Positions 1 to 64,000 of a stretch of 64,000 nucleotides of DNA are shown here, piece after piece. How positions within the stretch are numbered: the first letter of the stretch is position 1; every line of letters starts with the position of its first letter. Source of the stretch: Candidatus Eiseniibacteriota bacterium (GTDB lineage Bacteria; Eisenbacteria; RBG-16-71-46; CAIMUX01; VGJL01). Below the pieces are notes generated by a model. That model saw only the letters and a list, made by a program, of their open reading frames with translations, did no database searches and was not told where the DNA came from. Where the stretch lies: assembly GCA_963792585.1 (NCBI GenBank), contig CAWBWI010000003.1, forward strand, positions 768,001-832,000, in the 5' to 3' direction. A program made the position numbers and the translations under genes.

Positions 1-437
1 CGTGCGAGGATCACCCGACGGATCCCGAAGCGCTCGAGGAATGCGATTCCCTCGAGGCTCGAGATCGTCATCTGGGTCGAGGCGTGGAGTTCGAGGTCGG
101 GCGCATGTTCCTTGATCCAGCGGGCCATCCCCAGGTCCTGGACGATCACGGCGTCGGGCCGCGCGGCCGCGATCCTCAGGAGCATCTTTCGGGCCGCTGC
201 CTGCTCCTCCGCGAAGAGGAGGGTGTTGAACGCGATGTAGGCCTTCACACCGTCCCGGTGAAGTTCGGCGACCACCTCGGGCAGAGTCTCGGCCGTGAAA
301 TTGCGCGCTCGCACGCGGGCGTTGTAATCCTGAAGGCCGAAGTAGACGGCGTCCGCGCCGGCGCGGACGGCCGCTCGAAGGGCGTCGATATCGCCGGCTG
401 GGGAGAGGATCTCTGGTTTTCCAAGGAAATTGCACAT
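1..437 (-). CDS. U32 family peptidase-like protein (5' part; runs off window start)
   Basis: Manual translation of the minus strand: MCNFLGKPEILSPAGDIDALRAAVRAGADAVYFGLQDYNARVRARNF...DAVIVQDLG...ELHASTQMTI, the typical U32 N-terminus. Not in the ORF track. Confidence 0.88.
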   Translation of the reverse strand, partial: MCNFLGKPEILSPAGDIDALRAAVRAGADAVYFGLQDYNARVRARNFTAETLPEVVAELHRDGVKAYIAFNTLLFAEEQAAARKMLLRIAAARPDAVIVQDLGMARWIKEHAPDLELHASTQMTISSLEGIAFLERFGIRRVILA

Positions 438-645
438 TGCCCCACTATAGACTGCGGCGGCCCCGGCGCGGCCCCCTGTTGCGCCCCCACGGCGGCGTGG
501 TATCGTCTCCGTGCCGGAGTCGCCTATGGGCGCTTCGGTTGCGGGTCCGGTGGCCGCCCGGCCGTCGGTGAAAAGAGCCCGATTCCCGCAGGCGGTGTCC
601 TGGGAGCAACGTCCGTCCGAGTCGAACGGATGGTTGGAAAGGGAG

Positions 646-858
646 ATGCCGAAGCTGCCGAACAAGGGGGGCGCCGATCGTCACGGCAAGAAGCCCCACG
701 CACGCCCCGACCGGATCATCGAGAAACGCGCGAAATGGGAAGACTACCTGGACCCCGACGAGGATCCTGGTCTTCTCGATGATGAGGAACTGCTGAAGGC
801 CGCCGATGCGGCGGAAAAGGGAGAAGAGGAGGAGGAGTCGCAGTCCACGGAGGGCTGA
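646..858 (+). CDS. Small hypothetical protein, basic N-half and very acidic C-half (70 aa)
   Basis: ATG at 646 preceded by AAAGGGAG; MPKLPNKGG...DYLDPDEDPGLLDDEELLKAADAAEKGEEEEESQSTEG. Confidence 0.55.
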   Translation: MPKLPNKGGADRHGKKPHARPDRIIEKRAKWEDYLDPDEDPGLLDDEELLKAADAAEKGEEEEESQSTEG

Positions 859-895
859 GTCGAGAAATGGCAAGGTCGAAAGATGGAGCCGGCCC

Positions 896-3145
896 TTACT
901 GAAATCTCCTCAGATTTTTCCCCAGGACGGCTTCGATCCGCGAGACCGGCCATCCCGCACGCCGAAGCCCCGCGATGAAGCGGAGGCTCTCGGAATCCGG
1001 CACGCCCGTTTCGAGTCCCGCGGCAATATCGAGATGCACCCCCTTTTCGCCCCAGCGAGCGAAGGCCTGGCGCACGATCATCGAGTCACCCACACCCTCG
1101 ACAGGGAGGATCAGGAGGATCCGTTCGTCCATGGGCGGCGGTGGTGTCGTCGGCAGCGCCCCGGTCGAACGTTCCCAGCGCAGCAGGACTTTGAGGTCGG
1201 GGTGCTTCTCGAGGACGCTCCTCCAATCGTCGGCGCTCGAGATGATCAACGGGCAGCCGCCACGTGCGAGGGCATCGCAAACCGCCGCCGTGGGTGCCGG
1301 AGCTCCCGTCGTCCAGAGCGCTCCCGCCAGTCCGGCGGCGCAGAGCGCGCGCGTCGCCTCGAATCCCGCGCGATCGAGCGATGCGGTCGTCGCCACCGGC
1401 AGGAGGGCGACCTGCATTTCCTCCCACGCCTCGCCCACCTCGGCGAACTTCCGCGCCATCCGGAGCCACTTGCGGTCGGTGGTCCTATCGATCAATCCAC
1501 CCAGACGCGGCAGCATCGCATCGGCTCCGCCGCGACCGGTGTCGATCTGGACAAGCCTCCCCGCGATCCGATCATCTCCGCCGAGGACCGGTCGCGTGGG
1601 ATCGCCGATCCGCACCGCGTCGAGCGGGGAGAAGGCGACCTGCAGCCCCTGCGCGCGCAGCCCGCGCTCCGCGGCGAGACCGTCGCGCAACTCGCCGGGT
1701 GAATCGACGATCGTCACGAGGAAGGAGAGGAGTTCCCGGCCGACCGGCCCGAGCACTTCCGGTCGCACGTAGCGGGCGCGGTCCTCGATGTCGTGGTAGC
1801 GGCGATGGTCGCCGCGGCTCCATGCGGTCATGACCGGAACGCCCTTCTCCTCGAAGGGGAAGTAGTCGCTCCCCTCGCCGTGCAACTGCCCCTCCTCGAG
1901 AAGCGCGGTGCGCGCCGAGTCTAGACCCGCGCGCCACGCGAAGTAGGGTGCGCCGATCCGCGCGCCCCCCGCGACGCCGAAACCGCCGTCGCCGTGTCCC
2001 GCCATGTCGAGGTTGAGCATGAGGACGACCCGCTCGAGCGGAATCGGGGGATCGGCCGCCATCTGCCGGGATCCGAGCAGCCCCAACTCCTCGCCGCCGA
2101 AGGTCACGAAGAAGACCGTTCTTCGCGGCCGCCACCCCGAGGCCATCGCCGCGCGCGCCGCCTCGATGACGACGGACGTTCCCGAGGCGTTGTCATTCGC
2201 GCCGGGATAGACGAGCCCGCGCGCATCGACGCCGACGCCGTCGTGGTGGGCTCCGAAGATCACCACCTCGCTGTCGAGGCGCGGATCCGATCCCCGGATC
2301 ATGCCGAGCACGTTGCGACCCGTCCCCTGCGCCTTTCCCTTGGTCGCGACCTCGAAGCGCAGTCGTTTTCCGGACGCGAGGGGGAACGCCCCCTCCTTCA
2401 GCTTGTCCTGCATCTCTTCGAGGGTCCAACCGGTCTCGCGCAACAGCAGGCGCACGACCCGCTCGCTGATGTAGCCGCCGGGGACATCGGGGCGGTATGC
2501 CTCGGGCATCAAGGCGGCGCCGGCGACCGCATCGCGTCCCTGGTAGTACAGGACCGCGGCGGCGCCGTGCGCGCAGGCCGCGGGAAAGGTATGCGTACGC
2601 CGGTACTCGATCTCCCAGTCCTTGCCGTCTTCGGGCTTGCCGCGCACGACGATCGCGATCTTGCCCCGAAGATCGCACCCCTCGTAGTCGTTGCGACCCT
2701 TGGCGGGCGCGTCGATCCCATACCCGATGAAGACCGCCTCCGCCGTGATCTTCCCGGAGGCCGGCGTGAGGAGCAGGGTGTAGTCGTCCCCCTCGACGAG
2801 GGAGAGCTTCCCGAAGGGTCCGTCGAGGATCTCGAGGGCGGCCTTCTTCGGCTCGTATCCGATCACCGGGAACGACTGGAAGAAGGTGCCGTCGGAGCCG
2901 CCGGGTCGCAATCCCGACGCGGCGAACTGCGACGCGACCCATGCCTCGGCCGCCGTGCCGGTCGCCGTTCCGCTACGCCGTCCCGCGAGGGCCGGGGAGG
3001 CGAGCGTGGAGTCGACGCGCCATGCGCGCATCCCATCGAAGAGTTCGCCCGGCGAGGCGGCGATGGCCGCTCTCGGCCCGGCCGCGAGCCCGCTTATACA
3101 GAACCAGATAAGCAAGGCCGCCGGCAAACCATGCGCGCGCCTCAC
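896..3145 (-). CDS. M28 family metallopeptidase with PA domain and C-terminal extension
   Basis: GAHHDGVG, YPGANDNASG, FGGEELGLLGS, NLDMAG, SDYFPF, YHDIED motifs; PA insert (GYGIDAP...DYEGCDLRGKIAIV). GTG start overlaps the upstream TGA; signal-peptide-like N-terminus. Confidence 0.88.
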   Translation of the reverse strand: MRRAHGLPAALLIWFCISGLAAGPRAAIAASPGELFDGMRAWRVDSTLASPALAGRRSGTATGTAAEAWVASQFAASGLRPGGSDGTFFQSFPVIGYEPKKAALEILDGPFGKLSLVEGDDYTLLLTPASGKITAEAVFIGYGIDAPAKGRNDYEGCDLRGKIAIVVRGKPEDGKDWEIEYRRTHTFPAACAHGAAAVLYYQGRDAVAGAALMPEAYRPDVPGGYISERVVRLLLRETGWTLEEMQDKLKEGAFPLASGKRLRFEVATKGKAQGTGRNVLGMIRGSDPRLDSEVVIFGAHHDGVGVDARGLVYPGANDNASGTSVVIEAARAAMASGWRPRRTVFFVTFGGEELGLLGSRQMAADPPIPLERVVLMLNLDMAGHGDGGFGVAGGARIGAPYFAWRAGLDSARTALLEEGQLHGEGSDYFPFEEKGVPVMTAWSRGDHRRYHDIEDRARYVRPEVLGPVGRELLSFLVTIVDSPGELRDGLAAERGLRAQGLQVAFSPLDAVRIGDPTRPVLGGDDRIAGRLVQIDTGRGGADAMLPRLGGLIDRTTDRKWLRMARKFAEVGEAWEEMQVALLPVATTASLDRAGFEATRALCAAGLAGALWTTGAPAPTAAVCDALARGGCPLIISSADDWRSVLEKHPDLKVLLRWERSTGALPTTPPPPMDERILLILPVEGVGDSMIVRQAFARWGEKGVHLDIAAGLETGVPDSESLRFIAGLRRAGWPVSRIEAVLGKNLRRFQ

Positions 3146-3978
3146 GGGGTGTCTTTCGCCGCGTAGAGGAGCTGCAGCATGAAGAAGAAGCGCTGGATGA
3201 ATGTGGCGGCGTCCGGCGCGTGCAGGACGCAAGCGTTCGCGGTCGTCCGCTCGATCCCTTCCAGACCATCGATCGCCTCGGTAGCCTCGACCGAGGAGAT
3301 GTCCATCTCCAGGCGCAGCGGCGGCGATGGCCGAAAAGGCGCGGAAGCCCTCCCGGCCACAGCGGCGGCCGTCGCATCGCGCGCGGCGGCGTGAATCTGC
3401 GCGCGCACCAGGCCGATCGGCTCGAGCAGCGCCGCCTGATAGGCGAACCCGCGCTTGGTCGATACGAACGCGCACTGGGGGATCGCGGGCCGGATTTCGT
3501 CCCACAACTCCGCCTGCCCGGTGACCAGACCGACCGGCACGCCGTGAACGCCCGCCTGGAGCGCGGCAATCGTCGTCTCGTTGCACGGCATCCCGTTCAG
3601 CCGCATCTCGCGGATCCGACCGGTGAAGGCATGCGAGAGGACGCCGTGGCGCACGCTCGGTCCGGGGTGGTAGCCGATCAACATGACGAGAGCGAAGGTG
3701 GCGTCGATCCCCATCAGCATGTCGATCCGCGGATCCCAACCGCTGATCAACCGTGCGGCCGGGTGGAGACCTTCCCAGAGGATGTTGCGCGCGCGCCCGT
3801 GGGCGTCGCGCACGATCACCTCGCGCGCTCCCGCCTCGACGGCGCCCGCGACCGCGGCATTCACGTCCTCGGTCATCCAGACGCGCGCCCGAGCATGATC
3901 CGGCCCGTCCGTGCGCGCCTGGTCCCAGGTCGCAACGCCGCTGATCCCTTCGATGTCGGCCGAAATATAGACGCGCAT
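3142..3978 (-). CDS. M55 family D-aminopeptidase (DppA-like)
   Basis: MRVYISADIEGISGV, VRDAHG, IGYH, GVLSHAF, NETTI motifs. Confidence 0.9.
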   Translation of the reverse strand: MRVYISADIEGISGVATWDQARTDGPDHARARVWMTEDVNAAVAGAVEAGAREVIVRDAHGRARNILWEGLHPAARLISGWDPRIDMLMGIDATFALVMLIGYHPGPSVRHGVLSHAFTGRIREMRLNGMPCNETTIAALQAGVHGVPVGLVTGQAELWDEIRPAIPQCAFVSTKRGFAYQAALLEPIGLVRAQIHAAARDATAAAVAGRASAPFRPSPPLRLEMDISSVEATEAIDGLEGIERTTANACVLHAPDAATFIQRFFFMLQLLYAAKDTP

Positions 3979-4013
3979 CAGGACCTCCGACCGAGCGACC
4001 CGGGTAGGGCCGT

Positions 4014-4964
4014 CTAGAATGTCGCTTCGACGCTTAAACGGTGCACGGACGGCAGGCTTCGATTCTCCGTGTAGCTGTAGTCCGCCTGGAGTCGGACGTC
4101 GGTTCCTGTGGGGATCCGCACGCCGCCCCCGACGCCGAAACGCTCCATGTCGTAGCGGAAGTACCATCCGCCGCGGACGAACGCATACCCGCCGACACCG
4201 TACTCCATGCCGAAGTTGGCCCGCTCCGCGTTGTCGGGTGGATGCTGGAACTCGCCGCTGGCCACCATGCGGTGCCCGTGGCTGTTCAGCAGGTCCATCG
4301 CCATCCCGACGCGGAAGATCGTCGGCATCTTCACGGTATCCTCGATGAAGACCATGTCGGAGCCGATCGACTGGATCGCCATCCCGATCTTGAGAGACCG
4401 GTACCCGGTGTCGTACAAGGTTCCGAAGTCGAATATGGTCCCCTCGGCGGTCCAGGTCGCGAGCGTGGATTGCACGTAGTGGATGGTGATGCCGGTCGAA
4501 AACTTGTCGGTCAGGAGCCGGGAGTAGGTGAGCCCGAGCGTGAGGTCGCCGGCGTCGTAGCTCGTGCCGTCGCCGTCGGGTCGGAAGACCGTGCGGACCT
4601 TCTGCTCCTTCATACCGACGCTTCGCGCCTGCACGGCGAAGGTGCCCGGCGCGAAGGGAATGTTGAAGACGTAGGCGGCGTGCACCAGCTGGACATCCGC
4701 GAACCAGTCGACGGTGTCGAAGACGAGCGCCCGATCCGTCAGGCGCGCGACCCCCGCGGGGTTCCAGTAGACGGCGGACGGATCATCCGCGACGGCGACG
4801 AACGCGGAACCCATCGCCGTGGCGCGTGCGCCGATCCCGATCTTGAGGAACTGTGCCCCGATCGTCCCGACCTTCTCGAACTCGCGCGCCCCGTGCGCGG
4901 CGTCCGCGGTCAGGAACAGAAGAGCCGCCAATCCGACGGCCGCGAAACCCCTACCCCTCACCAT
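4014..4964 (-). CDS. PorV/PorQ (UPF0164) family outer-membrane beta-barrel
   Basis: Signal peptide; AQFLKIGIGARATAMGSAFVAVADDPSAVYWNPAG signature; ends in F. Confidence 0.88.
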   Translation of the reverse strand: MVRGRGFAAVGLAALLFLTADAAHGAREFEKVGTIGAQFLKIGIGARATAMGSAFVAVADDPSAVYWNPAGVARLTDRALVFDTVDWFADVQLVHAAYVFNIPFAPGTFAVQARSVGMKEQKVRTVFRPDGDGTSYDAGDLTLGLTYSRLLTDKFSTGITIHYVQSTLATWTAEGTIFDFGTLYDTGYRSLKIGMAIQSIGSDMVFIEDTVKMPTIFRVGMAMDLLNSHGHRMVASGEFQHPPDNAERANFGMEYGVGGYAFVRGGWYFRYDMERFGVGGGVRIPTGTDVRLQADYSYTENRSLPSVHRLSVEATF

Positions 4965-5093
4965 CGACCCTCCCCTATTCCCAGCACGGGGAGGATACCA
5001 CAGGGGGCGGGCGTTCCGCGGAAGGCGAACGGGGGTTTTGGCGCGAGGGCGTCGCCGGGGCCGGGTGCGTGGACGTTCGCGAGCCGAGGTCAC

Positions 5094-6167
5094 TCAGCCG
5101 GAAGTGAAGTGGTCCCAACCACGCGCGCCGGCAGCATGGCGGCGCCCCTGGCGGTCTTCGAGCAGGACCTGACCCGGCGCGCCCGCGATCACCTCGCCGA
5201 TCGGCCACGCCGCGACATCGGAGACGCCCCGCAACGCCCGCATGGCCCGTTCCGCCCCATCCGCCGCGGCAGTGAAGATGAGCTCGTAGTCGTCGCTCGC
5301 CCCGAGCAGCAGGCCGATCGGGGCCAGTCCGATCTCGGCGGCCGCCGCGGCGAGCGGATCGCCGATCGGCAGCGCCTCCTCGCGCAGGACGATTCCGGCA
5401 GCCTGTCCCTCCACCATGTGGGTCAGATCGCCGGTGAGCCCGTCGCTCACATCGATCATCGCGCTGACCGCCCCGCTCGTTCCCAGCGCGCGGCCCTCCC
5501 GCGCCCGCGCCTGAGGGCGAAGGTAGGCGGCGATCATATCCGCGAATGCCGCCGGCACATCGCCGCCGAATCTCTGCAGGAGGGCGAGCCCCGCCGCCGA
5601 GGATCCCGGCGCGCCCGTCACCCACACGATGTCGCCTGGCCGCGCCGTGTCGCGCCGCACCGCGCCTCCCGCCTCCACCTCGCCAAGCAGGGTGATGTCG
5701 ATGACCAGTCCCTCGGCGATCCCGCTGACGTTCCCGCCGACCAATCGTGCGCCGTGATCGAGGAAGCGCCCACACATTCCCCGGTAGACTTCTTCCAGGT
5801 CTTCCACGGCGACATGCGGTCCGATCGCGAGCGAGACGATCGCTGCGCGCGGCAGCCCGCCCATGGCGCCGATGTCGCTCAGATTGACCGCGGCGCAACG
5901 CGCGCCCAGCTCGCGCGGCGCGATCCACGCAGGGATGAAGTGCCGGCCCGCGACCTGGATGTCGCAGGTGACCAGGATCTGGTGGCCCGGCGTGGGGGAG
6001 AGCGCGGCCGCGTCATCCCCGATCCCGATCGCCACGAAGGGAGGGAATGGACCGTGCCCCTCTTCCACCTCGGCGATGCAATCGCGGAGCCGGCGGATCA
6101 ATCCGAACTCACCGACCGCCGAGACGGGCGTGCCCGCCGGTCCGCGCCAGGCGCCCTCGCCGCTCAC
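5094..6167 (-). CDS. thiL: Thiamine-phosphate kinase
   Basis: GEFGLI, GIGDDAA, AVNLSDIGAMGG, MIDVSDGL, DDYELIFT, GWDHF. Confidence 0.95.
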   Translation of the reverse strand: MSGEGAWRGPAGTPVSAVGEFGLIRRLRDCIAEVEEGHGPFPPFVAIGIGDDAAALSPTPGHQILVTCDIQVAGRHFIPAWIAPRELGARCAAVNLSDIGAMGGLPRAAIVSLAIGPHVAVEDLEEVYRGMCGRFLDHGARLVGGNVSGIAEGLVIDITLLGEVEAGGAVRRDTARPGDIVWVTGAPGSSAAGLALLQRFGGDVPAAFADMIAAYLRPQARAREGRALGTSGAVSAMIDVSDGLTGDLTHMVEGQAAGIVLREEALPIGDPLAAAAAEIGLAPIGLLLGASDDYELIFTAAADGAERAMRALRGVSDVAAWPIGEVIAGAPGQVLLEDRQGRRHAAGARGWDHFTSG

Positions 6168-6802
6168 ACCACACCCCCGATTCGGGCATCGATACGCCGG
6201 TGCAACGCGCGTGTGGCTTCCTCGGGATCGGGACTCGCGCAGACGGCGGAGATCACGGCGACTCCGTGCGCCCCGGCATCGAGCAGGCCATCCACGTCCG
6301 CTTCCGTGACCCCTCCGATCGCGATCAGGGGAAGAGACACCACTCCCGCAATCGCCGTCACGAGGTTCGCGCCCGCGGCGGGTCCCGCGTCGGGCTTCGT
6401 CCCCGTCGCGTGGATGGGGCCGCAGCCCAGGTAGTCGGCCCCTTCCTCGTACCCGGCGCGCGCCTCCTCGATCGAGCCGGCCGAAGCGCCGATGATCCGG
6501 TGCGGTCCGAGCAGTTGCCGCGCGAGGCGAATGGGAAAGTCATCCCTCCCGAGGTGGACGCCATCGGCGTCGGCGGCGATCGCGACGTCGATCCTGTCAT
6601 TCACGATAAGCGACACGCCGGCCTTCTTGCAGATCGCCCGCACGCGCTTGGCCTCGAGAATCATCTCGGCGGTCGAGCCGCTCTTCCGGCGATACTGGAT
6701 CGTGTCGGCCCCGCCGCGAATCGCCCGCTCCGCAAGCTCGACATGATCGAACCGGGACTGGATCACCGTGTCCGTCAGAATGTGCAAGCGACCGATTCTC
6801 AA
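6164..6802 (-). CDS. thiE: Thiamine-phosphate synthase
   Basis: IQYRRK, LIVNDRIDVA, DGVHLGRDD, GPIHATGTK, IAIGG, GVAVISAV; TTG start coupled to thiD stop. Confidence 0.93.
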   Translation of the reverse strand: MRIGRLHILTDTVIQSRFDHVELAERAIRGGADTIQYRRKSGSTAEMILEAKRVRAICKKAGVSLIVNDRIDVAIAADADGVHLGRDDFPIRLARQLLGPHRIIGASAGSIEEARAGYEEGADYLGCGPIHATGTKPDAGPAAGANLVTAIAGVVSLPLIAIGGVTEADVDGLLDAGAHGVAVISAVCASPDPEEATRALHRRIDARIGGVV

Positions 6803-7608
6803 ACCTCCTCCGCCTTCTTCCGCATGAACCAGAAGTGGTCCGTCGGGCCGTTGCCGTGGCCGATCGAGAGACCGTGACGGATCGCCTCGGTCACGTATTG
6901 TTTCGATCGAGAGACGGCGATCTCGAGATCGATCCCGCGGCCGATCCAGGTCGCGAGCGCCGCGGAATAGGTGCAGCCGGTGCCGTGCGTGTTTCTCGTG
7001 TCGATGCGTTCCGCCGGAAACGGCGTGACCCCGCGGGCCGTGACGAGATAGTCGGTGCTCTGCGCCTCCTCCATGTGCCCGCCCTTGATCAGAACCGCGC
7101 GGCAGCCGCTCTCGAGGATCCGCAGGCCCGCCTCCCGCACATCCGCCTCGCCGCGGACCTTCATGCCCGCGAGCAGTTCCGCCTCGTGGCGGTTCGGTGT
7201 GACGAGCAGGGCGAGGGGAAGCAACTGCTCCCGTACGGTCGCAACCGCTTCCTCGTGTAGCAGGGGATAGCCGCTCTTGCTGATCATGACCGGATCGACG
7301 ATCAGGCGCTCGACCTTCCGCTCGCGCAGGTGCCGCGCGACGACCTCCACGATGGCGCTCGATGAGAGCATCCCCGTCTTCACGGCGGCGATCTCGAAGT
7401 CGTCGAAGACCGCGTCGAGCTGCCGGATGATGAGTTCGACGGAAACATCCTCGGCGGCGAGGACCGCCTGTGTGTTCTGGGCCGTGATCGACGTGATCAC
7501 CGAGAGGGCGAAGCCGCCGTTGGCCTGGATCGCCTTGATGTCGGCCTGGATCCCGGCGCCGCCTCCCGAGTCGGATCCCGCGATGGTCAAGATCTGGGGA
7601 ATCGTCAT
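6799..7608 (-). CDS. thiD: Hydroxymethylpyrimidine/phosphomethylpyrimidine kinase
   Basis: [48 protein letters not shown]. Confidence 0.95.
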
Positions 7609-8636
7609 CCCGCCCTCCCATTGATGGCGTCGATCAGCTCCCGCAGCCGCGCGAAGCTCTTTCGATTGAATCGCATCGAGATCCCGTGAAGCTGCTGGAG
7701 CAGCGGGTCCTCCAGGTCCTCCGGCGTGAGGTCCGACCGCTGGATGCCCCCGTCGCCGACGATGTCCGCGAAGCGGCCGCCCCAATCGGCGAGCTGCTCG
7801 TCGGTCGCGGCGCGGTCGAGACGCATCAGAAGCTTGTCGCCGACATAGCGGGACGAATGATAGTTCGAATAGAAGGTGCGGATCTCCTCGATCGCCCGCT
7901 CCGACTGGCTGACGCGCGTGAGCAGGTGGAAGTCGCTCGGTTCGATCAGGCCCCGCCCCGCGAGCCGCTTGTTGAGGAAGTCGAACCAATCGTCCCAGTA
8001 ACCGCTGCCGGGAGGATCGATGAGGACGACCGGCCGCGGATCGCACTTTCCCGTCTGGAGCAACGTCAGCAGTTCGAAGCACTCGTCCATCGTTCCGAAT
8101 CCACCCGGGAAGAGGACGAAGGCGTCCGATTCCTTGATGAAGACGAGCTTGCGGGTGAAGAAGTACTTGAAGTTGATCAGGCGGTCGGGGCGCCGGATGT
8201 ACGGGTTCGTCTCGGGCTCCATCGCGAGGCGGATCGCGAGGCCGAAGCTGCCGCCGTCGCCGGCGCCGCGGTTGCCCGCCTCCATGATCCCCGGTCCCGC
8301 GCCCGTGATGACCAGCAGCCCCGCGCGGACGATCTGCCCGGCGAGGTTCTCCGCCATCTTGTACTCCTCCGTGTCGGGTGCGATCCGTGCCGAACCGAAG
8401 ATGCTCACCTTGCGGTAGGCGCGGAAGGGGGCGAAGAGGCGGAACGCGTAGCGAAGCTCCTTCAGCGCGCTATTCATGATCTTCAGGTCGCCGCGGGTCG
8501 CGTCGTCCTGGACGAGCTTGAAGGCCGTGGTCGCCATCTCGCGGATCAGGTCAGGGCTGTGGGTCCGTCCCACGCGGGAGATCAGATCGCGGACGACGTC
8601 GTCGATCTCCTCTCCCATCGAGTAATTGAGGGGCAT
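7605..8636 (-). CDS. LOG family (Rossmann-fold nucleotide-binding) protein, long form
   Basis: [51 protein letters not shown] before ATG 8636. Confidence 0.9.
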
Positions 8637-8781
8637 GGACACCTCCTGCCGGGGAGTCTACGGGCCGCCCGGAGGGGCTACAAGCGGCCGCGGAGGGGCC
8701 GGTGGCGCGGATGTCCGCACTCCCTGTAAAGTCCCGGCGAACCCAATAGACTCAATGGAAGTGAATCGAGGAGGCCGATCG

Positions 8782-11049
8782 ATGACGAAGCTGACCCTGC
8801 CCGGCTACCCGCGGATCGGACAGGACCGCGAGTTGAAGAAGGCGATCGAGCGAACCTGGAAGGACCCGGGACTCGAGGCCGAGCTGCTCGAGACGGCCCG
8901 GTCGCTGCGCGAGCGCCACTGGCGCCGTCAGGCCGCCTTCGGCGTCGACCCGGTTCCCGTCGGCGACTTCAGCCTCTACGACACCATGCTCGATGCGGTC
9001 GTCCTCTTCGGCTGCGTTCCCGATCGCTATCGCACCCTCGGCGCAGTCGACTCGCTGGCCGTCTACTTCGCCATGGCGCGCGGGACGCAGGATCTGACCG
9101 CCCTGGAGATGACGAAGTGGTTCGACACGAACTATCACTACATCGTCCCCGAGATCGACGGCCGCTTCGCGCTCCATCCCGATCGCCTCATCGCGCACGT
9201 GCGCGAGGCGATCGCCCTCGGGCTCTCGCCCAAGCCGGTCGTGCCGGGCCCTTACACATTCCTGCGGCTCGCGCATCTCTCCGGAGGACTCACGATCGCC
9301 GATGCCCTCGCGCGGATCGCGCCGCTCTACGCCGAGCTGCTCGGCATGCTGGAGAAGGAAGGCGTCGCCTGGGTCGCGCTGGACGAGCCGGCCTTCGTCC
9401 TGGAGGAGGCGCCGCCGCGCGAGGCGGTCCTCGCCGCCTACAAGACCATCGCCGCCGGCCGCAAGGGTCCCAGGATCCTCGTTCAGACCTACTTCGAGGA
9501 TCTCGGCGAGAACCGCGCGCTCGCCCTCAAGCTGCCGGTCGACGGGATCGGGATCGATCTCGTCCGCGCCCCCGCGCAGTGGGATCTGGTGCTGAACGCG
9601 AACGCCGTCCCGGCCGACATGATCGTCGTCGCCGGCGTGGTGAACGGCCGTAACGTCTGGGCGTCGGACCTGAACGAGGTCCTCGAGAAGCTCACCCGCG
9701 CGCGCGCCGTGCTCGGCGATCGCCTCTGGATCGGCCCGAGCTGCAGCCTGCTTCACCTTCCGTACACGATCACCGCCGAGAACGGGATCGACGACGAGCT
9801 GCGCTCGTGGGTCTGCTTCGCCGAGGAGCGTCTCGCCGAGCTGGGCACGCTCAAGCGCGCGCTCGACGGCGGTCGCGATTCGGTCGCGATCGGACTCGAA
9901 ACGAACCGGAACATCGTGACCGAGCGCGCCCGCTCCGTGCGGACGGAGGACCCGAAGGTCCGCAGACGCCTGGCGCAGGTCGACGATTCCTGGGCCAAGC
10001 GGGTCGGATTCGATGAGCGCCGGACCGCGCAGGCTGCCCTCGGACTGCCGCCGCTGCCGACGACCACGATCGGCAGCTTCCCGCAGACCTCCGAGGTTCG
10101 CTCCGCCCGCAATCGGTTCCGCAGCGGCAAGCTCACGCAGGCCGAGTACGAGGTATTCGTCGACGGAAAGACCCGCGAGGTGATCCGGTTGCAGGAAGAG
10201 ATCGGCCTCGACGTCCTCGTGCACGGCGAGTTCGAGCGGGCCGACATGGTCGACTACTTCGCCGAGCAGATGGACGGGATGCGCGTGACGGTGAACGGTT
10301 GGGTCCAGTCGTACGGTACTCGCTGCGTCCGGCCGCCGCTGATCTACGGCGACGTCTCCCGGCCCAAGCCGATGACCGTCCGCGAGAGCCGCTATGCGCA
10401 GTCGCTCACGAAGAAGCCGGTGAAGGGGATGCTGACCGGGCCGGTCACGATCCTCAACTGGTCGTTCGCGCGCGGCGATCTGCCGCGTCCGCAGGTCGCC
10501 GATCAGATCGCGCTCGCGCTGCGCGATGAGACGACCGATCTCGAGGTGGCCGGGATCCGGATCATCCAGATCGACGAGCCGGCCTTCCGCGAGGGAGCGC
10601 CCCTGCGCCGCTCGCTGCGCGCCGAATACCTCAAGTGGGCCGTGCGCGCCTTCCGCCTCTCCTCTTCGGGGGTGAAGCCCGGCACACAAATTCATACCCA
10701 CATGTGCTACAGCGACTTCAATGAGATCATCGACTCGATCGCCGCGATGGACGCCGATGTGATCTCGATCGAGAACTCGAGGAGCGCGGGCGAACTCCTG
10801 CGCGCATTCGACGACTTCAAGTATCCGCGCGGGATCGGGCCGGGCGTCTACGACGTGCACAGCGAGCGCGTCGCCCCCGTCGCCGAGATGGCGGACCTGC
10901 TGCGCCGATCGGGCAGGCTGTTGCCGCACGACCTGCTCTGGGCGAATCCCGACTGCGGCCTCAAGACGCGGCGCGACGAGGAGGCGATTCCGTCGCTGCG
11001 CAATCTCGTCGAGGCGGCGCGTCTGGTGCGTGCGGAGTGGGGAACGTAG
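8782..11049 (+). CDS. metE: Cobalamin-independent methionine synthase
   Basis: GYPRIG..RELK, EMTKWFDTNYHY, PTTTIGSFPQT, HGEFERADMV, IHTHMCYS, GPGVYDVHS, NPDCGLKTR. Confidence 0.97.
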   Translation: MTKLTLPGYPRIGQDRELKKAIERTWKDPGLEAELLETARSLRERHWRRQAAFGVDPVPVGDFSLYDTMLDAVVLFGCVPDRYRTLGAVDSLAVYFAMARGTQDLTALEMTKWFDTNYHYIVPEIDGRFALHPDRLIAHVREAIALGLSPKPVVPGPYTFLRLAHLSGGLTIADALARIAPLYAELLGMLEKEGVAWVALDEPAFVLEEAPPREAVLAAYKTIAAGRKGPRILVQTYFEDLGENRALALKLPVDGIGIDLVRAPAQWDLVLNANAVPADMIVVAGVVNGRNVWASDLNEVLEKLTRARAVLGDRLWIGPSCSLLHLPYTITAENGIDDELRSWVCFAEERLAELGTLKRALDGGRDSVAIGLETNRNIVTERARSVRTEDPKVRRRLAQVDDSWAKRVGFDERRTAQAALGLPPLPTTTIGSFPQTSEVRSARNRFRSGKLTQAEYEVFVDGKTREVIRLQEEIGLDVLVHGEFERADMVDYFAEQMDGMRVTVNGWVQSYGTRCVRPPLIYGDVSRPKPMTVRESRYAQSLTKKPVKGMLTGPVTILNWSFARGDLPRPQVADQIALALRDETTDLEVAGIRIIQIDEPAFREGAPLRRSLRAEYLKWAVRAFRLSSSGVKPGTQIHTHMCYSDFNEIIDSIAAMDADVISIENSRSAGELLRAFDDFKYPRGIGPGVYDVHSERVAPVAEMADLLRRSGRLLPHDLLWANPDCGLKTRRDEEAIPSLRNLVEAARLVRAEWGT

Positions 11050-11201
11050 CCGCGTTGTTCCATCACGAAACGCGCTCAGTTCGCATCTGAGACGGTTTGC
11101 GCGACGTACCAGCAGCGCGCCTCGGGCAATCGCCCGGGGCGCGTTTTCGCATACCTTCGTAACCCTTGGAAAGGCCGCGTGATACACGGAGACCCCATCG
11201 C

Positions 11202-11218
11202 TTGGCACGGAGCTTGAT
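11202..11218 (+). promoter_or_regulatory. Putative sigma54-type (-24/-12) promoter for the Hsp20 genes
   Basis: TTGGCACGGAGCTTGAT: exact TGGCAC -24 box and correct spacing, but -12 reads TTGA instead of TTGC; ~70 bp upstream of the Hsp20 ATG. Confidence 0.5.
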
Positions 11219-11285
11219 ATAGACCAGGCCAACAAGAGCACCGCGTGGCCCCGCTCAGAGGGCCGCAGATAGAAGGAGAAAGACC

Positions 11286-11753
11286 ATGGCACTGATTCGG
11301 TGGCAGCCGAGAGGCACGATGAGCCCGAGAGGCTCCTTCCACAATGTGGATCCGTTTGGTCAGGAAATGAACGGTCTGATGGATTGGGCATTCGGTCGCG
11401 GGTGGGCCAATGGACTCGTCGAATCGTCCTGGGTCCCGCCGGTCGACGTCGCGCAAGAGGAAGACAGGTTCCGTATCCACATCGATCTGCCGGGCGTGAA
11501 GCGCGAGGAGATCGAGATCACGGTGGACGGCGACACGCTCACGGTGAAGGGCGAGAAGAAGCGCGAGAGCGAGTCGAAGCAGGATGACACCTATCGCTCC
11601 GAGCGCTACTACGGCAGCTTCTCGCGGAGCCTGACGCTCCCGGCGGCGGTCGACGCGAACAAGATCGAGGCGCGCTACAAGGACGGGGTCCTAGAGATCG
11701 TGATTCCGAAGTCCGAGGAAGCGAAGCCGAAGCAGATCAAGATTCAGGGCTGA
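11286..11753 (+). CDS. Hsp20/alpha-crystallin small heat-shock protein
   Basis: WVPPVDV, DLPGVKREEIEI, ERYYGSFSRS, YKDGVLEIVIPK. Confidence 0.95.
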   Translation: MALIRWQPRGTMSPRGSFHNVDPFGQEMNGLMDWAFGRGWANGLVESSWVPPVDVAQEEDRFRIHIDLPGVKREEIEITVDGDTLTVKGEKKRESESKQDDTYRSERYYGSFSRSLTLPAAVDANKIEARYKDGVLEIVIPKSEEAKPKQIKIQG

Positions 11754-11868
11754 CAGCAGCTTATCAGCGGGATCCAAGGCATTGCGAGGCAGCCGGCGCG
11801 GATGCGCCGGACGGCACACGGGAAACAGGAACCGGGTTCGCGAAGAACATAGATCTGGAGGATTGACC

Positions 11869-12270
11869 ATGAAGACGATGTGCTGTGACACGCAGGCGAC
11901 CGAGGCAGGGACCCACACGAGCGGGCGCTGCTTCTACCCGAAGACCGATATCGCGGAGTTCGACGATCACTTCACCATCGAGGTCGAGCTGCCCGGTGTG
12001 ACGGCCGACCAGGTCGATCTCCAGGTCGAGGACGACATCCTGCGGTTGACCGCCAAGCGCGGCGCGCCGGAGGCGGAGACGGAAGAGAAGACGGAAGCGA
12101 AGACGAATCACCTCGTGCGCGAACGCCGGCGCGGGACGTACGTGAGGACCTTCCACCTGGGCACCCTCGTCGAGCGCGACGGGATCCAGGGCAATCTGAA
12201 GGACGGCATTCTCACCATCCGCTTGGCGAAGGCGGTCAACGCGCTGCCGAGGAAGATCGCGATTCAGTAG
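11869..12270 (+). CDS. Hsp20/alpha-crystallin small heat-shock protein
   Basis: PKTDIAE, ELPGV, ERRRGTYVRTF, LKDGILTIRL, PRKIAI; GGAGG RBS. Confidence 0.92.
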   Translation: MKTMCCDTQATEAGTHTSGRCFYPKTDIAEFDDHFTIEVELPGVTADQVDLQVEDDILRLTAKRGAPEAETEEKTEAKTNHLVRERRRGTYVRTFHLGTLVERDGIQGNLKDGILTIRLAKAVNALPRKIAIQ

Positions 12271-12447
12271 ATTATGTGACGCCTCTGTGGGGTTCGAGGA
12301 CCTGGTTCCTGCGGCCCAATGGAGGCGCACAAACTTCGAGGGAGGCGTTCCGGCGACACCGCCGAGGCGCCTCCTTCTCTTCGTACAGAAATCGGCTTGA
12401 CGGGGTGTCAAGACCTCTTGGAAGATGCCCGTGAAGGAGGACCTGCC

Positions 12448-12948
12448 ATGAAGAAGAGAGCTGTCGTGCCGGCCGCGGTGATGCTGATTCTCGCCTCGAT
12501 GCTCACTTCGGGCGACGCCCTCGCGAGGGAGCCGCTTGGGTTCAATGGTTGGGGCCCGCGCGTCGGATACCAGTTCGACGACGCGTACGACCAGTTCTAC
12601 TTCGGCGCCCACTTCAGACTGGGCGAGTTCGTGGAGAATCTGGAGTTCCTCCCGAGCATCGACATGGGGTTCGGCGACAACACGACATTGCTCTCGGTCA
12701 ACCCCGACATCGTCTATCACTTCCCTGTCGAAGGAGTCGGCTCCTTCTACGTCGGCGGGATCTTCGCCTTCCAGTACCTCAAGTTCGACTCGAATGTGCC
12801 GGGTGTCGATGACACCGACACGGAGCTGGGGATTCACGCAACCGCCGGGCTCGATTTCGGCGACACTCCAGTCCTGATCGAGACGATGCTCGGCATCGAT
12901 GACACACCAGACGTGAAAATCTGCGTGGGATACACGTTCGAGCACTAG
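12448..12948 (+). CDS. Small outer-membrane beta-barrel protein
   Basis: Signal peptide (ALA|R), alternating beta-strand pattern, aromatic C-terminus (VGYTFEH). Confidence 0.75.
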   Translation: MKKRAVVPAAVMLILASMLTSGDALAREPLGFNGWGPRVGYQFDDAYDQFYFGAHFRLGEFVENLEFLPSIDMGFGDNTTLLSVNPDIVYHFPVEGVGSFYVGGIFAFQYLKFDSNVPGVDDTDTELGIHATAGLDFGDTPVLIETMLGIDDTPDVKICVGYTFEH

Positions 12949-12950
12949 CC

Positions 12951-13757
12951 GTGACGATTCCATTCGCAGCGGACCATCGCCCGCCTTTGTTCCTTGGGAT
13001 GGTTCACCTGCGACCCCTGCCAGGCAGCCCCCGCTATGGGGGCGAGATCGATTCGGTCCTCGAGGCCGCCGTGGCGGATCTCGAGGTCCTGGCTCAGGGA
13101 GGAGCCGACGGGGCGATCATCGAGAACTTCGGTGACGCCCCGTTTTTTCCCGGCTCCGTTCCCCCCGTGACCGTCGCGGCGATGACCGCCGCCGCCGTCT
13201 TCCTGCGCGCGCATGCCCCCAAGGGGTTCCTTCTCGGCGTGAACGTCCTGCGCAACGACGCAGCCGCGGCCCTCTCGATCGCCGCGGTGGCGGGCGCTTC
13301 CTTCATCCGCGTGAACGTCCACACCGGTGCGGTCGTGGCCGATCAGGGGATCCTGACCGGCCAGGCGCACGAGACGTTGCGGCTGCGCGCAGCGCTCGGC
13401 AAGCCGATCGCGATCCTCGCCGACGTCGCGGTGAAACACGCGAGCCCGCTAGGCACTCGCTCGATCGAAGATGAGGCGCGCGACGCCGTCGAGCGCGGCA
13501 TGGCCGATGCGATCCTCGTCACCGGCGCCCGCACGGGCGAAGCCGTCGATCGCGAGCGGTTGATCGGTGTACGCCGCGCCGTGCCGGGCGTGATGGTCCT
13601 CTGCGCGAGCGGCGTCAATCCCGAGAACGCCAAGGCGATGGAGCCGCACTGCGACGGCTTCGTCGTCGGGACCTGGCTCAAGCGCGATGGGCGCGTGGAG
13701 GAGCCGATCGATCCGACGCGCGTGCGGCAGATGGGCTTCGCGCTCGGGCGGCGTTAG
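12951..13757 (+). CDS. BtpA/SgcQ family TIM-barrel protein
   Basis: GMVHLRPLPGSP, ENFGDAPF, GVNVLRND, ADVAVKHA, VTGARTG, VVGTWLKRDG. Confidence 0.93.
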   Translation: MTIPFAADHRPPLFLGMVHLRPLPGSPRYGGEIDSVLEAAVADLEVLAQGGADGAIIENFGDAPFFPGSVPPVTVAAMTAAAVFLRAHAPKGFLLGVNVLRNDAAAALSIAAVAGASFIRVNVHTGAVVADQGILTGQAHETLRLRAALGKPIAILADVAVKHASPLGTRSIEDEARDAVERGMADAILVTGARTGEAVDRERLIGVRRAVPGVMVLCASGVNPENAKAMEPHCDGFVVGTWLKRDGRVEEPIDPTRVRQMGFALGRR

Positions 13758-14361
13758 CGGGCGCCGGGCGCCCCGGCGATGGTCAGCACCGGGATCCAAC
13801 CACCCACAGCGTCCTGGCTCCCCGCCGGCCACTTCTCATGGAATCCGGGTCTTCCTCGTGACACCCGAGTCGCGTGTCGTGCGGAGGCGGACCCCAACGC
13901 CCGAGCGCCAGCATGCGAACGAGGGATCGAGCACTGCGCGAATCTTGATCTTGAGATAGTCGAGAATCGCCACGCCAGTCGACTGGACCACGCGCCGCAC
14001 GGGCATGACCTCGAACCCGATCCACGGGGTGCGCAAATTCCAGCCGGGGTTGTTTCCCGGTTCGATGAATCGTGACCCCGTTCAAGGACTCGCGCGAACC
14101 GCTGGTATCGTCTGCAACTTCCGCGACCCGGATTGAGGCCTCGCTCAAAGCCCCCCTCAACCCTCCCTCCGCAGGACGGTTTTCTACTCCGATCCTCGTC
14201 TCTCCACAGGCCGTTTCCTCAGATGGGATGGAGTTTTATGTCAGTAGCGCAAATTCCAGCGAGTCAAGATAGGGAGAGCAGGTCGAGGAACCTGGCCGGG
14301 ATCGAGATTCGCCCCGCAGCGTGGCGACCGGGCGAAAAAACAGGTTAGACTCCACGGCGAC

Positions 14362-16668
14362 ATGAGTCTCCATCCTGGAACACGACTTGGGCCCTACGAG
14401 ATCATCGGCCTGCTTGGCGTCGGCGGGATGGGTGAGGTCTACCGCGCTCACGATCCGCGGCTCGGACGCGATGTTGCGGTAAAGGTGCTTCCATCTGCGG
14501 TGGACTCGGATCCCGATCATCTGGCCCGATTCGAGCGAGAGGCGCGGACAGTGGCGGGGCTGAATCACCCCAACATTGTCATGCTCCACTCCATCGAAGA
14601 GCATGGAGGCGTTTGCCTGCTCACCATGGAGCTGGTGGAGGGGCAGAGTCTGGAGCACCTCGTGGCTTCCGGGGGGCTGCCGTTGCGCCGCCTGCTCGAT
14701 CTGGCCATTCCGCTGGCCGACGCGCTGGTCGCGGCGCACGCAAGGGGAGTCATTCACCGTGACCTCAAGCCGGCGAACGTGATGGTGACGCGCGAGGGAC
14801 GGGTGAAGGTTCTGGACTTCGGCCTGGCGAAGCGGGCGCCTGTCGATCCGAATCCGACACAGGCGGCGACGATTGAGACGAGCATGATCGCGTCCGGGAG
14901 TGTGGCGGGGACGGTGCCGTACATGGCGCCTGAGCAGATCCGTGGAGGGGAGGCGGATGCGCGGACAGACATGTTCGCGTTCGGGATCCTCCTGTACGAG
15001 CTGGCCACCGGCAAACAACCATTCACCGGGACGACCTTCGCCGATTTGGCTTCGTCGATTCTCAAGGATACGCCCGAGTCTCTGGCAATCGCGCGCGCCG
15101 ATCTGCCAGTCGATCTGGACCGAATCGTGAGCCGCTGCCTCGAGAAATCCCCGCGCGATCGGTTCCAGACGGCGGTGGACTTGTACAGCGAACTTCGGAT
15201 GCTTCAGCAGACGGTGGAGCAAGGTTCCCCCACACAGCCGCCTGCGCCCGCGAAAGCGGCCGATCCGGTCGTCGCCTCGATCGCGGTGCTCCCATTCCTG
15301 AACCGGAGCCAAAGCGTCGAGGACGAGTACTTCTCGGATGGCCTAGCCGACGAGTTGTTGAATGTTCTGGCGAAGATCCGCGGACTGCGCGTGGCAGCGC
15401 GCACATCGTCGTCCCTGTTCAAGGGGACGACGGATGATCTTGCAACCATCGGCCGGAAGCTGAATGTGGCCACGCTCCTCGAGGGGAGCGTCCGCAAGGC
15501 GGGGAATCGCGTGCGCATCTCCGTGCAGCTTGTGAAGATCTCCGACGGCTACCCCCTTTGGTCGGAGACGTACGACCGCATGCTGGACGACATCTTCGCC
15601 GTGCAGGATGACATCGCGCAGTCGGTCGTGAAGGAGTTGCGTACAACGCTGCTGGGTGAAACGCCCAACTCGGACGCGAATGTGCAGGTGAAGGCGGATG
15701 TCGCGAGAGCGATGAGAGGGAGGGGAGAGAATCCGGAAGCGCAGCGGCTCTACCTTCAGGCGCGCTACTTCATCGATCGAAACACCCCGGAGGACTCCGC
15801 CAAGGGGATCGAGCACATCAAGGAGGCGCTGAAACTGGATCCCGGCTACGCCATCGCTTGGGCGGAGCTTGGGAGTGCCTACGCGAGAGAGGCGGGTAGC
15901 GGCTGGGTCTCGGTGGAGGAGGGATATCGGTCCGCCCGGACTGCGGTAGATCGTGCGCTCCTGCTGGAGCCGGACTTGGCGGAGGGGCACGCGCAACGCG
16001 GCTGGATCTTGGCGACCTACGACTGGGACTGGCGCGGAGCCGATGCGTCGCTTCGTCGAGCGGTGGAGCTGGCGCCGGGAAGCGCTTCGGTGCTGCGTAG
16101 CGCGGGCATACTCGCTTGGTGCTTTGGGCGCATCGATGAAGTGCTTGAACTCCTGCGGCGCGCGGTGGATCTGGATCCGCTGAGCGCCAGGTACTACAAC
16201 AACCTCGGGCATGCGTGCCACGCGGCGGGTCAAGTCGCGGAGGCGGAGGAAGCGTTCCGCACAGCCCTGGAACTCGCGCCGGAGGGGATCGGTTCGCGGG
16301 CGCTCCTTGCAATGCTCTTGGAGGATAGGGGGCGGAGTGAGGAGGCCATGAAAGAAGCGATACAAGAACCGGACGAAGGGTTTCGTCTCCAGGCGCTGGC
16401 GGTTCTCCACCACGCCGCGGGGCGTATGGCGGAATCGGACGAGATGCTCCGAGACCTGACCGCGAAGTACGCGGAGGATTCCGCGTACCAGATCGCTGAG
16501 GTGCACGCAGCGCGAGCAGAAGCGGATCGGGCGTTCGAGTGGCTGGAACGAGCGTATGCCCAGCGTGATGGAGGGCTCACCGACATGAGGGCGAGCCCTC
16601 GCTTTCGTCCGCTTCACGACGATCCGCGGTGGGAAGCACTCCTGAAGAAGATGGGGTTCGACGGGTGA
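14362..16668 (+). CDS. Ser/Thr protein kinase with TolB-N-like domain and TPR repeats
   Basis: GVGGMGEVY, VAVK, HRDLKPAN, DFGLAK, YMAPEQ; SIAVLPFLN..EYFSDGLADEL; TPRs; C-terminal DPRWEALLKKMG. Confidence 0.93.
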   Translation: MSLHPGTRLGPYEIIGLLGVGGMGEVYRAHDPRLGRDVAVKVLPSAVDSDPDHLARFEREARTVAGLNHPNIVMLHSIEEHGGVCLLTMELVEGQSLEHLVASGGLPLRRLLDLAIPLADALVAAHARGVIHRDLKPANVMVTREGRVKVLDFGLAKRAPVDPNPTQAATIETSMIASGSVAGTVPYMAPEQIRGGEADARTDMFAFGILLYELATGKQPFTGTTFADLASSILKDTPESLAIARADLPVDLDRIVSRCLEKSPRDRFQTAVDLYSELRMLQQTVEQGSPTQPPAPAKAADPVVASIAVLPFLNRSQSVEDEYFSDGLADELLNVLAKIRGLRVAARTSSSLFKGTTDDLATIGRKLNVATLLEGSVRKAGNRVRISVQLVKISDGYPLWSETYDRMLDDIFAVQDDIAQSVVKELRTTLLGETPNSDANVQVKADVARAMRGRGENPEAQRLYLQARYFIDRNTPEDSAKGIEHIKEALKLDPGYAIAWAELGSAYAREAGSGWVSVEEGYRSARTAVDRALLLEPDLAEGHAQRGWILATYDWDWRGADASLRRAVELAPGSASVLRSAGILAWCFGRIDEVLELLRRAVDLDPLSARYYNNLGHACHAAGQVAEAEEAFRTALELAPEGIGSRALLAMLLEDRGRSEEAMKEAIQEPDEGFRLQALAVLHHAAGRMAESDEMLRDLTAKYAEDSAYQIAEVHAARAEADRAFEWLERAYAQRDGGLTDMRASPRFRPLHDDPRWEALLKKMGFDG

Positions 16669-16801
16669 GGTCTCGCCCGGCTGTCAAGCAGCGGCCGATC
16701 GGTTGCTCGCCCGAGGCGGGTCCTGTCGGGACGAGCGTCATGCGCGACCCGGGAGGCATCGGAGCTCTACGAGCACCATGTTCGATCACGGCTGAAACGG
16801 T

Positions 16802-18025
16802 CTAGAGCCGCCCCGCCAGCTCCGCCGCCACGTTGCGCGCCCGGTACGGAGCGATTCCCTCTTCCCTCCATGCGATCGGTTGCTCCGGTGCGCGCGCGAT
16901 CGCATCGGCCAGCTCCGCGCCGTCCGTGTAGAACGCGCCTGCCTGCGTCTTCACCAGGAAGTCGCGCAACCCCGCGTCCGCAGCGCCGGTGACGAGGAGC
17001 GGGCGTCGAACGCTCAGCGCCTCGAGAGCCCGATCGGGTAGACGCCCGGCATCTCCAGGTCCAAGGGTGAGAAGCAGGGCCGTCGCCTCCGCCTGCGTCT
17101 GCAGCGAGACGAGCCACGGGACCTCGGGTTCCAGGGTGACGATTGATGTGAGCGATCGCGCGGCGATCGCGGGGCCCAGACGAGGATCGCGCGCGCCGAG
17201 GAAGCGGATCCGGATGCCATCGGGTGCGATCCGACCCGCATCGAGGAGCCGGCGCGCCGCATCGAGGACGAGCAGGGGGTTGCGGCCGTGAACCGCCGTC
17301 GGCCCTGCGTGGACGAGGACGATTCTGGCGGGGTAGAGCGTCGCTGTGGATGCCGGGTCGTTCGACGGAACCGACGCCGCGTCATTGTCGCGGTCGCTCG
17401 TTGGTAGCAGATCCGCCTCGTCGAAGCTCGGCGGCAAATCGTCGTTGATGAGCGGGATCTTCCGCTCCCGCGCGATCGCGCGGGCGACCGCCTGCGCCGA
17501 CTTCGGGGACCGAGGGGCGAGAACCGCATCGTACGAAAGGGACTGCGCGATGGCCCGGGCCGCCCGAAGCGCGGGATCGATCCATCCCGCGCGCGCGTCG
17601 GGGCGACAGCGCAGGCCAAAGATCACCCGTTGCACCGCAGTGCGCGGCTCGGGCGGAGGTTCCAGCGCAATCTCCTCGTCGGTCGGGATCTCGCGGCCGT
17701 AAAGACCCGGCAGCGACTGATCCGCGTTTCCCCGCGGGAGCTTTTTGCGCCAGGAGAGGAGCAGATCGCGGTACTCCGTTTCCTGAAGCCAATAGGAGGC
17801 TCCGGTCGGATCGGCCACCTGACGCAGCGGAATCGGGTAGTCGCGGTGTTCTCGCGACTTGGCGACGGTGACACGGCGTCGCGGGTGCCTGGGAGTCAGG
17901 ACGATCGCCTCCCATCCATACTCAGGGAGGTAACGCGCCAAATGCCAGACGCGCGTGGGATTGGGACCCCGCGTGGGCGGCACGCCAAAGGCGACGAGTA
18001 GGATTCGCTTCGCGGGCGCGTTCAC
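16802..18025 (-). CDS. GT4-like glycosyltransferase (divergent)
   Basis: RILLVAFGVPP..RVWHLARYLPEYGWEAIVLT, PDARAGW, HGRNP; second Rossmann half is degenerate. Confidence 0.65.
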   Translation of the reverse strand: MNAPAKRILLVAFGVPPTRGPNPTRVWHLARYLPEYGWEAIVLTPRHPRRRVTVAKSREHRDYPIPLRQVADPTGASYWLQETEYRDLLLSWRKKLPRGNADQSLPGLYGREIPTDEEIALEPPPEPRTAVQRVIFGLRCRPDARAGWIDPALRAARAIAQSLSYDAVLAPRSPKSAQAVARAIARERKIPLINDDLPPSFDEADLLPTSDRDNDAASVPSNDPASTATLYPARIVLVHAGPTAVHGRNPLLVLDAARRLLDAGRIAPDGIRIRFLGARDPRLGPAIAARSLTSIVTLEPEVPWLVSLQTQAEATALLLTLGPGDAGRLPDRALEALSVRRPLLVTGAADAGLRDFLVKTQAGAFYTDGAELADAIARAPEQPIAWREEGIAPYRARNVAAELAGRL

Positions 18026-18087
18026 GTTCGCGAGACTACCATGCGGGTCCGCCGAGGACTAGAATGGGAGACGAGGAGAAAAGGACC

Positions 18088-19092
18088 ATGGCGCTCAGCG
18101 CACGCAAACACCCGGACTATCCATTCCGGGACGAACACCTGGAGGCGACGATCCGTCTCGTCGATACCTTCCATGCCGACCCGCCGCTCTCTCCGATCGA
18201 GCGGGGCGAGGTGCTCGAGTTCGTGCGCATGACGCACCAGTACGCCTTCCTCGAGAGGTTGATTCAGGGAGAAGTGCGCTTCGAGCTGCCCGCCCATTTG
18301 GGTCAGATCAGGCAGACGTATCCGTCGATCGAGAAGCAGGCGGAGGAAGTGGCCGCGGCCGAGCGCAGCTTGCTGGGATTAGGCCTGGAGCCGGCCGAGG
18401 ACCTGCCCGAGGCGCTCGACGATCGCGGGATCAAGGTGCTCCGGCGCGACCGCGGGCCCGAATCGCCGGAGACGTTGACCGGCGGGTTCCACTATCCCGG
18501 CGTGCACGGCCCCGCAATCCTCGTCGGCGCGGTCGAGAAGAGCCGTGACGCCATCTTCATCCTCGCCCACGAATACGGCCACCTCGTGATGGACGTGGAT
18601 CCCTACGAAAGCCGCTTCTGCCGCTGGCGCCTCCACGATCTCGAGAACGCGAATCCCTCGAAGGAAGAACGGCGCGCCGACCGCTTCGCGCGCGCGCTGC
18701 TCCTGCCCGAGAAGACCGTTCGGGAATGTTGCGGGAGCGTCGGCGCGGAAGAGCACTCACCCGAGGCGATCGGGCGGGGGGCGGAGGTCTTCGATGTCTC
18801 GCCCGCGCTTCTCTGGCGGCGGCTCGAGGACTTGAAGCTAACACGGCCGGCGGAAGCCCCGCCCGTGGGCGGCCGCAGGCGCCACAAGGTCGACGAGCTG
18901 CGCCCGACCGACCTGCCCGAGCGCTTCGTGAACCTCGCCCTCGCGGCCTACGCCGGGCGCGTGTTCGAGATGAACGACCTCTCCCGCTTCCTGCGCGTCG
19001 CGCCCGAACGGCTGCAGAACTTCCTCACCTGGTGCCAGGTCCCGCGCGAACTCAAGCGCGAGGACTTCGTGGTGGAGGAGGAGGAAGGGTAG
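18088..19092 (+). CDS. ImmA/IrrE family metallo-endopeptidase
   Basis: FILAHEYGHL (HExxH) and ERRADRFARALLLP motifs. Confidence 0.85.
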   Translation: MALSARKHPDYPFRDEHLEATIRLVDTFHADPPLSPIERGEVLEFVRMTHQYAFLERLIQGEVRFELPAHLGQIRQTYPSIEKQAEEVAAAERSLLGLGLEPAEDLPEALDDRGIKVLRRDRGPESPETLTGGFHYPGVHGPAILVGAVEKSRDAIFILAHEYGHLVMDVDPYESRFCRWRLHDLENANPSKEERRADRFARALLLPEKTVRECCGSVGAEEHSPEAIGRGAEVFDVSPALLWRRLEDLKLTRPAEAPPVGGRRRHKVDELRPTDLPERFVNLALAAYAGRVFEMNDLSRFLRVAPERLQNFLTWCQVPRELKREDFVVEEEEG

Positions 19093-19120
19093 TTTCCTCT
19101 CTCGCGGTCGGCCGTTCTCC

Positions 19121-20101
<981 letters not shown>

Positions 20102-20195
20102 GTGTCACCTCCTTGGGTGAGGATAGGGCGGTTTGGGCGGCTCTCAAAGGCCGGGGCGGGCACGGGGAATCAGGACCTGCCCGGTTTGCCGGGCT

Positions 20196-20327
20196 CGCCT
20201 CCGGGTGTATGCCTTCGCTCGGCGCTGGCTCGCGCGCTAACGGAACGTGTCGCCTTCGGCGCCACGTTCCTGGACCGCGCTCGCGGGCGCGCAGCTCGCT
20301 ACGGCAAACACCCTCCGCTCGCCCGGT
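20196..20327 (+). repeat. ~132 bp REP-like palindromic element, copy A
   Basis: Nearly identical to the reverse complement of 27366-27497; internal hairpins such as GGAACGTGTCGCC-TTC-GGCGCCACGTTCC. Confidence 0.9.
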
Positions 20328-20366
20328 TCCACCGGGGCATGCCTGCGAGGTGGAGAGCCGTAGTCC

Positions 20367-20747
20367 TTAGCGCTCCCTTTTCCTCGCGAATTTCACGCCG
20401 GGAAAGCCCTCGAAGTCCGCATCCTGAGTCCACAAGGTCGCCCTGTATTTCTGGGATGTGGCCAGGACAATGCTGTCGGCCATGGGCAGCTTCCGCGCGA
20501 CGCTCAGTTGGGCGGCGGCCATCGCGATCGAAGAGGACAGGTCGACGACCGTCCCCTGGTGCATCAAGGCGGATGCTTGCAGGGCGCCTGCCTGACCCGC
20601 CTGCTGGAGCACACGTCTGAACACCTCGAAGATGCAGAGCGTGGGCACGATCAACCGGCTCACATCCTGAATCGGCGGAGCGAAGAAGGCACCGTTCTTC
20701 CCGTCCGCGAAGTACTCGAGCCAGCCGGAGGAGTCGACCAGATTCAT
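20367..20747 (-). CDS. vapC: VapC PIN-domain toxin
   Basis: MNLVDSSGWLEYF, PTLCIFEV, LPMADSIVLAT, LWTQDADF. Confidence 0.92.
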   Translation of the reverse strand: MNLVDSSGWLEYFADGKNGAFFAPPIQDVSRLIVPTLCIFEVFRRVLQQAGQAGALQASALMHQGTVVDLSSSIAMAAAQLSVARKLPMADSIVLATSQKYRATLWTQDADFEGFPGVKFARKRER

Positions 20748-20950
20748 ACCCGGTCGTCTTCGCGATCGACGGTCGTGTCCAGCCCCTTGAGGAAGCCGCG
20801 CATCTCTTTGATCGGACGTACTGGAATCAGCTCGATCCGATCCTCGTAGACCATGGCCTGGATCTTCTGCCCGGGTTTGAGCCTGAGGGCCTCCCGGATC
20901 GCCTTCGGGATGACAACCTGGAACTTCGGCGAGATCGTGACGACGTTCAT
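20744..20950 (-). CDS. AbrB/MazE/SpoVT family antitoxin
   Basis: VTISPKFQVVIPKAIREALRLKPGQ; ATGA overlap with vapC; GGAGGAGG RBS. Confidence 0.92.
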   Translation of the reverse strand: MNVVTISPKFQVVIPKAIREALRLKPGQKIQAMVYEDRIELIPVRPIKEMRGFLKGLDTTVDREDDRV

Positions 20951-20956
20951 CTCCTC

Positions 20957-21014
20957 CTCCATCGATACAATAATCGTATGACGTATATCGTATCGATGGA
21001 GTCATCGTATGTCA
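20957..21014 (-). promoter_or_regulatory. sigma70-type promoter and overlapping inverted-repeat operator of the TA operon
   Basis: Minus strand TTGACA-17-TACGAT; 16-bp inverted repeat with one mismatch at 20957-20972 and 20986-21001. Confidence 0.7.
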
Positions 21015-21030
21015 AACCACCATCGACCGA

Positions 21031-21618
21031 TCACCGGCGCGGCATTCGCTCGACGGTGATCGTGGATTCGGACGATGGGATGCGGGAGTTGACGCGGATC
21101 TCGGCATCCTCGACCTCCTCGATGCGAAGCGGCAGCGGCCAGCCCCCGCCCGGCGGATACAAAGATCGCGGGAAGGCGACGTACACGCTCGTACCCTTCC
21201 AGTCGGGGTAGTTCTTCTCGCACTCCCATCCCGTCGGGATCTTTGCGGGGGTGCGAACGGTGACAAGGCCGCGGTCGGTCTGTCGACCGACCCAGGATTC
21301 GACGGATTGGTACACCTTTCCGTTGTACTTGAGCCCGATGACGGGATCGATCAAGAGTCCCCCGTCCCGCTCCCATCCAATTCCGACGGGAACCCAGACG
21401 AGACTGTCCTGGGTCAGGGCCACCCTTTCGCAAAGGGTGCAGAGGTCCGGATGATCGCGTAGGTAAGCGATCTCGAGGTACATCCGACCAAACACCGATT
21501 CCGTGAGGACAACTTGGACCCGAACATCGTCGATCTGTTTGATGATCCTCTGGATGTCACGCGCATGACTCGTCGGAGCCGCCAAGCTGACGATGAAGAC
21601 CCACAATACCGGCCGCAT
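21031..21618 (-). CDS. Hypothetical secreted protein (195 aa, CxxC)
   Basis: ATG 1 nt after the upstream stop; signal peptide (SHA|R); CTLC motif; no family recognised. Confidence 0.7.
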   Translation of the reverse strand: MRPVLWVFIVSLAAPTSHARDIQRIIKQIDDVRVQVVLTESVFGRMYLEIAYLRDHPDLCTLCERVALTQDSLVWVPVGIGWERDGGLLIDPVIGLKYNGKVYQSVESWVGRQTDRGLVTVRTPAKIPTGWECEKNYPDWKGTSVYVAFPRSLYPPGGGWPLPLRIEEVEDAEIRVNSRIPSSESTITVERMPRR

Positions 21619-21619
21619 G

Positions 21620-21853
21620 TCAGTTGCATTGTGGATCGGTCGGGTACTGACCACAGTACTCCGTCTGATCCAACAACTCCGTGAAGCAGAGAAAGATGCA
21701 CTGCCAGGGCAAGTCGCAGTCGCCGTCCAGGAGGTCGGCGCAGTGTGTGGGCAGCGTCCGGGCTTCGACCCTATCGACGGTGAACGTAGAGATGGGCAAT
21801 CCCAGCAACATCAAGACCAGCAGGGCCAGACTCAGTGACCTGACGCGGAGCAT
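21620..21853 (-). CDS. Small secreted Cys-rich peptide (77 aa precursor, 6 Cys in mature part)
   Basis: AGGGAGG RBS 8 nt before ATG; MLRVRSLSLALLVLMLLGL...VEA|RTLPTHCADLLDGDCDLPWQCIFLCFTELLDQTEYCGQYPTDPQCN. Confidence 0.75.
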   Translation of the reverse strand: MLRVRSLSLALLVLMLLGLPISTFTVDRVEARTLPTHCADLLDGDCDLPWQCIFLCFTELLDQTEYCGQYPTDPQCN

Positions 21854-21917
21854 GGCATGGACCTCCCTTGTGGATTGATGACGACCGTTGGTTTCGTGGG
21901 AGGCACTGGGGTGGGTA

Positions 21918-21934
21918 TGCAATGCCCATGCCAA
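21918..21934 (-). promoter_or_regulatory. sigma54 (-24/-12) promoter
   Basis: Minus strand TTGGCATGGGCATTGCA = GG-N10-GC, matching TGGCAY-N5-TTGCW; ~65 bp upstream of the Cys-rich peptide ATG. Confidence 0.8.
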
Positions 21935-22011
21935 TCGCCAGGCCCTGCGACCCAAGGGGTTATGTGGGAGGGTGAAGTGCGGAGACGTCGCTTTTTCGTC
22001 CAGCGACTGGA

Positions 22012-24315
22012 TCAGCTGTCTAGGCGACCCGCCTTCGGGCGAATCCCAAGCTGCTTCAGGACCCGATAGACGTGCCCTCTGGAGACCCCAAGAACGGTGG
22101 CGACATCTGCTACCCTGCCGTCGCACCTTCGAAGAAGCTCGGAGAGTCTTCTTGGATCCTCGAGAACTAGGGATGGGTCACCGATATCGTCGATCAGGCT
22201 ACATGTTGGCGTCGTCTCTTGTGGTGCCCAGTTGTTGACGATCACACCGTCAGAGGTGAGGGCCGCAAGCCGCAGGATCTCCGACTTGAGTTGGCGCACG
22301 TTGCCCGGCCACTGCGCTCTTTCCATGGCCATGATCGACATCTTGCCCAACCCGGCGAATCCGGGACGGATCGTGCTGCGCGCTTCGTCTGTGAACCGAG
22401 CAATCAACTCCTTGATGTCCGAGCGTCTCTCCCGAAGCGGCGGAAGGACCAGCCGCAGACCGGTCAGTCTAAAGTAGAGGTCCCTGCGGAAGCGGTTGCG
22501 TCGCATTCGCTCCTCGAGATCGACGTGCGTTGCGGCGACGATTCTCACCTGAACCCGCTTGGTCTCGTCGCTTCCCAGCGAGCGAACCTCCCCGGAATCG
22601 AGGAATCGCAGCAAGCGCGCCTGGGAGTCTTCCTTGAGTTCGCCGATTTCATCCAGGAATAGCGTCCCGGCCTCTGCCGCGCGCACGAGACCGGTTCTGC
22701 TCGATACGGCACCGGTGTATGCGCCGCGGGTGTGACCAAAGAGCTCCGCATCCAGTAGGTCATGCGGACAGGTGGCGCAATTGAATGCGACCAGGGGACC
22801 TTGCCCCCAACGCCCCATCCTGTGGATCGCTTGAGCGAGTAGTTCCTTTCCGGTGCCGGTTTCGCCTTGGATCAAGACGGGGATGTTCAGCGAGGAGACT
22901 TGGGAGGCATCGCGCATTACGTCCATGAGCCGCCGGCTGCTGCCGAAGAGGCCATGTCGACGAGCAAGTTCTTGAAGGTGACGTCGGTCGAGGGGGCCGG
23001 ACGAGCCACCCGGAGGAGTGGCCGTGGGGACCGGATGGCTCAGGGGTGTCTCGATGACTCCATCGTCAAGTTCCCCCAGAAGATCCAGAACCCGGTCCCG
23101 TTCAAAGGTCTCGCCAAGCTCCTCGAGAATCGCAAGGGCGGAACGGAGCACCTGCTCTCCGGATTCATCCTTGCCAAGGGACCGTAGCGCCTGCCCCTGA
23201 ACCCGAAGCGCCGTCGCATGCTCGTAGCGATCACCATAGCGCTCTGCGCGCGCGCCGGCATCCTTGGCAAGCTGGAGCGCGTCGCTGACATCACCGAGCG
23301 CGAGAGCGACTTCGGCTTGGCGGCGGAGGACCTCGGGCACGATATCCCCGTCAGGGGCGATCTTGTTGGCAATGTTCAAAGCGCGACGCAATGCTGCGCG
23401 GGCGCGAATATAGTTGTGAGATGCCAGGTGAAGTTCGCCGGTGTATTCGAGAGCGATTGCCGTCCGACGAGGAGACGCCTGGCGCCGGCAAAGCCGGAGT
23501 GACTTGGCGAGATCGAGGCGGGCCTCGTCCGGGCGGTCGAGCCGGACGAGAGCGAGGCCGCGGTCGGCTCGAGCGGTGGCTTCAATCGCGGTGTCCCCAA
23601 TCTCAACGGAGAGGCGGACTGCCTCGCGGAGGGATTCCTCCGCGAACGTCAAGTGGCCGCTCCAAAGCCGTTGAAGGCCGAGGTTCAGCGTGGCCTTGAC
23701 GTACTTCCGCATGGTGCCGAGGCTTCGGTATGTGTCTCTTGCCTGCAAGAGGAGACCATCCGCGCGGGACCAGTGCCCCTCGATGCGGTCGAGGAGGGCG
23801 AGGTCCATTAAAGAGTCGGCTACATCCTCGGTCCATCCGAAGCGAGCGGCCTCATGCGCATTTCGCTCTAGTCGTTGCCTCGCCGATACGAGATCTTTCA
23901 GTCTTGCGCTGCATAGTGCCAGTAGCCCGCGTAGCCTGAGGTCATGAATGTTCTCTACTTGCCGCTCGCAGATCGCGGAGAATCGAGTAAGACATGCTTG
24001 CAGCTCTCCTGCTCCGATTAGCATCTGGGCGTCGACTAGCTGCAATTCGGAGTAGAGGTCACGGGCCGTGGGTTCGGCAACGGTCGAGCGCGCAGCTATT
24101 GCCTCCTCGACGCGCCCTTGTTTGTAGAGGCTAATAACCAAGACGATACTCGCCTCAACACCAACGTCTCCGACCTCGCAGCATGCGTTCCTTGCGTGAT
24201 CCTCCGCGTCTCGAAACGCCCCTGATTGGAGGTACGCTCGAGCCAGGCTCATTGCTCCTGGAACAACGAAGCCGGAGGTGCCTGGTCTCGATGCTGTCGT
24301 GTCTGGACGCTCCAT
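22012..24315 (-). CDS. sigma54-dependent enhancer-binding protein with N-terminal TPR sensor and Fis-type HTH
   Basis: GETGTGKE, NCA, ELFGHTRGAYTGA, TLFLDEIGEL, FRRDLYFRL, PPLRERRSDI, WPGNVRQL, C-terminal HTH; ~400 aa helical TPR-like N-terminus; no receiver or GAF domain. Confidence 0.92.
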   Translation of the reverse strand: MERPDTTASRPGTSGFVVPGAMSLARAYLQSGAFRDAEDHARNACCEVGDVGVEASIVLVISLYKQGRVEEAIAARSTVAEPTARDLYSELQLVDAQMLIGAGELQACLTRFSAICERQVENIHDLRLRGLLALCSARLKDLVSARQRLERNAHEAARFGWTEDVADSLMDLALLDRIEGHWSRADGLLLQARDTYRSLGTMRKYVKATLNLGLQRLWSGHLTFAEESLREAVRLSVEIGDTAIEATARADRGLALVRLDRPDEARLDLAKSLRLCRRQASPRRTAIALEYTGELHLASHNYIRARAALRRALNIANKIAPDGDIVPEVLRRQAEVALALGDVSDALQLAKDAGARAERYGDRYEHATALRVQGQALRSLGKDESGEQVLRSALAILEELGETFERDRVLDLLGELDDGVIETPLSHPVPTATPPGGSSGPLDRRHLQELARRHGLFGSSRRLMDVMRDASQVSSLNIPVLIQGETGTGKELLAQAIHRMGRWGQGPLVAFNCATCPHDLLDAELFGHTRGAYTGAVSSRTGLVRAAEAGTLFLDEIGELKEDSQARLLRFLDSGEVRSLGSDETKRVQVRIVAATHVDLEERMRRNRFRRDLYFRLTGLRLVLPPLRERRSDIKELIARFTDEARSTIRPGFAGLGKMSIMAMERAQWPGNVRQLKSEILRLAALTSDGVIVNNWAPQETTPTCSLIDDIGDPSLVLEDPRRLSELLRRCDGRVADVATVLGVSRGHVYRVLKQLGIRPKAGRLDS

Positions 24316-24351
24316 CCTTACTCGTGCCTATCTAGTTACAGGCCCCTATCC

Positions 24352-24726
24352 TCAAGTGCCGAATCGGCTCACAAACAGGAGGTTTCGAATCCACAAGAAC
24401 GACCACGTCGTAGGAGACGAGCAGACGTCTGCAACCGCGCTTGAACCCGCCTTGGACCACGCGGGCAGTGATGGGTATGAGGATCCACTGTCTGGATCTT
24501 CCAATCGCGTAACGAGACTTGGAGAGGTTCTGGCCACAGTTGGCACCTGTGGTGGCACTAGCTCGTTGGACCATTCATCCCCACCACCATCGGTCTCTTC
24601 TCGCAGGACGGGAGGCGCTTCGCGGCCGAACGTCCATGTCGGCAACGAAGCAACAAGGAACAGGAACAGAATGGCCGGGAGGGCAGCGATCAGGGGGGTA
24701 CGGGCCCTGTCCCGGAGCTTTTTCAT
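24352..24726 (-). CDS. Small exported/membrane hypothetical protein (124 aa), candidate pro-peptide
   Basis: GGAGG RBS; basic N-terminus plus hydrophobic stretch; acidic ETDGGGDEW segment; S/P-rich linker; hydrophobic C-tail; ends 36 nt before the EBP start. Confidence 0.65.
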   Translation of the reverse strand: MKKLRDRARTPLIAALPAILFLFLVASLPTWTFGREAPPVLREETDGGGDEWSNELVPPQVPTVARTSPSLVTRLEDPDSGSSYPSLPAWSKAGSSAVADVCSSPTTWSFLWIRNLLFVSRFGT

Positions 24727-24798
24727 AGGGAGGCAACCTCCGTGCGGCCCTGAACTGGGAGCAGGCCACATGGGAACAACCCCATTTCGACGGAACCA

Positions 24799-24827
24799 AA
24801 CATACTGGACCCCCTTCGCTCTGTCAA
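24799..24827 (-). promoter_or_regulatory. sigma70-type promoter for the pro-peptide/EBP operon
   Basis: Minus strand TTGACA-17 nt-TATGTT. Confidence 0.6.
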
Positions 24828-25073
24828 TTCCCTTAATAGGCAACGGCGACTCGGAGCCGAAGAGACGCCATTATACGGATCGGCATACTCGAGAGGCGGG
24901 CGCATGAGCCGATGCGGGTTCCCGGCAGCGATTGGATAGGCTGTTTCAAGAGATTCAAGAATCTGGTGGTTGGATCATCTGCGACGTTGCCATGGCTTCG
25001 GGTAGGTGGGCCTTCGTAGTGGGGGAGTCCGATTCGTAGTAGCTAATCCGGCAGCGCTGTCTTCGGGTCAGGC

Positions 25074-25224
25074 TCAGGACCTCCTCGCGACCCCCATCCC
25101 CAGGAGCCTCCCCCGCAACTCATCCACCGTCGGCATCGCCCGCACGAAGTCGAGGATGCGGATCCCGGTGGTGACGGCGCGGACGTGGTTATCAGGTTCG
25201 CCCGCCCGGAGATGGTGCTCGAGC
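25074..25224 (-). pseudogene. Displaced 3' fragment of the patatin gene
   Basis: Translates LEHHLRAGEPDNHVRAVTTGIRILDFVRAMPTVDELRGRLLGMGVARRS*, matching 26278-26449 with a 21-bp in-frame deletion. Confidence 0.85.
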
Positions 25225-25452
25225 CGCAGCCGCGACACTTGTCGGATCTACCTCATCGATAACCTCTTCATTGCCATCCAAGAAGCCCTCCCTGGACAGG
25301 AGGATCCCCGAATGGCGAGCGCTATCGATGGTGTTCGGAGTGGCCGGAATCACCGTTCGGGATGGTTCGGAGACCACATAGAGACGAAATCGCCCGGCGG
25401 CCCCCGAAAGCCTCCTAGGGGAGGTCCGAGCCTCTCTTGATGTCCGAAATAC

Positions 25453-25526
25453 TTGACATCGAATCTCGGGTCCCCTACCGTCGCGATGTATGAATTATTT
25501 GTCATAAAGTACGGTATACATGACAC
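25453..25526 (+). promoter_or_regulatory. Putative sigma70 promoter and operator palindrome for the membrane protein-HTH pair
   Basis: TTGACA-17-TACCGT followed by AT-rich TGTCAT...ATGACA inverted repeat (25500-25525). Confidence 0.5.
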
Positions 25527-25545
25527 AGAGATAGAGGAGGACGCG

Positions 25546-25959
25546 ATGAACCTGTCGTTTCGGGAGAAGAGCCTCTGGCTGTTGTTCGTCAGCCTGATTG
25601 TGGTTCTCGGTTTCTACTTCGTGAGGGTCCTGCCTTCGAATGCGATGAACGTGAGGCCCGATCAGGTGGCGATGTTCGTGATGGTCACTGTGGCGCTGGT
25701 GATCGTGCAGATCGTCGGACACGTCGTGATCGCAATCGTGGACCGGCGCTCGGAGACGGACGAGCGGGATCGGCTGATCGAGCTGAAAGGCACGCGCAAT
25801 GGAGGTTACGTCCTGGCGACAGGTGTCTTCCTGGCGCTTTGCGCGGCGCTGCTGACGAAGGGCAACTTCGTATTCACGCACGTGCTGCTGGGGTTCTGGG
25901 CGCTGGCGCAGTTAGTGGAGGTGGGGTCCCAACTCCTGCTCCACCGGCGTGGAGCGTGA
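25546..25959 (+). CDS. DUF2178-like small membrane protein
   Basis: MSFREK-like start, four TM segments, TDERDRLIELKG motif; adjacent to an XRE HTH gene. Confidence 0.75.
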   Translation: MNLSFREKSLWLLFVSLIVVLGFYFVRVLPSNAMNVRPDQVAMFVMVTVALVIVQIVGHVVIAIVDRRSETDERDRLIELKGTRNGGYVLATGVFLALCAALLTKGNFVFTHVLLGFWALAQLVEVGSQLLLHRRGA

Positions 25960-25962
25960 GGG

Positions 25963-26184
25963 ATGGGCAAGAGCGGCGGTCGCATCACGAACGAAATCCG
26001 GACCCTCCGCTTTCATCAGAGCGAGATGACGCAGCAGGAGCTTGCGGACCGGGTCGGTGTCACACGCCAGACGGTGAACGCGATCGAGGGGAACAAGTAC
26101 TCGCCCTCGCTGGAGGTCGCGTTCCGGATCGCGCGGGTGTTCAGCGTCCCGCTGGAGCGGGTCTTCCAGTACCGGGAGCCATGA
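25963..26184 (+). CDS. XRE/Cro family HTH regulator
   Basis: MTQQELADRVGVTRQTVNAIEGNKYSPSLEVAFRIARVF. Confidence 0.93.
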   Translation: MGKSGGRITNEIRTLRFHQSEMTQQELADRVGVTRQTVNAIEGNKYSPSLEVAFRIARVFSVPLERVFQYREP

Positions 26185-26277
26185 CGGATGCCCGGAGCGA
26201 GCGGTTGGTGAGTGTCGCATCGCAAGAGGATGGAACCCCCGGCGGCCAATCCAGCGGTGAGCCGGGGATCGAGGGCA

Positions 26278-27153
26278 TCAGGATTCTCTCGCCAGCCCCA
26301 TCTCCACCAGCCTCTCCCGCAACTCCTCCACCGCAGGCATCGCCTGCGCGAAGATCTCCTCCGCCCGGGCGAAGTCGAGGATGCGGATCCCGGTGGTGAG
26401 GGCGCGGACGTGGATATCGGGCTCGCCCGCCCGGAGATGGTGCGCGAGCGCATCGCGCTGCATCATGTCGAATGCCCCGAGGACCGAGTCGATCACGTTG
26501 GGCAGATCGGTTCGGCCGGGCTCGGGCGCGCGGCCGACGTCGACGGCAATCGTCACGTCGCAACGGCCCTTCAGGTGACTGAAGGGCATCACGTTCACCA
26601 GCCCTCCGTCCACGAGCACCCGGCCATCCAGCGCCAACGGCGGGAACACCGCCGGGATTGAGATGCTGGCCCGGATCGCGGCCATGAGCGGCCCGCGATC
26701 GAGCACGACCTCTTCGCCCGTCCAGAAGTCAGTGGCCACCGCGATGAGGGGAATCTCCAGCTCCTCGAAGCGCTCCTTCGTGATACCGCCGAGCAACTGC
26801 CGGAGGAATCGATCCGGTTTGATCATCCCGCCGTGCTTCAGGTCGGGCACGAGCGGGCCGACCCACTTCAGGAAATCCGTCTGCTTCTTGAGCCGCGCGC
26901 GCCGTCCCTCGGCATGCGATATCAGGTGCCGCTCGACCAGATCGTGGATCTGCCTGCCGCTCATGCCGGAGGCGTAGAGCGCGCCGATCAGGGCGCCCAT
27001 GCTGGTCCCTGCGATCACACATGGCTTGAGGCCAAGTTCGTCAAGCAGCTCGAGCACCAGTACGTGCGCCAGCCCGCGCGCCCCGCCCCCGCCCAAGGCG
27101 AGCCCGATTCGAGGCCTGCCGCCTCCCGGTGCGTCTGGCGGTGTCGTTGACAT
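26278..27153 (-). CDS. Patatin-like phospholipase
   Basis: LALGGGGARGLAH, GTSMG, ASISIP, LVDGG. Confidence 0.93.
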   Translation of the reverse strand: MSTTPPDAPGGGRPRIGLALGGGGARGLAHVLVLELLDELGLKPCVIAGTSMGALIGALYASGMSGRQIHDLVERHLISHAEGRRARLKKQTDFLKWVGPLVPDLKHGGMIKPDRFLRQLLGGITKERFEELEIPLIAVATDFWTGEEVVLDRGPLMAAIRASISIPAVFPPLALDGRVLVDGGLVNVMPFSHLKGRCDVTIAVDVGRAPEPGRTDLPNVIDSVLGAFDMMQRDALAHHLRAGEPDIHVRALTTGIRILDFARAEEIFAQAMPAVEELRERLVEMGLARES

Positions 27154-27156
27154 CGG

Positions 27157-27290
27157 CTACGGCCTCATGAGGAGTTTGGTGGTCAACGTCCGTGTCGGCG
27201 TTTCGACACGCACAAAGTAGACGCCGGCCGACCGTCGCCGGCCGCGGTCATCGAACCCGGATCCGGGCGACCATGCGAATCTCTCCTGGA
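27157..27290 (-). pseudogene. Orphan C-terminal remnant of an FlgD/T9SS-type-A sorting domain gene
   Basis: ...FAWSPGSGFDDRGRRRSAGVYFVRVETPTRTLTTKLLMRP* resembles the C-termini at 36887, 54071 and 60556; no upstream gene body. Confidence 0.6.
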
Positions 27291-27365
27291 CATTGACACC
27301 GCGATGAGAACTGACGGCGGATCGTCGCGCGATGAGAATACCACACGAAGCTCGATTGCCGGGAG

Positions 27366-27600
27366 ACCGGGCGAGCGGAGGGTGTTTGCCGTAGCGAGCT
27401 GCGCGCCCGCGAGCGCGGTCCAGGAACGTGGCGCCGCAGGCGACACGTTCCGATAGCGCGCGAGCCAGCGCCGAGCGGAGGCAAGCACCCGTAGGCGATG
27501 CCCGGTCGACCGAGTGTGGCGCCGCAGGCGACACGTTCCGATAGCGCGCGAGCCAGCGCCGAGCGCAGGCAAGCACGCGCAGGCGAGGCCCGATCGACCG
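27366..27600 (-). repeat. REP-like element copy B (27366-27497) plus tandem partial copy C (27516-27600)
   Basis: Inverted relative to 20196-20327; about 85 bp of it is duplicated in tandem. Confidence 0.9.
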
Positions 27601-27646
27601 GCAGGAGAGAAGGAGTGAAGGTGAGGACGCGCGACCCTCGAGCGGC

Positions 27647-28495
27647 CTACGGCACCCCGGCCCCGGGATCGCTCTGCGCGTCGGCCATCTCGCGCACGCG
27701 GATCCGCAGGAAGGGGATCGACGACTCGCGCTTCACCGGGTCGGGCAGCGGGACGCCGTCGATCGAGGCGACGGGCGCGAGCCCGATGCGACTGCTCGTG
27801 ATGAAAACCTCGGCCGTCCCGCGCACCTCATCCGGCGCGACCGGCCGCTCGGCCACCACGTAGCCCAGGTCCCTCGCCGCCAGCAGGACCGCCTCGCGCA
27901 CCACGCCGGGAAACGCCCCCTCCTCGAGCGACGGCGTCACCACAACGCCCTCGTGGACGAAAAACAGGTTGGCCGTCGCCGCGCCCACCACCCGCCCGAA
28001 CGTGTTGAGCACGAACGACTCGTCGGCGCCCGCGCGGCGCGCCTCGGCGCGCGCCGTCAACGGCTCCAGATAGCTCAGCGTCTTGTGCCGCACCAGCGGC
28101 GAGCGCTCGTTGCGCGGAAACGAGCAGGTCTTGAGACGGAATCCCTGGGTCATCGGTCGCGGGTCGAAGCCGATGAACGGCTCGGGGACGATCAGGACCA
28201 CCGCCGGATTCTTGTCCCCCGCGCGTGCCGCCACCAGGCGCAGGATCAGGTCGGGATCCCCGCTGGCCGTGACGACCTGGCGCAGGGCGGCGCACGTCTG
28301 CCGCTCGTCCCACGGGAAGGGAATGTCGAGCGCCACGGCGGATTGGACCAGCCGCAAGACGTGGGCGCGGGCGAATTCGATCTTCCCCTCGCGAACGCGC
28401 ATCGTCTCGAAGACGCCGTCCCCCCGGAGAAAGCCGTGGGTCAGGAGCGACGTGGAGGCGTCGTCGAGCAGGCGGCCGTTTACGGAGACCTTCAT
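27647..28495 (-). CDS. Class IV PLP-dependent aminotransferase (IlvE/PabC-like)
   Basis: HGFLRGDGVFETMR, RHKTLSY, ANLFFV, GVVR, EVFITSS. Confidence 0.88.
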   Translation of the reverse strand: MKVSVNGRLLDDASTSLLTHGFLRGDGVFETMRVREGKIEFARAHVLRLVQSAVALDIPFPWDERQTCAALRQVVTASGDPDLILRLVAARAGDKNPAVVLIVPEPFIGFDPRPMTQGFRLKTCSFPRNERSPLVRHKTLSYLEPLTARAEARRAGADESFVLNTFGRVVGAATANLFFVHEGVVVTPSLEEGAFPGVVREAVLLAARDLGYVVAERPVAPDEVRGTAEVFITSSRIGLAPVASIDGVPLPDPVKRESSIPFLRIRVREMADAQSDPGAGVP

Positions 28496-28502
28496 CGCCG
28501 TT

Positions 28503-29189
28503 TCACCTCTTATCGACGGTGGTGATGTTGGTGGTTCGGTCGCTCGGCATGTGGTTCCGGTCCCCCGCCTTGCCCACGTACGTCTTGCTCGCCGCGTAGA
28601 GGTGCGAGAAGAGGTGCGGGATCTCGCGCTTCGTGACCCAGTTGACGATGAAGCCGGGGATCCACTTCACGCCCGGGTCGGTGTAGACGCAGTACGTGAC
28701 ACGGGACAACGTGTCGGATGCCTCATCGACCGACCAGTACCCGCGGATCTCCCGCACGTTCCCGTAACCGTGGATCTGGTCGAAGTGCATCGTCCGGTTC
28801 GAATGATCGTTGATGACCCGAAGTCTGTACGTCCTATCGGCATAGACGGGGACACCGAGTTCATACCGCGAGATCAACGTGTCGCCGTTCTCGTACTCAC
28901 GCACGATCTTGTTCAGGCCGGGCCAATCGCGGTCCTTCTCGTTCGCCATCGCCTTCCAGATCGCCTCGCCGGGAAGACGAAGCCGGCCCTTCGCGATCAG
29001 ATGCCGCAGACCGGGCCGGTCGGTTCCCTCGATGTGGAGGCTATCGACGACCCAGCCGTGCTCTGCCAACGTTTCATTCGCGTCCCGGGCGTCGTCCTGC
29101 TCGTCGGCGCGCGCTACGATCGGGCGCAGCAGAAGAATGCCGAGCAAGGCCACAGCGAGCGTCAGACGCTGGATCCATGTTCGGTTCAT
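28503..29189 (-). CDS. Secreted START/SRPBCC-like protein
   Basis: Signal peptide (ARA|D); GYWSV...VTYCVYTDPGVKWIPGFIVNW START-like C-terminus. Confidence 0.6.
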   Translation of the reverse strand: MNRTWIQRLTLAVALLGILLLRPIVARADEQDDARDANETLAEHGWVVDSLHIEGTDRPGLRHLIAKGRLRLPGEAIWKAMANEKDRDWPGLNKIVREYENGDTLISRYELGVPVYADRTYRLRVINDHSNRTMHFDQIHGYGNVREIRGYWSVDEASDTLSRVTYCVYTDPGVKWIPGFIVNWVTKREIPHLFSHLYAASKTYVGKAGDRNHMPSDRTTNITTVDKR

Positions 29190-29317
29190 CAGAAGCCACT
29201 CCGTTCCTATGTTCGGTTGGGTGGATTTCCCACCTTCCATTGGTTTCGGATCCTGCTCCTCCATGGGGGAGGCTCAAATAGTAACGTTTAACCGTACCAC
29301 GACCCTCCCGAATCCGG

Positions 29318-30445
29318 CTACGGCACGGGGCCGACCATCCGGAACGCGCGGAGGTGATCGGCCAACATATTGGCCGCCAATCGGTTCCCGGAGACGCTCC
29401 AGTGCGTGTCGTTGGGGATATAGGAGCGCTCGCCCCCTTGCCGCGCTTCCCGGAAGCCGGGAAGGAGATCGAGCATGTCGATCCCGCGCGTTCCGCTGAA
29501 AACACCCAGCCGCCGCTGCGGTCCATCGAAGTCGTAATCGGCGGGATCGAGGTGAAGTCCCTCGAGAACTCCGTTTCGGATCTCCGGGTCCACCTGGAGT
29601 TCGGAGGGGATCAAGAGCAGCGTCCAGGGAACCTCCGCCTGTCGGCAGGTCTGATCGAAGGCCTCCAGGAGCTGCTCGGCCTGGGCCCAGAGTTCTTCCA
29701 TCCGCGGGGAGGGATCGCGCGCGTAGACGGGCAACCGGTTCTTCTCGACCACGCGGTAATAGGTCGAGGGCTTGCCCGGCGGCGCGGCCGATCCCGCGAC
29801 GCGCTTCAGGTTCGCGATCCTCACCTTCGTCACGAAGACACGCTCGCCGAGGGCGAAGAGCTGCGAGCGACGCAGGAGGTCGGTCCAGCGGCTCGCGGAG
29901 CCGGTGAAGTAGACCCCGCCGCCGCGCACCGCGCCGTGCATCGGGATACCGGTGATGTCGTTGCCAATATAGAAACAGAGGACCACCCGGTCGGGGTCGA
30001 CGGCGAGGCCGGCTGTCCGGAGCACGCCGAGGTACTCCGACGGTCCGTAGCCGCCGAGGCCCATCATCGCGACATCCGCGCCGAGTTCGCGCCCCGCGAC
30101 GCGGAGGAAGTTGTCCTCGATTCTCACGGCGCCCAGGACGAACGAGTCGCCGATGCCCACGATCCGTTCGGTCCCATCGGGCCTGGGAACCGGGTGTTCG
30201 CGGTCTCGGAAACCGAAGGCGTTGACGCGGTCCTCCGGGTCGCGATCGTCCTCCCAGAAGGGGCCGGGACGGAGGCGATAGCCGGTCGCGGGGTCTCGCA
30301 GGTAGCGGGAGCGCGGCGGATCGGGCGTGAGGGCGAAGTAGAGCCGGACGACTCCCTCGCTGATCAGAAGGGCCGCGACCAACCCGATCAGGATCACGGG
30401 AATGTCGCGTCGCGGGTCGAATCGGCCCTTCGCGCGTGCAACCAT
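29318..30445 (-). CDS. SGNH/GDSL hydrolase family protein (AlgX/AlgJ-like) with N-terminal TM
   Basis: NAFGFRD, IGDSFVLG, GYGP, GND, DTHWSVSGN. Confidence 0.85.
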   Translation of the reverse strand: MVARAKGRFDPRRDIPVILIGLVAALLISEGVVRLYFALTPDPPRSRYLRDPATGYRLRPGPFWEDDRDPEDRVNAFGFRDREHPVPRPDGTERIVGIGDSFVLGAVRIEDNFLRVAGRELGADVAMMGLGGYGPSEYLGVLRTAGLAVDPDRVVLCFYIGNDITGIPMHGAVRGGGVYFTGSASRWTDLLRRSQLFALGERVFVTKVRIANLKRVAGSAAPPGKPSTYYRVVEKNRLPVYARDPSPRMEELWAQAEQLLEAFDQTCRQAEVPWTLLLIPSELQVDPEIRNGVLEGLHLDPADYDFDGPQRRLGVFSGTRGIDMLDLLPGFREARQGGERSYIPNDTHWSVSGNRLAANMLADHLRAFRMVGPVP

Positions 30446-30582
30446 GGGGACCAAGATAGCACCCCGGCCTTGCTCCGTTCGAAATGCGCCGCGTATCCTC
30501 GCCGGGGCTTGGATCCCGAACGAAATCCGGGCGGTAGTGTAGGGTCCCAACCCCAAGCAGGGAAATCGTCCGAAGGAGGTGC

Positions 30583-31830
30583 ATGAAGTCTCGATCCGGT
30601 CCCGCCCGTCGATTCCTGATCGTCTATGCCCAGTCGAGCTTCTGGAGCATGGGGGATGGGATCGGCGCGGGCTCGTTCTGGCGCACGCCGCGCGCGCTGG
30701 CCGACCGCGGGCACGAGGTCCACATCGTGCTCCCCGCGCCGCCCGGGCAGCCGGGAAGCGTGGAAGAGCGCGAGGGGGTGCGTCTCCACCTGTACCCGTC
30801 GAAGACCGACTTCGTCCTGCCGATGGCAATCCTGCCGGTGCGGCTGGCCATGCGGGCCTGGATCTACTCCGCCTATCAGCGGATCGGGACACGAAGCGCG
30901 CTCGAGGTCGCCGGCGAGGTCCGCCCGGAGATCGTCCTGGCCTTCGGCACCTTCGAGGCGCCGGTCGCCCGCAAGGTCGCCCGCGCGCTCGGGGTTCCCA
31001 ACGTGACGCGCCTCTTCGGCAACTCGCTCTCGCTCACCCTGGGCGACCCGCTCCGCTTTCACCTGAACTTCCCGGAGGTGCTGGCCTTCCGTACGCCGTG
31101 CGCCCGCCTGATCCTGACCAACGACGGCGCGGACGGCGAAGCGGTCGCGCGCCGTTGCGGAGTCCCGCCCGAGCGCTTCGTCCACCTGCGCAATGCCCTC
31201 GACTTCGAGACGTTCACGCCGGGGCCTGCCGATCCCGAGATCTTTCGGAAGCTCGATCTGCCGGAGACGGCGCCGCTCTTGATGACGGTGACCCGGCTCG
31301 CCTACGAGAAGAAGCTCGAGCGGTTGATCGAGGCGATGCCCGCGCTGCTCGCCCGTGCGCCGCAGGCGGTCGCGGTCCTCGTCGGCGAAGGGCCGGAGCG
31401 CGCGCACCTGGAAGCGCGCGCCCGCGAGCGGGGCGTCGCGCACGCGGTCAGGATGCCCGGCGCCGTCGCCAATCGCGATCTCCCCGCCTGGTATCGTTCG
31501 GCGGCGATCGTCCTATCGCTTCTCGACCGCACGAACGCCAGCAATCCGGTCTTCGAGGGGATGGCGTGCGAGCGCTGCGTCGTCGCGCTCGATGCGGGGA
31601 CGACGCGCGAACTGGTGCTTGACGACCGTACCGGCGTGCTCGTCGCGCAGGACGATCTGCAGGGACTGGGCGGGACCCTGGCCGATCTCGTGCTCGATCC
31701 CGAGCGGCGGATCCGGCTCGGAAAGGCGGCGCGCACGCACGTCCGCACGCTCCTGCTCGATCCGCCCGCCAGGATGGATCAGGAGATCGCGATCCTCCTT
31801 CAAGTGATCGAGGAAGGGAATCGAGGATGA
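30583..31830 (+). CDS. GT4 glycosyltransferase
   Basis: LADRGHEVHIV, RLAYEKK, LVGEGPER, FEGMAC, TGVLV. Confidence 0.9.
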   Translation: MKSRSGPARRFLIVYAQSSFWSMGDGIGAGSFWRTPRALADRGHEVHIVLPAPPGQPGSVEEREGVRLHLYPSKTDFVLPMAILPVRLAMRAWIYSAYQRIGTRSALEVAGEVRPEIVLAFGTFEAPVARKVARALGVPNVTRLFGNSLSLTLGDPLRFHLNFPEVLAFRTPCARLILTNDGADGEAVARRCGVPPERFVHLRNALDFETFTPGPADPEIFRKLDLPETAPLLMTVTRLAYEKKLERLIEAMPALLARAPQAVAVLVGEGPERAHLEARARERGVAHAVRMPGAVANRDLPAWYRSAAIVLSLLDRTNASNPVFEGMACERCVVALDAGTTRELVLDDRTGVLVAQDDLQGLGGTLADLVLDPERRIRLGKAARTHVRTLLLDPPARMDQEIAILLQVIEEGNRG

Positions 31831-32987
31831 GGGACGCGCGGCCGGCGGCCGCCCACCTCGTGAGCCCGTACCTGTTCGTCACGGGCTCCTGGATCCACGC
31901 GCAGCTTCTGCACAATCCCCGGTACCGGTCGATCGTGATGACACAGGCGACCGAAAACCTGGACGTCTTTCCGTTCGAGCCGGTCTATGACTTCGGGCGC
32001 GGAAGATCGGCGGCGGAGCGCGCGGCGTTCGCATTCGAGAAATACCTGCGCGGCCGCTTTCCCGCCGCGCCGTACGAGGATGCCGCGGCGCGGGAGGGGG
32101 TCGTCCTGCTCCACGCGCACCAAGGATGGGAAGGGGCGCGGACCGTTCACCTACGCAAGGCGCTGGGCGTGCCGATCGTCACCTCCTTCTATGGCCGCGA
32201 CGCGACCATGCTGCCGCGCAAGGCCTACTGGCGCGCGCTCTATGCGCGGCTGTTCCGTGAAGGAGACCGCTTCATCGCCGAGGGACCCTACATGGGCCGC
32301 ACGCTCGAGGCGATCGGCTGCCCGCTGGAGAAGATCCGCGTCGTCCATCTCGGCGTCGATCTCGCGAGGATCCCCTTCGTCGAGCGCCGCCCCGATCCGA
32401 GTGGACGGGTGACGGGCCTGATCGCGGCGAGCTTCCGCGAGAAGAAGGGGATCGCCTATGCGCTGGAGGCGCTCGCGCGCCTTGCCCCCCGGCGACCCGC
32501 GCTGCGGCTACGGATCATCGGGGACGGACCGCTCCGGCCGGAGATCGAGCGGAGGGTCGCGCGTCCGGATCTCGCCGGCAGGGTCGATCTCCTGGGATAC
32601 CGGGACTTCCCGCTCTACCTCGAGGAACTCCGCAGGGCGGACTTCCTCATGGCTCCGAGCGTGACGGCCGCTGACGGCGATTGCGAGGGAGGAGCCCCGG
32701 TCTGCCTCCTGGACGCCCAGGCCTCCGGGCTGCCGATCCTCGCAACGACCCACTGCGATATCCCCGAGGTCACCGTGCCCGGCCGCTCTGCGTTCCTTGC
32801 GCCGGAGCGGGACGCGGCGGCGCTCGCGGAGAACCTCGAGCGGCTCCTCGCCCATCCGGAGGAGTGGCCGGCGATGGGACGCGCGGGGCGCGCGCACGTC
32901 GAGACGGAATTCGATGTCCGCCGGCAGGGGGAGCGGATGGCGGCGCTCTACGATGACGCGTTGAAGCGCCCGCGGGGCGGGGCGTAG
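31827..32987 (+). CDS. GT4 glycosyltransferase (WcaL-like)
   Basis: HAHQG, SFYGRD, FREKKG, PSVTAADGDCEGGAPVCLLDAQASGLP. Confidence 0.9.
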   Translation: MRDARPAAAHLVSPYLFVTGSWIHAQLLHNPRYRSIVMTQATENLDVFPFEPVYDFGRGRSAAERAAFAFEKYLRGRFPAAPYEDAAAREGVVLLHAHQGWEGARTVHLRKALGVPIVTSFYGRDATMLPRKAYWRALYARLFREGDRFIAEGPYMGRTLEAIGCPLEKIRVVHLGVDLARIPFVERRPDPSGRVTGLIAASFREKKGIAYALEALARLAPRRPALRLRIIGDGPLRPEIERRVARPDLAGRVDLLGYRDFPLYLEELRRADFLMAPSVTAADGDCEGGAPVCLLDAQASGLPILATTHCDIPEVTVPGRSAFLAPERDAAALAENLERLLAHPEEWPAMGRAGRAHVETEFDVRRQGERMAALYDDALKRPRGGA

Positions 32988-33038
32988 AGTCTCCCCGGGA
33001 CTCGGTGCTTTGGGGACGATGGAAGAAGGAGGGGTGTG

Positions 33039-34160
33039 GTGGATCCTCGGAACACGAAGCTTGCCAGACCTGCTGGTCGACTATTCCTGCGAGGTCAAGA
33101 AGGGCGAGAAGCTGCTCATCGAGTGCAACGGCTTCGATGCGCTCGATCTCGTCCACGAGATCACGCACGTCGCGGTCACGAAGGGCGCGCACGTCTATCA
33201 CAACTTCCGCCACGATCGGCTGAACCGCCGCTTCCTGCTCGACGCCGACGAGGAGCAGATCAAGGCGCACGCGAAGTACGACCTGTTCCGCATGAAGGAC
33301 ATGGACTGCTTCATCGGCATTCGCGGGAGCGGGAACACGATGGAGATGAGCGACGTTCCCTCGGGGCAGATGAAACTCTTCGGGAAGCACTACGCCACGC
33401 CGGTCCACTTCAAGGTGCGCGTGCCGAAGACCCGGTGGGTCGTTCTCCGCTATCCCAACGATTCGATGGCCCAGAATGCGCACAAGCCGCTCCAGGTCTT
33501 CGAGGACTTCTACTTCAACGTCTGCACGCTCGACTACGGGAAGATGTCGAAGGCGATGGATCCGCTGAAGGCGATGATGGATGCGACCGACAAGGTCGCC
33601 ATCAAGGCGCCGGGCACCGATCTGACCTTCTCGATCGCGGGCCTGAAGGCGATCAAGTGCGACGGCAAGCTGAACATCCCCGATGGCGAGTGCTACACGG
33701 CGCCGGTGAAGACGAGCATCAACGGCACGATCCGTTTCAATACGCCGGCCCTGAACGAAGGGGTCGTATTCGACGAGATCAAGCTGACGTTCAGGAACGG
33801 CAAGGTCGTCGAGGCGGACGCGGGCGGGCAAACGGGGAAGCTCGAGGAGGTCCTGAATCGGGATGCGGGATCGCGGTACGTCGGCGAGTTCGCCCTGGGG
33901 TTCAACCCCTACGTGACCGACGCGATGCTCGATGCCCTCTTCGATGAAAAGATCGCGGGCAGCCTCCACATGGCCCTCGGCAACTCGTACGACGATTGCT
34001 TCAACGGGAACCGCTCCTCGATCCACTGGGACCTCGTTCACATCCAGCGGCCCGAGCAAGGGCGGCGGCGAGATCTGGTTCGACGGCAAGCTCGTGCGCA
34101 AGGACGGGCTGCTTCGTCCCGAAGGAGTTGCAGGGACTGAATCCGAACAAGCTGAAGTAA
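33039..34160 (+). CDS. M29 aminopeptidase (AmpS/PepS-like), with three apparent +1 frameshifts
   Basis: MDPRNTKLA|LLVDYS..., RWVVLRYP, NIPDGECYTAP, GEFALGFN, LFDEKIAGSLHMALG, SIHWDLV, GGGEIWFDGKLVRKDG..LNPNKLK*; frame changes near 33068, 34058 and 34111. Confidence 0.85.
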
Positions 34161-34343
34161 CGCTTCGGAAACCGCCCTTCGCGGGCATGAGACAGACGCC
34201 GGCGCCGGGGGAAATGACCCGACGCCGGCGCGCAATTCAGGGTCGATCGCGGTGCGCAACCCCTGCCGGGATGGGGGGCAGGTGCGGTAGAATAGAGGAA
34301 GGCTGATCGAGAGAGCATCCCAGACGCGCTCACCGGAGGTCGG

Positions 34344-36887
34344 ATGTCCCGTCTTGCGAGATTCCCCCTTATCCCATTGGTATTGCTGCTCTTGTTGACA
34401 CCCGCGGTGGCGGGGGCACGCCATGGGTTGCCGCCGGCGGAGGGCGGAACCTCGATCGAACTCGACCGCCGTTCGCATCCGACACTGACCCAGGCCTGGG
34501 ACGCCGTGCAGAAGGGGGATTGGTCCGACCCGCGGCTAGACGGAATCGAGGGGCTCGAGGGGGCAAGGGTCCTCCACACCGAAGCCGATTGGGTGCTCCT
34601 CTGGGTGAGCGACGAACAGGTCGAGCAGCTGCGCGCCGAAGGCGTGCGCGTCAGTCAACCGAAGTCGCGTCCCGTCGAATCGCCGCGCGCGATCATCCGC
34701 CAGCAGGAGCAGGGCAATCGCAGCATCTCGCAGCTCCAGAGCCTCGCCGATGCCGTCAACGCCGATCGGATGATGGCCCACCTCGACCTGCTCTCGACCC
34801 AGCTGCAAACCCGCTACTACAACACGACCGGGATGCAGGCGGCCACGCAGTACGTCTACGATCGCTTCATCGAGTACGGGCTCACCGATGTTCACTTCGA
34901 CAACTTCACGTACAACGGCTACACGGTTCGCAACGTGATCGGCGTCAAGACCGGCGCGGTCTACCCGAGCCGCCGGTACATGATCTGCGGTCACCTCGAC
35001 TCGACCTCCCCCCAAGCCGCGACCCTCGCGCCCGGCGCGGAAGACAACGGCACCGGGTCGGCGGGCGTGCTCGAGGCGGCGCGCCTGCTCGGCAATGTGC
35101 AGACCGATGCGACGATCTACTTCGTCTGCTTCAGCGCCGAAGAGCAGGGACTCATCGGAAGCGAGCACCTCGCGACCATCGCCGATCAAGAGAACTGGGA
35201 CCTTCGAGGCGTATTGAACATGGACATGGTCGGTTACGATCGTCCGGGCGCGCCCGATCTGTGGATCGAGGGATTCCACGCGAACGCGGGCTCGATCGCC
35301 TTGATGGACGCGCTCGAGGGTGTGGCGAATGCGTACACCGACATGAGCGTCTACCGCTATCCGCAGGATGGTTGGGGAAGCGACCACGAATCGTTCAACG
35401 GCCACGGCTTCCCGGCGATCCTGGCCATCGACTACGACTGGGACAACTACTCCTGCTACCACCAGACGTGCGATGTCGTCGCCAACCTGGTGCCCACACA
35501 GCTCCGGCGGATGGTCGTCGCCGTCACGCTGACGGGCGCGCAGCTCGCCGGTGTGCAGACAACCCTCGGTTCGATTCAGGGGATCGCGGACAAGACGGAC
35601 ACCGGGGACGACTCCGGGGTCACGCTCGAACTCGCCGGAACCGGATACCCGCCGGCGACCTCGGGGGGAAGCGGAGCGTTCACCCTGGCCGATCTGATTC
35701 CAGGCAGCTACGAGCTGCGGGCGAGCGCGGCCGGCTACGTCACGACCACGCAATCCGTGACCGTCACGGCCGGGCATGTCTCGAGCGTCAATATCGCGCT
35801 CGATCCGATCGAGGCATCGGTGGTTCTCGGAAACGTCGCCCTTCAAGGGGGCGGGCTGTCGGTCGGGGCGCGGGTCTTCGCGGAAGGGCAACTGCCGGTT
35901 GCGATCGCGGGGATCGAGGGGAACTATGACCTGGAGCCGATCGTCCCGGGCGCCGTGGTCCTGAGCGCGAACTTCGCCGGCCGGATGCCCGCGTCGCGCG
36001 CGATCGACGTCCCTTCGGGACAGACGGTGACCGGAGTCGACTTCGTGTTGAAGACCGCGTGGACCTTCGAGGACTCGAACGAAGGACTGACCGCCAACGC
36101 GGGATGGGAGTGGGGGAGCGACGCGGTCGTCGGGGCCCACTCGGGCGCAAATGTGTGGGGGACGGTCCTCAACGCGAACTACGTCAACTGCGCCGACTAT
36201 CGACTCGATCTGCCTACGCTCGACTTGCGGTTCTACACGAACGCGCGTCTTCACTACTGGCAGTGGTACAAGACAGAAGCCACGTACGACGGCGGGAACA
36301 TCCAGGTCTCGACCGACCACGGAGCGACCTGGACGCGGGTCGTTCCGGTCGGCGGCTACAGCGACAACCTGCGCGGGAGCTGCAATCCGCTCGCGGGGCA
36401 ACCGGGCTTCGGCGGCAGCCGCGCCAGCTGGACTGAAGTGATCGTGGATCTGAACGCCTACCTGGGCCGCTCGATCCGCGTCCGTCTCTGGTTCGGCAGT
36501 GACGGCGGTTCGAGAGATCGAGGTTGGTACGTCGACGATTTCTCGCTCGAGGGAACCTTGCAACCGTCGGATGTCGCCGAGCACGGCGACGACGACAACG
36601 GTCCGCGAATCCTCGCGGGCCTGACAGTGCAGCCGAATCCGTTCCACGAGGCGGCCGGGATCCGGTTCAGCGCGGGCGCCTCCGGGCCGGCGTGGGTCAC
36701 GATCTTCGACGCCTCGGGGCGGCGGGTGCGCACCATTGCCCTGAGCACGCCGATCGAAGCGGGCGAGACATCCCTCGTCTGGGATGGCCGCGACGACGGC
36801 GGCCGGCGCGCGGCGGCGGGAGTCTACTGGGTGCGCGTATTCACAAGCGGTCGGACCCTCGTCCAACCGGTGACCTTGCTCAAATAG
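34344..36887 (+). CDS. Secreted M28 peptidase with carboxypeptidase-regulatory-like Ig domains, a beta-sandwich domain and C-terminal FlgD/T9SS-like sorting domain
   Basis: CGHLDS, PGAEDNGTG, SAEEQGLIGS, NMDMVGY, SDHESF, YHQTCD; C-terminal PNPF..IFDASGRRVR..WDGRDDGG..GVYWVR. Confidence 0.88.
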   Translation: MSRLARFPLIPLVLLLLLTPAVAGARHGLPPAEGGTSIELDRRSHPTLTQAWDAVQKGDWSDPRLDGIEGLEGARVLHTEADWVLLWVSDEQVEQLRAEGVRVSQPKSRPVESPRAIIRQQEQGNRSISQLQSLADAVNADRMMAHLDLLSTQLQTRYYNTTGMQAATQYVYDRFIEYGLTDVHFDNFTYNGYTVRNVIGVKTGAVYPSRRYMICGHLDSTSPQAATLAPGAEDNGTGSAGVLEAARLLGNVQTDATIYFVCFSAEEQGLIGSEHLATIADQENWDLRGVLNMDMVGYDRPGAPDLWIEGFHANAGSIALMDALEGVANAYTDMSVYRYPQDGWGSDHESFNGHGFPAILAIDYDWDNYSCYHQTCDVVANLVPTQLRRMVVAVTLTGAQLAGVQTTLGSIQGIADKTDTGDDSGVTLELAGTGYPPATSGGSGAFTLADLIPGSYELRASAAGYVTTTQSVTVTAGHVSSVNIALDPIEASVVLGNVALQGGGLSVGARVFAEGQLPVAIAGIEGNYDLEPIVPGAVVLSANFAGRMPASRAIDVPSGQTVTGVDFVLKTAWTFEDSNEGLTANAGWEWGSDAVVGAHSGANVWGTVLNANYVNCADYRLDLPTLDLRFYTNARLHYWQWYKTEATYDGGNIQVSTDHGATWTRVVPVGGYSDNLRGSCNPLAGQPGFGGSRASWTEVIVDLNAYLGRSIRVRLWFGSDGGSRDRGWYVDDFSLEGTLQPSDVAEHGDDDNGPRILAGLTVQPNPFHEAAGIRFSAGASGPAWVTIFDASGRRVRTIALSTPIEAGETSLVWDGRDDGGRRAAAGVYWVRVFTSGRTLVQPVTLLK

Positions 36888-36972
36888 CCGGCTGTATCAA
36901 GGGTCGCATCGCAGAGACTCCTTTAGAGTTATCAAACAGGGAACAGTTCGAACACTCGGAGGGGGCCGATCG

Positions 36973-38406
36973 ATGATGGCGCGCGCAATTGGATTCTGTT
37001 TTGTGACGCTGGTGACGATGGCATTCTGGGCCGGTTGCGGAAGCGACGGCGGCAAGAAGATCCTCCCCCCTGAAGACGAGTCCCCTCGAATCACCGCGGT
37101 GAATCCGGACAGCGCGGCGGTAGGCGACACGATCGAGGTTCTGGGGACGCGATTCGGTCCCGCGGTGGAGACGAGCCAGGTCCTTTTCGGGGCCTTTCCC
37201 GCGACGATTCCCACGTGGACCGATACCCGAATCCTCGCGGTCGTTCCGATCGGGGCGCAGAGCGGGAGCGTCAGGGTCGTCGCCGGCGGGTTGACCAGCA
37301 ATGCGGTTCCCTTCGAGGTCGGATCGGTGCTCCCTCCGCTGATCAGCGCGCTGAATCCGGATAGCGCGGCGGTAGGCGACACGATCGAGATCCTCGGACT
37401 TCGATTCGGGAGTGCGGGCGCGACGAGCCAGGTCCTCTTCGGGACGCTCGTCGCGAGCACGCCCACCTGGACCGATACGCGCATCCTGGCGGAAGTGCCG
37501 GTCGGGGCGCAGAGCGGAAGCGTTCAGGTCGTCGTCGACGGATTGGCCAGCAATGCCAAGTCCTTCCAGGTCGGATCGGTGCTCCCCCCTCTGATCGCCA
37601 CCCTGGATCCGGACAGCGGCAAGGTCGGCGACACGATCGAGATCCTCGGAGCACGATTCGGGGCTCTGGGCGTGGCGAGCCGCGTCCTCTTCGGTGCGCT
37701 CGCCGCGAGCACGCCCACATGGACGGATACGCGAATCCTCGCCGTGGTGCCCACGGGAGCTCAAACGGGGAACGTCCAGGTCGCCGTCGGAGACATGACC
37801 AGCAACTCCAAACCCTTCCGGGTGGTCGTGGAGCCTCCCCCTGTCATCACGATCGACCGCTTGATCCCCGCGCGCACGGTCGTAGCCGACACCGTGAACG
37901 TCGCTGGATCGGGCTTCGGCGCGACCCAAGAGACGGGCCAGGTCACCTTCGCGGGCCCCGGCGGCGCGCGCATCGAGGCCACCGTCCTCGCCTGGAGCGA
38001 GACGGAAATTCGCGTGCTGGTGCCCGGAGGCATTTCCGACGGTCTCGTTCTCGTCTCCATCGGCGGGACGCCGAGCAACGGCGCGAACTTCTCGCCCGCG
38101 CCGCGGTTGATCTCCTACACGGACGATCTGATTCCCTTGTTCCAGGCGAAGGGATGCATCTCTTGCCACGGGGGTCAGAACAATCTTCACCTCGAATCCG
38201 CCAAGGCGGCCTTGAGCGGCGAGAGCGACCACGGCCCTGTTATCCTGGTGCGCGACGGCGTGAACAGCATCCTCTATCGCAAGACGACCCCGACCCCTCC
38301 GTTCGGCGACCGCATGCCGTCCGGCTGCTCGGGCCAGGTCTGCGTCTCCGCTGCGGACGGTCTGTTGATCACCGATTGGATCGATCAGGGGGCGAGGGAC
38401 AACTAG
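36973..38406 (+). CDS. Lipoprotein with four IPT/TIG domains and a C-terminal monoheme cytochrome c
   Basis: Lipobox FWAG|C; three near-identical ~84 aa repeats (NPDSAAVGDTIE...WTDTRILAVVP) plus a fourth divergent one; CISCH and RMP motifs. Confidence 0.82.
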   Translation: MMARAIGFCFVTLVTMAFWAGCGSDGGKKILPPEDESPRITAVNPDSAAVGDTIEVLGTRFGPAVETSQVLFGAFPATIPTWTDTRILAVVPIGAQSGSVRVVAGGLTSNAVPFEVGSVLPPLISALNPDSAAVGDTIEILGLRFGSAGATSQVLFGTLVASTPTWTDTRILAEVPVGAQSGSVQVVVDGLASNAKSFQVGSVLPPLIATLDPDSGKVGDTIEILGARFGALGVASRVLFGALAASTPTWTDTRILAVVPTGAQTGNVQVAVGDMTSNSKPFRVVVEPPPVITIDRLIPARTVVADTVNVAGSGFGATQETGQVTFAGPGGARIEATVLAWSETEIRVLVPGGISDGLVLVSIGGTPSNGANFSPAPRLISYTDDLIPLFQAKGCISCHGGQNNLHLESAKAALSGESDHGPVILVRDGVNSILYRKTTPTPPFGDRMPSGCSGQVCVSAADGLLITDWIDQGARDN

Positions 38407-39041
38407 TCTCCCGCCTCTTCCCGTGAACGCGCTCGGCCGAGCGGCGCATGCCGGCCGAGCGGCAGCACGAAAAAGAGAACCCACGCGATCGCCGCGACCA
38501 GGAGTCCTCCAAGGACATCGATGAGATAGTGCTGCTTCGTGGTGAGGGTCGAGACGGCGATCAACGCGGTCCACAGGAGCAGGAGCGGACCACGGCGGGC
38601 TTCGGCCTTCCGCCAGATGAGCCAGCAGCAGGTGGCCAATCCCACGTGCAGCGAGGGGAAGCAATTGTTCGGCGGGTCGATCGTGCGGACCCAGCGAAGG
38701 ACGGCGCCCGAGAAACCGCCTCCCGCGAAGGCAAGGCGCTCGATCATCGTCGGGTGGATCAGAAAGACGATCCCGCTGCAGGTGATGACGAACGCCGTCG
38801 CCCCGACCGCCCTCCAGATCCACGGTTGTTTCGCCATTCGCATCCCGGTCAGCGCCAGGAGCGGATAGTAGCTCAAGTAGACCCAAACGCTCGCCGGAAT
38901 GACCGGGATCCGACTCTCGATGGTGAAGAACGGCAACGAAGACGGGGCGCCGGTCGGGAAGTAGTTCGTGATTCCATAGAAGAGGAAGCAGTAGGCGGCG
39001 AGTCCGGCGAGGAGGATCGCTGCGCGGGGAACCGTCAACAT
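38403..39041 (-). CDS. PAP2 superfamily membrane protein (PAP2_3/IPC-synthase-like)
   Basis: DPPNNCFPSLHV and STLTTKQHYLIDVLGG motifs; multiple TM helices. Confidence 0.85.
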   Translation of the reverse strand: MLTVPRAAILLAGLAAYCFLFYGITNYFPTGAPSSLPFFTIESRIPVIPASVWVYLSYYPLLALTGMRMAKQPWIWRAVGATAFVITCSGIVFLIHPTMIERLAFAGGGFSGAVLRWVRTIDPPNNCFPSLHVGLATCCWLIWRKAEARRGPLLLLWTALIAVSTLTTKQHYLIDVLGGLLVAAIAWVLFFVLPLGRHAPLGRARSREEAGD

Positions 39042-39158
39042 GCCTCCCTGATCCGAACCGGCAGCGGACCGCGCCGGGCAAGCTCCCATTAGATGTTGCG
39101 GATTTCCGGGACCGGCCCCTAGAGTCTCCCGGTGGTCAACTCTCGAGCACTCAAGGCG

Positions 39159-39794
39159 ATGTTTACTACCCGTGCGCTGATGGAAGCAAGGGGACCGATT
39201 CTGGTCCTGGCGTTCCTCGTCGTGGCGGGCGCCTTCTGGTGCTGGCCGGCTGCAGCGATTCCGGGGGTCCTGCTGGCGGCCGTCATCGCCTTCTTTCGCG
39301 ATCCTCATCGGTCGATTCCCGCCGATTTCAGGGCCATCGTCGCGCCGGCCGACGGGAAGGTGGTCGACGTCTCATACCAGCGTGAAGATCTCTTCTTCGA
39401 ATCGGAGACCACGCGGATCTCGATCTTTCTATCCGTGTTCGACGTGCATGTCCAGCGTGCGCCGATCGCCGGGGAGATCAGACTCATCCGTCGATCGACC
39501 GGCGGCTATCTCGACGCGCGGGATCCCCGATCCTCCGTGGCCAATGTGAGCCGGACGATCGGGATCGAGACACCCGACGGATTCCGGGTCGTGGTCCGCC
39601 AGGTGGCGGGGATGATCGCCCGGAGGATCGTCGGTTGGGAAGAGACGGGAGCGGTATTGGCAAAGGGACAGAGACTCGGCATGATCCGTTTCGGCTCCCG
39701 GGTCGAGCTCTACCTGCCCCCGGGAACCGAGGTCGTGGTGAAACCGGGCGAGACCGTGAGGGGAGGCGAGACCGTCCTTGCGCAAAGACGATAG
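39159..39794 (+). CDS. psd: Phosphatidylserine decarboxylase proenzyme
   Basis: FFRDPHR, APADGKV, SIFLSVFDVH, QVAGMIARRI, GMIRFGSRV (GS cleavage site). Confidence 0.93.
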   Translation: MFTTRALMEARGPILVLAFLVVAGAFWCWPAAAIPGVLLAAVIAFFRDPHRSIPADFRAIVAPADGKVVDVSYQREDLFFESETTRISIFLSVFDVHVQRAPIAGEIRLIRRSTGGYLDARDPRSSVANVSRTIGIETPDGFRVVVRQVAGMIARRIVGWEETGAVLAKGQRLGMIRFGSRVELYLPPGTEVVVKPGETVRGGETVLAQRR

Positions 39795-40611
39795 GGCGTC
39801 CACGAACGGGAGCCCCGATCTCGGTTCCTCTGCGAACGGCGAGTCCAGGAAGGAGGACGGGAGGAAGTTTCCGATCATTCTCCTTCCGAACCTGCTGACG
39901 GCCGGCAACCTCACCTGCGGCTTCCTGGCGATGACCTGGATCTTCCGCTACCAGAGCGGCGACTTCGGCCCGATCCACATGGCGATCCGCTATATCCTGG
40001 CCGCATTCGTCTTCGATTTCTTCGACGGCCTGCTCGCGCGCGCGGTCGGCCACACGTCTCCGTTCGGCAGCGAATTCGATTCGCTCTCCGACATGGTGAG
40101 CTTCGGAGTGGTGCCCGCATTCCTGGTCTACCGGATCGTTCTGGAGGATTTCCAGCATCTCGGCATTCTGGTCGCCGCGGCATATCTCGCGTGCAGCGCC
40201 GTCCGCCTCGCGCGGTTCAACGTGCTCGCCCAGCGCAAGTGCGTCGACATCGAGGACGAGTTCGTCGGCTTCCCCATCCCCACGGCGGCCGGCCTCGTCG
40301 TGAGCATGACCCTCTTCATGATGTGGATGACCGGGCAGAACCACTCGTTCGGGAAGTGGCAGATCGTCCTCCCGATTCTGATGCTCGTGGTCGGGGTCCT
40401 GATGGTCAGCACGATCCGCTACCCGGCCTTCAAGCACGTCGAGTGGACGGCGACCCGCTCGGCGCTGGCCTTCTCCGTCGGCGTGACGGTGATCATCCTC
40501 CTTGCCATCCACTTCAACGTGACCCTCGCCGGAATCTTCCTTTCCTACATGCTCTTCGGTCTCGTGCGCCACGTGGTTCGACTCGCCCGCAAGCCGGGCA
40601 TGGCCGCCTAG
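39778..40611 (+). CDS. pssA: CDP-diacylglycerol--serine O-phosphatidyltransferase
   Basis: LPNLLTAGNL, DFFDGLLAR...SPFGSEFDSLSDMVSFGVVPA, RLARFN, FVGFPIP. Confidence 0.92.
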   Translation: MRKDDRASTNGSPDLGSSANGESRKEDGRKFPIILLPNLLTAGNLTCGFLAMTWIFRYQSGDFGPIHMAIRYILAAFVFDFFDGLLARAVGHTSPFGSEFDSLSDMVSFGVVPAFLVYRIVLEDFQHLGILVAAAYLACSAVRLARFNVLAQRKCVDIEDEFVGFPIPTAAGLVVSMTLFMMWMTGQNHSFGKWQIVLPILMLVVGVLMVSTIRYPAFKHVEWTATRSALAFSVGVTVIILLAIHFNVTLAGIFLSYMLFGLVRHVVRLARKPGMAA

Positions 40612-40630
40612 GCGGGCAGCGGAGAGGCCG

Positions 40631-41272
40631 GTGTTCCTCGCCGCGAGCGTGCTCGCCGGGTTGGTCTTCGGCTTCGTCGCGTGCGTGCCGATCGGACCGG
40701 TGAACATCACCGTCGTTCATCAGGCGCTGCGGCGGGGAGTGCGGACCGGGTTCCTCACGGGCCTCGGGGCGATCTGCGGGGAGACGGTCTACGCGGGAAT
40801 CGCGCTCGCGGGCCATGCGCGTCTGCCGCAGAATCCCACGATCCTCCTGATCGTCCGGATCTTCGCGGTGGGCGTGGTGGTCACCCTCGGGATCCGGAAC
40901 CTGCGGCATCGTCCCGACGTGGAAGAGTCCGAGAGGATCGCCGAGAAACTCGACGTGCGCTACCACCATCCGCGCGCGCTGTTGCTCGGGTTCCTGATGA
41001 CCATCACGAACCCGGGTCTCTTCATTCTGTGGGCGACGCTCGCCGCCTTCCTCTTCGCGAACGGATGGGTCGATCCGAACTTGCCGAGCCGTGCGGCCTG
41101 CATCGGGGGCGTGTTCTCGGGCGGACTCCTGTGGTATCTCAGCCTCGCGACGGTGGTCGGTCGCGCTCACCGGAGCGTCCGGCCGGAGACGATCAACTTC
41201 CTCATCAGACTATGCGGTGTCGTCTATCTGCTGGTCGCCGTGGTGTTGATCTACAAGATCTTCAGACCATAG
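40631..41272 (+). CDS. LysE family translocator
   Basis: PIGPVN...GFLTGLG; GFLMTITNP. Confidence 0.88.
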   Translation: MFLAASVLAGLVFGFVACVPIGPVNITVVHQALRRGVRTGFLTGLGAICGETVYAGIALAGHARLPQNPTILLIVRIFAVGVVVTLGIRNLRHRPDVEESERIAEKLDVRYHHPRALLLGFLMTITNPGLFILWATLAAFLFANGWVDPNLPSRAACIGGVFSGGLLWYLSLATVVGRAHRSVRPETINFLIRLCGVVYLLVAVVLIYKIFRP

Positions 41273-41279
41273 CGGGTGG

Positions 41280-43286
41280 TCAGCGAAGGGTGGGGGGCAT
41301 CACGGCGCCGGGGAGAGCGCCCGACCGGCGAAGATCGTCCCGAACCCGGGGCGCCTCCGGGGCGTTCGGATCGATCTCGATGAAGCGCATCCAGGCGCGG
41401 CGGGCGTCGTCGATCCGGCCGGCGCGCGCATAGGCGTCGCCGAGGAAGAGGCGCGCCTCGCCGTCGTTCGGCGCGCGTCCCGCATAGTCGTTCAGCAGGC
41501 GAATCCCCTCGACGGGGTCGCCGACCTCGGTCTCGAGATAGCCGAGCGGCTTCTCACGATCCCATCGGGACGGTTCCGCGGCCAGAGCGCCGCGGTAGGC
41601 TTCCTTCGCGCCGACATAGTCGTCGGCCGCGACGCGCATCAGGGCGAGCTTTTCCCAGAGGAATGCGACCTCGCGGTCGTCGGCGTAGGTCTGTGGGGCG
41701 AGCCGCGCGAGGACGCGGGCGCGTTCCTGCATCTGCAGCGCGGGATCGGCGATGACACTCAAGTTCGAGCTGAGCCGGTAGTGGCTCCCTCCGTAGTAGG
41801 TGCGGTGGAGCCAGATCCCCATCTCCTCCACGCGATGATAGGCGCGCTCGCGGCTCGCGTTGACGCCGAAGATCGTCGCGGTCGCGAGCCCGAGGAAGAC
41901 GATCCCCGGGACGAGCGCGCGCGGCGGTTGCGGCGCCTTCGACACCATGAAGACGGCCGTGTAGAGGATCGGCGGGGAGATGACGCACATCAGGTCCCAG
42001 TCGAACGGAAACCCGATGGCCGGGTTCAGGATGAAATCGTGCAGGAGCGCAAAGCCTATCGATGGAAGGAGGATGATCGAGCCTGCGGTCCGCGAGATCC
42101 CGGCGGGCCGCGGTGGGGTCGCATCCGGCGGATCGATCGTGCCGCGTAGGATCGTCACGATGCGCGGGATCGTCGTGGCACACGCGGCGATGGCGAAGAT
42201 GGCCGCGGGCGAGGCGACGCTGAAGATGGCGCCGAAGCAGTCGAGGAGATGGGCGCCGGAGAATAGCGCATAGCGCAGGTAGGGAAGGCCGACGCAGGAC
42301 GTCGTCAGCGGGAGGAACACCTGGCGCGGCTCCGGACGTCCTCCGGAGTAGATGTAGTCGTAGCAGCGGGCGCCGATTGCCATGTAGACCACCGCGATCC
42401 CCGCGACCGCGGCGAGCATGCCGATCCACGCCATACGTTGCGGGAACCATGGACGCAGGCGCGGGCGGCTCGATGCGAGGTCGGTGCCGATCCAGAGCAG
42501 CAGCGTGGGGAGCAGCACGAGCGCCTGGCTGTGGAAGAAGACGGCGAGGGCGAACCAGACGATCGCGCGGGCGCGCCGGCCGCGCGAGGGGGTTGCGAGC
42601 AGGGCGCCGACGACCTCCATCAGGAAGAGGCACTCGAAGAGCCGGACGACGGTGTAATTCTCGACGTGTCCGAAGAAGAGCTGCGTCGCGCCGTCGGTCA
42701 CGCCGAGCCAGAGGATGGCGGCGCGCGCCCACGTACCCGCTGCGGGAAGCGTGGCGGCGAATCGGGAGTGGGCGGCGACGAAGATCCCGCCGCAGAGGAT
42801 CGAGACGAGCATGATGCTTCGTTCGAAGGAGGTCCCGAGGAGGCGCGTGACCAGCTCGTGGAGCACGAAGGAGGCGGAGCCGCGCGCTTCCAGGCTGAAG
42901 GTGAGCATGCGGCGGACGTGGATCGCGAGATTGGAGGCGCGATAGTCATCGAGGATGTAGCGGCTGTCGCCGTAGATCCGCGTCGCGATGGGGAAGGAGG
43001 CGAAGAGCGCCAGGGCCGCCGCGCCAAGGACGACGGCGGTCACGACCGGCCGTCGCGCCATGGCTCCGCCGATTCCTTCCGCGCCCCGTTCGAGTCCGGC
43101 TCGAAACCTGGGCAGCCAGGCCGCGACCCCGATCGCGATCACGAGCGTGGACCAGATCGGGCTCGTCCGACCGAGGTGATCCCATCCCCAGGACCAGCCG
43201 AACGATCGGAAGGCTCCCACGACGAACGGCGCGGCCAAGGCCAGGAAGACCAGGGGCGCGACCATCGAACGGCGCTGTGGCGGCAT
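41280..43286 (-). CDS. Multi-pass membrane protein (GT-C-like) with C-terminal TPRs
   Basis: Many TM segments, FFGHVENY and DWDL motifs, TPR tail (EARLFLGDAYARAG...PNAPEA). Confidence 0.6.
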   Translation of the reverse strand: MPPQRRSMVAPLVFLALAAPFVVGAFRSFGWSWGWDHLGRTSPIWSTLVIAIGVAAWLPRFRAGLERGAEGIGGAMARRPVVTAVVLGAAALALFASFPIATRIYGDSRYILDDYRASNLAIHVRRMLTFSLEARGSASFVLHELVTRLLGTSFERSIMLVSILCGGIFVAAHSRFAATLPAAGTWARAAILWLGVTDGATQLFFGHVENYTVVRLFECLFLMEVVGALLATPSRGRRARAIVWFALAVFFHSQALVLLPTLLLWIGTDLASSRPRLRPWFPQRMAWIGMLAAVAGIAVVYMAIGARCYDYIYSGGRPEPRQVFLPLTTSCVGLPYLRYALFSGAHLLDCFGAIFSVASPAAIFAIAACATTIPRIVTILRGTIDPPDATPPRPAGISRTAGSIILLPSIGFALLHDFILNPAIGFPFDWDLMCVISPPILYTAVFMVSKAPQPPRALVPGIVFLGLATATIFGVNASRERAYHRVEEMGIWLHRTYYGGSHYRLSSNLSVIADPALQMQERARVLARLAPQTYADDREVAFLWEKLALMRVAADDYVGAKEAYRGALAAEPSRWDREKPLGYLETEVGDPVEGIRLLNDYAGRAPNDGEARLFLGDAYARAGRIDDARRAWMRFIEIDPNAPEAPRVRDDLRRSGALPGAVMPPTLR

Positions 43287-43372
43287 GCATCTTCTCTACC
43301 AGGCGGGGACGTTGGGGGCAAACACCTTCGCCGGCTTGACCATGCCTCCGGCCGGCGGCTAGGCTGTTTGGA

Positions 43373-43666
43373 ATGATTCGAAGCAAGCTATGGACGAGCC
43401 TGCCGGCGCTTCTTGTCTGCATTCTGCTGCTGTTGGCCGGGGGCCTGGAGACGCTCGAGCGGCACGACCACGCCTCGCTCGCGCCGGGCCACGACTGTCC
43501 CGCCTGCCGACTGGCCGGCGCGCCCGCCGACCTGCCCGTGCCGGACGGTGCGGGGGTCGGGGTCCGGCCTCCGGGGCATGGCTCCGTCCTGCCCGTCCTC
43601 GACCCATGCGCTCCCGAAGCGCCCTGCTGCGTCGTTCTCCATCTCAGAGGCCCTCCCCTCTCCTAG
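43373..43666 (+). CDS. DUF2946-like leader peptide (CxxC plus RGPP)
   Basis: N-terminal TM, HDH..HDCPAC, C-terminal HLRGPPLS*; directly upstream of metal-uptake genes. Confidence 0.75.
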   Translation: MIRSKLWTSLPALLVCILLLLAGGLETLERHDHASLAPGHDCPACRLAGAPADLPVPDGAGVGVRPPGHGSVLPVLDPCAPEAPCCVVLHLRGPPLS

Positions 43667-43780
43667 CCGGCGAACCCCGTTCTCATCACGCGATCGCCGA
43701 CGGCACCGCAAACCGTCGGGCGCATGGAAAGCTGGGAATGACTCGCATCGCGCCGTCGCGCGTCGCGAGGGAGGATTCTC

Positions 43781-44896
43781 GTGAACCTGAGGCCAATGCT
43801 AGGCGCCGCGGGGCTGCTGCTCGCGATCGCAGCGGGCGCCCCCCGCGCCGGCGTCGTCAATCCCGACATCTCGGTCATCGGGCAGCCCGTCTTCTCGCTC
43901 ACCGACGATTCCGCATCCCCGGACCGGAATCGACCACGGCTGGACATCGGGGAGACCGAGTTCGTATTCGATTCGTACCTGAATCCCTACGCGAAGGGTT
44001 CTTTCACGCTCTCGCTCGGAGAGGAAGGGATGTCCCTCGAGGAAGGTTACTTCACCCTCGTCCGCGGTCTGCCGATCGGCCTGAATCTGAAGGGCGGGAA
44101 GTACCGCGCAGGTTTCGGAAAGCTGAATCCCGCGCACCCGCACGTCTACCCGTTCGGGGAGCGGTTCGGCGTCCTCGCCGCCTACTTGCCGGGAGAGGAA
44201 GCGTTCAACGAGACAGGGATCTCCATCTCGAAGCAGATCCCGCTCATCGGCGACGCCTCGCTCACGGCCACGGTCGACTATCTGCAGGGCGATTCGTTCC
44301 GGATCGAGCGGGAGCCGAGCGAGAGCCCGGACGATCCGATCGCGACGGGCGTCGGGGACGGCGGCGACCAGACGCGGCCCGCCATGTTGGCGCGTCTGAG
44401 CGGGTTCACGATGCTCGGCGATCAATCGGCGCTCGAGCTCGGTCTCTCGGCTGTGCATGGAACGAACAACGTCGCGGCGCGCGCACGGACGATCGTGATC
44501 GGCGCCGATGCCAAGGCAAAGCTCTGGAGGTCCGCCAACGCATATCTCGTGATCCAGGGAGAGGTCCTGCGCCTGGATCGCGAGGAGGCCTCGTGGTCCC
44601 GGGAAGCCGGATACGCGAAGGACGCGGTGAGACCGATCGGCGGCTACGTCTTCGCCGACTACAACTGGGCGCGTCGCTACAACGCGGGGGTCTCGTACGA
44701 GCATTTCCAGGAGCCAACGCCGGCCGAGAGTGCGGATCAGGCCATCGCCGCGTTCGCGGGCTATGCGCTGATGGAGGAGACCCTCGTGCTGCGGCTCGTC
44801 CTCAACCGGTTCATCCCGGAGGTGGGGGATGCGACGAACGCACTTCGCCTCCATGTCGTTTATTCGATGGGCCCGCACAAGGCCCATCAGTTCTAG
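43781..44896 (+). CDS. Outer-membrane beta-barrel associated with metal uptake
   Basis: Signal peptide, NPDISVIG, EEGYF, FGKLNPAHPH, C-terminal GPHKAHQF. Confidence 0.75.
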   Translation: MNLRPMLGAAGLLLAIAAGAPRAGVVNPDISVIGQPVFSLTDDSASPDRNRPRLDIGETEFVFDSYLNPYAKGSFTLSLGEEGMSLEEGYFTLVRGLPIGLNLKGGKYRAGFGKLNPAHPHVYPFGERFGVLAAYLPGEEAFNETGISISKQIPLIGDASLTATVDYLQGDSFRIEREPSESPDDPIATGVGDGGDQTRPAMLARLSGFTMLGDQSALELGLSAVHGTNNVAARARTIVIGADAKAKLWRSANAYLVIQGEVLRLDREEASWSREAGYAKDAVRPIGGYVFADYNWARRYNAGVSYEHFQEPTPAESADQAIAAFAGYALMEETLVLRLVLNRFIPEVGDATNALRLHVVYSMGPHKAHQF

Positions 44897-44905
44897 GAGG
44901 AAGCG

Positions 44906-45805
44906 ATGAAGAAGCTCCTGGCGAACGCAGCGCTCCTACTCTCGTCGCTCTCGATCTCATCGATTGCGCCGGCGCCCGCGTTCGCGAAGATCCACGTGGT
45001 CGCGTCGATCACGGATCTCGGGTCGATCGCAAGCGCCGTGGGCGGACCCGAGGTCGAGGTGCAGGCGATCGCACGCTCGACGGCGGACGTCCACCGCGTG
45101 GAGGTCTTGCCCTCGTACATGGTCCGTGTCGCAAGGGCCCAGCTCTACCTCAAGGTCGGGCTCGGGCTCGACGGATGGGCGAACGGATCATCGACGGCTC
45201 GCGCAACGACCAGCTCCGGATCCTCGATTGCTCCAGGGGTGTCGACGATCCTCGAGAGGCCGACCGGCAAGGTCGACGCTTCGATGGGCGACGTGCATCC
45301 CGAGGGGAATCCGCACTACTGGCTCGACCCGCGCAATGGGGCCATCGTCGCTCGGGCGATCGCGCAGGCGCTCGGGACGATCGACCCGGCGCACGCGGAG
45401 GACTTCGTCGCTCGCGCCGATGCGTTCGCAACGGCCGCGGAGGCCTCCTTCGTGCGGGGCCAGCAGGCGGTCGCCACGATGGCGCACCGCGAAATCGTCA
45501 CCTACCACGCCTCCTGGGTCTACTTCGCCAACGCCTTCGACCTCGATGTCGCGGCGACGATCGAGCCGATTCCGGGCATCCCGCCGACCGGCAGACATCT
45601 GCAGGAGCTGGTCGTCCTGATCAAGGAACACGGCATCTCGGTCATCTTCCAGGAGCCGTACTTCTCGGGAGACGCGAGCGACTTCCTGGCACGGGAGACC
45701 GGCGTTCGCGTCGCGCAGGTCTCTCCGTCTTGCGACTCGGTGGAGCCGGGAAGTTACCTCTCCCACTTCGATCGACTCTTCGACGCGCTCGAGAAGGGAG
45801 AGTGA
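44906..45805 (+). CDS. ZnuA/TroA family metal ABC substrate-binding protein
   Basis: DVHRVE, GDVHPEGNPHYWLDP, TYHASWVYF, PGIPPT; compensating frameshift pair at ~45188-45245 (alternative frame reads IIDGSRNDQLRILDCSRG). Confidence 0.9.
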   Translation: MKKLLANAALLLSSLSISSIAPAPAFAKIHVVASITDLGSIASAVGGPEVEVQAIARSTADVHRVEVLPSYMVRVARAQLYLKVGLGLDGWANGSSTARATTSSGSSIAPGVSTILERPTGKVDASMGDVHPEGNPHYWLDPRNGAIVARAIAQALGTIDPAHAEDFVARADAFATAAEASFVRGQQAVATMAHREIVTYHASWVYFANAFDLDVAATIEPIPGIPPTGRHLQELVVLIKEHGISVIFQEPYFSGDASDFLARETGVRVAQVSPSCDSVEPGSYLSHFDRLFDALEKGE

Positions 45806-45811
45806 TCCGCC

Positions 45812-46649
45812 ATGCTCCAGGCAATGAGTCTGCCGTTCTTCCGGACCGCGCTCCTCGCGAGCCTCGTGCTCGCCGGCATCCACGCCTACCTCGGATTCCA
45901 CGTCGTGCGGCGCGGGGTGATCTTCGTCGATCTGGCGCTGGCGCAGATGGCCGCGCTGGGCGTGGCCGTCGGCGTGGTGGTGGGTCTCCATGAGGATCCG
46001 CTCGCCTCTTACCTGCTTGCGCTCGGGATGACGCTGGTCGGCGCGGCGAGTTTCGCCTGGCTGCGCCGGCAGGAGCGTCGCGTGCCGCTCGAGGCGTTCA
46101 TCGGGATCGTCTTCGCGACCGCGCAGGCGCTGGTGTTCCTCGTCCTCGAGAAGTCCCCGGCGGGCCCGGAGCACCTGAAGGAGACGCTGGTGGGAACCCT
46201 ATTCACGATCGCTCCCGACAAGGTGCTGAAGACCGCCATTCTCTACGCCGTGATCGGGGGGATGCACGTCCTGCTTCGCCGTCCCTTCTTCGAGATCACG
46301 AACGATCCGCTGGGCGCGCACGCGCGCGGGCGAAAGCTTTTCGCGTGGGACTTTCTCTTCTACGCCACCTTCGGGCTGGTCGTGACCTCCTCGGTCCAGA
46401 TCGCCGGCGTTCTACTCGTGTTCGGGCTCCTCGTGATCCCGGCGGTGGCGGGTCTCATGACCACGGGCAAGGCCGGCGGGCGCCCTGGCCGTCGGCTGGA
46501 TCTTCGGTTTTCTGGCGAGCTTCGTGGGCCTCCTGGCCTCGGTCCATCTCGACGCGCCGGCGGCCCCGACGATCTTGGTGTCCCTCACGGGTTTCCTCGT
46601 CCTCCTCGGGGTCGGACAGGCCATTCGCGGGAGGCTGCGAAACGCGTAG
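45812..46649 (+). CDS. ZnuB-like metal ABC permease (apparent frameshift near 46480)
   Basis: HAYLGFHVVRRGVIFVDLALAQMAALG, SVQIAGVLLVFGLLVIPA; TM helices continue in another frame to TAG at 46649. The 945-aa ORF fusion with the next gene is an artefact. Confidence 0.85.
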
Positions 46650-46714
46650 GTTGTGATTTGACATTCAGTTCTCCCCCCATCGGGCCGATATCCGGGACGG
46701 GGGAGAAAACCAAA

Positions 46715-48649
46715 ATGAACGCACCGACCCAACGCAGTGCGCGCCTCGGCGAGCTCCTGCTCGAACTCGGCTGTCTGACCATCGAACAACTCGCCGCGAT
46801 CCGCGATCGGCAGGCCATGCAGCCGCCCGCGGAACGCGAATCGTTCGGAAGGCTGGCTGTCTCCATGGGGGTGATCTCGAATGAACGACTCGAGGTCATC
46901 CTCGACCGATGGGGGAAGCGGCTGCGCCTCGGCGAACTCCTGGTCAATCGCGGCCGCGTCACCGCCGCCCAGGTCGACGAAGCGCTCGCGCTGCAGCAGC
47001 AGAAGGGGGGCCGCTTCGGCGAGATCCTGCTCGAGATGGGGGTGATCGACGAGGAGACCCTCGCCGAGACGCTGGGGGAGCAGTTCGACCTGCCGTTCGT
47101 TCCCCTTTCCGGACTCGAGGCGAAGCCCGAACTCGCCCACTATGTGAACGATCTGTATGCGGCGCGCCATCAGGTGACGCCGATCGGGCGACTGGGGCGC
47201 CACCTCACGGTCGCGATCGCGGATCCGACCCACAGGGAAATCGCGCGCGATCTCGAGCGATCGACGGGACTCAAAGTGCGGCTCGTCATGACCACGCCAA
47301 GCGAGATCGCAGCATTCTCCCGCCAGCTGTACGAGTTCCGCGACGGCGTCTCCGTATCGACGAGGCCGACGCGATCGGCGCCGACGGCGGGCTCCGATCC
47401 GACCGTCGACGCCTCCGCACTGACCAGGGTGGTCACGAAGGCGGTCGCAGCCGGCGCACGCGACCTTCACATCGAGTCCGACGCCTACGGCGGCAAGATC
47501 CGTGTCCGCGTCGACGGCGCGCTACGGGAGCTCGAAGGCGTGGGCGCGCTCGACGGAAAGATCCCCGTCATGCTCCGTGCCCTGAAGTCTCTGGCGAGGC
47601 TGGACGCGAGCGAACACCGCAGGCCGCAGGAGGGGAGCTTCGTCATCCAGAGCGACGAGGGCGACTTCTCGCGCCCGATCAGCCTGCACGTGACCTTCCT
47701 ACCAGGCCCGCACGGAGAATCGGCGCACGTGCGCATCCTCGATCGGAAGAAGGCGAGACTGACCCTCGAAGAAGCGGGGTTGAGTCCCGCGCTCGCCATG
47801 CGTGTCGCGGCGACGCTGCGGCAGGCGCGCGGCGTCTTCCTGATCGCGGGCCCTCCCGGCAGCGGCAGACGGAGCACCCTGCGCGCGACCTTGAGCGTCC
47901 TGCGCACGCCCGAGGCCAAGATCCTCACGGCCGAGGACCCGATCGTCTTCATCCAGGATGGGGTCAGCCAGGCGAAGGTCGATCCGCGGATCGGCAACAC
48001 CTATGCCTCGTTCCTGAGAAGTTTCCTCAAGCAGGATCCCGACGCCGTCCTGCTCGACGCCCTCGAGACGCGCGACGTCTGCGAACTCGCCTTCGGCGCA
48101 GGCGGCCAGGGACCGTTGATCATCGGGACGATCCGAGCCAACAACGCGACCGACGTGGTGGCGAGGCTCGTGGAACTCGGCCTCGATGAATCGCTGATCG
48201 CGACGTCTCTCGCGGGCGTCCTCGCGCAGCGCCTGGTTCGAAGCAACTGCCCGTCCTGCACCGGCCCCTACGAGCCCCCGAGCCTCGTCCTCGATCAGTG
48301 GTTCCGCAACTCCCCGCCGTCCACGACCGCCCTGCGCGGGAACGGGTGCGAGTCATGCCGCGGATCGGGTTTTCAGGGTCGCGTCGCGGTCGCCGAGTTG
48401 TGGGTGCCCTCGGCGGAAGAGGTTCTCTGGATCCGCGGGGGGACCGAGCCGCCGATCCTGCGCGAGAGGGTTCTGGAGCGGATCCGTTGTCTCGGACAGG
48501 ATGCGTTGGAGCGGGCGATGGAAGGACGGACGACGCTGGAAGAGGCCCTCAAGGTCGTTCCCCACGGCGACGTCGTCCACACCCGCATGCGGGGACTCGA
48601 GCGGGAGAAGGAGACGCAGGCTGCCGCGCGCCTGATCCGCGCCGCGTAG
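46715..48649 (+). CDS. GspE/PilB/MshE-like protein with tandem MshEN motifs and degenerate ATPase motifs
   Basis: RLGELLL.., RLGELLVNRGRVTAAQVDEALALQ...RFGEILLEMG; DLHIES, RPQEG, TAEDP, QRLVRSNCPSC, GCESC; Walker A reads GPPGSGRRST. Confidence 0.85.
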   Translation: MNAPTQRSARLGELLLELGCLTIEQLAAIRDRQAMQPPAERESFGRLAVSMGVISNERLEVILDRWGKRLRLGELLVNRGRVTAAQVDEALALQQQKGGRFGEILLEMGVIDEETLAETLGEQFDLPFVPLSGLEAKPELAHYVNDLYAARHQVTPIGRLGRHLTVAIADPTHREIARDLERSTGLKVRLVMTTPSEIAAFSRQLYEFRDGVSVSTRPTRSAPTAGSDPTVDASALTRVVTKAVAAGARDLHIESDAYGGKIRVRVDGALRELEGVGALDGKIPVMLRALKSLARLDASEHRRPQEGSFVIQSDEGDFSRPISLHVTFLPGPHGESAHVRILDRKKARLTLEEAGLSPALAMRVAATLRQARGVFLIAGPPGSGRRSTLRATLSVLRTPEAKILTAEDPIVFIQDGVSQAKVDPRIGNTYASFLRSFLKQDPDAVLLDALETRDVCELAFGAGGQGPLIIGTIRANNATDVVARLVELGLDESLIATSLAGVLAQRLVRSNCPSCTGPYEPPSLVLDQWFRNSPPSTTALRGNGCESCRGSGFQGRVAVAELWVPSAEEVLWIRGGTEPPILRERVLERIRCLGQDALERAMEGRTTLEEALKVVPHGDVVHTRMRGLEREKETQAAARLIRAA

Positions 48650-48720
48650 GTCGCGGGCCTTACATTCGCCTTCGCCACTCTGCTAACCTCGCCCCGGAAT
48701 TCGGGCAGAAGGGGGTAGAG

Positions 48721-50244
48721 ATGGCGGGCATCGATCATCCGCTTCACAGGCGGCGTTTCCTCGGAATCCTCGGGGGGGCCGCCGCGGCGACCTTCTCCGG
48801 GCCGCTCGACAGGCTCCTGTCGCCGGCCGAGGTGCGGGCACAGACCTTCCCGGGCATGTTCCCGATCGACGGTGGCATGGCCTCGCGGATCCTCGCGGAA
48901 GCGCGCGCGCGGGGCGCGGGCTTTTCGGAGATCTACCTCGAGACGCGGGCGGTCACCCGCCTGAACCTCTCCGAGCAGTCGATCGAATCGGTCGAGCAGG
49001 GGATCTACGCAGGCTGCGGCGTGCGCGCGATCGACGGCGACCGGATCGGCTACGCGTACGCGGATTCGTTCGAGGAACCGAAGCTGATCGAGGCGGCGCG
49101 CAACGCAGCCGCAATCGCGACCTCCACCTCAACGCCCGCCGCGCAGGCGCTGGCCTTCCAGCTCGAGAACCCGCAGCCGCGGATTCGATACCTGCGCCCC
49201 TTCGACGCGGTCTCCGATGACGAGCGGGTCGGTTGGCTCAAGCAGGCCGACGAGGCCGCACGCGCCTACGACCCGGCCGTGAAACAGGTCACGATCGAGT
49301 GCAACGATGAAATGCTGCGGTTCGCCGTGATCAATTCCGACGGAATCTGGCTCGAGGACGCACTTCCCTTGCTCTACCTCCGGGTGAACGTGAACGCGGA
49401 GAAGGGGGAGCGCCGAAGCATGGGATTGGAGCGCCTGAGCCACCGTCTCGGCGCGGAGCAGATGGACCAGGAGGGGCCGGCCAAGACGGCGCGCGAGGCG
49501 GCGCGTATGGCGATCGCCATGCTCGACGCGGGCCCGGCGCCGGCCGGAGAGATGCCGGTCGTACTCGCCGCCGGAGGGGGCGTGATGTTTCACGAGGCGG
49601 TGGGACACGGGCTCGAGGGCGACGCCGTGCGCAAGGGGACCTCGATGTTCGCCGGGAAGATCGGTCAGGTGGTCGCGGCCGACCGCGTGTCGATCGTCGA
49701 CTGGGGTGGGATCGCCGATCTGCGCGGCTCGTACAACGTGGACGATGAGGGAACCGTGCCCCAGCAGACCATCCTGATCGAGCGGGGCGTGCTCACCGGA
49801 TTCCTGACCGATCGGATCAGCGCCCAATCGCTCGACTCGGGGCGCACCGGAAACGGCCGGAGGCAGTCGTACCGCTTCCCGCCGCTCGTGCGCATGAGCA
49901 ACACCTTCCTCTATCAAGGGGAGGACGACGTCGACCAGATGATCCGCGACACGAAGAGCGGGCTCTTCGCGCGCAACCTCGGGGGAGGAGAGGTCGACAC
50001 GACGACCGGCAACTTCACTTTCGGCGTCCTCGAGGCGTACAGGATCGAAGATGGAAAGATCGGCGCGCCGGTGCGGGGCGCGGTCCTCGTCGGAAACGGT
50101 CCCGAGATCATGAAGCGGATCGACCGCGTCGGGCCCGACCTCAAATTCTGGCCCGGCACCTGCGGCAAAGGGCAGTGGGTCCCGGTCACGGCGGGAGCGC
50201 CCACGCTTCGGATCTCTTCGATGACCGTCGGCGGGTCGGAGTAG
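48721..50244 (+). CDS. tldD: TldD family metalloprotease with Tat signal
   Basis: HRRRFLG Tat motif; FHEAVGHGLEGD, DDEG, TGNGRRQSY, RMSNT, GTCGK. Confidence 0.93.
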   Translation: MAGIDHPLHRRRFLGILGGAAAATFSGPLDRLLSPAEVRAQTFPGMFPIDGGMASRILAEARARGAGFSEIYLETRAVTRLNLSEQSIESVEQGIYAGCGVRAIDGDRIGYAYADSFEEPKLIEAARNAAAIATSTSTPAAQALAFQLENPQPRIRYLRPFDAVSDDERVGWLKQADEAARAYDPAVKQVTIECNDEMLRFAVINSDGIWLEDALPLLYLRVNVNAEKGERRSMGLERLSHRLGAEQMDQEGPAKTAREAARMAIAMLDAGPAPAGEMPVVLAAGGGVMFHEAVGHGLEGDAVRKGTSMFAGKIGQVVAADRVSIVDWGGIADLRGSYNVDDEGTVPQQTILIERGVLTGFLTDRISAQSLDSGRTGNGRRQSYRFPPLVRMSNTFLYQGEDDVDQMIRDTKSGLFARNLGGGEVDTTTGNFTFGVLEAYRIEDGKIGAPVRGAVLVGNGPEIMKRIDRVGPDLKFWPGTCGKGQWVPVTAGAPTLRISSMTVGGSE

Positions 50245-50255
50245 GGGAGGGGAAG

Positions 50256-51614
50256 ATGGAAGAGAAGGCTCTGCTCGAATCCGCGCTCGACGTGCTTCGT
50301 TCCTCCGGTGCCGAAGGAGACGCCTTCCTCGAACACAGGCGCTCCCTGCGCTTGAACGTCCGGGAGGGGCGTCTCGAGGAGATCTCGCGGGCCGAAGTGA
50401 TCGGACTCGGACTTCGCGCCATCAAGAACGGTCGTCTCGGCTTCGCCCACACGACCACCCTCGATGCGGGCGGCGTCGCGAAGGCGGCGCAGAAGGCGCT
50501 CTCCCTTTCCGCGGCGGCGAGTCCGCGCGAGGACCTCTTGCTCGCCGATCCCGCGGGGCCTGGCGACGGAACCGACGAGGGGACGTTGCTGGGAATCTAC
50601 GATCCGGCAATCGAGACGAAACCGATTGGCGAGAAGGTCGAGTGGGCCCGGACGGCCGAGTCGATCGCGCGCGGCTACGAGGTGCGCATCAAGCGCACGG
50701 ATGGAGTGAACTACAACGAGGATCTGGCCAGTTACTGGATCGCGAACACGAAGGGGCTCTTCCGGCACTACCGGCGGAGCCATCTGGACGTGGGCGTGGT
50801 GGTGATTGCCGAGGATCAGGGGGAGATGCAACCGGGTGAGGCCGAGCTGCAATCGCTGAGCTGGGCAGGTCTTCACGACCCCGGAGAGCTGGGCCGGAAG
50901 GCCGGCGAGCGCGCCGTGAGTCTACTCGGAGGTCGTCCCGTGGCGACGGGAAAGTTCCCGGTGGTCTTCTCCCGCGAAGTCGGCTGGACTCTTCTCGTCT
51001 ACCTCTCCGCCGCGCTGAACGGCATGGCGCTCAGCCGCGGCCGCTCCTGGCTCGCGGGCCGCGCCGACGCGAAGATCGGCAGTCCTCTCGTCACGATCCA
51101 CGATGACGGCCGCAAGGCGGACGCGCCCGCCGCCGCACCATTCGACGGCGAGGGGGTCGACACGCGCGACACGGTCCTCATCGACAGCGGAAAGGTCGTG
51201 GGAAGTTTGCGCGATCTCGCATCGGGGAAGCGCTTGAGCCTTCCATCCACCGGTAACTCCCGACGCGACGGCTACGAGGCGTTGCCGGGAATCGGCGCGG
51301 GCAACATCTACCTCGCGCCCGGGACGACCGCGCCCGAGGAGATTCTTGCCAAGGTCGATCGGGGCTTCTGGATCCGGGGGCTGTCGGGATGGTGGGTGGG
51401 CATCGATCCGTCGAACCCTCAGTTCTCGAGCGCCGCATCGGGTCTCTGGATCGAGAAGGGAAAGCCGGTGCAGGCGGTCGCGCGCGTGACCGTGGCCGGG
51501 ACGATCGAGGAGATCCTGAGCGGCATCGAGGAGGTCGGGAACGATCTCCATTGGGATCAGCAGACGAAGACGCCGACCTTCCGTGTCGGCTCGATGACGA
51601 TCTCGGGTTCCTGA
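50256..51614 (+). CDS. pmbA: PmbA/TldE family protein
   Basis: GLGLR..GRLGFA, PFDGEG, STGNS, PTF..MTISG; follows tldD. Confidence 0.9.
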   Translation: MEEKALLESALDVLRSSGAEGDAFLEHRRSLRLNVREGRLEEISRAEVIGLGLRAIKNGRLGFAHTTTLDAGGVAKAAQKALSLSAAASPREDLLLADPAGPGDGTDEGTLLGIYDPAIETKPIGEKVEWARTAESIARGYEVRIKRTDGVNYNEDLASYWIANTKGLFRHYRRSHLDVGVVVIAEDQGEMQPGEAELQSLSWAGLHDPGELGRKAGERAVSLLGGRPVATGKFPVVFSREVGWTLLVYLSAALNGMALSRGRSWLAGRADAKIGSPLVTIHDDGRKADAPAAAPFDGEGVDTRDTVLIDSGKVVGSLRDLASGKRLSLPSTGNSRRDGYEALPGIGAGNIYLAPGTTAPEEILAKVDRGFWIRGLSGWWVGIDPSNPQFSSAASGLWIEKGKPVQAVARVTVAGTIEEILSGIEEVGNDLHWDQQTKTPTFRVGSMTISGS

Positions 51615-51626
51615 TCGGGGGAGTGG

Positions 51627-53057
51627 ATGAAGCGCAAGGCCGCCCGTCTCTACGTGGACGGGCAGTGGATCGACGGCGATGACCTGATCGACATCCGAAG
51701 TCCGTACGATCACGCCCTCGTCGGCAGGCATCACCGTGCCGGCCCGAATCAGGTGGACAAGGCGCTCGCCGCCGCGGCCGTCGCGTTCGCGGCGCACAAG
51801 AACGACATCCCCGCGGAGCGAGCCGCCGTTCTCGATGCGATGGCCGGGATCCTCGCGCGTCGCTCCGAGGAGTTCGCCCAGACGATCTGTGCCGAGGCGG
51901 GCAAGCCGATCCGCTACGCTCGGCTCGAGGTCGAGCGAAGCCTCCACACGATCCGCTGGTCCGCGGAGGAGGCGAAGAGAATCGGGGGCGAGGTGATCCC
52001 GCTCGACGTGATCGCCGCCGGGCGCGGACACGTCGCGATGACGCGGAGGTTTCCGGTCGGCGTGATCCTCGCCATCACGCCGTTCAACTTCCCCTTGAAC
52101 CTCGTCGCCCACAAGGTCGGGCCCGGCCTCGCGGCCGGCTGCGCCGTTGTCCTGCGCCCCGCGTCGCAGACGCCGCTGACGTCGCTCCTGCTCGCGGAGG
52201 TCGCCGAGGAAGCCGGGCTTCCCGCGGGGCTCTTGAACGTCGTCCCGTGCCCGGTCCAACTCGCGGAGACGATGATCGACGACCCTCGCGTGGCGATGGT
52301 GACCTTCACCGGCAGCCCGCTGGTCGGATGGCCGCTCAAGAAGCGCGCGGCGCACCGAAAGGTGACGCTCGAGCTGGGCGGCAACGCGGCGGTCGTCTTC
52401 GATTCCGGCGTGGATCCGATGCCGCTCCTCGGGAGGCTCGCCTCGGCCGCCTATGCGTATGCGGGGCAGAGTTGCATCTCGGCGCAGAGAATCCTCGTTC
52501 CGCGGGAGATCGAGGCGATGTTCGCCGAAGCGTTCACCGTGCACGTGCGGGAGAAGGTTCCTTACGGCGACCCGTCGAACGAGGAGACGATCGCCGGGCC
52601 CCTCATCCGCAGCGAGGAGGCGGACCGGGTGATGGGCTGGATCGGCGAGGCGCGCGAGTCGGGCGCGGAGATCCTTATCGGCGGCCACCGTTCCGAGAAC
52701 GTGGTCGAGCCCACCCTCCTGCGCAAGGTCGACCCGACGCTCCGGATCTCATGTCAGGAAGTCTTCGGCCCGATCGCCGTGATCGACACCTTCACGGACT
52801 TCGAGGATGCCATCCGCAAGGTCAACAACTCCGACTTCGGTCTCCAGGCGGGGGTCTTCACGCACGACATCGATCACGCCTTCCGGGCCTTCCGCGATGT
52901 CGAGGCGGGCGGTGTGCTGATCAACGAGATGCCGACCTGGCGGATCGACCACATGCCATACGGAGGCGTCAAGCAATCCGGCTTCGGCCGCGAGGGCATC
53001 CGCTTCGCGATCGAGGAGATGACCGAACCGAAGCTGCTCGTTCTGAACCTCGCCTGA
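51627..53057 (+). CDS. Aldehyde dehydrogenase
   Basis: ITPFNFP, FTGS, LELGGN, GQSCIS, EVFGP, YGGVKQSGFGREG. Confidence 0.95.
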   Translation: MKRKAARLYVDGQWIDGDDLIDIRSPYDHALVGRHHRAGPNQVDKALAAAAVAFAAHKNDIPAERAAVLDAMAGILARRSEEFAQTICAEAGKPIRYARLEVERSLHTIRWSAEEAKRIGGEVIPLDVIAAGRGHVAMTRRFPVGVILAITPFNFPLNLVAHKVGPGLAAGCAVVLRPASQTPLTSLLLAEVAEEAGLPAGLLNVVPCPVQLAETMIDDPRVAMVTFTGSPLVGWPLKKRAAHRKVTLELGGNAAVVFDSGVDPMPLLGRLASAAYAYAGQSCISAQRILVPREIEAMFAEAFTVHVREKVPYGDPSNEETIAGPLIRSEEADRVMGWIGEARESGAEILIGGHRSENVVEPTLLRKVDPTLRISCQEVFGPIAVIDTFTDFEDAIRKVNNSDFGLQAGVFTHDIDHAFRAFRDVEAGGVLINEMPTWRIDHMPYGGVKQSGFGREGIRFAIEEMTEPKLLVLNLA

Positions 53058-53150
53058 GGCGGGCGCCCGGCCCCGTCCGCGCTGGGGTGGCGACCGGCGG
53101 CGCCGCGCTGGGCGGACCGCGACGCCGCGGGCGCCCGTCCCTCGATTTCC

Positions 53151-53179
53151 TTGACCCCTCCGGTCGACGGGCCTATCAT
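53151..53179 (+). promoter_or_regulatory. sigma70-type promoter
   Basis: TTGACC-17 nt-TATCAT, 40 bp upstream of ATG 53220. Confidence 0.65.
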
Positions 53180-53219
53180 GATTACGCGCGAACAATGCGC
53201 ATAGCCCGGGAGGTTTCCC

Positions 53220-54071
53220 ATGAGATGGCCGCTGGTTTCCACAGTTCTCCTGCTCGTCGCCGTGTCGATCCTCTCGGTCCCCGTTGAATCGCGGGCGACC
53301 CAATGTTTCTACGGCGACTTCGACACCGACGATGATCCGTGGACGATTCGCACTTCATGCGCGGACGCTTTATGCGACCTCGACTTCATCGTCGAGGCGG
53401 GAGAGATCTCTCCCGCGGGCGAGAACTTCACGATCATTGTGACCGAGGGATGCTGCGACTACCTCTACGAAGGTGATTACGGCACCCTGGTCGAGATGAA
53501 CATGAATTCCGCCTACATCGACTCCTGGAGTGTCAGTTACACGACCTGCACATGTTGTTCGAGCTGGTACATCGACGGGCACTTCCGTTCCGACGCCGTC
53601 TTCGATCCCGGTCAACGCTACGTGATCGGGAGCGGGACCGCGCAACCGCTATGCAACGACACCCATTGGGATTGCATTCCTTCCCATACCTTCCACGCGG
53701 AATTCTGGGTCGAACACATGGGATACTGCGATGGAAATTCGATTGCCATGGAGCTCCAATGCCCAACCTCCGATGCGCCGGATGCCGTCATGGCGGCGGC
53801 CCGTCTGGGCATGCCGTCGCCCAACCCGGTGACGGACGCTCTTCGCTTCACCGTGAATCTGCCCGAGGCGGGCCCGGCGCGCGTGCGCGTCTACGACGCG
53901 AGCGGCGCGATCGTGGCGACACTCGTCGATGAGGAGTTCGCTGCGGGCACCCATCCACAGGCCTGGCGACCGGTGGACGCGCGCGGGTCGCGCCTGGCGA
54001 GCGGGATCTACTTCCTGCGCCTGGATGCGAGCGGCGTGCGCGCCTCGCGTCCGTTCGTGGTCGCTCGTTGA
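53220..54071 (+). CDS. Secreted Cys-rich protein with C-terminal FlgD/T9SS-like sorting domain
   Basis: Signal peptide; Cys-rich N-domain (EGCC, TCTCCS); PNP..VYDASG..LVD..W..ASGIYFLRL tail. Confidence 0.8.
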   Translation: MRWPLVSTVLLLVAVSILSVPVESRATQCFYGDFDTDDDPWTIRTSCADALCDLDFIVEAGEISPAGENFTIIVTEGCCDYLYEGDYGTLVEMNMNSAYIDSWSVSYTTCTCCSSWYIDGHFRSDAVFDPGQRYVIGSGTAQPLCNDTHWDCIPSHTFHAEFWVEHMGYCDGNSIAMELQCPTSDAPDAVMAAARLGMPSPNPVTDALRFTVNLPEAGPARVRVYDASGAIVATLVDEEFAAGTHPQAWRPVDARGSRLASGIYFLRLDASGVRASRPFVVAR

Positions 54072-54105
54072 TATGGAACGACCCTGAGTCAAGGCACTGA
54101 TTCAG

Positions 54106-54663
54106 TGGGGCGATCTTCTCTCTGCCGTGGGAGAAGGTCGCCCCTCTGCTTCCTACCGGGCGTCATGATCGTGGTCCGACGGAGTCGGCGTCGGGGTGCG
54201 AGACGCCGGAGCCGGAGAACCCTTCGTAAGCCGCCCGCTCCGGATAGCCAGCTGTCGATCCACGGATTCGCGAGCTGAGCGCGCCATGGCGGGAGTGGCC
54301 ATGATCGGAAGTCTTTCACTCTGACGTGCTAGTCTGCGAGCCTGTGCCCCTGCAATCGTCGACCGGGACAGCTGATCTCTGATTCGACCTTCTTGGTCCG
54401 CGTCAGCGAAGGGACCGAGCTTCCTCCAATACACCTGCTCCTTACGTTCCTTGCGGGAGTATACTCATCCCGCCTTCAACTACGCGGAGCCGACCGGAAG
54501 GGCACTTACCGTGAGAGCCGCGCGCTTGATCCCATTGATTTCCGATGAGTACGAGCAGTGGAGTGGGTAACCGTCCGTTGACCCGAGATCACCAATCCGC
54601 TTGAACGCTTGGCGTCATGCTGCTGCTCGGAGCCGATTGGGACAAAGGGAAAGGGGCCGCCAG
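54106..54663 (+). repeat. ~560 bp non-coding leader, copy 1
   Basis: Collinear and highly similar to 60591-61147; begins with a strong hairpin at 54107-54144. Confidence 0.92.
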
Positions 54664-57600
54664 ATGAAGAACCAAGGGTCGTTGCGGACCGGATGCCTCT
54701 GTTTGGGTCTCTGTTTGATCTTCGTGATGCTCTGTCCGGCGGTTGGAATTGCTGGCTTGCCGACGCTTGGGACCACTCATCGCGGAAGCGGCCCCCCGGC
54801 GGTGCTGCTCGGGGACAGGGACGGATGGTGGGACGAGCCACCGGATTTCAACGGAGAGGTACTAGATTCAGAGATCATTGGTGTCTTTGGGCTCGAAACC
54901 GAGGTCGCAAACGACTTCTACTCCACGTCGCCGACGACCATCTTTGAAGCCGTGTGGTGGGGAGAGTACTACAACAACGATGGAACCGGGCCAAACGTCT
55001 CTGCATTCAACTTGCGATTCTACGATGACGCGGGTGGCGTTCCGAGCTCCATCGTGGCTGAGTATCTCGAGTCTGTCCCGATGGACACGTTCACCGTGGG
55101 TCAGGGCACCGAGGGACCCGTCTACGAGTACCATGCTGCCGTGTCGGCCAATATCGGAGCGGGAACATACTGGTTCTCGGTTCAAGCATGCGACCACGTG
55201 TTCCCGCCGCAATGGGGTCGCGTAGCAGCGGGGCAGGTAACCGGCCATCAAGCTACGTTTCGTTCCGAGTACTTCTCGTTCCCGGACTGGACTCGTAGTG
55301 TGGAAGTTTTTGGCGTCGCTCTGGATGCAAGTCAGCGATTCTATGCAGCCCCTCCCATTCCCGGAGCGTGCTGCTTCATAGATCTGCGTTGCGAGTCCCT
55401 CATGCCAGTGGACTGTCGCCGGCTCGGGGGGGCATACCAGGGGCCCGAAAGCTCCTGTGACCCGAATCCGTGCCCGTCGAGTCCGATGGCCTGCTGTTTT
55501 CCCGATGGGCACTGCGAGAGAAATGTCTCAGACTGCGTGCGCGGAAGGAGGGGGATCATCCGGCATCGACTTGAGCTGCGATCCCAATCCCTGTTCGCAG
55601 CCCTCGATGGCCTGCTGCTTCGCGGACTTGCACTGCGAGTTCGTCACGGAGAGCATTTGCTTCTCCGAAGGTGGACGTCCACAAGGCTACCCAAGCAACT
55701 GCGACGAGGCATCCTGTCCGCGGCTCGGCGCCTGCTGCAATCCAGCAACGGGAAGCTGTCTGCTCGTGGGTGAGGACCAGTGCATGGCCCCCAGCGTCTG
55801 GATGGGCGATGGAACGGTCTGCCTTCCGAATCCATGCCCTCTGCCGCCCGGCGGCGCGATCGTGGCGTGGGGGAAGAACTGGTCCGGCCAGTGCGAGGTC
55901 CCCGCGCCGAACGCCGACTTCGTGGCGATTGCGGGAGGCAGCGAACACAGCCTGGGTCTCAAGTCCGATAGCTCCATCGTGACCTGGGGGATCGGGCCGG
56001 GTGATCCGCCCGCGCCAAACACGGGTTTCGTGGCGATTGCTGCGGGCAGTCAGCACAGCCTGGGCCTGAAGTCCGACGGCTCCGTCGTGGCATGGGGGAA
56101 CGGCGCCAACGGCCAGTGCAACGTGCCTTTGCCGAACACAGGCTTCGTCGCTATCGCGGCAGGCGAAGCCCACAGCCTGGGCCTGAAGTCCGACGGCTCC
56201 GTCGTGGTATGGGGGTATGACCTGGGCAACGTCCCCGCGCCGAACAGCGGCTTCGTGGCGGTTGCGGCGGGGACTTACCACAGCCTGGGTCTCAAGGCCG
56301 ATGGGGCGATCGTGGCATGGGGGTGGAACTACGGCGGCGAGTGCGACGTCCCCGCACCGAACGCCGACTTCGTGGCGGTTGCGGGGGGCTCGAACCATAG
56401 TATGGGCGTGAAGTCCGACGGTAGGATCGTTGCCTGGGGGCCGAACAACGAGGGTCAGTGCAACGTCCCCTCGCCAAACAATGGCTTCGTGGCGGTTGCG
56501 GCAGGCGACAGGTTTAGTCTGGGTTTGAAGGCCGACGGGACGATCGTGGCCTGGGGGCGCAACAGTTTTGGCCAGTGCGATATCCCCACCCCGAACGCCG
56601 GTTTCGTTGCGGTCGCGGCGGGCTACCAACACAGTCTGGGGTTGGGCCCGCAGGCGCCGGTCGGAGCCTGCTGCAATCCGTCCACGGGCGACTGCACGGT
56701 GACGATCCAGGGGAACTGCAGCTACGACTGGCACGGCGAGTGGACGACCTGCGAGCCGAATCCATGTCCACAGCCTCAAGGCGCGTGCTGTGATCCCGCG
56801 ACCGGAGCCTGCACAGTCACTGCACCACTAGAGTGTGCCGCTCCAAACGTCTGGCACGGGGAGTGGACGACCTGCGCCCCGAATCCCTGTCCGCTGCTGG
56901 GCGCCTGCTGCATTCCAACGACGGGAAGCTGCCAGCAGGTGACCGAGGACCAATGCACCTCCCCCCGTACATGGTTGGGCCCGGGAACGGACTGTTTTCC
57001 GAATCCGTGCCCTCAGCCACCCAGCGGTTCGATCGTGGCCTGGGGATACAACGGCGACGGTCTGTCCAACGTGCCCGCACCCAACATCGACTTCGTGGCG
57101 GTTGCGGCGGGCGTGGTGCACAGCATGGGCCTGAAGACCGACGGGACGATCGCGGCCTGGGGGCAAAACGACAATGGCCAGTGCAACATCCCCGCGCCGA
57201 ACACCGGTTTCGTGGCGATATCAGCGGGTGGAGCTCACAGCTTGGGACTCAAGACGGATGGATCCATCGTCGCATGGGGGTCCAACTGGACAGGCCAGTG
57301 CAACGTCCCCGCACCAAACACAGGTTTCATTGCCATCGGAGGTGGAGGGGGACACAGCCTGGGTCTCAAGGCCGATGGGACGATCGTGGCCTGGGGGCAG
57401 AACGACTACGGCCAGTGCAACGTCCCCACCCCGAACGTCGGTTTCGTGGCGGTCGCGGCGCGGGACTTTCACAGCCTGGGCCAGAAATCCGACGGCACGA
57501 TCGTGGCCTGGGGGAGGAACGACTACGGTCAGTGCGATGTGCCCGCGCCGAACACCGGATTCGTGGGGCTCGGAGTGGGGTCCTACTTCAGCCTGGGCGT

Positions 57601-60556
57601 GAAGGCCGATGGGACGATCGTAGGCTGGGGCAGCAACTATGAGGGCCAGCTCGATGTGCCGGTGCCGAACACCGATTTCGTGGCGGTCGCGGCGGGCGGG
57701 ATGCACAGCATGGGCTTGAAGGCCGACGGGACGATCTTGGCCTGGGGGGGCAACGACTTTGGCCAATGCAACGTCCCCACGCAGAACGCAGGCTTCGCGG
57801 CGATTGCGGCGGGCTCGGCCCACAGCCTGAGTTTGGGCCCGGAGGTTGGCGCGTGCTGCCAATCGGATGGAACCTGCACGCTGACGACTGAAGCCAACTG
57901 CCTGCCCCCAGGGGGATGGCAGGGTGTTGGTTCCGTTTGCGTTCCCAATCCATGCTTCCAGCCGCCCGGCGCGTGCTGTAACCCGACGAACGGAGCCTGC
58001 ACAATCACAACGCCACCTGAGTGTGTCGCTCCCAACGTCTGGCACGGGGAGTGGACAACCTGTGCGCCGAATCCGTGTCCGCAGCCTGAAGCCTGTTGCT
58101 TTGCGGACGGGCACTGCACAATGGTTCTCCCATTGGACTGTCAGCAGTCGAGCGGCGAGCCGCAAGGGGCTGGAACAGACTGCGACCCGAACCCCTGTCC
58201 GCAACCTTCGATGGCTTGTTGTTTCCCGGATGGGAATTGTGAGTTCACCACGGAAAGCGTTTGCCGTTCCGAGGGCGGGAACCCGCAAGGGTACCCAAGC
58301 ACTTGCGACGAAGTGTCCTGTCTACTGCTGGGCGCATGCTGCAATCCGGCAACAGGAAACTGCCTGCTGGTGACCGAGGACCTGTGTACGTCCCCCAGAG
58401 TCTGGATGGGTGTGGGAACGGACTGCCTTCCGAATCCATGCCCTCAGCCGCCCGGTGGCTCGATCTTGGTATGGGGGGATTGCAGCAGTCACCGGTGCGA
58501 GGTCCCTGCACCCAACGGCGACTTTGTGGCGGTTGCCGGGGGTGAACTTCACAACCTGGGCCTGAAATCCGACGGGACGATCGTAGCCTGGGGGTCCAAT
58601 GGAGCCGGCCAGTGCAATGTTCCGGCGCCCAACGCCGACTTCGTTGCTGTCGCCGCAGGGTCCGCGTCCCGCTACAGCCTGGGCCTGAAGTCCGACGGCA
58701 GAATCGTGGCATGGGGGAGCAACAACTACGGCCAGTGCAACGTCCCAGCGTCGAACGCGGATTTCGTGGCGGTTGCGGCGGGTACCTATCACGCCCTGGG
58801 CCTGAAGTCCGGCGGGACAATCGTGGCTTGGGGGTGGAATGAGTACGGTCAGTGCGACGTCCCCACACCCAACGCAAACTTCGTAGCGGTCGCGGCGGGC
58901 GGGGGTCACAGCCTGGGCCTCAAGTCCAATGGGACGATCGTGGCGTGGGGAGCCAACTTCCACGGCCAGTGTAGTGTCCCCGCGCCGAATGCCGACTTCA
59001 TTGCGATCGCGGCGGGGGGCTACGACCACAGCCTGGGTCTGAAGTCCGGCGGCAGAATCGTGGTATGGGGGTGGAACGAGGTCGGTGAGTGCGACGTTCC
59101 CGCGCCAAACTCTGACTTCGTGATGGCAGCGGGGGGCGCACGACATTCCCTGGGCCTCAAATCCGATGGCTCCATCGTGGCCTGGGGGTATAACGGCCAG
59201 GGCCAGTGCAACATCCCTGCCCCGAACACCGGCTTCGTGGCGGTCGCGGGAGGCGGCCATCACAGCCTGGGTTTGGGACCGCAGGTCGGTGCCTGCTGCC
59301 AGTCGAATGGAACCTGCACGTTGACGACGGAAGCCGACTGCCTGCCTCCAGCGCAGTGGCAGGGCGCTGGTTCCGTCTGCGTTCCCAATCCCTGCCCGCT
59401 GCCCATCGGCGCCTGCTGCAATCCGACCACAGGGGGCTGTTCGGTGACGCAGCAGGCGAACTGCAGCTACAACTGGCACGGGGAGTGGACGACGTGTACA
59501 CCGAATCCGTGTCCGCAGCCTCAAGGCGCGTGCTGCAACCTCACGACTGGAGCCTGCACAATCACAACGCCACCGGAGTGTGTCGCTCCAAACGTCTGGC
59601 ACGGGGAGTGGACGACGTGTGAGCCGAACCCGTGTCCGCAGCCTATCGGCGCGTGCTGCAACCCGACGACCGGAGCGTGCAGCGTCACAACGCCACCCGA
59701 GTGTGTCGCTCCGAACGTCTGGCACGGGGAGTGGACGACCTGTACGCCGAATCCGTGCCCGCAGCCTCAGGGCGCATGCTGTAGCCCCGCGACCGGAGCC
59801 TGCACCGTCACAACTCCACCTGAGTGTGTCGCTCCCAATGTCTGGCACGGGGAGTGGACGACGTGCGAGCCGAATCCGTGCCCTCAGCCTCAAGGCGCGT
59901 GCTGTAACCCCACGACCGGAGCGTGCACCGTCACAACGCCACCTGAGTGTGTCGCTCCCAACGTCTGGCACGGCGAGTGGACGAGCTGCGAACCGAATCC
60001 TTGTCCACAACCTCAAGGCGCGTGCTGCAACCCGACAACCGGGGCCTGCGCAATCACGACGTCCCTTGAGTGCATCGCTCCAAACGTCTGGCACGGGGAG
60101 TGGACGACCTGTGAGCCGAACCCGTGCCCCCGTCCGGGAGCTTGCTGCCACGCCGACGGCACATGCACGCTCACATTCCAGGAAGACTGCCAGCCTCCGG
60201 ACAACTATCAAGGAGAAGGAACGCTCTGCCTGGGCAATCAGTGTCCGCCTTCCGCTATCGAGGGGACATCCCAGATTGCGGAGTCGCTGGTTCTCACTCT
60301 GGCCCCTAACCCAAGCTCCCGAGACGTCTCGATCCTGTTCGGCTTGCCCGCGGCAACGGCGATCAGCTTGGAGATCTTCAACGCGGCTGGAGCACTCGTG
60401 CGGCAGCTCGTGGAGGGCCAACTGCCGGCCGGTTCCTTCTCGACGCAATGGGACGGAAAGGATGACAACGGCCGGGAGGTGCCGACAGGGATCTATTTCG
60501 CCCGGATTGTGACGGCACACGGAACCAGGACGGGACGGGTGATTCTGGCCAGATGA
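54664..60556 (+). CDS. Giant secreted repeat protein: N-terminal beta domain, Cys-rich GACC repeats, three 7-bladed RCC1/BLIP-II-like propellers, FlgD/T9SS-like CTD (one apparent +1 frameshift near 55520)
   Basis: ORFs 54601-55773 and 55457-60556 join when aligned with the paralog; blade consensus IVAWGxNxxGQCNVPAPNxxFVAVAAGxxHSLGLKxDG, 3 x 7 copies. Confidence 0.88.
59519..60133 (+). repeat. Five near-identical 123-bp tandem coding repeats (41-aa Cys-rich GACC unit)
   Basis: GACCNPTTGACTVTTPPECVAPNVWHGEWTTCEPNPCPQP repeated at 123-nt period. Confidence 0.9.
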
Positions 60557-60590
60557 AATGAGGTAATCCTGGGCCAAGCTTCCGAGTCGC

Positions 60591-61147
60591 TGGGGCGATC
60601 CTCTCTCTGACATGGGAGAGGGTCGCCCCCCTGCTTCGTACCGGGCCTCATGATCATCTTCCGACGGAGTCTGCGTCGGGGTGCGAGATGCTGGAGCCGG
60701 AGAACCCTTCGTAAGCCGCCCGCTCCGGATAGCCAGCGATCGATCCACGGATTCGCGAGCTGAGCGCGCCTTGGCGGGAGTGGCCACGATCGGAAGTCCT
60801 TCACTCTGACGTACTAGTCCGCGAGGCTGTGCCCCTGCAATCGTCGACCGGGACGGCAGATCCTTGATTCGACCTTCTTGGTCGGCCTCTGCGAATAGAC
60901 CGAGCTTCCTCCAATAGACCTGCTCCTTACGTTCCTTGCGGGAGTATACTCATTCCGCCTTCAATTACGCGGAGCCGACCGGACAGGCACTGACCGTGAG
61001 AGCCGCGAACTTGATCCCATTGATTTCCGATGAGTACGAGCAGTGGAGCGGGTGACTGTCCGTTCGCCCGAGATCACCAATCCACTTGAACGCGTGGCGT
61101 CATGCTGCTGCTCGGAGCCGACTGGGACAAAGGGAAGGGGCCGCCAG
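60591..61147 (+). repeat. ~560 bp non-coding leader, copy 2
   Basis: Paralogous to 54106-54663. Confidence 0.92.
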
Positions 61148-64000
61148 ATGAAAGACCATGGGTCGTTGCGGACCGGATGCCTCTGTTTGGGTCTCTGTTT
61201 GATCTTCGTGGTGCTCTGTCCGGCAGTTGGAATTGCCGGCTCGCCGACGCTTCGGCTCGCGCACCGCGCAAGCGGGCCGCCGGCGGTGCTGCTCGGGGAT
61301 AGGGACGGATGGTGGGACAAGCCCCCGGATCTCAACGGAGAGCCAATGAGTTCAGAAATCATTTCCGCCTTTGGGCTCGAGACCGAAATCGCAAACGACT
61401 TCTACTCTTCGGCGCCGACGACTATCTACGAAGTCGTGTGGTGGGGCGAGTACGTTCAAGAAGAAGGCGAACCAAACGTCTCTGCGTTCAACTTGCGGTT
61501 CTACGATGACGCTGGTGGCGTACCGGGTTCCCTCATGACGGAGTATCTCGAATCCACCCCGGCTGAGACGATCCCGCTGGGTCAAACCCTGTACGGACCG
61601 ATCTACGAGTACCACGGATATGTATCGGTCGATGTCGGAGTCGGGTCATACTGGTTCTCTGTCCAGGCGAGCGACCATGTGTACCCGCCGCAATGGGGTC
61701 GCCTCGCAGCGGGGCAGGTAACCGGCTATCAATCTACGTTTCGTTCCGATTACTTCGGGTTCCCGGACTGGACTCGTAGTGGGGAGATCTTTGGAATCCC
61801 CCTAGATGCGAGTCAGCGGTTCATCACAACTCCACCTGCCCCCGGAGCGTGCTGCTTCGCAGATCTGCATTGCGAGACCCTCATGCCGGGGGATTGCCGT
61901 CGACTTGGGGGGTTATACCAGGGACCCGGGAGCACCTGTGAGCCGAATCCTTGCCCGTCCATTCCGATGGCATGCTGCTTCCCTGATGGGCACTGCGAGC
62001 AGGTGCCCCAGGCTGCTTGTGAGGAAGGAGGGGGATCATCGGGCATCGGCGCGAGCTGTGACCCAAACCCCTGTTCGCAGCCCTCGATGGCGTGCTGCTT
62101 CCCGGACGGGCACTGTGAGTTCGTCACGGAGTACGTTTGCCTCTCTGAAGGTGGAACTCCACTCGGGTACCCGAACACTTGCGACGAAGTATCCTGCATG
62201 CAGCAAGGCGCGTGCTGCAGCATGGGGAATTGCGTGGTGGTGGCCGAGGACCAGTGCGTCTCGCCAGGCGTCTGGCTGGGCGTAGGAACGAACTGCCTTC
62301 CGAGTCCATGCTCTCGAACACCCAGCCCGATCGTCGCATGGGGAAGCAACATCCACGGTGAGTGTAACGTGCCCGCGCCAAACGAGAACTTCGTGGCGAT
62401 CGCTGGGGCGGGAAGCAACAGCCTGGGCCTCAAGGCCGATGGCTCCATCGTTGCCTGGGGGCGCAACGACTACGGCCAGTGCGACGTCCCCGAGCCGAAT
62501 GCCGACTTCGTAGCGATCGCTGGCCTCAGCACTGGCCTGAAGTCCGACGGGACAATCGTGGTGTGGGCGGGCGACTGGGATGTGCCTTTGCCAAACGCCG
62601 ACTTCGTGGCGATCGCGGCGGGTGGCGTGCACCGCTTGGGCCTCAAGACCGGCGGGTCCATCGTGGCATGGGGGCAGAACGACTTCGGCGTGCTCAACGT
62701 CCCCACTCCTAACGCCGGCTTCGTGGCGATCGCGGCGGGGCTTATTCACTGTCTGGGCCTGAGGGCCAACGGGACGATCGTGGCATGGGGATACAACGGC
62801 TATGGCCAGTGTGACGTCCCGGCACCGAATGCCGGTTTCGTGGCGATCGCGGCAGGTTGGTATCACAACCTCGGTCTGAAGGCTGATGGATCCGTTGTGG
62901 CATGGGGAAACAACGACGAGGGCGAGTGCAATGTCCCTGAGCCCAACAGCGGTTTTGTCGCGGTCGCTGCGGGCATCTTCCACAGCATGGGCCTCAAGAC
63001 CGACGGCTCCATCGTGGCCTGGGGGGCCAACGACCAAGGTCAATGCGACATCCCCGCGCCGAATGCCGGCTTCGTGGCGGTCGCGGGGTGCGACTCTCAC
63101 AGTCTGGGATTGGGCCCGCAGGTCGGTGCCTGCTGTCAGTCGGATGGAACCTGCACGGTGACGACGGAAGCGAACTGCCTGCCCCCAGGGGGATGGCAGG
63201 GTGTTGGTTCCGTTTGCGTTCCCAATCCATGCTTCCAGCCGCCCGGCGCGTGCTGTAACCCCACGAGCGGAGCCTGCACAGTCACAACGCAACCTGAGTG
63301 TGTCGCTCCCAACGTCTGGCACGGGGAGTGGACGACCTGTGCGCCGAATCCGTGTCCACAGCCTGGCGCCTGCTGCAATCCAGCAACGGGAAACTGCATG
63401 CTGGTCACCGAGGACCTGTGCACGTCCCCCAGAGTCTGGATGGGTGTGGGAACGGTGTGCCTTCCGAATCCATGTCCCCAGCCACCCGGCGGCGCGATCG
63501 TGGCATGGGGGAAGAACTGGTCTGGCCAGTGCAACGTCCCCGCGCCGGACGCCGACTTCGTGGCGGTTGCGGGGGGCGGCGAGCACAGTCTGGGTCTGAA
63601 GTCCGATGGGTCCATCGTGGCCTGGGGATCCAATGGAGCCGGCCAGTGCAACGTCCCCGCGCCGAACGCCGGTTTCGTGGCGGTTGCGGCAGGCAGTCAG
63701 CACAGCCTGGGCCTGAAAGCCAACGGTTCCATCGTGGCATGGGGGAATCACGCCAACGGCCAGTGCAACGTCCCCGCGCCAAACGCAGACTTCGTCGCAG
63801 TCGCGGCACGAGAAGCCCACAGCTTGGGCCTGAAGTCCGACGGCTCCGATCGTGGCCTGGGGGTATGACCAGGGCAACGTCCCCGCGCCGAACACCGGCT
63901 TCGTGGCGGTTGCGGCGGGGACTCACCACAGCCTGGGTCTCAAGGCCGATGGGGTGATCGTGGCATGGGGGTGGAACTACAGCGGCGAGTGCAACGTCCC
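61148..64000 (+). CDS. Paralogous giant RCC1/BLIP-II-like propeller and GACC-repeat protein (runs off window; apparent +1 frameshift near 63847)
   Basis: Same signal peptide and N-domain as the gene at 54664; one full 7-blade propeller and a second in progress; repeats continue in the shifted frame. Confidence 0.88.

Follow-up and report, generated by a model that had tools for sequence, protein, structure and literature searches.

The 64-kb window analysed here, the whole stretch of DNA under study from an uncultured Candidatus Eiseniibacteriota, contains a cassette at positions 21031-24827 in which the gene for a small protein with a predicted export signal directly precedes the gene for a sigma-54 activator whose only sensor region is a TPR superhelix of the peptide-binding type. 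In the window itself we observe the order of the genes, the activator's domains and the match to a sigma-54 promoter behind it; the pairing of the two genes is found phylum-wide, and among the cassette copies of another genome (G025) the core of the small protein and the N-terminal TPR repeats of the activator diversify jointly. We tentatively propose, at slightly less than even probability, that the exported small protein is a signal and the TPR activator its receptor, which activates the sigma-54 promoter. If so, a bacterium with two membranes would possess a peptide circuit in the style of Gram-positive species. The host differs from those of the RRNPP systems in that its candidate phylum, one of the FCB group, is presumably diderm. 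No description of the architecture, an exported small protein together with a TPR sigma-54 activator, was found in the literature.

All elements listed in a preliminary description of this DNA were recovered in their places, and every feature of the cassette lies on the minus strand. The cassette has a GC content of 61.0% versus 65.2% genome-wide, in line with the earlier impression that the block is richer in AT than its surroundings. The small gene, ORF A, is preceded by a sigma-70-like promoter (TTGACA-17-TATGTT, 24799..24827) matching 10 of 12 consensus positions. Two such sites occur in 5.2 kb compared with 0.9 +/- 1.0 in shuffled sequences, a weak excess that is not significant alone; the G025 relatives carry a conserved TTGCCT-17-TATCAT at the matching place.

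ORF A (24352..24726) is predicted to encode a protein of 124 aa, has a ribosome site (GGAGG) 10 nt before its ATG and ends 36 nt upstream of the activator gene, which it overlaps in other loci. Its codon-position GC content (0.59/0.57/0.59) gives no coding signature; a 124-aa protein was also called by other gene callers (P0026, identical; P0027, 84% identical). ORF A matches no Pfam or NCBIfam family. Its predicted Sec signal peptide (about residues 1-34), acidic-aromatic motif and C-terminal amphipathic helix form an architecture common to 38 distinct relatives, and the family ranges in length from 93 to 141 aa. By a loose rule, 37 of the 38 proteins have an AxA-like cleavage site past the hydrophobic core and before the motif. 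The motif TDGGGDEW (residues 45-52, 24571..24594) is the candidate signal core: G47, G49, D50 and E51 are invariant in six aligned relatives, and the acidic motif is tandemly duplicated at four loci (L043, L047, L049, L050). Across the 38 proteins, Asp and Glu make up 30% of the 14 residues from the motif start versus 10% overall, and an aromatic residue is present within these 14 residues in 29. The C-terminal amphipathic or hydrophobic helix (about residues 108-122, WSFLWIRNLLFVSRF, 24361..24405) is of a type found throughout the family, with a hydrophobic moment of 0.43 +/- 0.14 versus 0.30 +/- 0.11 in linkers. Both ends of the small protein are hydrophobic.

The activator of 767 aa (22012..24315) matches Pfam Sigma54_activat with an E-value of 3.8e-60 (residues 457-621, 22453..22947) as well as AAA_lid_14 and several TPR families, and the Walker A (GETGTGKE), Walker B (LFLDEIGE) and GAYTGA motifs of the AAA+ domain are readable in its translation. 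The C-terminal Fis-type HTH (residues 724-755, 22051..22146) scores weakly with 18.9 bits, below the HTH_8 cut-off of 22 bits, whereas that of relatives scores clearly (35-49 bits). The 15 Pfam families listed for the protein include no receiver, kinase, GAF or PAS domain, in agreement with the earlier statement on kinase and receiver domains, and no membrane segment was detected. Orthologs in four genomes (G004, G003, G005, G019) are 47-56% identical and relatives in metagenomes 63-94%. The sensory region had been described as about 400 aa of TPR-like helices, and the AlphaFold2 model indeed shows a confident superhelix of 21 helices at residues 21-412 (23080..24255; mean pLDDT 89.3, pTM 0.82). 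Its Foldseek neighbours include LGN/Pins, OGT, the Rap-Phr complex 4gyo_A (TM 0.61/0.74) and MalT domain III (1hz4, TM 0.61/0.72).

In other bacterial enhancer-binding proteins the sensor is a GAF domain (NifA, NorR, FhlA), a V4R domain (XylR, DmpR) or a receiver (NtrC), while PspF is controlled in trans by PspA. The activator of the window shares with them the AAA+ domain, the GAFTGA-type loop, the Fis-type HTH and a target promoter adjoining the activator gene. It differs in its 400-residue TPR superhelix and in its small partner gene, whose product is predicted to be exported, and it falls below every NCBIfam equivalog cut-off.

The preliminary description named the lack of a linked small exported ORF beside homologous TPR activators as a refuting result; instead, the linkage proved to be phylum-wide against a clean background. 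A fixed rule (signal peptide, acidic motif and hydrophobic tail, with the ORF end between -250 and +120 nt around the activator start) identified the small ORF at 24 of 31 related loci; among the remaining seven, five show one by eye, one is degenerate (L055) and one has no upstream DNA (L057). It was present just upstream in all seven ortholog and paralog loci fetched first and in four of four further assessable loci, one of them labelled Krumholzibacteriia. A similar rule (ORF end -120 to +200 nt around the gene start) matched two of 3022 long coding-like ORFs in the window's genome, both of them TPR activators. This genome contains 34 ORFs with a sigma-54 AAA+ domain; the small ORF adjoins two of the three that have a TPR module and none of the 31 that do not, the exception being the TPR activator C3:845429-848551 with no small ORF upstream. 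Chance therefore does not explain why the small ORF accompanies the TPR activator. Since the small ORF is retained with TPR-AAA+-HTH and TPR-GAF-AAA+-HTH proteins, with a TPR-HTH protein lacking AAA+ (L062) and with TPR proteins having a partial or absent AAA+ domain, down to those in which no output domain is recognised, it tracks the sensor rather than the output.

The six cassette copies in G025 share a 276-nt module at 89-100% identity; their promoters are almost the same, as are the signal peptides and GDTDG leaders. Comparison of five of the copies gave a DNA identity of 0.83-0.98 between -120 and +150 of the ATG, dropping to 0.35-0.57 beyond, and the receptors are 19-44% identical over residues 1-300 versus 71-96% over residues 300-480 (helices H1-H14 score 0.16-0.52, H15-H21 0.66-1.00). 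The variable block thus runs continuously from the acidic-aromatic peptide core through the first ~300 TPR residues. All six cores differ (MDDDLLNDRP, QPFELPDRP, QIYDFPDRP, MDDDDHELSRP, KDFDDYEYDRP, QDWDDMELNRP), the region equivalent to the TDGGGDEW motif of the window being hypervariable, and the C-terminal segments of the small protein also differ between copies. Gene conversion rather than function could account for leaders that are nearly identical at synonymous sites. The G025 copies are distant paralogs, their genome belonging to a different family of the order. Only one cassette of this type is present in the window's own genome, and the 84%-identical relative of ORF A is without a variable core.

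In agr (AgrB-AgrD-AgrC) and comQXP pherotype loci one hypervariable block takes in the signal gene together with the part of the receptor that senses the signal. The block in G025 likewise spans the peptide core and the sensing TPR repeats between conserved flanks. However, its variants are paralogs in one genome and not alleles between strains, the receptor is a cytoplasmic TPR protein instead of a membrane histidine kinase, and the block contains no gene for a modifying enzyme.

Downstream of the activator gene, 79 nt after its stop, lies the -24/-12 promoter TGGCATGGGCATTGCA (21918..21933). Across the 64 kb it alone matches TGGCAY-N5-TTGCW, with 0.02 matches expected, and it is one of six full-score sigma-54 sites in the 5.4-Mb genome, which also encodes rpoN. 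Of the 61 sites scoring 7 or more, eight are no further than 500 nt from an activator ORF. At L011, the closest ortholog locus, TGGCCCGTGAGTTGCT lies 161 nt past the activator stop, and a site scoring 6 or more on the same strand 0-400 nt past the stop was detected at 8 of 23 related loci, where the rate of the window's own genome would give about 0.4. The promoter match noted behind the activator in the preliminary description is present here and at related loci. In the window it precedes ORF C (77 aa, 21620..21853; ribosome box GGGAGG at 21862-21867), for which a signal peptide followed by a six-Cys mature peptide of ~46 aa is predicted, and ORF D (195 aa, 21031..21618), whose ATG follows one base past the ORF C stop and whose N-terminus resembles a signal peptide. 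Neither matches a Pfam or NCBIfam family, and the protein atlas gave no lead for ORF D. Relatives of ORF C with the same Cys pattern were found at two loci (L011, L066). ORF D occurs in three of 206 genomes of the phylum and has seven metagenome relatives with 58-95% identity. Contigs of identical length (67733, 33229 and 4879) carry relatives of ORF D and relatives of the activator, which are therefore probably encoded together on them. Behind the orthologs in G005, G019 and G013 no sigma-54 site and no C-D genes were detected. The sigma-54-driven secreted output put forward earlier is likely for the window but does not belong to a conserved core, the C-D pair being linked to the activator only in the closest relatives.

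We consider the following mechanism plausible. The 124-aa protein would be exported by Sec and cleaved, and the acidic-aromatic stretch just past the signal peptide would serve as the signal. Following its release the peptide would return to the cytoplasm, or act across the membrane by another route, and be bound in the groove of the N-terminal TPR repeats, which may relieve the hold of the TPR domain on the AAA+ ring. The activator would then switch on the sigma-54 promoter behind its own gene, which presumably depends on it, and thereby drive the Cys-rich exported peptide and the second exported protein. Several points speak against this model, among them those given above: the distance of the G025 copies, the TPR activator without a small ORF, the output that is not conserved, possible gene conversion and the missing codon-position signature. 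Moreover, the small protein would end up outside the cytoplasm, while the TPR activator lacks a membrane segment, and no importer, protease or exporter gene is linked to the cassette. The small proteins exceed validated RRNPP propeptides in length, and the model leaves their conserved C-terminal helix unexplained. Two SBP_bac_5 genes are present elsewhere in the genome and carry little weight.

Kinesin light chains and LGN rank high among the sequence matches to the TPR region, and kinesin light chain and LGN/Pins are best by sequence and Foldseek E-value. The TPRs of these proteins bind short linear peptides in their concave groove. These are eukaryotic scaffolds, and the likeness concerns the repeat type and is silent on descent or function. 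Trp- or Tyr-acidic peptides are the reported targets of kinesin light-chain TPRs (PMC6214655), and the DEW, DPDxY and PFEE cores found here resemble them.

The RRNPP systems of Bacillota and their phages (Rap-Phr, NprR-NprX, PlcR-PapR, AimR-AimP) are similar in that a small gene with a Sec signal adjoins a cytoplasmic TPR receptor controlling transcription, and a Rap-Phr complex is among the best TM-score matches. Unlike RRNPP receptors, which are HTH or phosphatase proteins of 250-500 aa, the receptor here has 767 aa, with an AAA+ sigma-54 activator as its C-terminal part; the propeptide has 124 aa, its candidate core is near the N-terminus of the exported part instead of the C-terminus, and a C-terminal helix is added. 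No RRNPP receptor was among the best 60 PDB matches by sequence. According to PMC10075063, validated RRNPP propeptides have 21-50 aa and some Phr propeptides show a tandem motif duplication, as do some of the small proteins here. By the published signature the cassette does not belong to RRNPP (propeptide limit 100 aa, receptor 250-500 aa, Bacillota). The pairing lends partial support to the earlier proposal of an RRNPP-like or transmembrane peptide-signalling module.

The small protein might instead be a membrane-anchored or periplasmic co-sensor or anti-activator and not a diffusible signal, which we regard as unlikely. Anchored by its uncleaved signal sequence, or kept on or in the membrane by its C-terminal helix, it would restrain or free the TPR activator at the membrane upon an envelope or ionic cue, for which the control of PspF by PspB/C-PspA is the model. 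The hydrophobic segments at both ends would suit such a role, as would the chargeless C-terminal segment of the TPR-GAF class, which resembles a membrane span, and the acidic Gly/Asp-rich motifs (DGDGD, GDPD), which we take to resemble cation-binding loops. Furthermore, joint diversification of partner and sensor is to be expected of any direct protein pair, not only of signal and receptor. However, the cytoplasmic parts would be very short (N-regions of 3-15 residues, tails of 0-4), the N-region is identical across the G025 copies while the variable part is predicted outside the cytoplasm, and the AxA-like sites between hydrophobic core and motif, identified by a loose rule, suggest cleavage.

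It seems distinctly unlikely that the small ORF is just the first gene of an operon or encodes a co-regulated envelope protein, the neighbourhood being conserved for expression only and the TPR domain responding to a different protein or, as MalT does, to a small ligand. In favour of this, TPR domains have many kinds of binding partner, one TPR activator of the window's genome is without the small ORF, and the best structural matches include MalT domain III. The activator shares with MalT and AfsR a superhelical repeat sensor in a transcription activator, AfsR is matched by sequence and relatives match Pfam TPR_MalT, but unlike these STAND regulators it is without an NB-ARC or STAND ATPase. 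The ligand of MalT is a sugar, and MalT is not known to have a small partner gene. Against this reading, the pairing outlasts changes of the output domain and loss of AAA+ and is confined to TPR activators in the genome background. In addition, the variable block in G025 is unbroken from the peptide core to the N-terminal TPR, as would not be expected of a mere neighbour.

Nascent chains such as SecM, MifM and VemP combine an export signal with an arrest segment at the C-terminus, and in ORF A an export signal, a variable middle and a distinctive, conserved-type C-terminal segment are likewise encoded directly upstream of the candidate controlled gene, at a short distance or overlapping it; the C-terminal WIRN of the window and KWIRKVV of L075 also recall, in our view, the WIRK of the MifM arrest segment. 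That ORF A is a cis-acting export monitor, nascent-chain stalling on which sets translation of the activator, is nevertheless very unlikely, since the junction RNA folds no better than shuffles (z 0.25) and hence shows no apparent hairpin that would mask the ribosome site, the downstream gene encodes a transcription activator and not a secretion factor, the C-terminal segments vary between copies sharing one genome's ribosome tunnel, and the hypervariable acidic core with its co-varying TPR repeats would be unaccounted for.

The inverted repeat GTCGCT-N9-AGCGAC (21987..22007) between the activator stop codon and the sigma-54 promoter is a possible activator-binding site or weak terminator. Its sequence is not conserved in L011, where a different 20-nt inverted repeat is located about 95-135 nt upstream of the locus' own sigma-54 site.

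All elements named in the preliminary description of this region were found on the minus strand. A sigma-70-like promoter read from the sequence (TTGACA-17-TATGTT, 24827-24799) precedes small ORF A (24352-24726), which is headed by GGAGG and encodes an exported-type protein of 124 aa. Its stop (24352) is separated by 36 nt from the ATG (24315) of the gene encoding a 767-aa activator with TPR, AAA+ and HTH parts (22012-24315, identified as an ORF and by Pfam). The sigma-54 promoter TGGCATGGGCATTGCA (21918-21933) begins 79 nt past the activator stop and lies ahead of two putative output genes. ORF C (21620-21853, 77 aa) follows a GGGAGG box, its N-terminus being signal-like and its other ~46 residues containing six Cys, while ORF D (21031-21618, 195 aa) starts one base past the stop of C and also has a signal-like N-terminus. 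The block had been described as more AT-rich than its flanks, and the GC content of the cassette is indeed 61.0% compared to 65.2% in the genome. An Rfam search of 19000-29000 returned zero matches at E-values up to 0.1.

From its sequence the activator is assigned to the enhancer-binding proteins. Pfam matched the sigma-54 interaction domain PF00158 at residues 457-621 (E 3.8e-60), the AAA lid and several TPR families within the first 320 residues, and the translation contains GETGTGKE (Walker A), LFLDEIGE (Walker B) and a GAFTGA-type loop in the form GAYTGA. GAFTGA is the consensus of the loop contacting sigma-54, and the exchange of Phe for Tyr is taken as a conservative variant. The match to the Fis-type HTH_8 at residues 724-755 is weak (18.9 bits against a cut-off of 22 bits); the HTH of relatives in the TPR-GAF class scored 35-49 bits. 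As described previously, neither a kinase nor a receiver domain appears among the Pfam matches to the activator, nor does any GAF or PAS family, and in NCBIfam the protein stayed below the cut-off of every named activator family.

The proposed link between a small exported-type ORF and homologous TPR activators was borne out by the comparison of related loci. Full-length relatives of the activator were detected in genomes G004 (56% identity), G003 (55%), G005 (49%), G019 (47%), G013 (38%) and twice in G006 (35-36%), and a small ORF lies immediately upstream on the same strand in all seven fetched loci. A profile of the TPR region found relatives in 206 of 206 genomes of the phylum (a tally including genome G072), which fall into two size classes, the class of ~1030 aa having the organisation TPR-GAF-AAA+-HTH. 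A fixed rule asked for an ORF whose end lies close to where the TPR gene starts and whose product combines a signal peptide with a hydrophobic tail and any of three acidic motifs. It was satisfied in 24 of 31 loci and by 2 of 3022 coding-like ORFs of at least 300 aa in the window's genome, both of them TPR activators; since the rule was drafted after the family had been seen, the sensitivity figure is circular, whereas the background rate is not. Among the remaining seven loci a small ORF was recognised by eye in five (L013, L016, L017, L043, L058), is degenerate in L055, and L057 begins at a contig end. The small ORF was also present in all four further assessable loci, one of them from Krumholzibacteriia; scanning genome contigs with a five-row alignment gave eight loci and the metagenome scan three, of which L027 was the sole assessable one. 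Such a neighbour accompanies none of the 31 non-TPR activators in the window's genome. An HMM built from 24 small proteins recovered two partners in this genome (E 1.5e-15 and 9e-4) together with one unrelated 391-aa protein (E 3.5e-4).

The small ORF precedes both TPR-AAA+-HTH and TPR-GAF-AAA+-HTH proteins, and in locus L062 a TPR-HTH protein that lacks AAA+. Within the GTP(F/Y)EEPE clade, named here for the motif of its small proteins, the AAA+ match of the TPR partner is partial in L036, L072 and L075 and missing in L044, L055 and L077. What is conserved is the pairing of small ORF and TPR module, with the small partner going with the sensor rather than with the output domain. TPR partners with reduced or no AAA+ (those of the GTP(F/Y)EEPE clade and the one consisting of TPR plus HTH only) may represent direct-acting or decoy receptors. 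The window's genome encodes two more TPR activators, of 1034 and 1040 aa and thus of the size of the TPR-GAF class. The activator at C1:1415778-1419202 has a 124-aa partner with GDGDGGDPDDY, which overlaps the activator start by 54 nt; that at C3:845429-848551, one of three TPR activators in this genome, has an alpha/beta-hydrolase-like gene upstream and no small-ORF partner.

The small proteins upstream of the activators in the seven fetched loci each comprise a basic N-terminus, a hydrophobic core and an AxA-like site, frequently (R/K)-M-x-P-P, and an acidic Gly-rich motif (DGGGDEW, DGDGDEWP, DGDPDEPP, DGQGDEDP), which is followed by a variable linker and a C-terminal amphipathic helix. Their size is 124 aa in the window and 93-141 aa among relatives. 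Residues 35-62 of small protein A include TDGGGDEWSNELVPP, and G47, G49, D50 and E51 are invariant among its orthologs. Tandem repeats of the motif occur as GDPDQYANGAQGDPDQYAG in L043, L047 and L050 and as GDPDAFANNSGDPDAF in L049. Motif class and clade membership coincide in this family. In 38 distinct proteins the motif sets in at a median of 25.5 residues past the hydrophobic core, the 14 residues from the motif contain 30% Asp+Glu compared to 10% overall, and 29 of the 38 carry an aromatic residue within them. By a loose rule an AxA-like site lies ahead of the motif in 37 of the 38; these proteins were chosen by basic N-region and uncharged hydrophobic core, so the count of signal peptides among them is not independent. 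Sec export is predicted by rules alone, namely N-region, hydrophobic core and AxA-like site. The helical moment of the C-terminal 15-residue window (0.43 +/- 0.14) differs modestly from that of linker windows (0.30 +/- 0.11). Pfam and NCBIfam returned no family for small protein A, C or D; in the protein atlas small protein A fell into an unnamed cluster (0.94 with few shared features) and D into unnamed clusters only (best 0.82). PEP-CTERM sorting was dropped, as 50-70 residues separate the acidic motif from the C-terminal helix, which it would have to precede directly.

The TPR region was modelled with 21 helices (pLDDT 89.3, pTM 0.82). In Foldseek the top rank went to LGN/Pins, whose TPRs bind peptides (E 2.5e-10), and the best TM-scores among the matches listed belonged to CRL2-APPBP2 with degron (8jal_B, 0.67/0.53), the Rap-Phr complex (4gyo_A, 0.61/0.74, rank 37 by E-value) and MalT domain III (1hz4, 0.61/0.72). 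By sequence the region is closest, among the matches listed, to designed TPR/PPR proteins, Pins/LGN, kinesin light chains and AfsR; RRNPP receptors were absent from the best 60 sequence matches. Kinesin light-chain TPRs bind Trp- and Tyr-acidic peptides (PMC6214655), and by analogy an acidic-aromatic ligand for the TPR sensor is plausible, nothing more. A complex prediction for TPR residues 1-440 with residues 35-124 of small protein A, using alignments of eight rows, yielded scores of 0.02 and 0.01, the mark being 0.32, values which count neither for nor against binding.

The strongest clue to the role of the small protein came from G025, a relative belonging to another family within the window organism's order, although it derives from distant paralogs and not from the window's cassette, which is single in its own genome. 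G025 carries six copies of a 276-nt module with 89-100% identity, each ahead of a TPR activator gene; the activator of the sixth (L078, G025:C8:459300-463800) looks broken and is apparently split over frames. From 120 nt upstream of the ATG through codon 50, a stretch containing a TTGCCT-17-TATCAT promoter, GGAGG, the signal peptide and AWTPPPAPLPIEPGDTDG, the five copies compared share a DNA identity of 0.83-0.98, which falls to 0.35-0.57 past codon 50. Right behind GDTDG the six copies encode the cores MDDDLLNDRP, QPFELPDRP, QIYDFPDRP, MDDDDHELSRP, KDFDDYEYDRP and QDWDDMELNRP. The first ~300 residues of the five receptors are 19-44% identical and the next 180 residues 71-96%, and helices 1-14 are variable and helices 15-21 constant when mapped on the TPR model of the window's activator. 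Taken together, the identity patterns of leader, core and receptor indicate that the variable DNA forms one continuous block, which consists of peptide core and tail, spacer and N-terminal TPR repeats and is flanked by the constant promoter-leader module and the constant remainder of the receptor. Thus, peptide core and N-terminal TPR repeats diversify jointly in G025, the comparison of the hypervariable block covering these five copies. The leader is alike even at synonymous sites, which is also a sign of gene conversion. Two of the G025 receptors (L069 on G025:C4 and L070 on G025:C15) are complete ORFs of merely 656 and 516 aa, and part of the paralog set may be decaying.

On the output side, TGGCATGGGCATTGCA is the sole match to TGGCAY-N5-TTGCW in the window, where 0.02 would be expected, and the 5.4-Mb genome has six sites, this one included, that agree with all eight scored consensus positions. 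Sigma-54-like sites scoring at least 7 lie within 500 nt of one of the 34 activator ORFs of this genome in 8 of 61 cases, so that activator-adjacent targets are the habit of this organism. Among related loci, 8 of 23 have a same-strand sigma-54-like site (score of at least 6) 0-400 nt past the activator stop, compared to ~0.4 loci expected if such sites were as frequent as in the window's genome, where the two strands of 5.4 Mb together hold 437; the G005, G019 and G013 orthologs have no such site in this span. These counts suggest that the activator as a rule has a target close behind it, while the driven genes differ. The match to rpoN at C1:446390-447794 consists of two pieces of 261 and 85 bits (L067, L068), each below the cut-off of 277 bits, a split that bears on whether sigma-54 works in the window's organism. 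One of the pieces has an in-frame TAG, and the two-piece match may reflect an error in the assembly, a frameshift or a genuine split.

ORF D was detected in three of the 206 genomes of the phylum, namely that of the window, G004 and G013. The G004 copy adjoins the activator ortholog behind TGGCCCGTGAGTTGCT, and in G013 genes resembling C and D occur together on a different contig, where no sigma-54 site accompanies them. Metagenomes yielded seven D relatives with 58-95% identity, and in three of these the longest contigs have the same lengths (67733, 33229 and 4879) as those of activator relatives, so D and activator relatives probably share contigs. The spacers between activator and promoter in the window and in L011, the closest ortholog locus, do not align, and no common binding site was found in them. 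Two RNA libraries (X19, X20) contain contigs 90-95% alike over parts of A, the activator, C and D, and one of these contigs spans 21517-23043 and crosses the promoter; since the contigs may include DNA, they show neither a transcription start nor expression. A search of sequencing runs found no run with half of the words of the window stretch. The mature C peptide contains DGDCDLPW, which is acidic-aromatic and resembles the motif of small protein A, and relatives of C have DGDCDQP and SGDCANP. That C could be a second signal is pure speculation.

Against this background of anatomy, pairing, promoter match and joint diversification in G025, small protein A is presumed to be exported and cleaved. 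A fragment with the acidic-aromatic core would reach the TPR groove, where it would free the AAA+ domain for assembly, and the assembled AAA+ domains would open the sigma-54 promoter ahead of C and D. In its general form this reading states that the Eisenbacteria and at least one relative from Krumholzibacteriia, as diderm bacteria, run a peptide-pheromone system of their own, in which the N-terminal TPR repeats of sigma-54 activators recognise a short hypervariable acidic-aromatic core of Sec-exported pro-proteins. A genome would acquire several orthogonal channels by exchange of one contiguous block of peptide and sensor, with the promoter-leader module and the output module on either side staying constant, and the window's channel would switch on a disulfide-rich secreted peptide. 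We put this forward tentatively, as a reading with a real but somewhat smaller chance of being right than of being wrong.

Its weak point is the membrane, as nothing in the cassette accounts for the encounter of an exported product with a receptor in the cytoplasm. A rival reading takes the small protein for a membrane-held co-sensor or anti-activator; the AxA-like sites ahead of the motif speak against it, as does the mosaic of G025, where the variable part is the one predicted to lie outside the cytoplasm. Alternatively, the small ORF may be a cis-acting export monitor of the SecM/MifM/VemP kind. The C-terminal segments FLWIRNLLF (window, 24361-24405) and KWIRKVVGF (L075) speak for such a role, their WIRN and WIRK presumably recalling the WIRK of the Bacillus MifM arrest segment. 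At arrest-peptide loci, stalling opens an RNA hairpin in which the ribosome site of the next gene is otherwise concealed, and this next gene encodes a secretion or insertion factor. However, no ribosome-site hairpin was found here, the stretch 24290-24420 folding at -38.1 kcal/mol (z 0.25 compared to shuffles), and the downstream gene encodes a sigma-54 activator rather than a secretion or insertion factor. The view of the small ORF as an unrelated operon neighbour sits poorly with its recurrence beside TPR activators.

Returning to the pheromone reading, hypervariable regions in which signal and sensor diversify together between conserved flanks are familiar from agr and comQXP, and the G025 block, in the five copies compared, likewise covers the signal gene and the sensing part of the receptor between conserved flanks. 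Sigma-54 activators receive their inputs through receivers, GAF, PAS, V4R and similar domains or through trans partners such as PspA. To our knowledge, only Bacillota and their mobile elements are known to have cytoplasmic TPR receptors that sense exported, genetically encoded peptides, and we know of no cultured member of the Eisenbacteria phylum. The RRNPP signature (PMC10075063) comprises a Sec-secreted propeptide of 10-100 aa, a receptor of ~250-500 aa with peptide-binding TPRs, and receptor and propeptide genes as direct neighbours at -50 to 191 bp; the mature peptide returns to the cell and binds the receptor. Of the earlier proposal of an RRNPP-like module, the adjacency (36 nt, inside that range) stands, and the receptor carries TPRs that may be of the peptide-binding kind, whereas the small protein (124 aa, relatives 93-141 aa) and the receptor (767 aa, TPR part ~400 aa) both miss the published lengths (PMC10075063) and the lineage is a different one. 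The cassette is therefore not filed as RRNPP, its Sec export being a rule-based prediction, although it may work like one. The remark that the architecture was not recognised as described agrees with our search of mainly open-access literature, in which no account of a sigma-54 activator with a TPR sensor and an exported partner was found.

With a TPR sensor that has a small exported partner of its own, sigma-54 activators would gain a new class of input. This partner persists through changes of the output domain and, in one genome, has multiplied into divergent copies. Should it be a signal, peptide-receptor communication of such a type would be seen here for the first time in two-membrane bacteria. 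Exchanging ~300 TPR residues and a peptide core of ~10 residues together, as in the G025 mosaic, should re-address a channel, which would make the cassettes candidates for orthogonal synthetic switches.

The cassette is contained in a 7-kb block of lower GC content (61.8%), which is flanked by a 133-nt inverted repeat of 95% complementarity (20195-20327 and 27366-27498) with a second partial copy at 27516-27605. BLAST against the 5.4-Mb genome found no copies of the repeat outside the block edges, and the repeats could mark a mobile or invertible segment. The stretch 25074-25238 duplicates the 3' end of a patatin-like phospholipase gene (26278-27153) located 1.2 kb away (88 nt, 92% identity) and looks like a scar of insertion or rearrangement; genes for a membrane protein and an Xre-type HTH protein (25453-26184) lie between the fragment and the intact gene. 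Directly behind D, a VapBC-like toxin-antitoxin pair (20367-20962) was detected, with a MazE/AbrB-type antitoxin (20744-20962), a PIN domain in ORF 20367-21005 and its own promoter (TTGACA-17-TACGAT, 21015-20987). The ortholog locus of G004 lacks this pair. A 342-aa ORF on the opposite strand (18064-19092), upstream of the block, encodes a protein with a Peptidase_M78/IrrE-type domain (E 2.1e-9).
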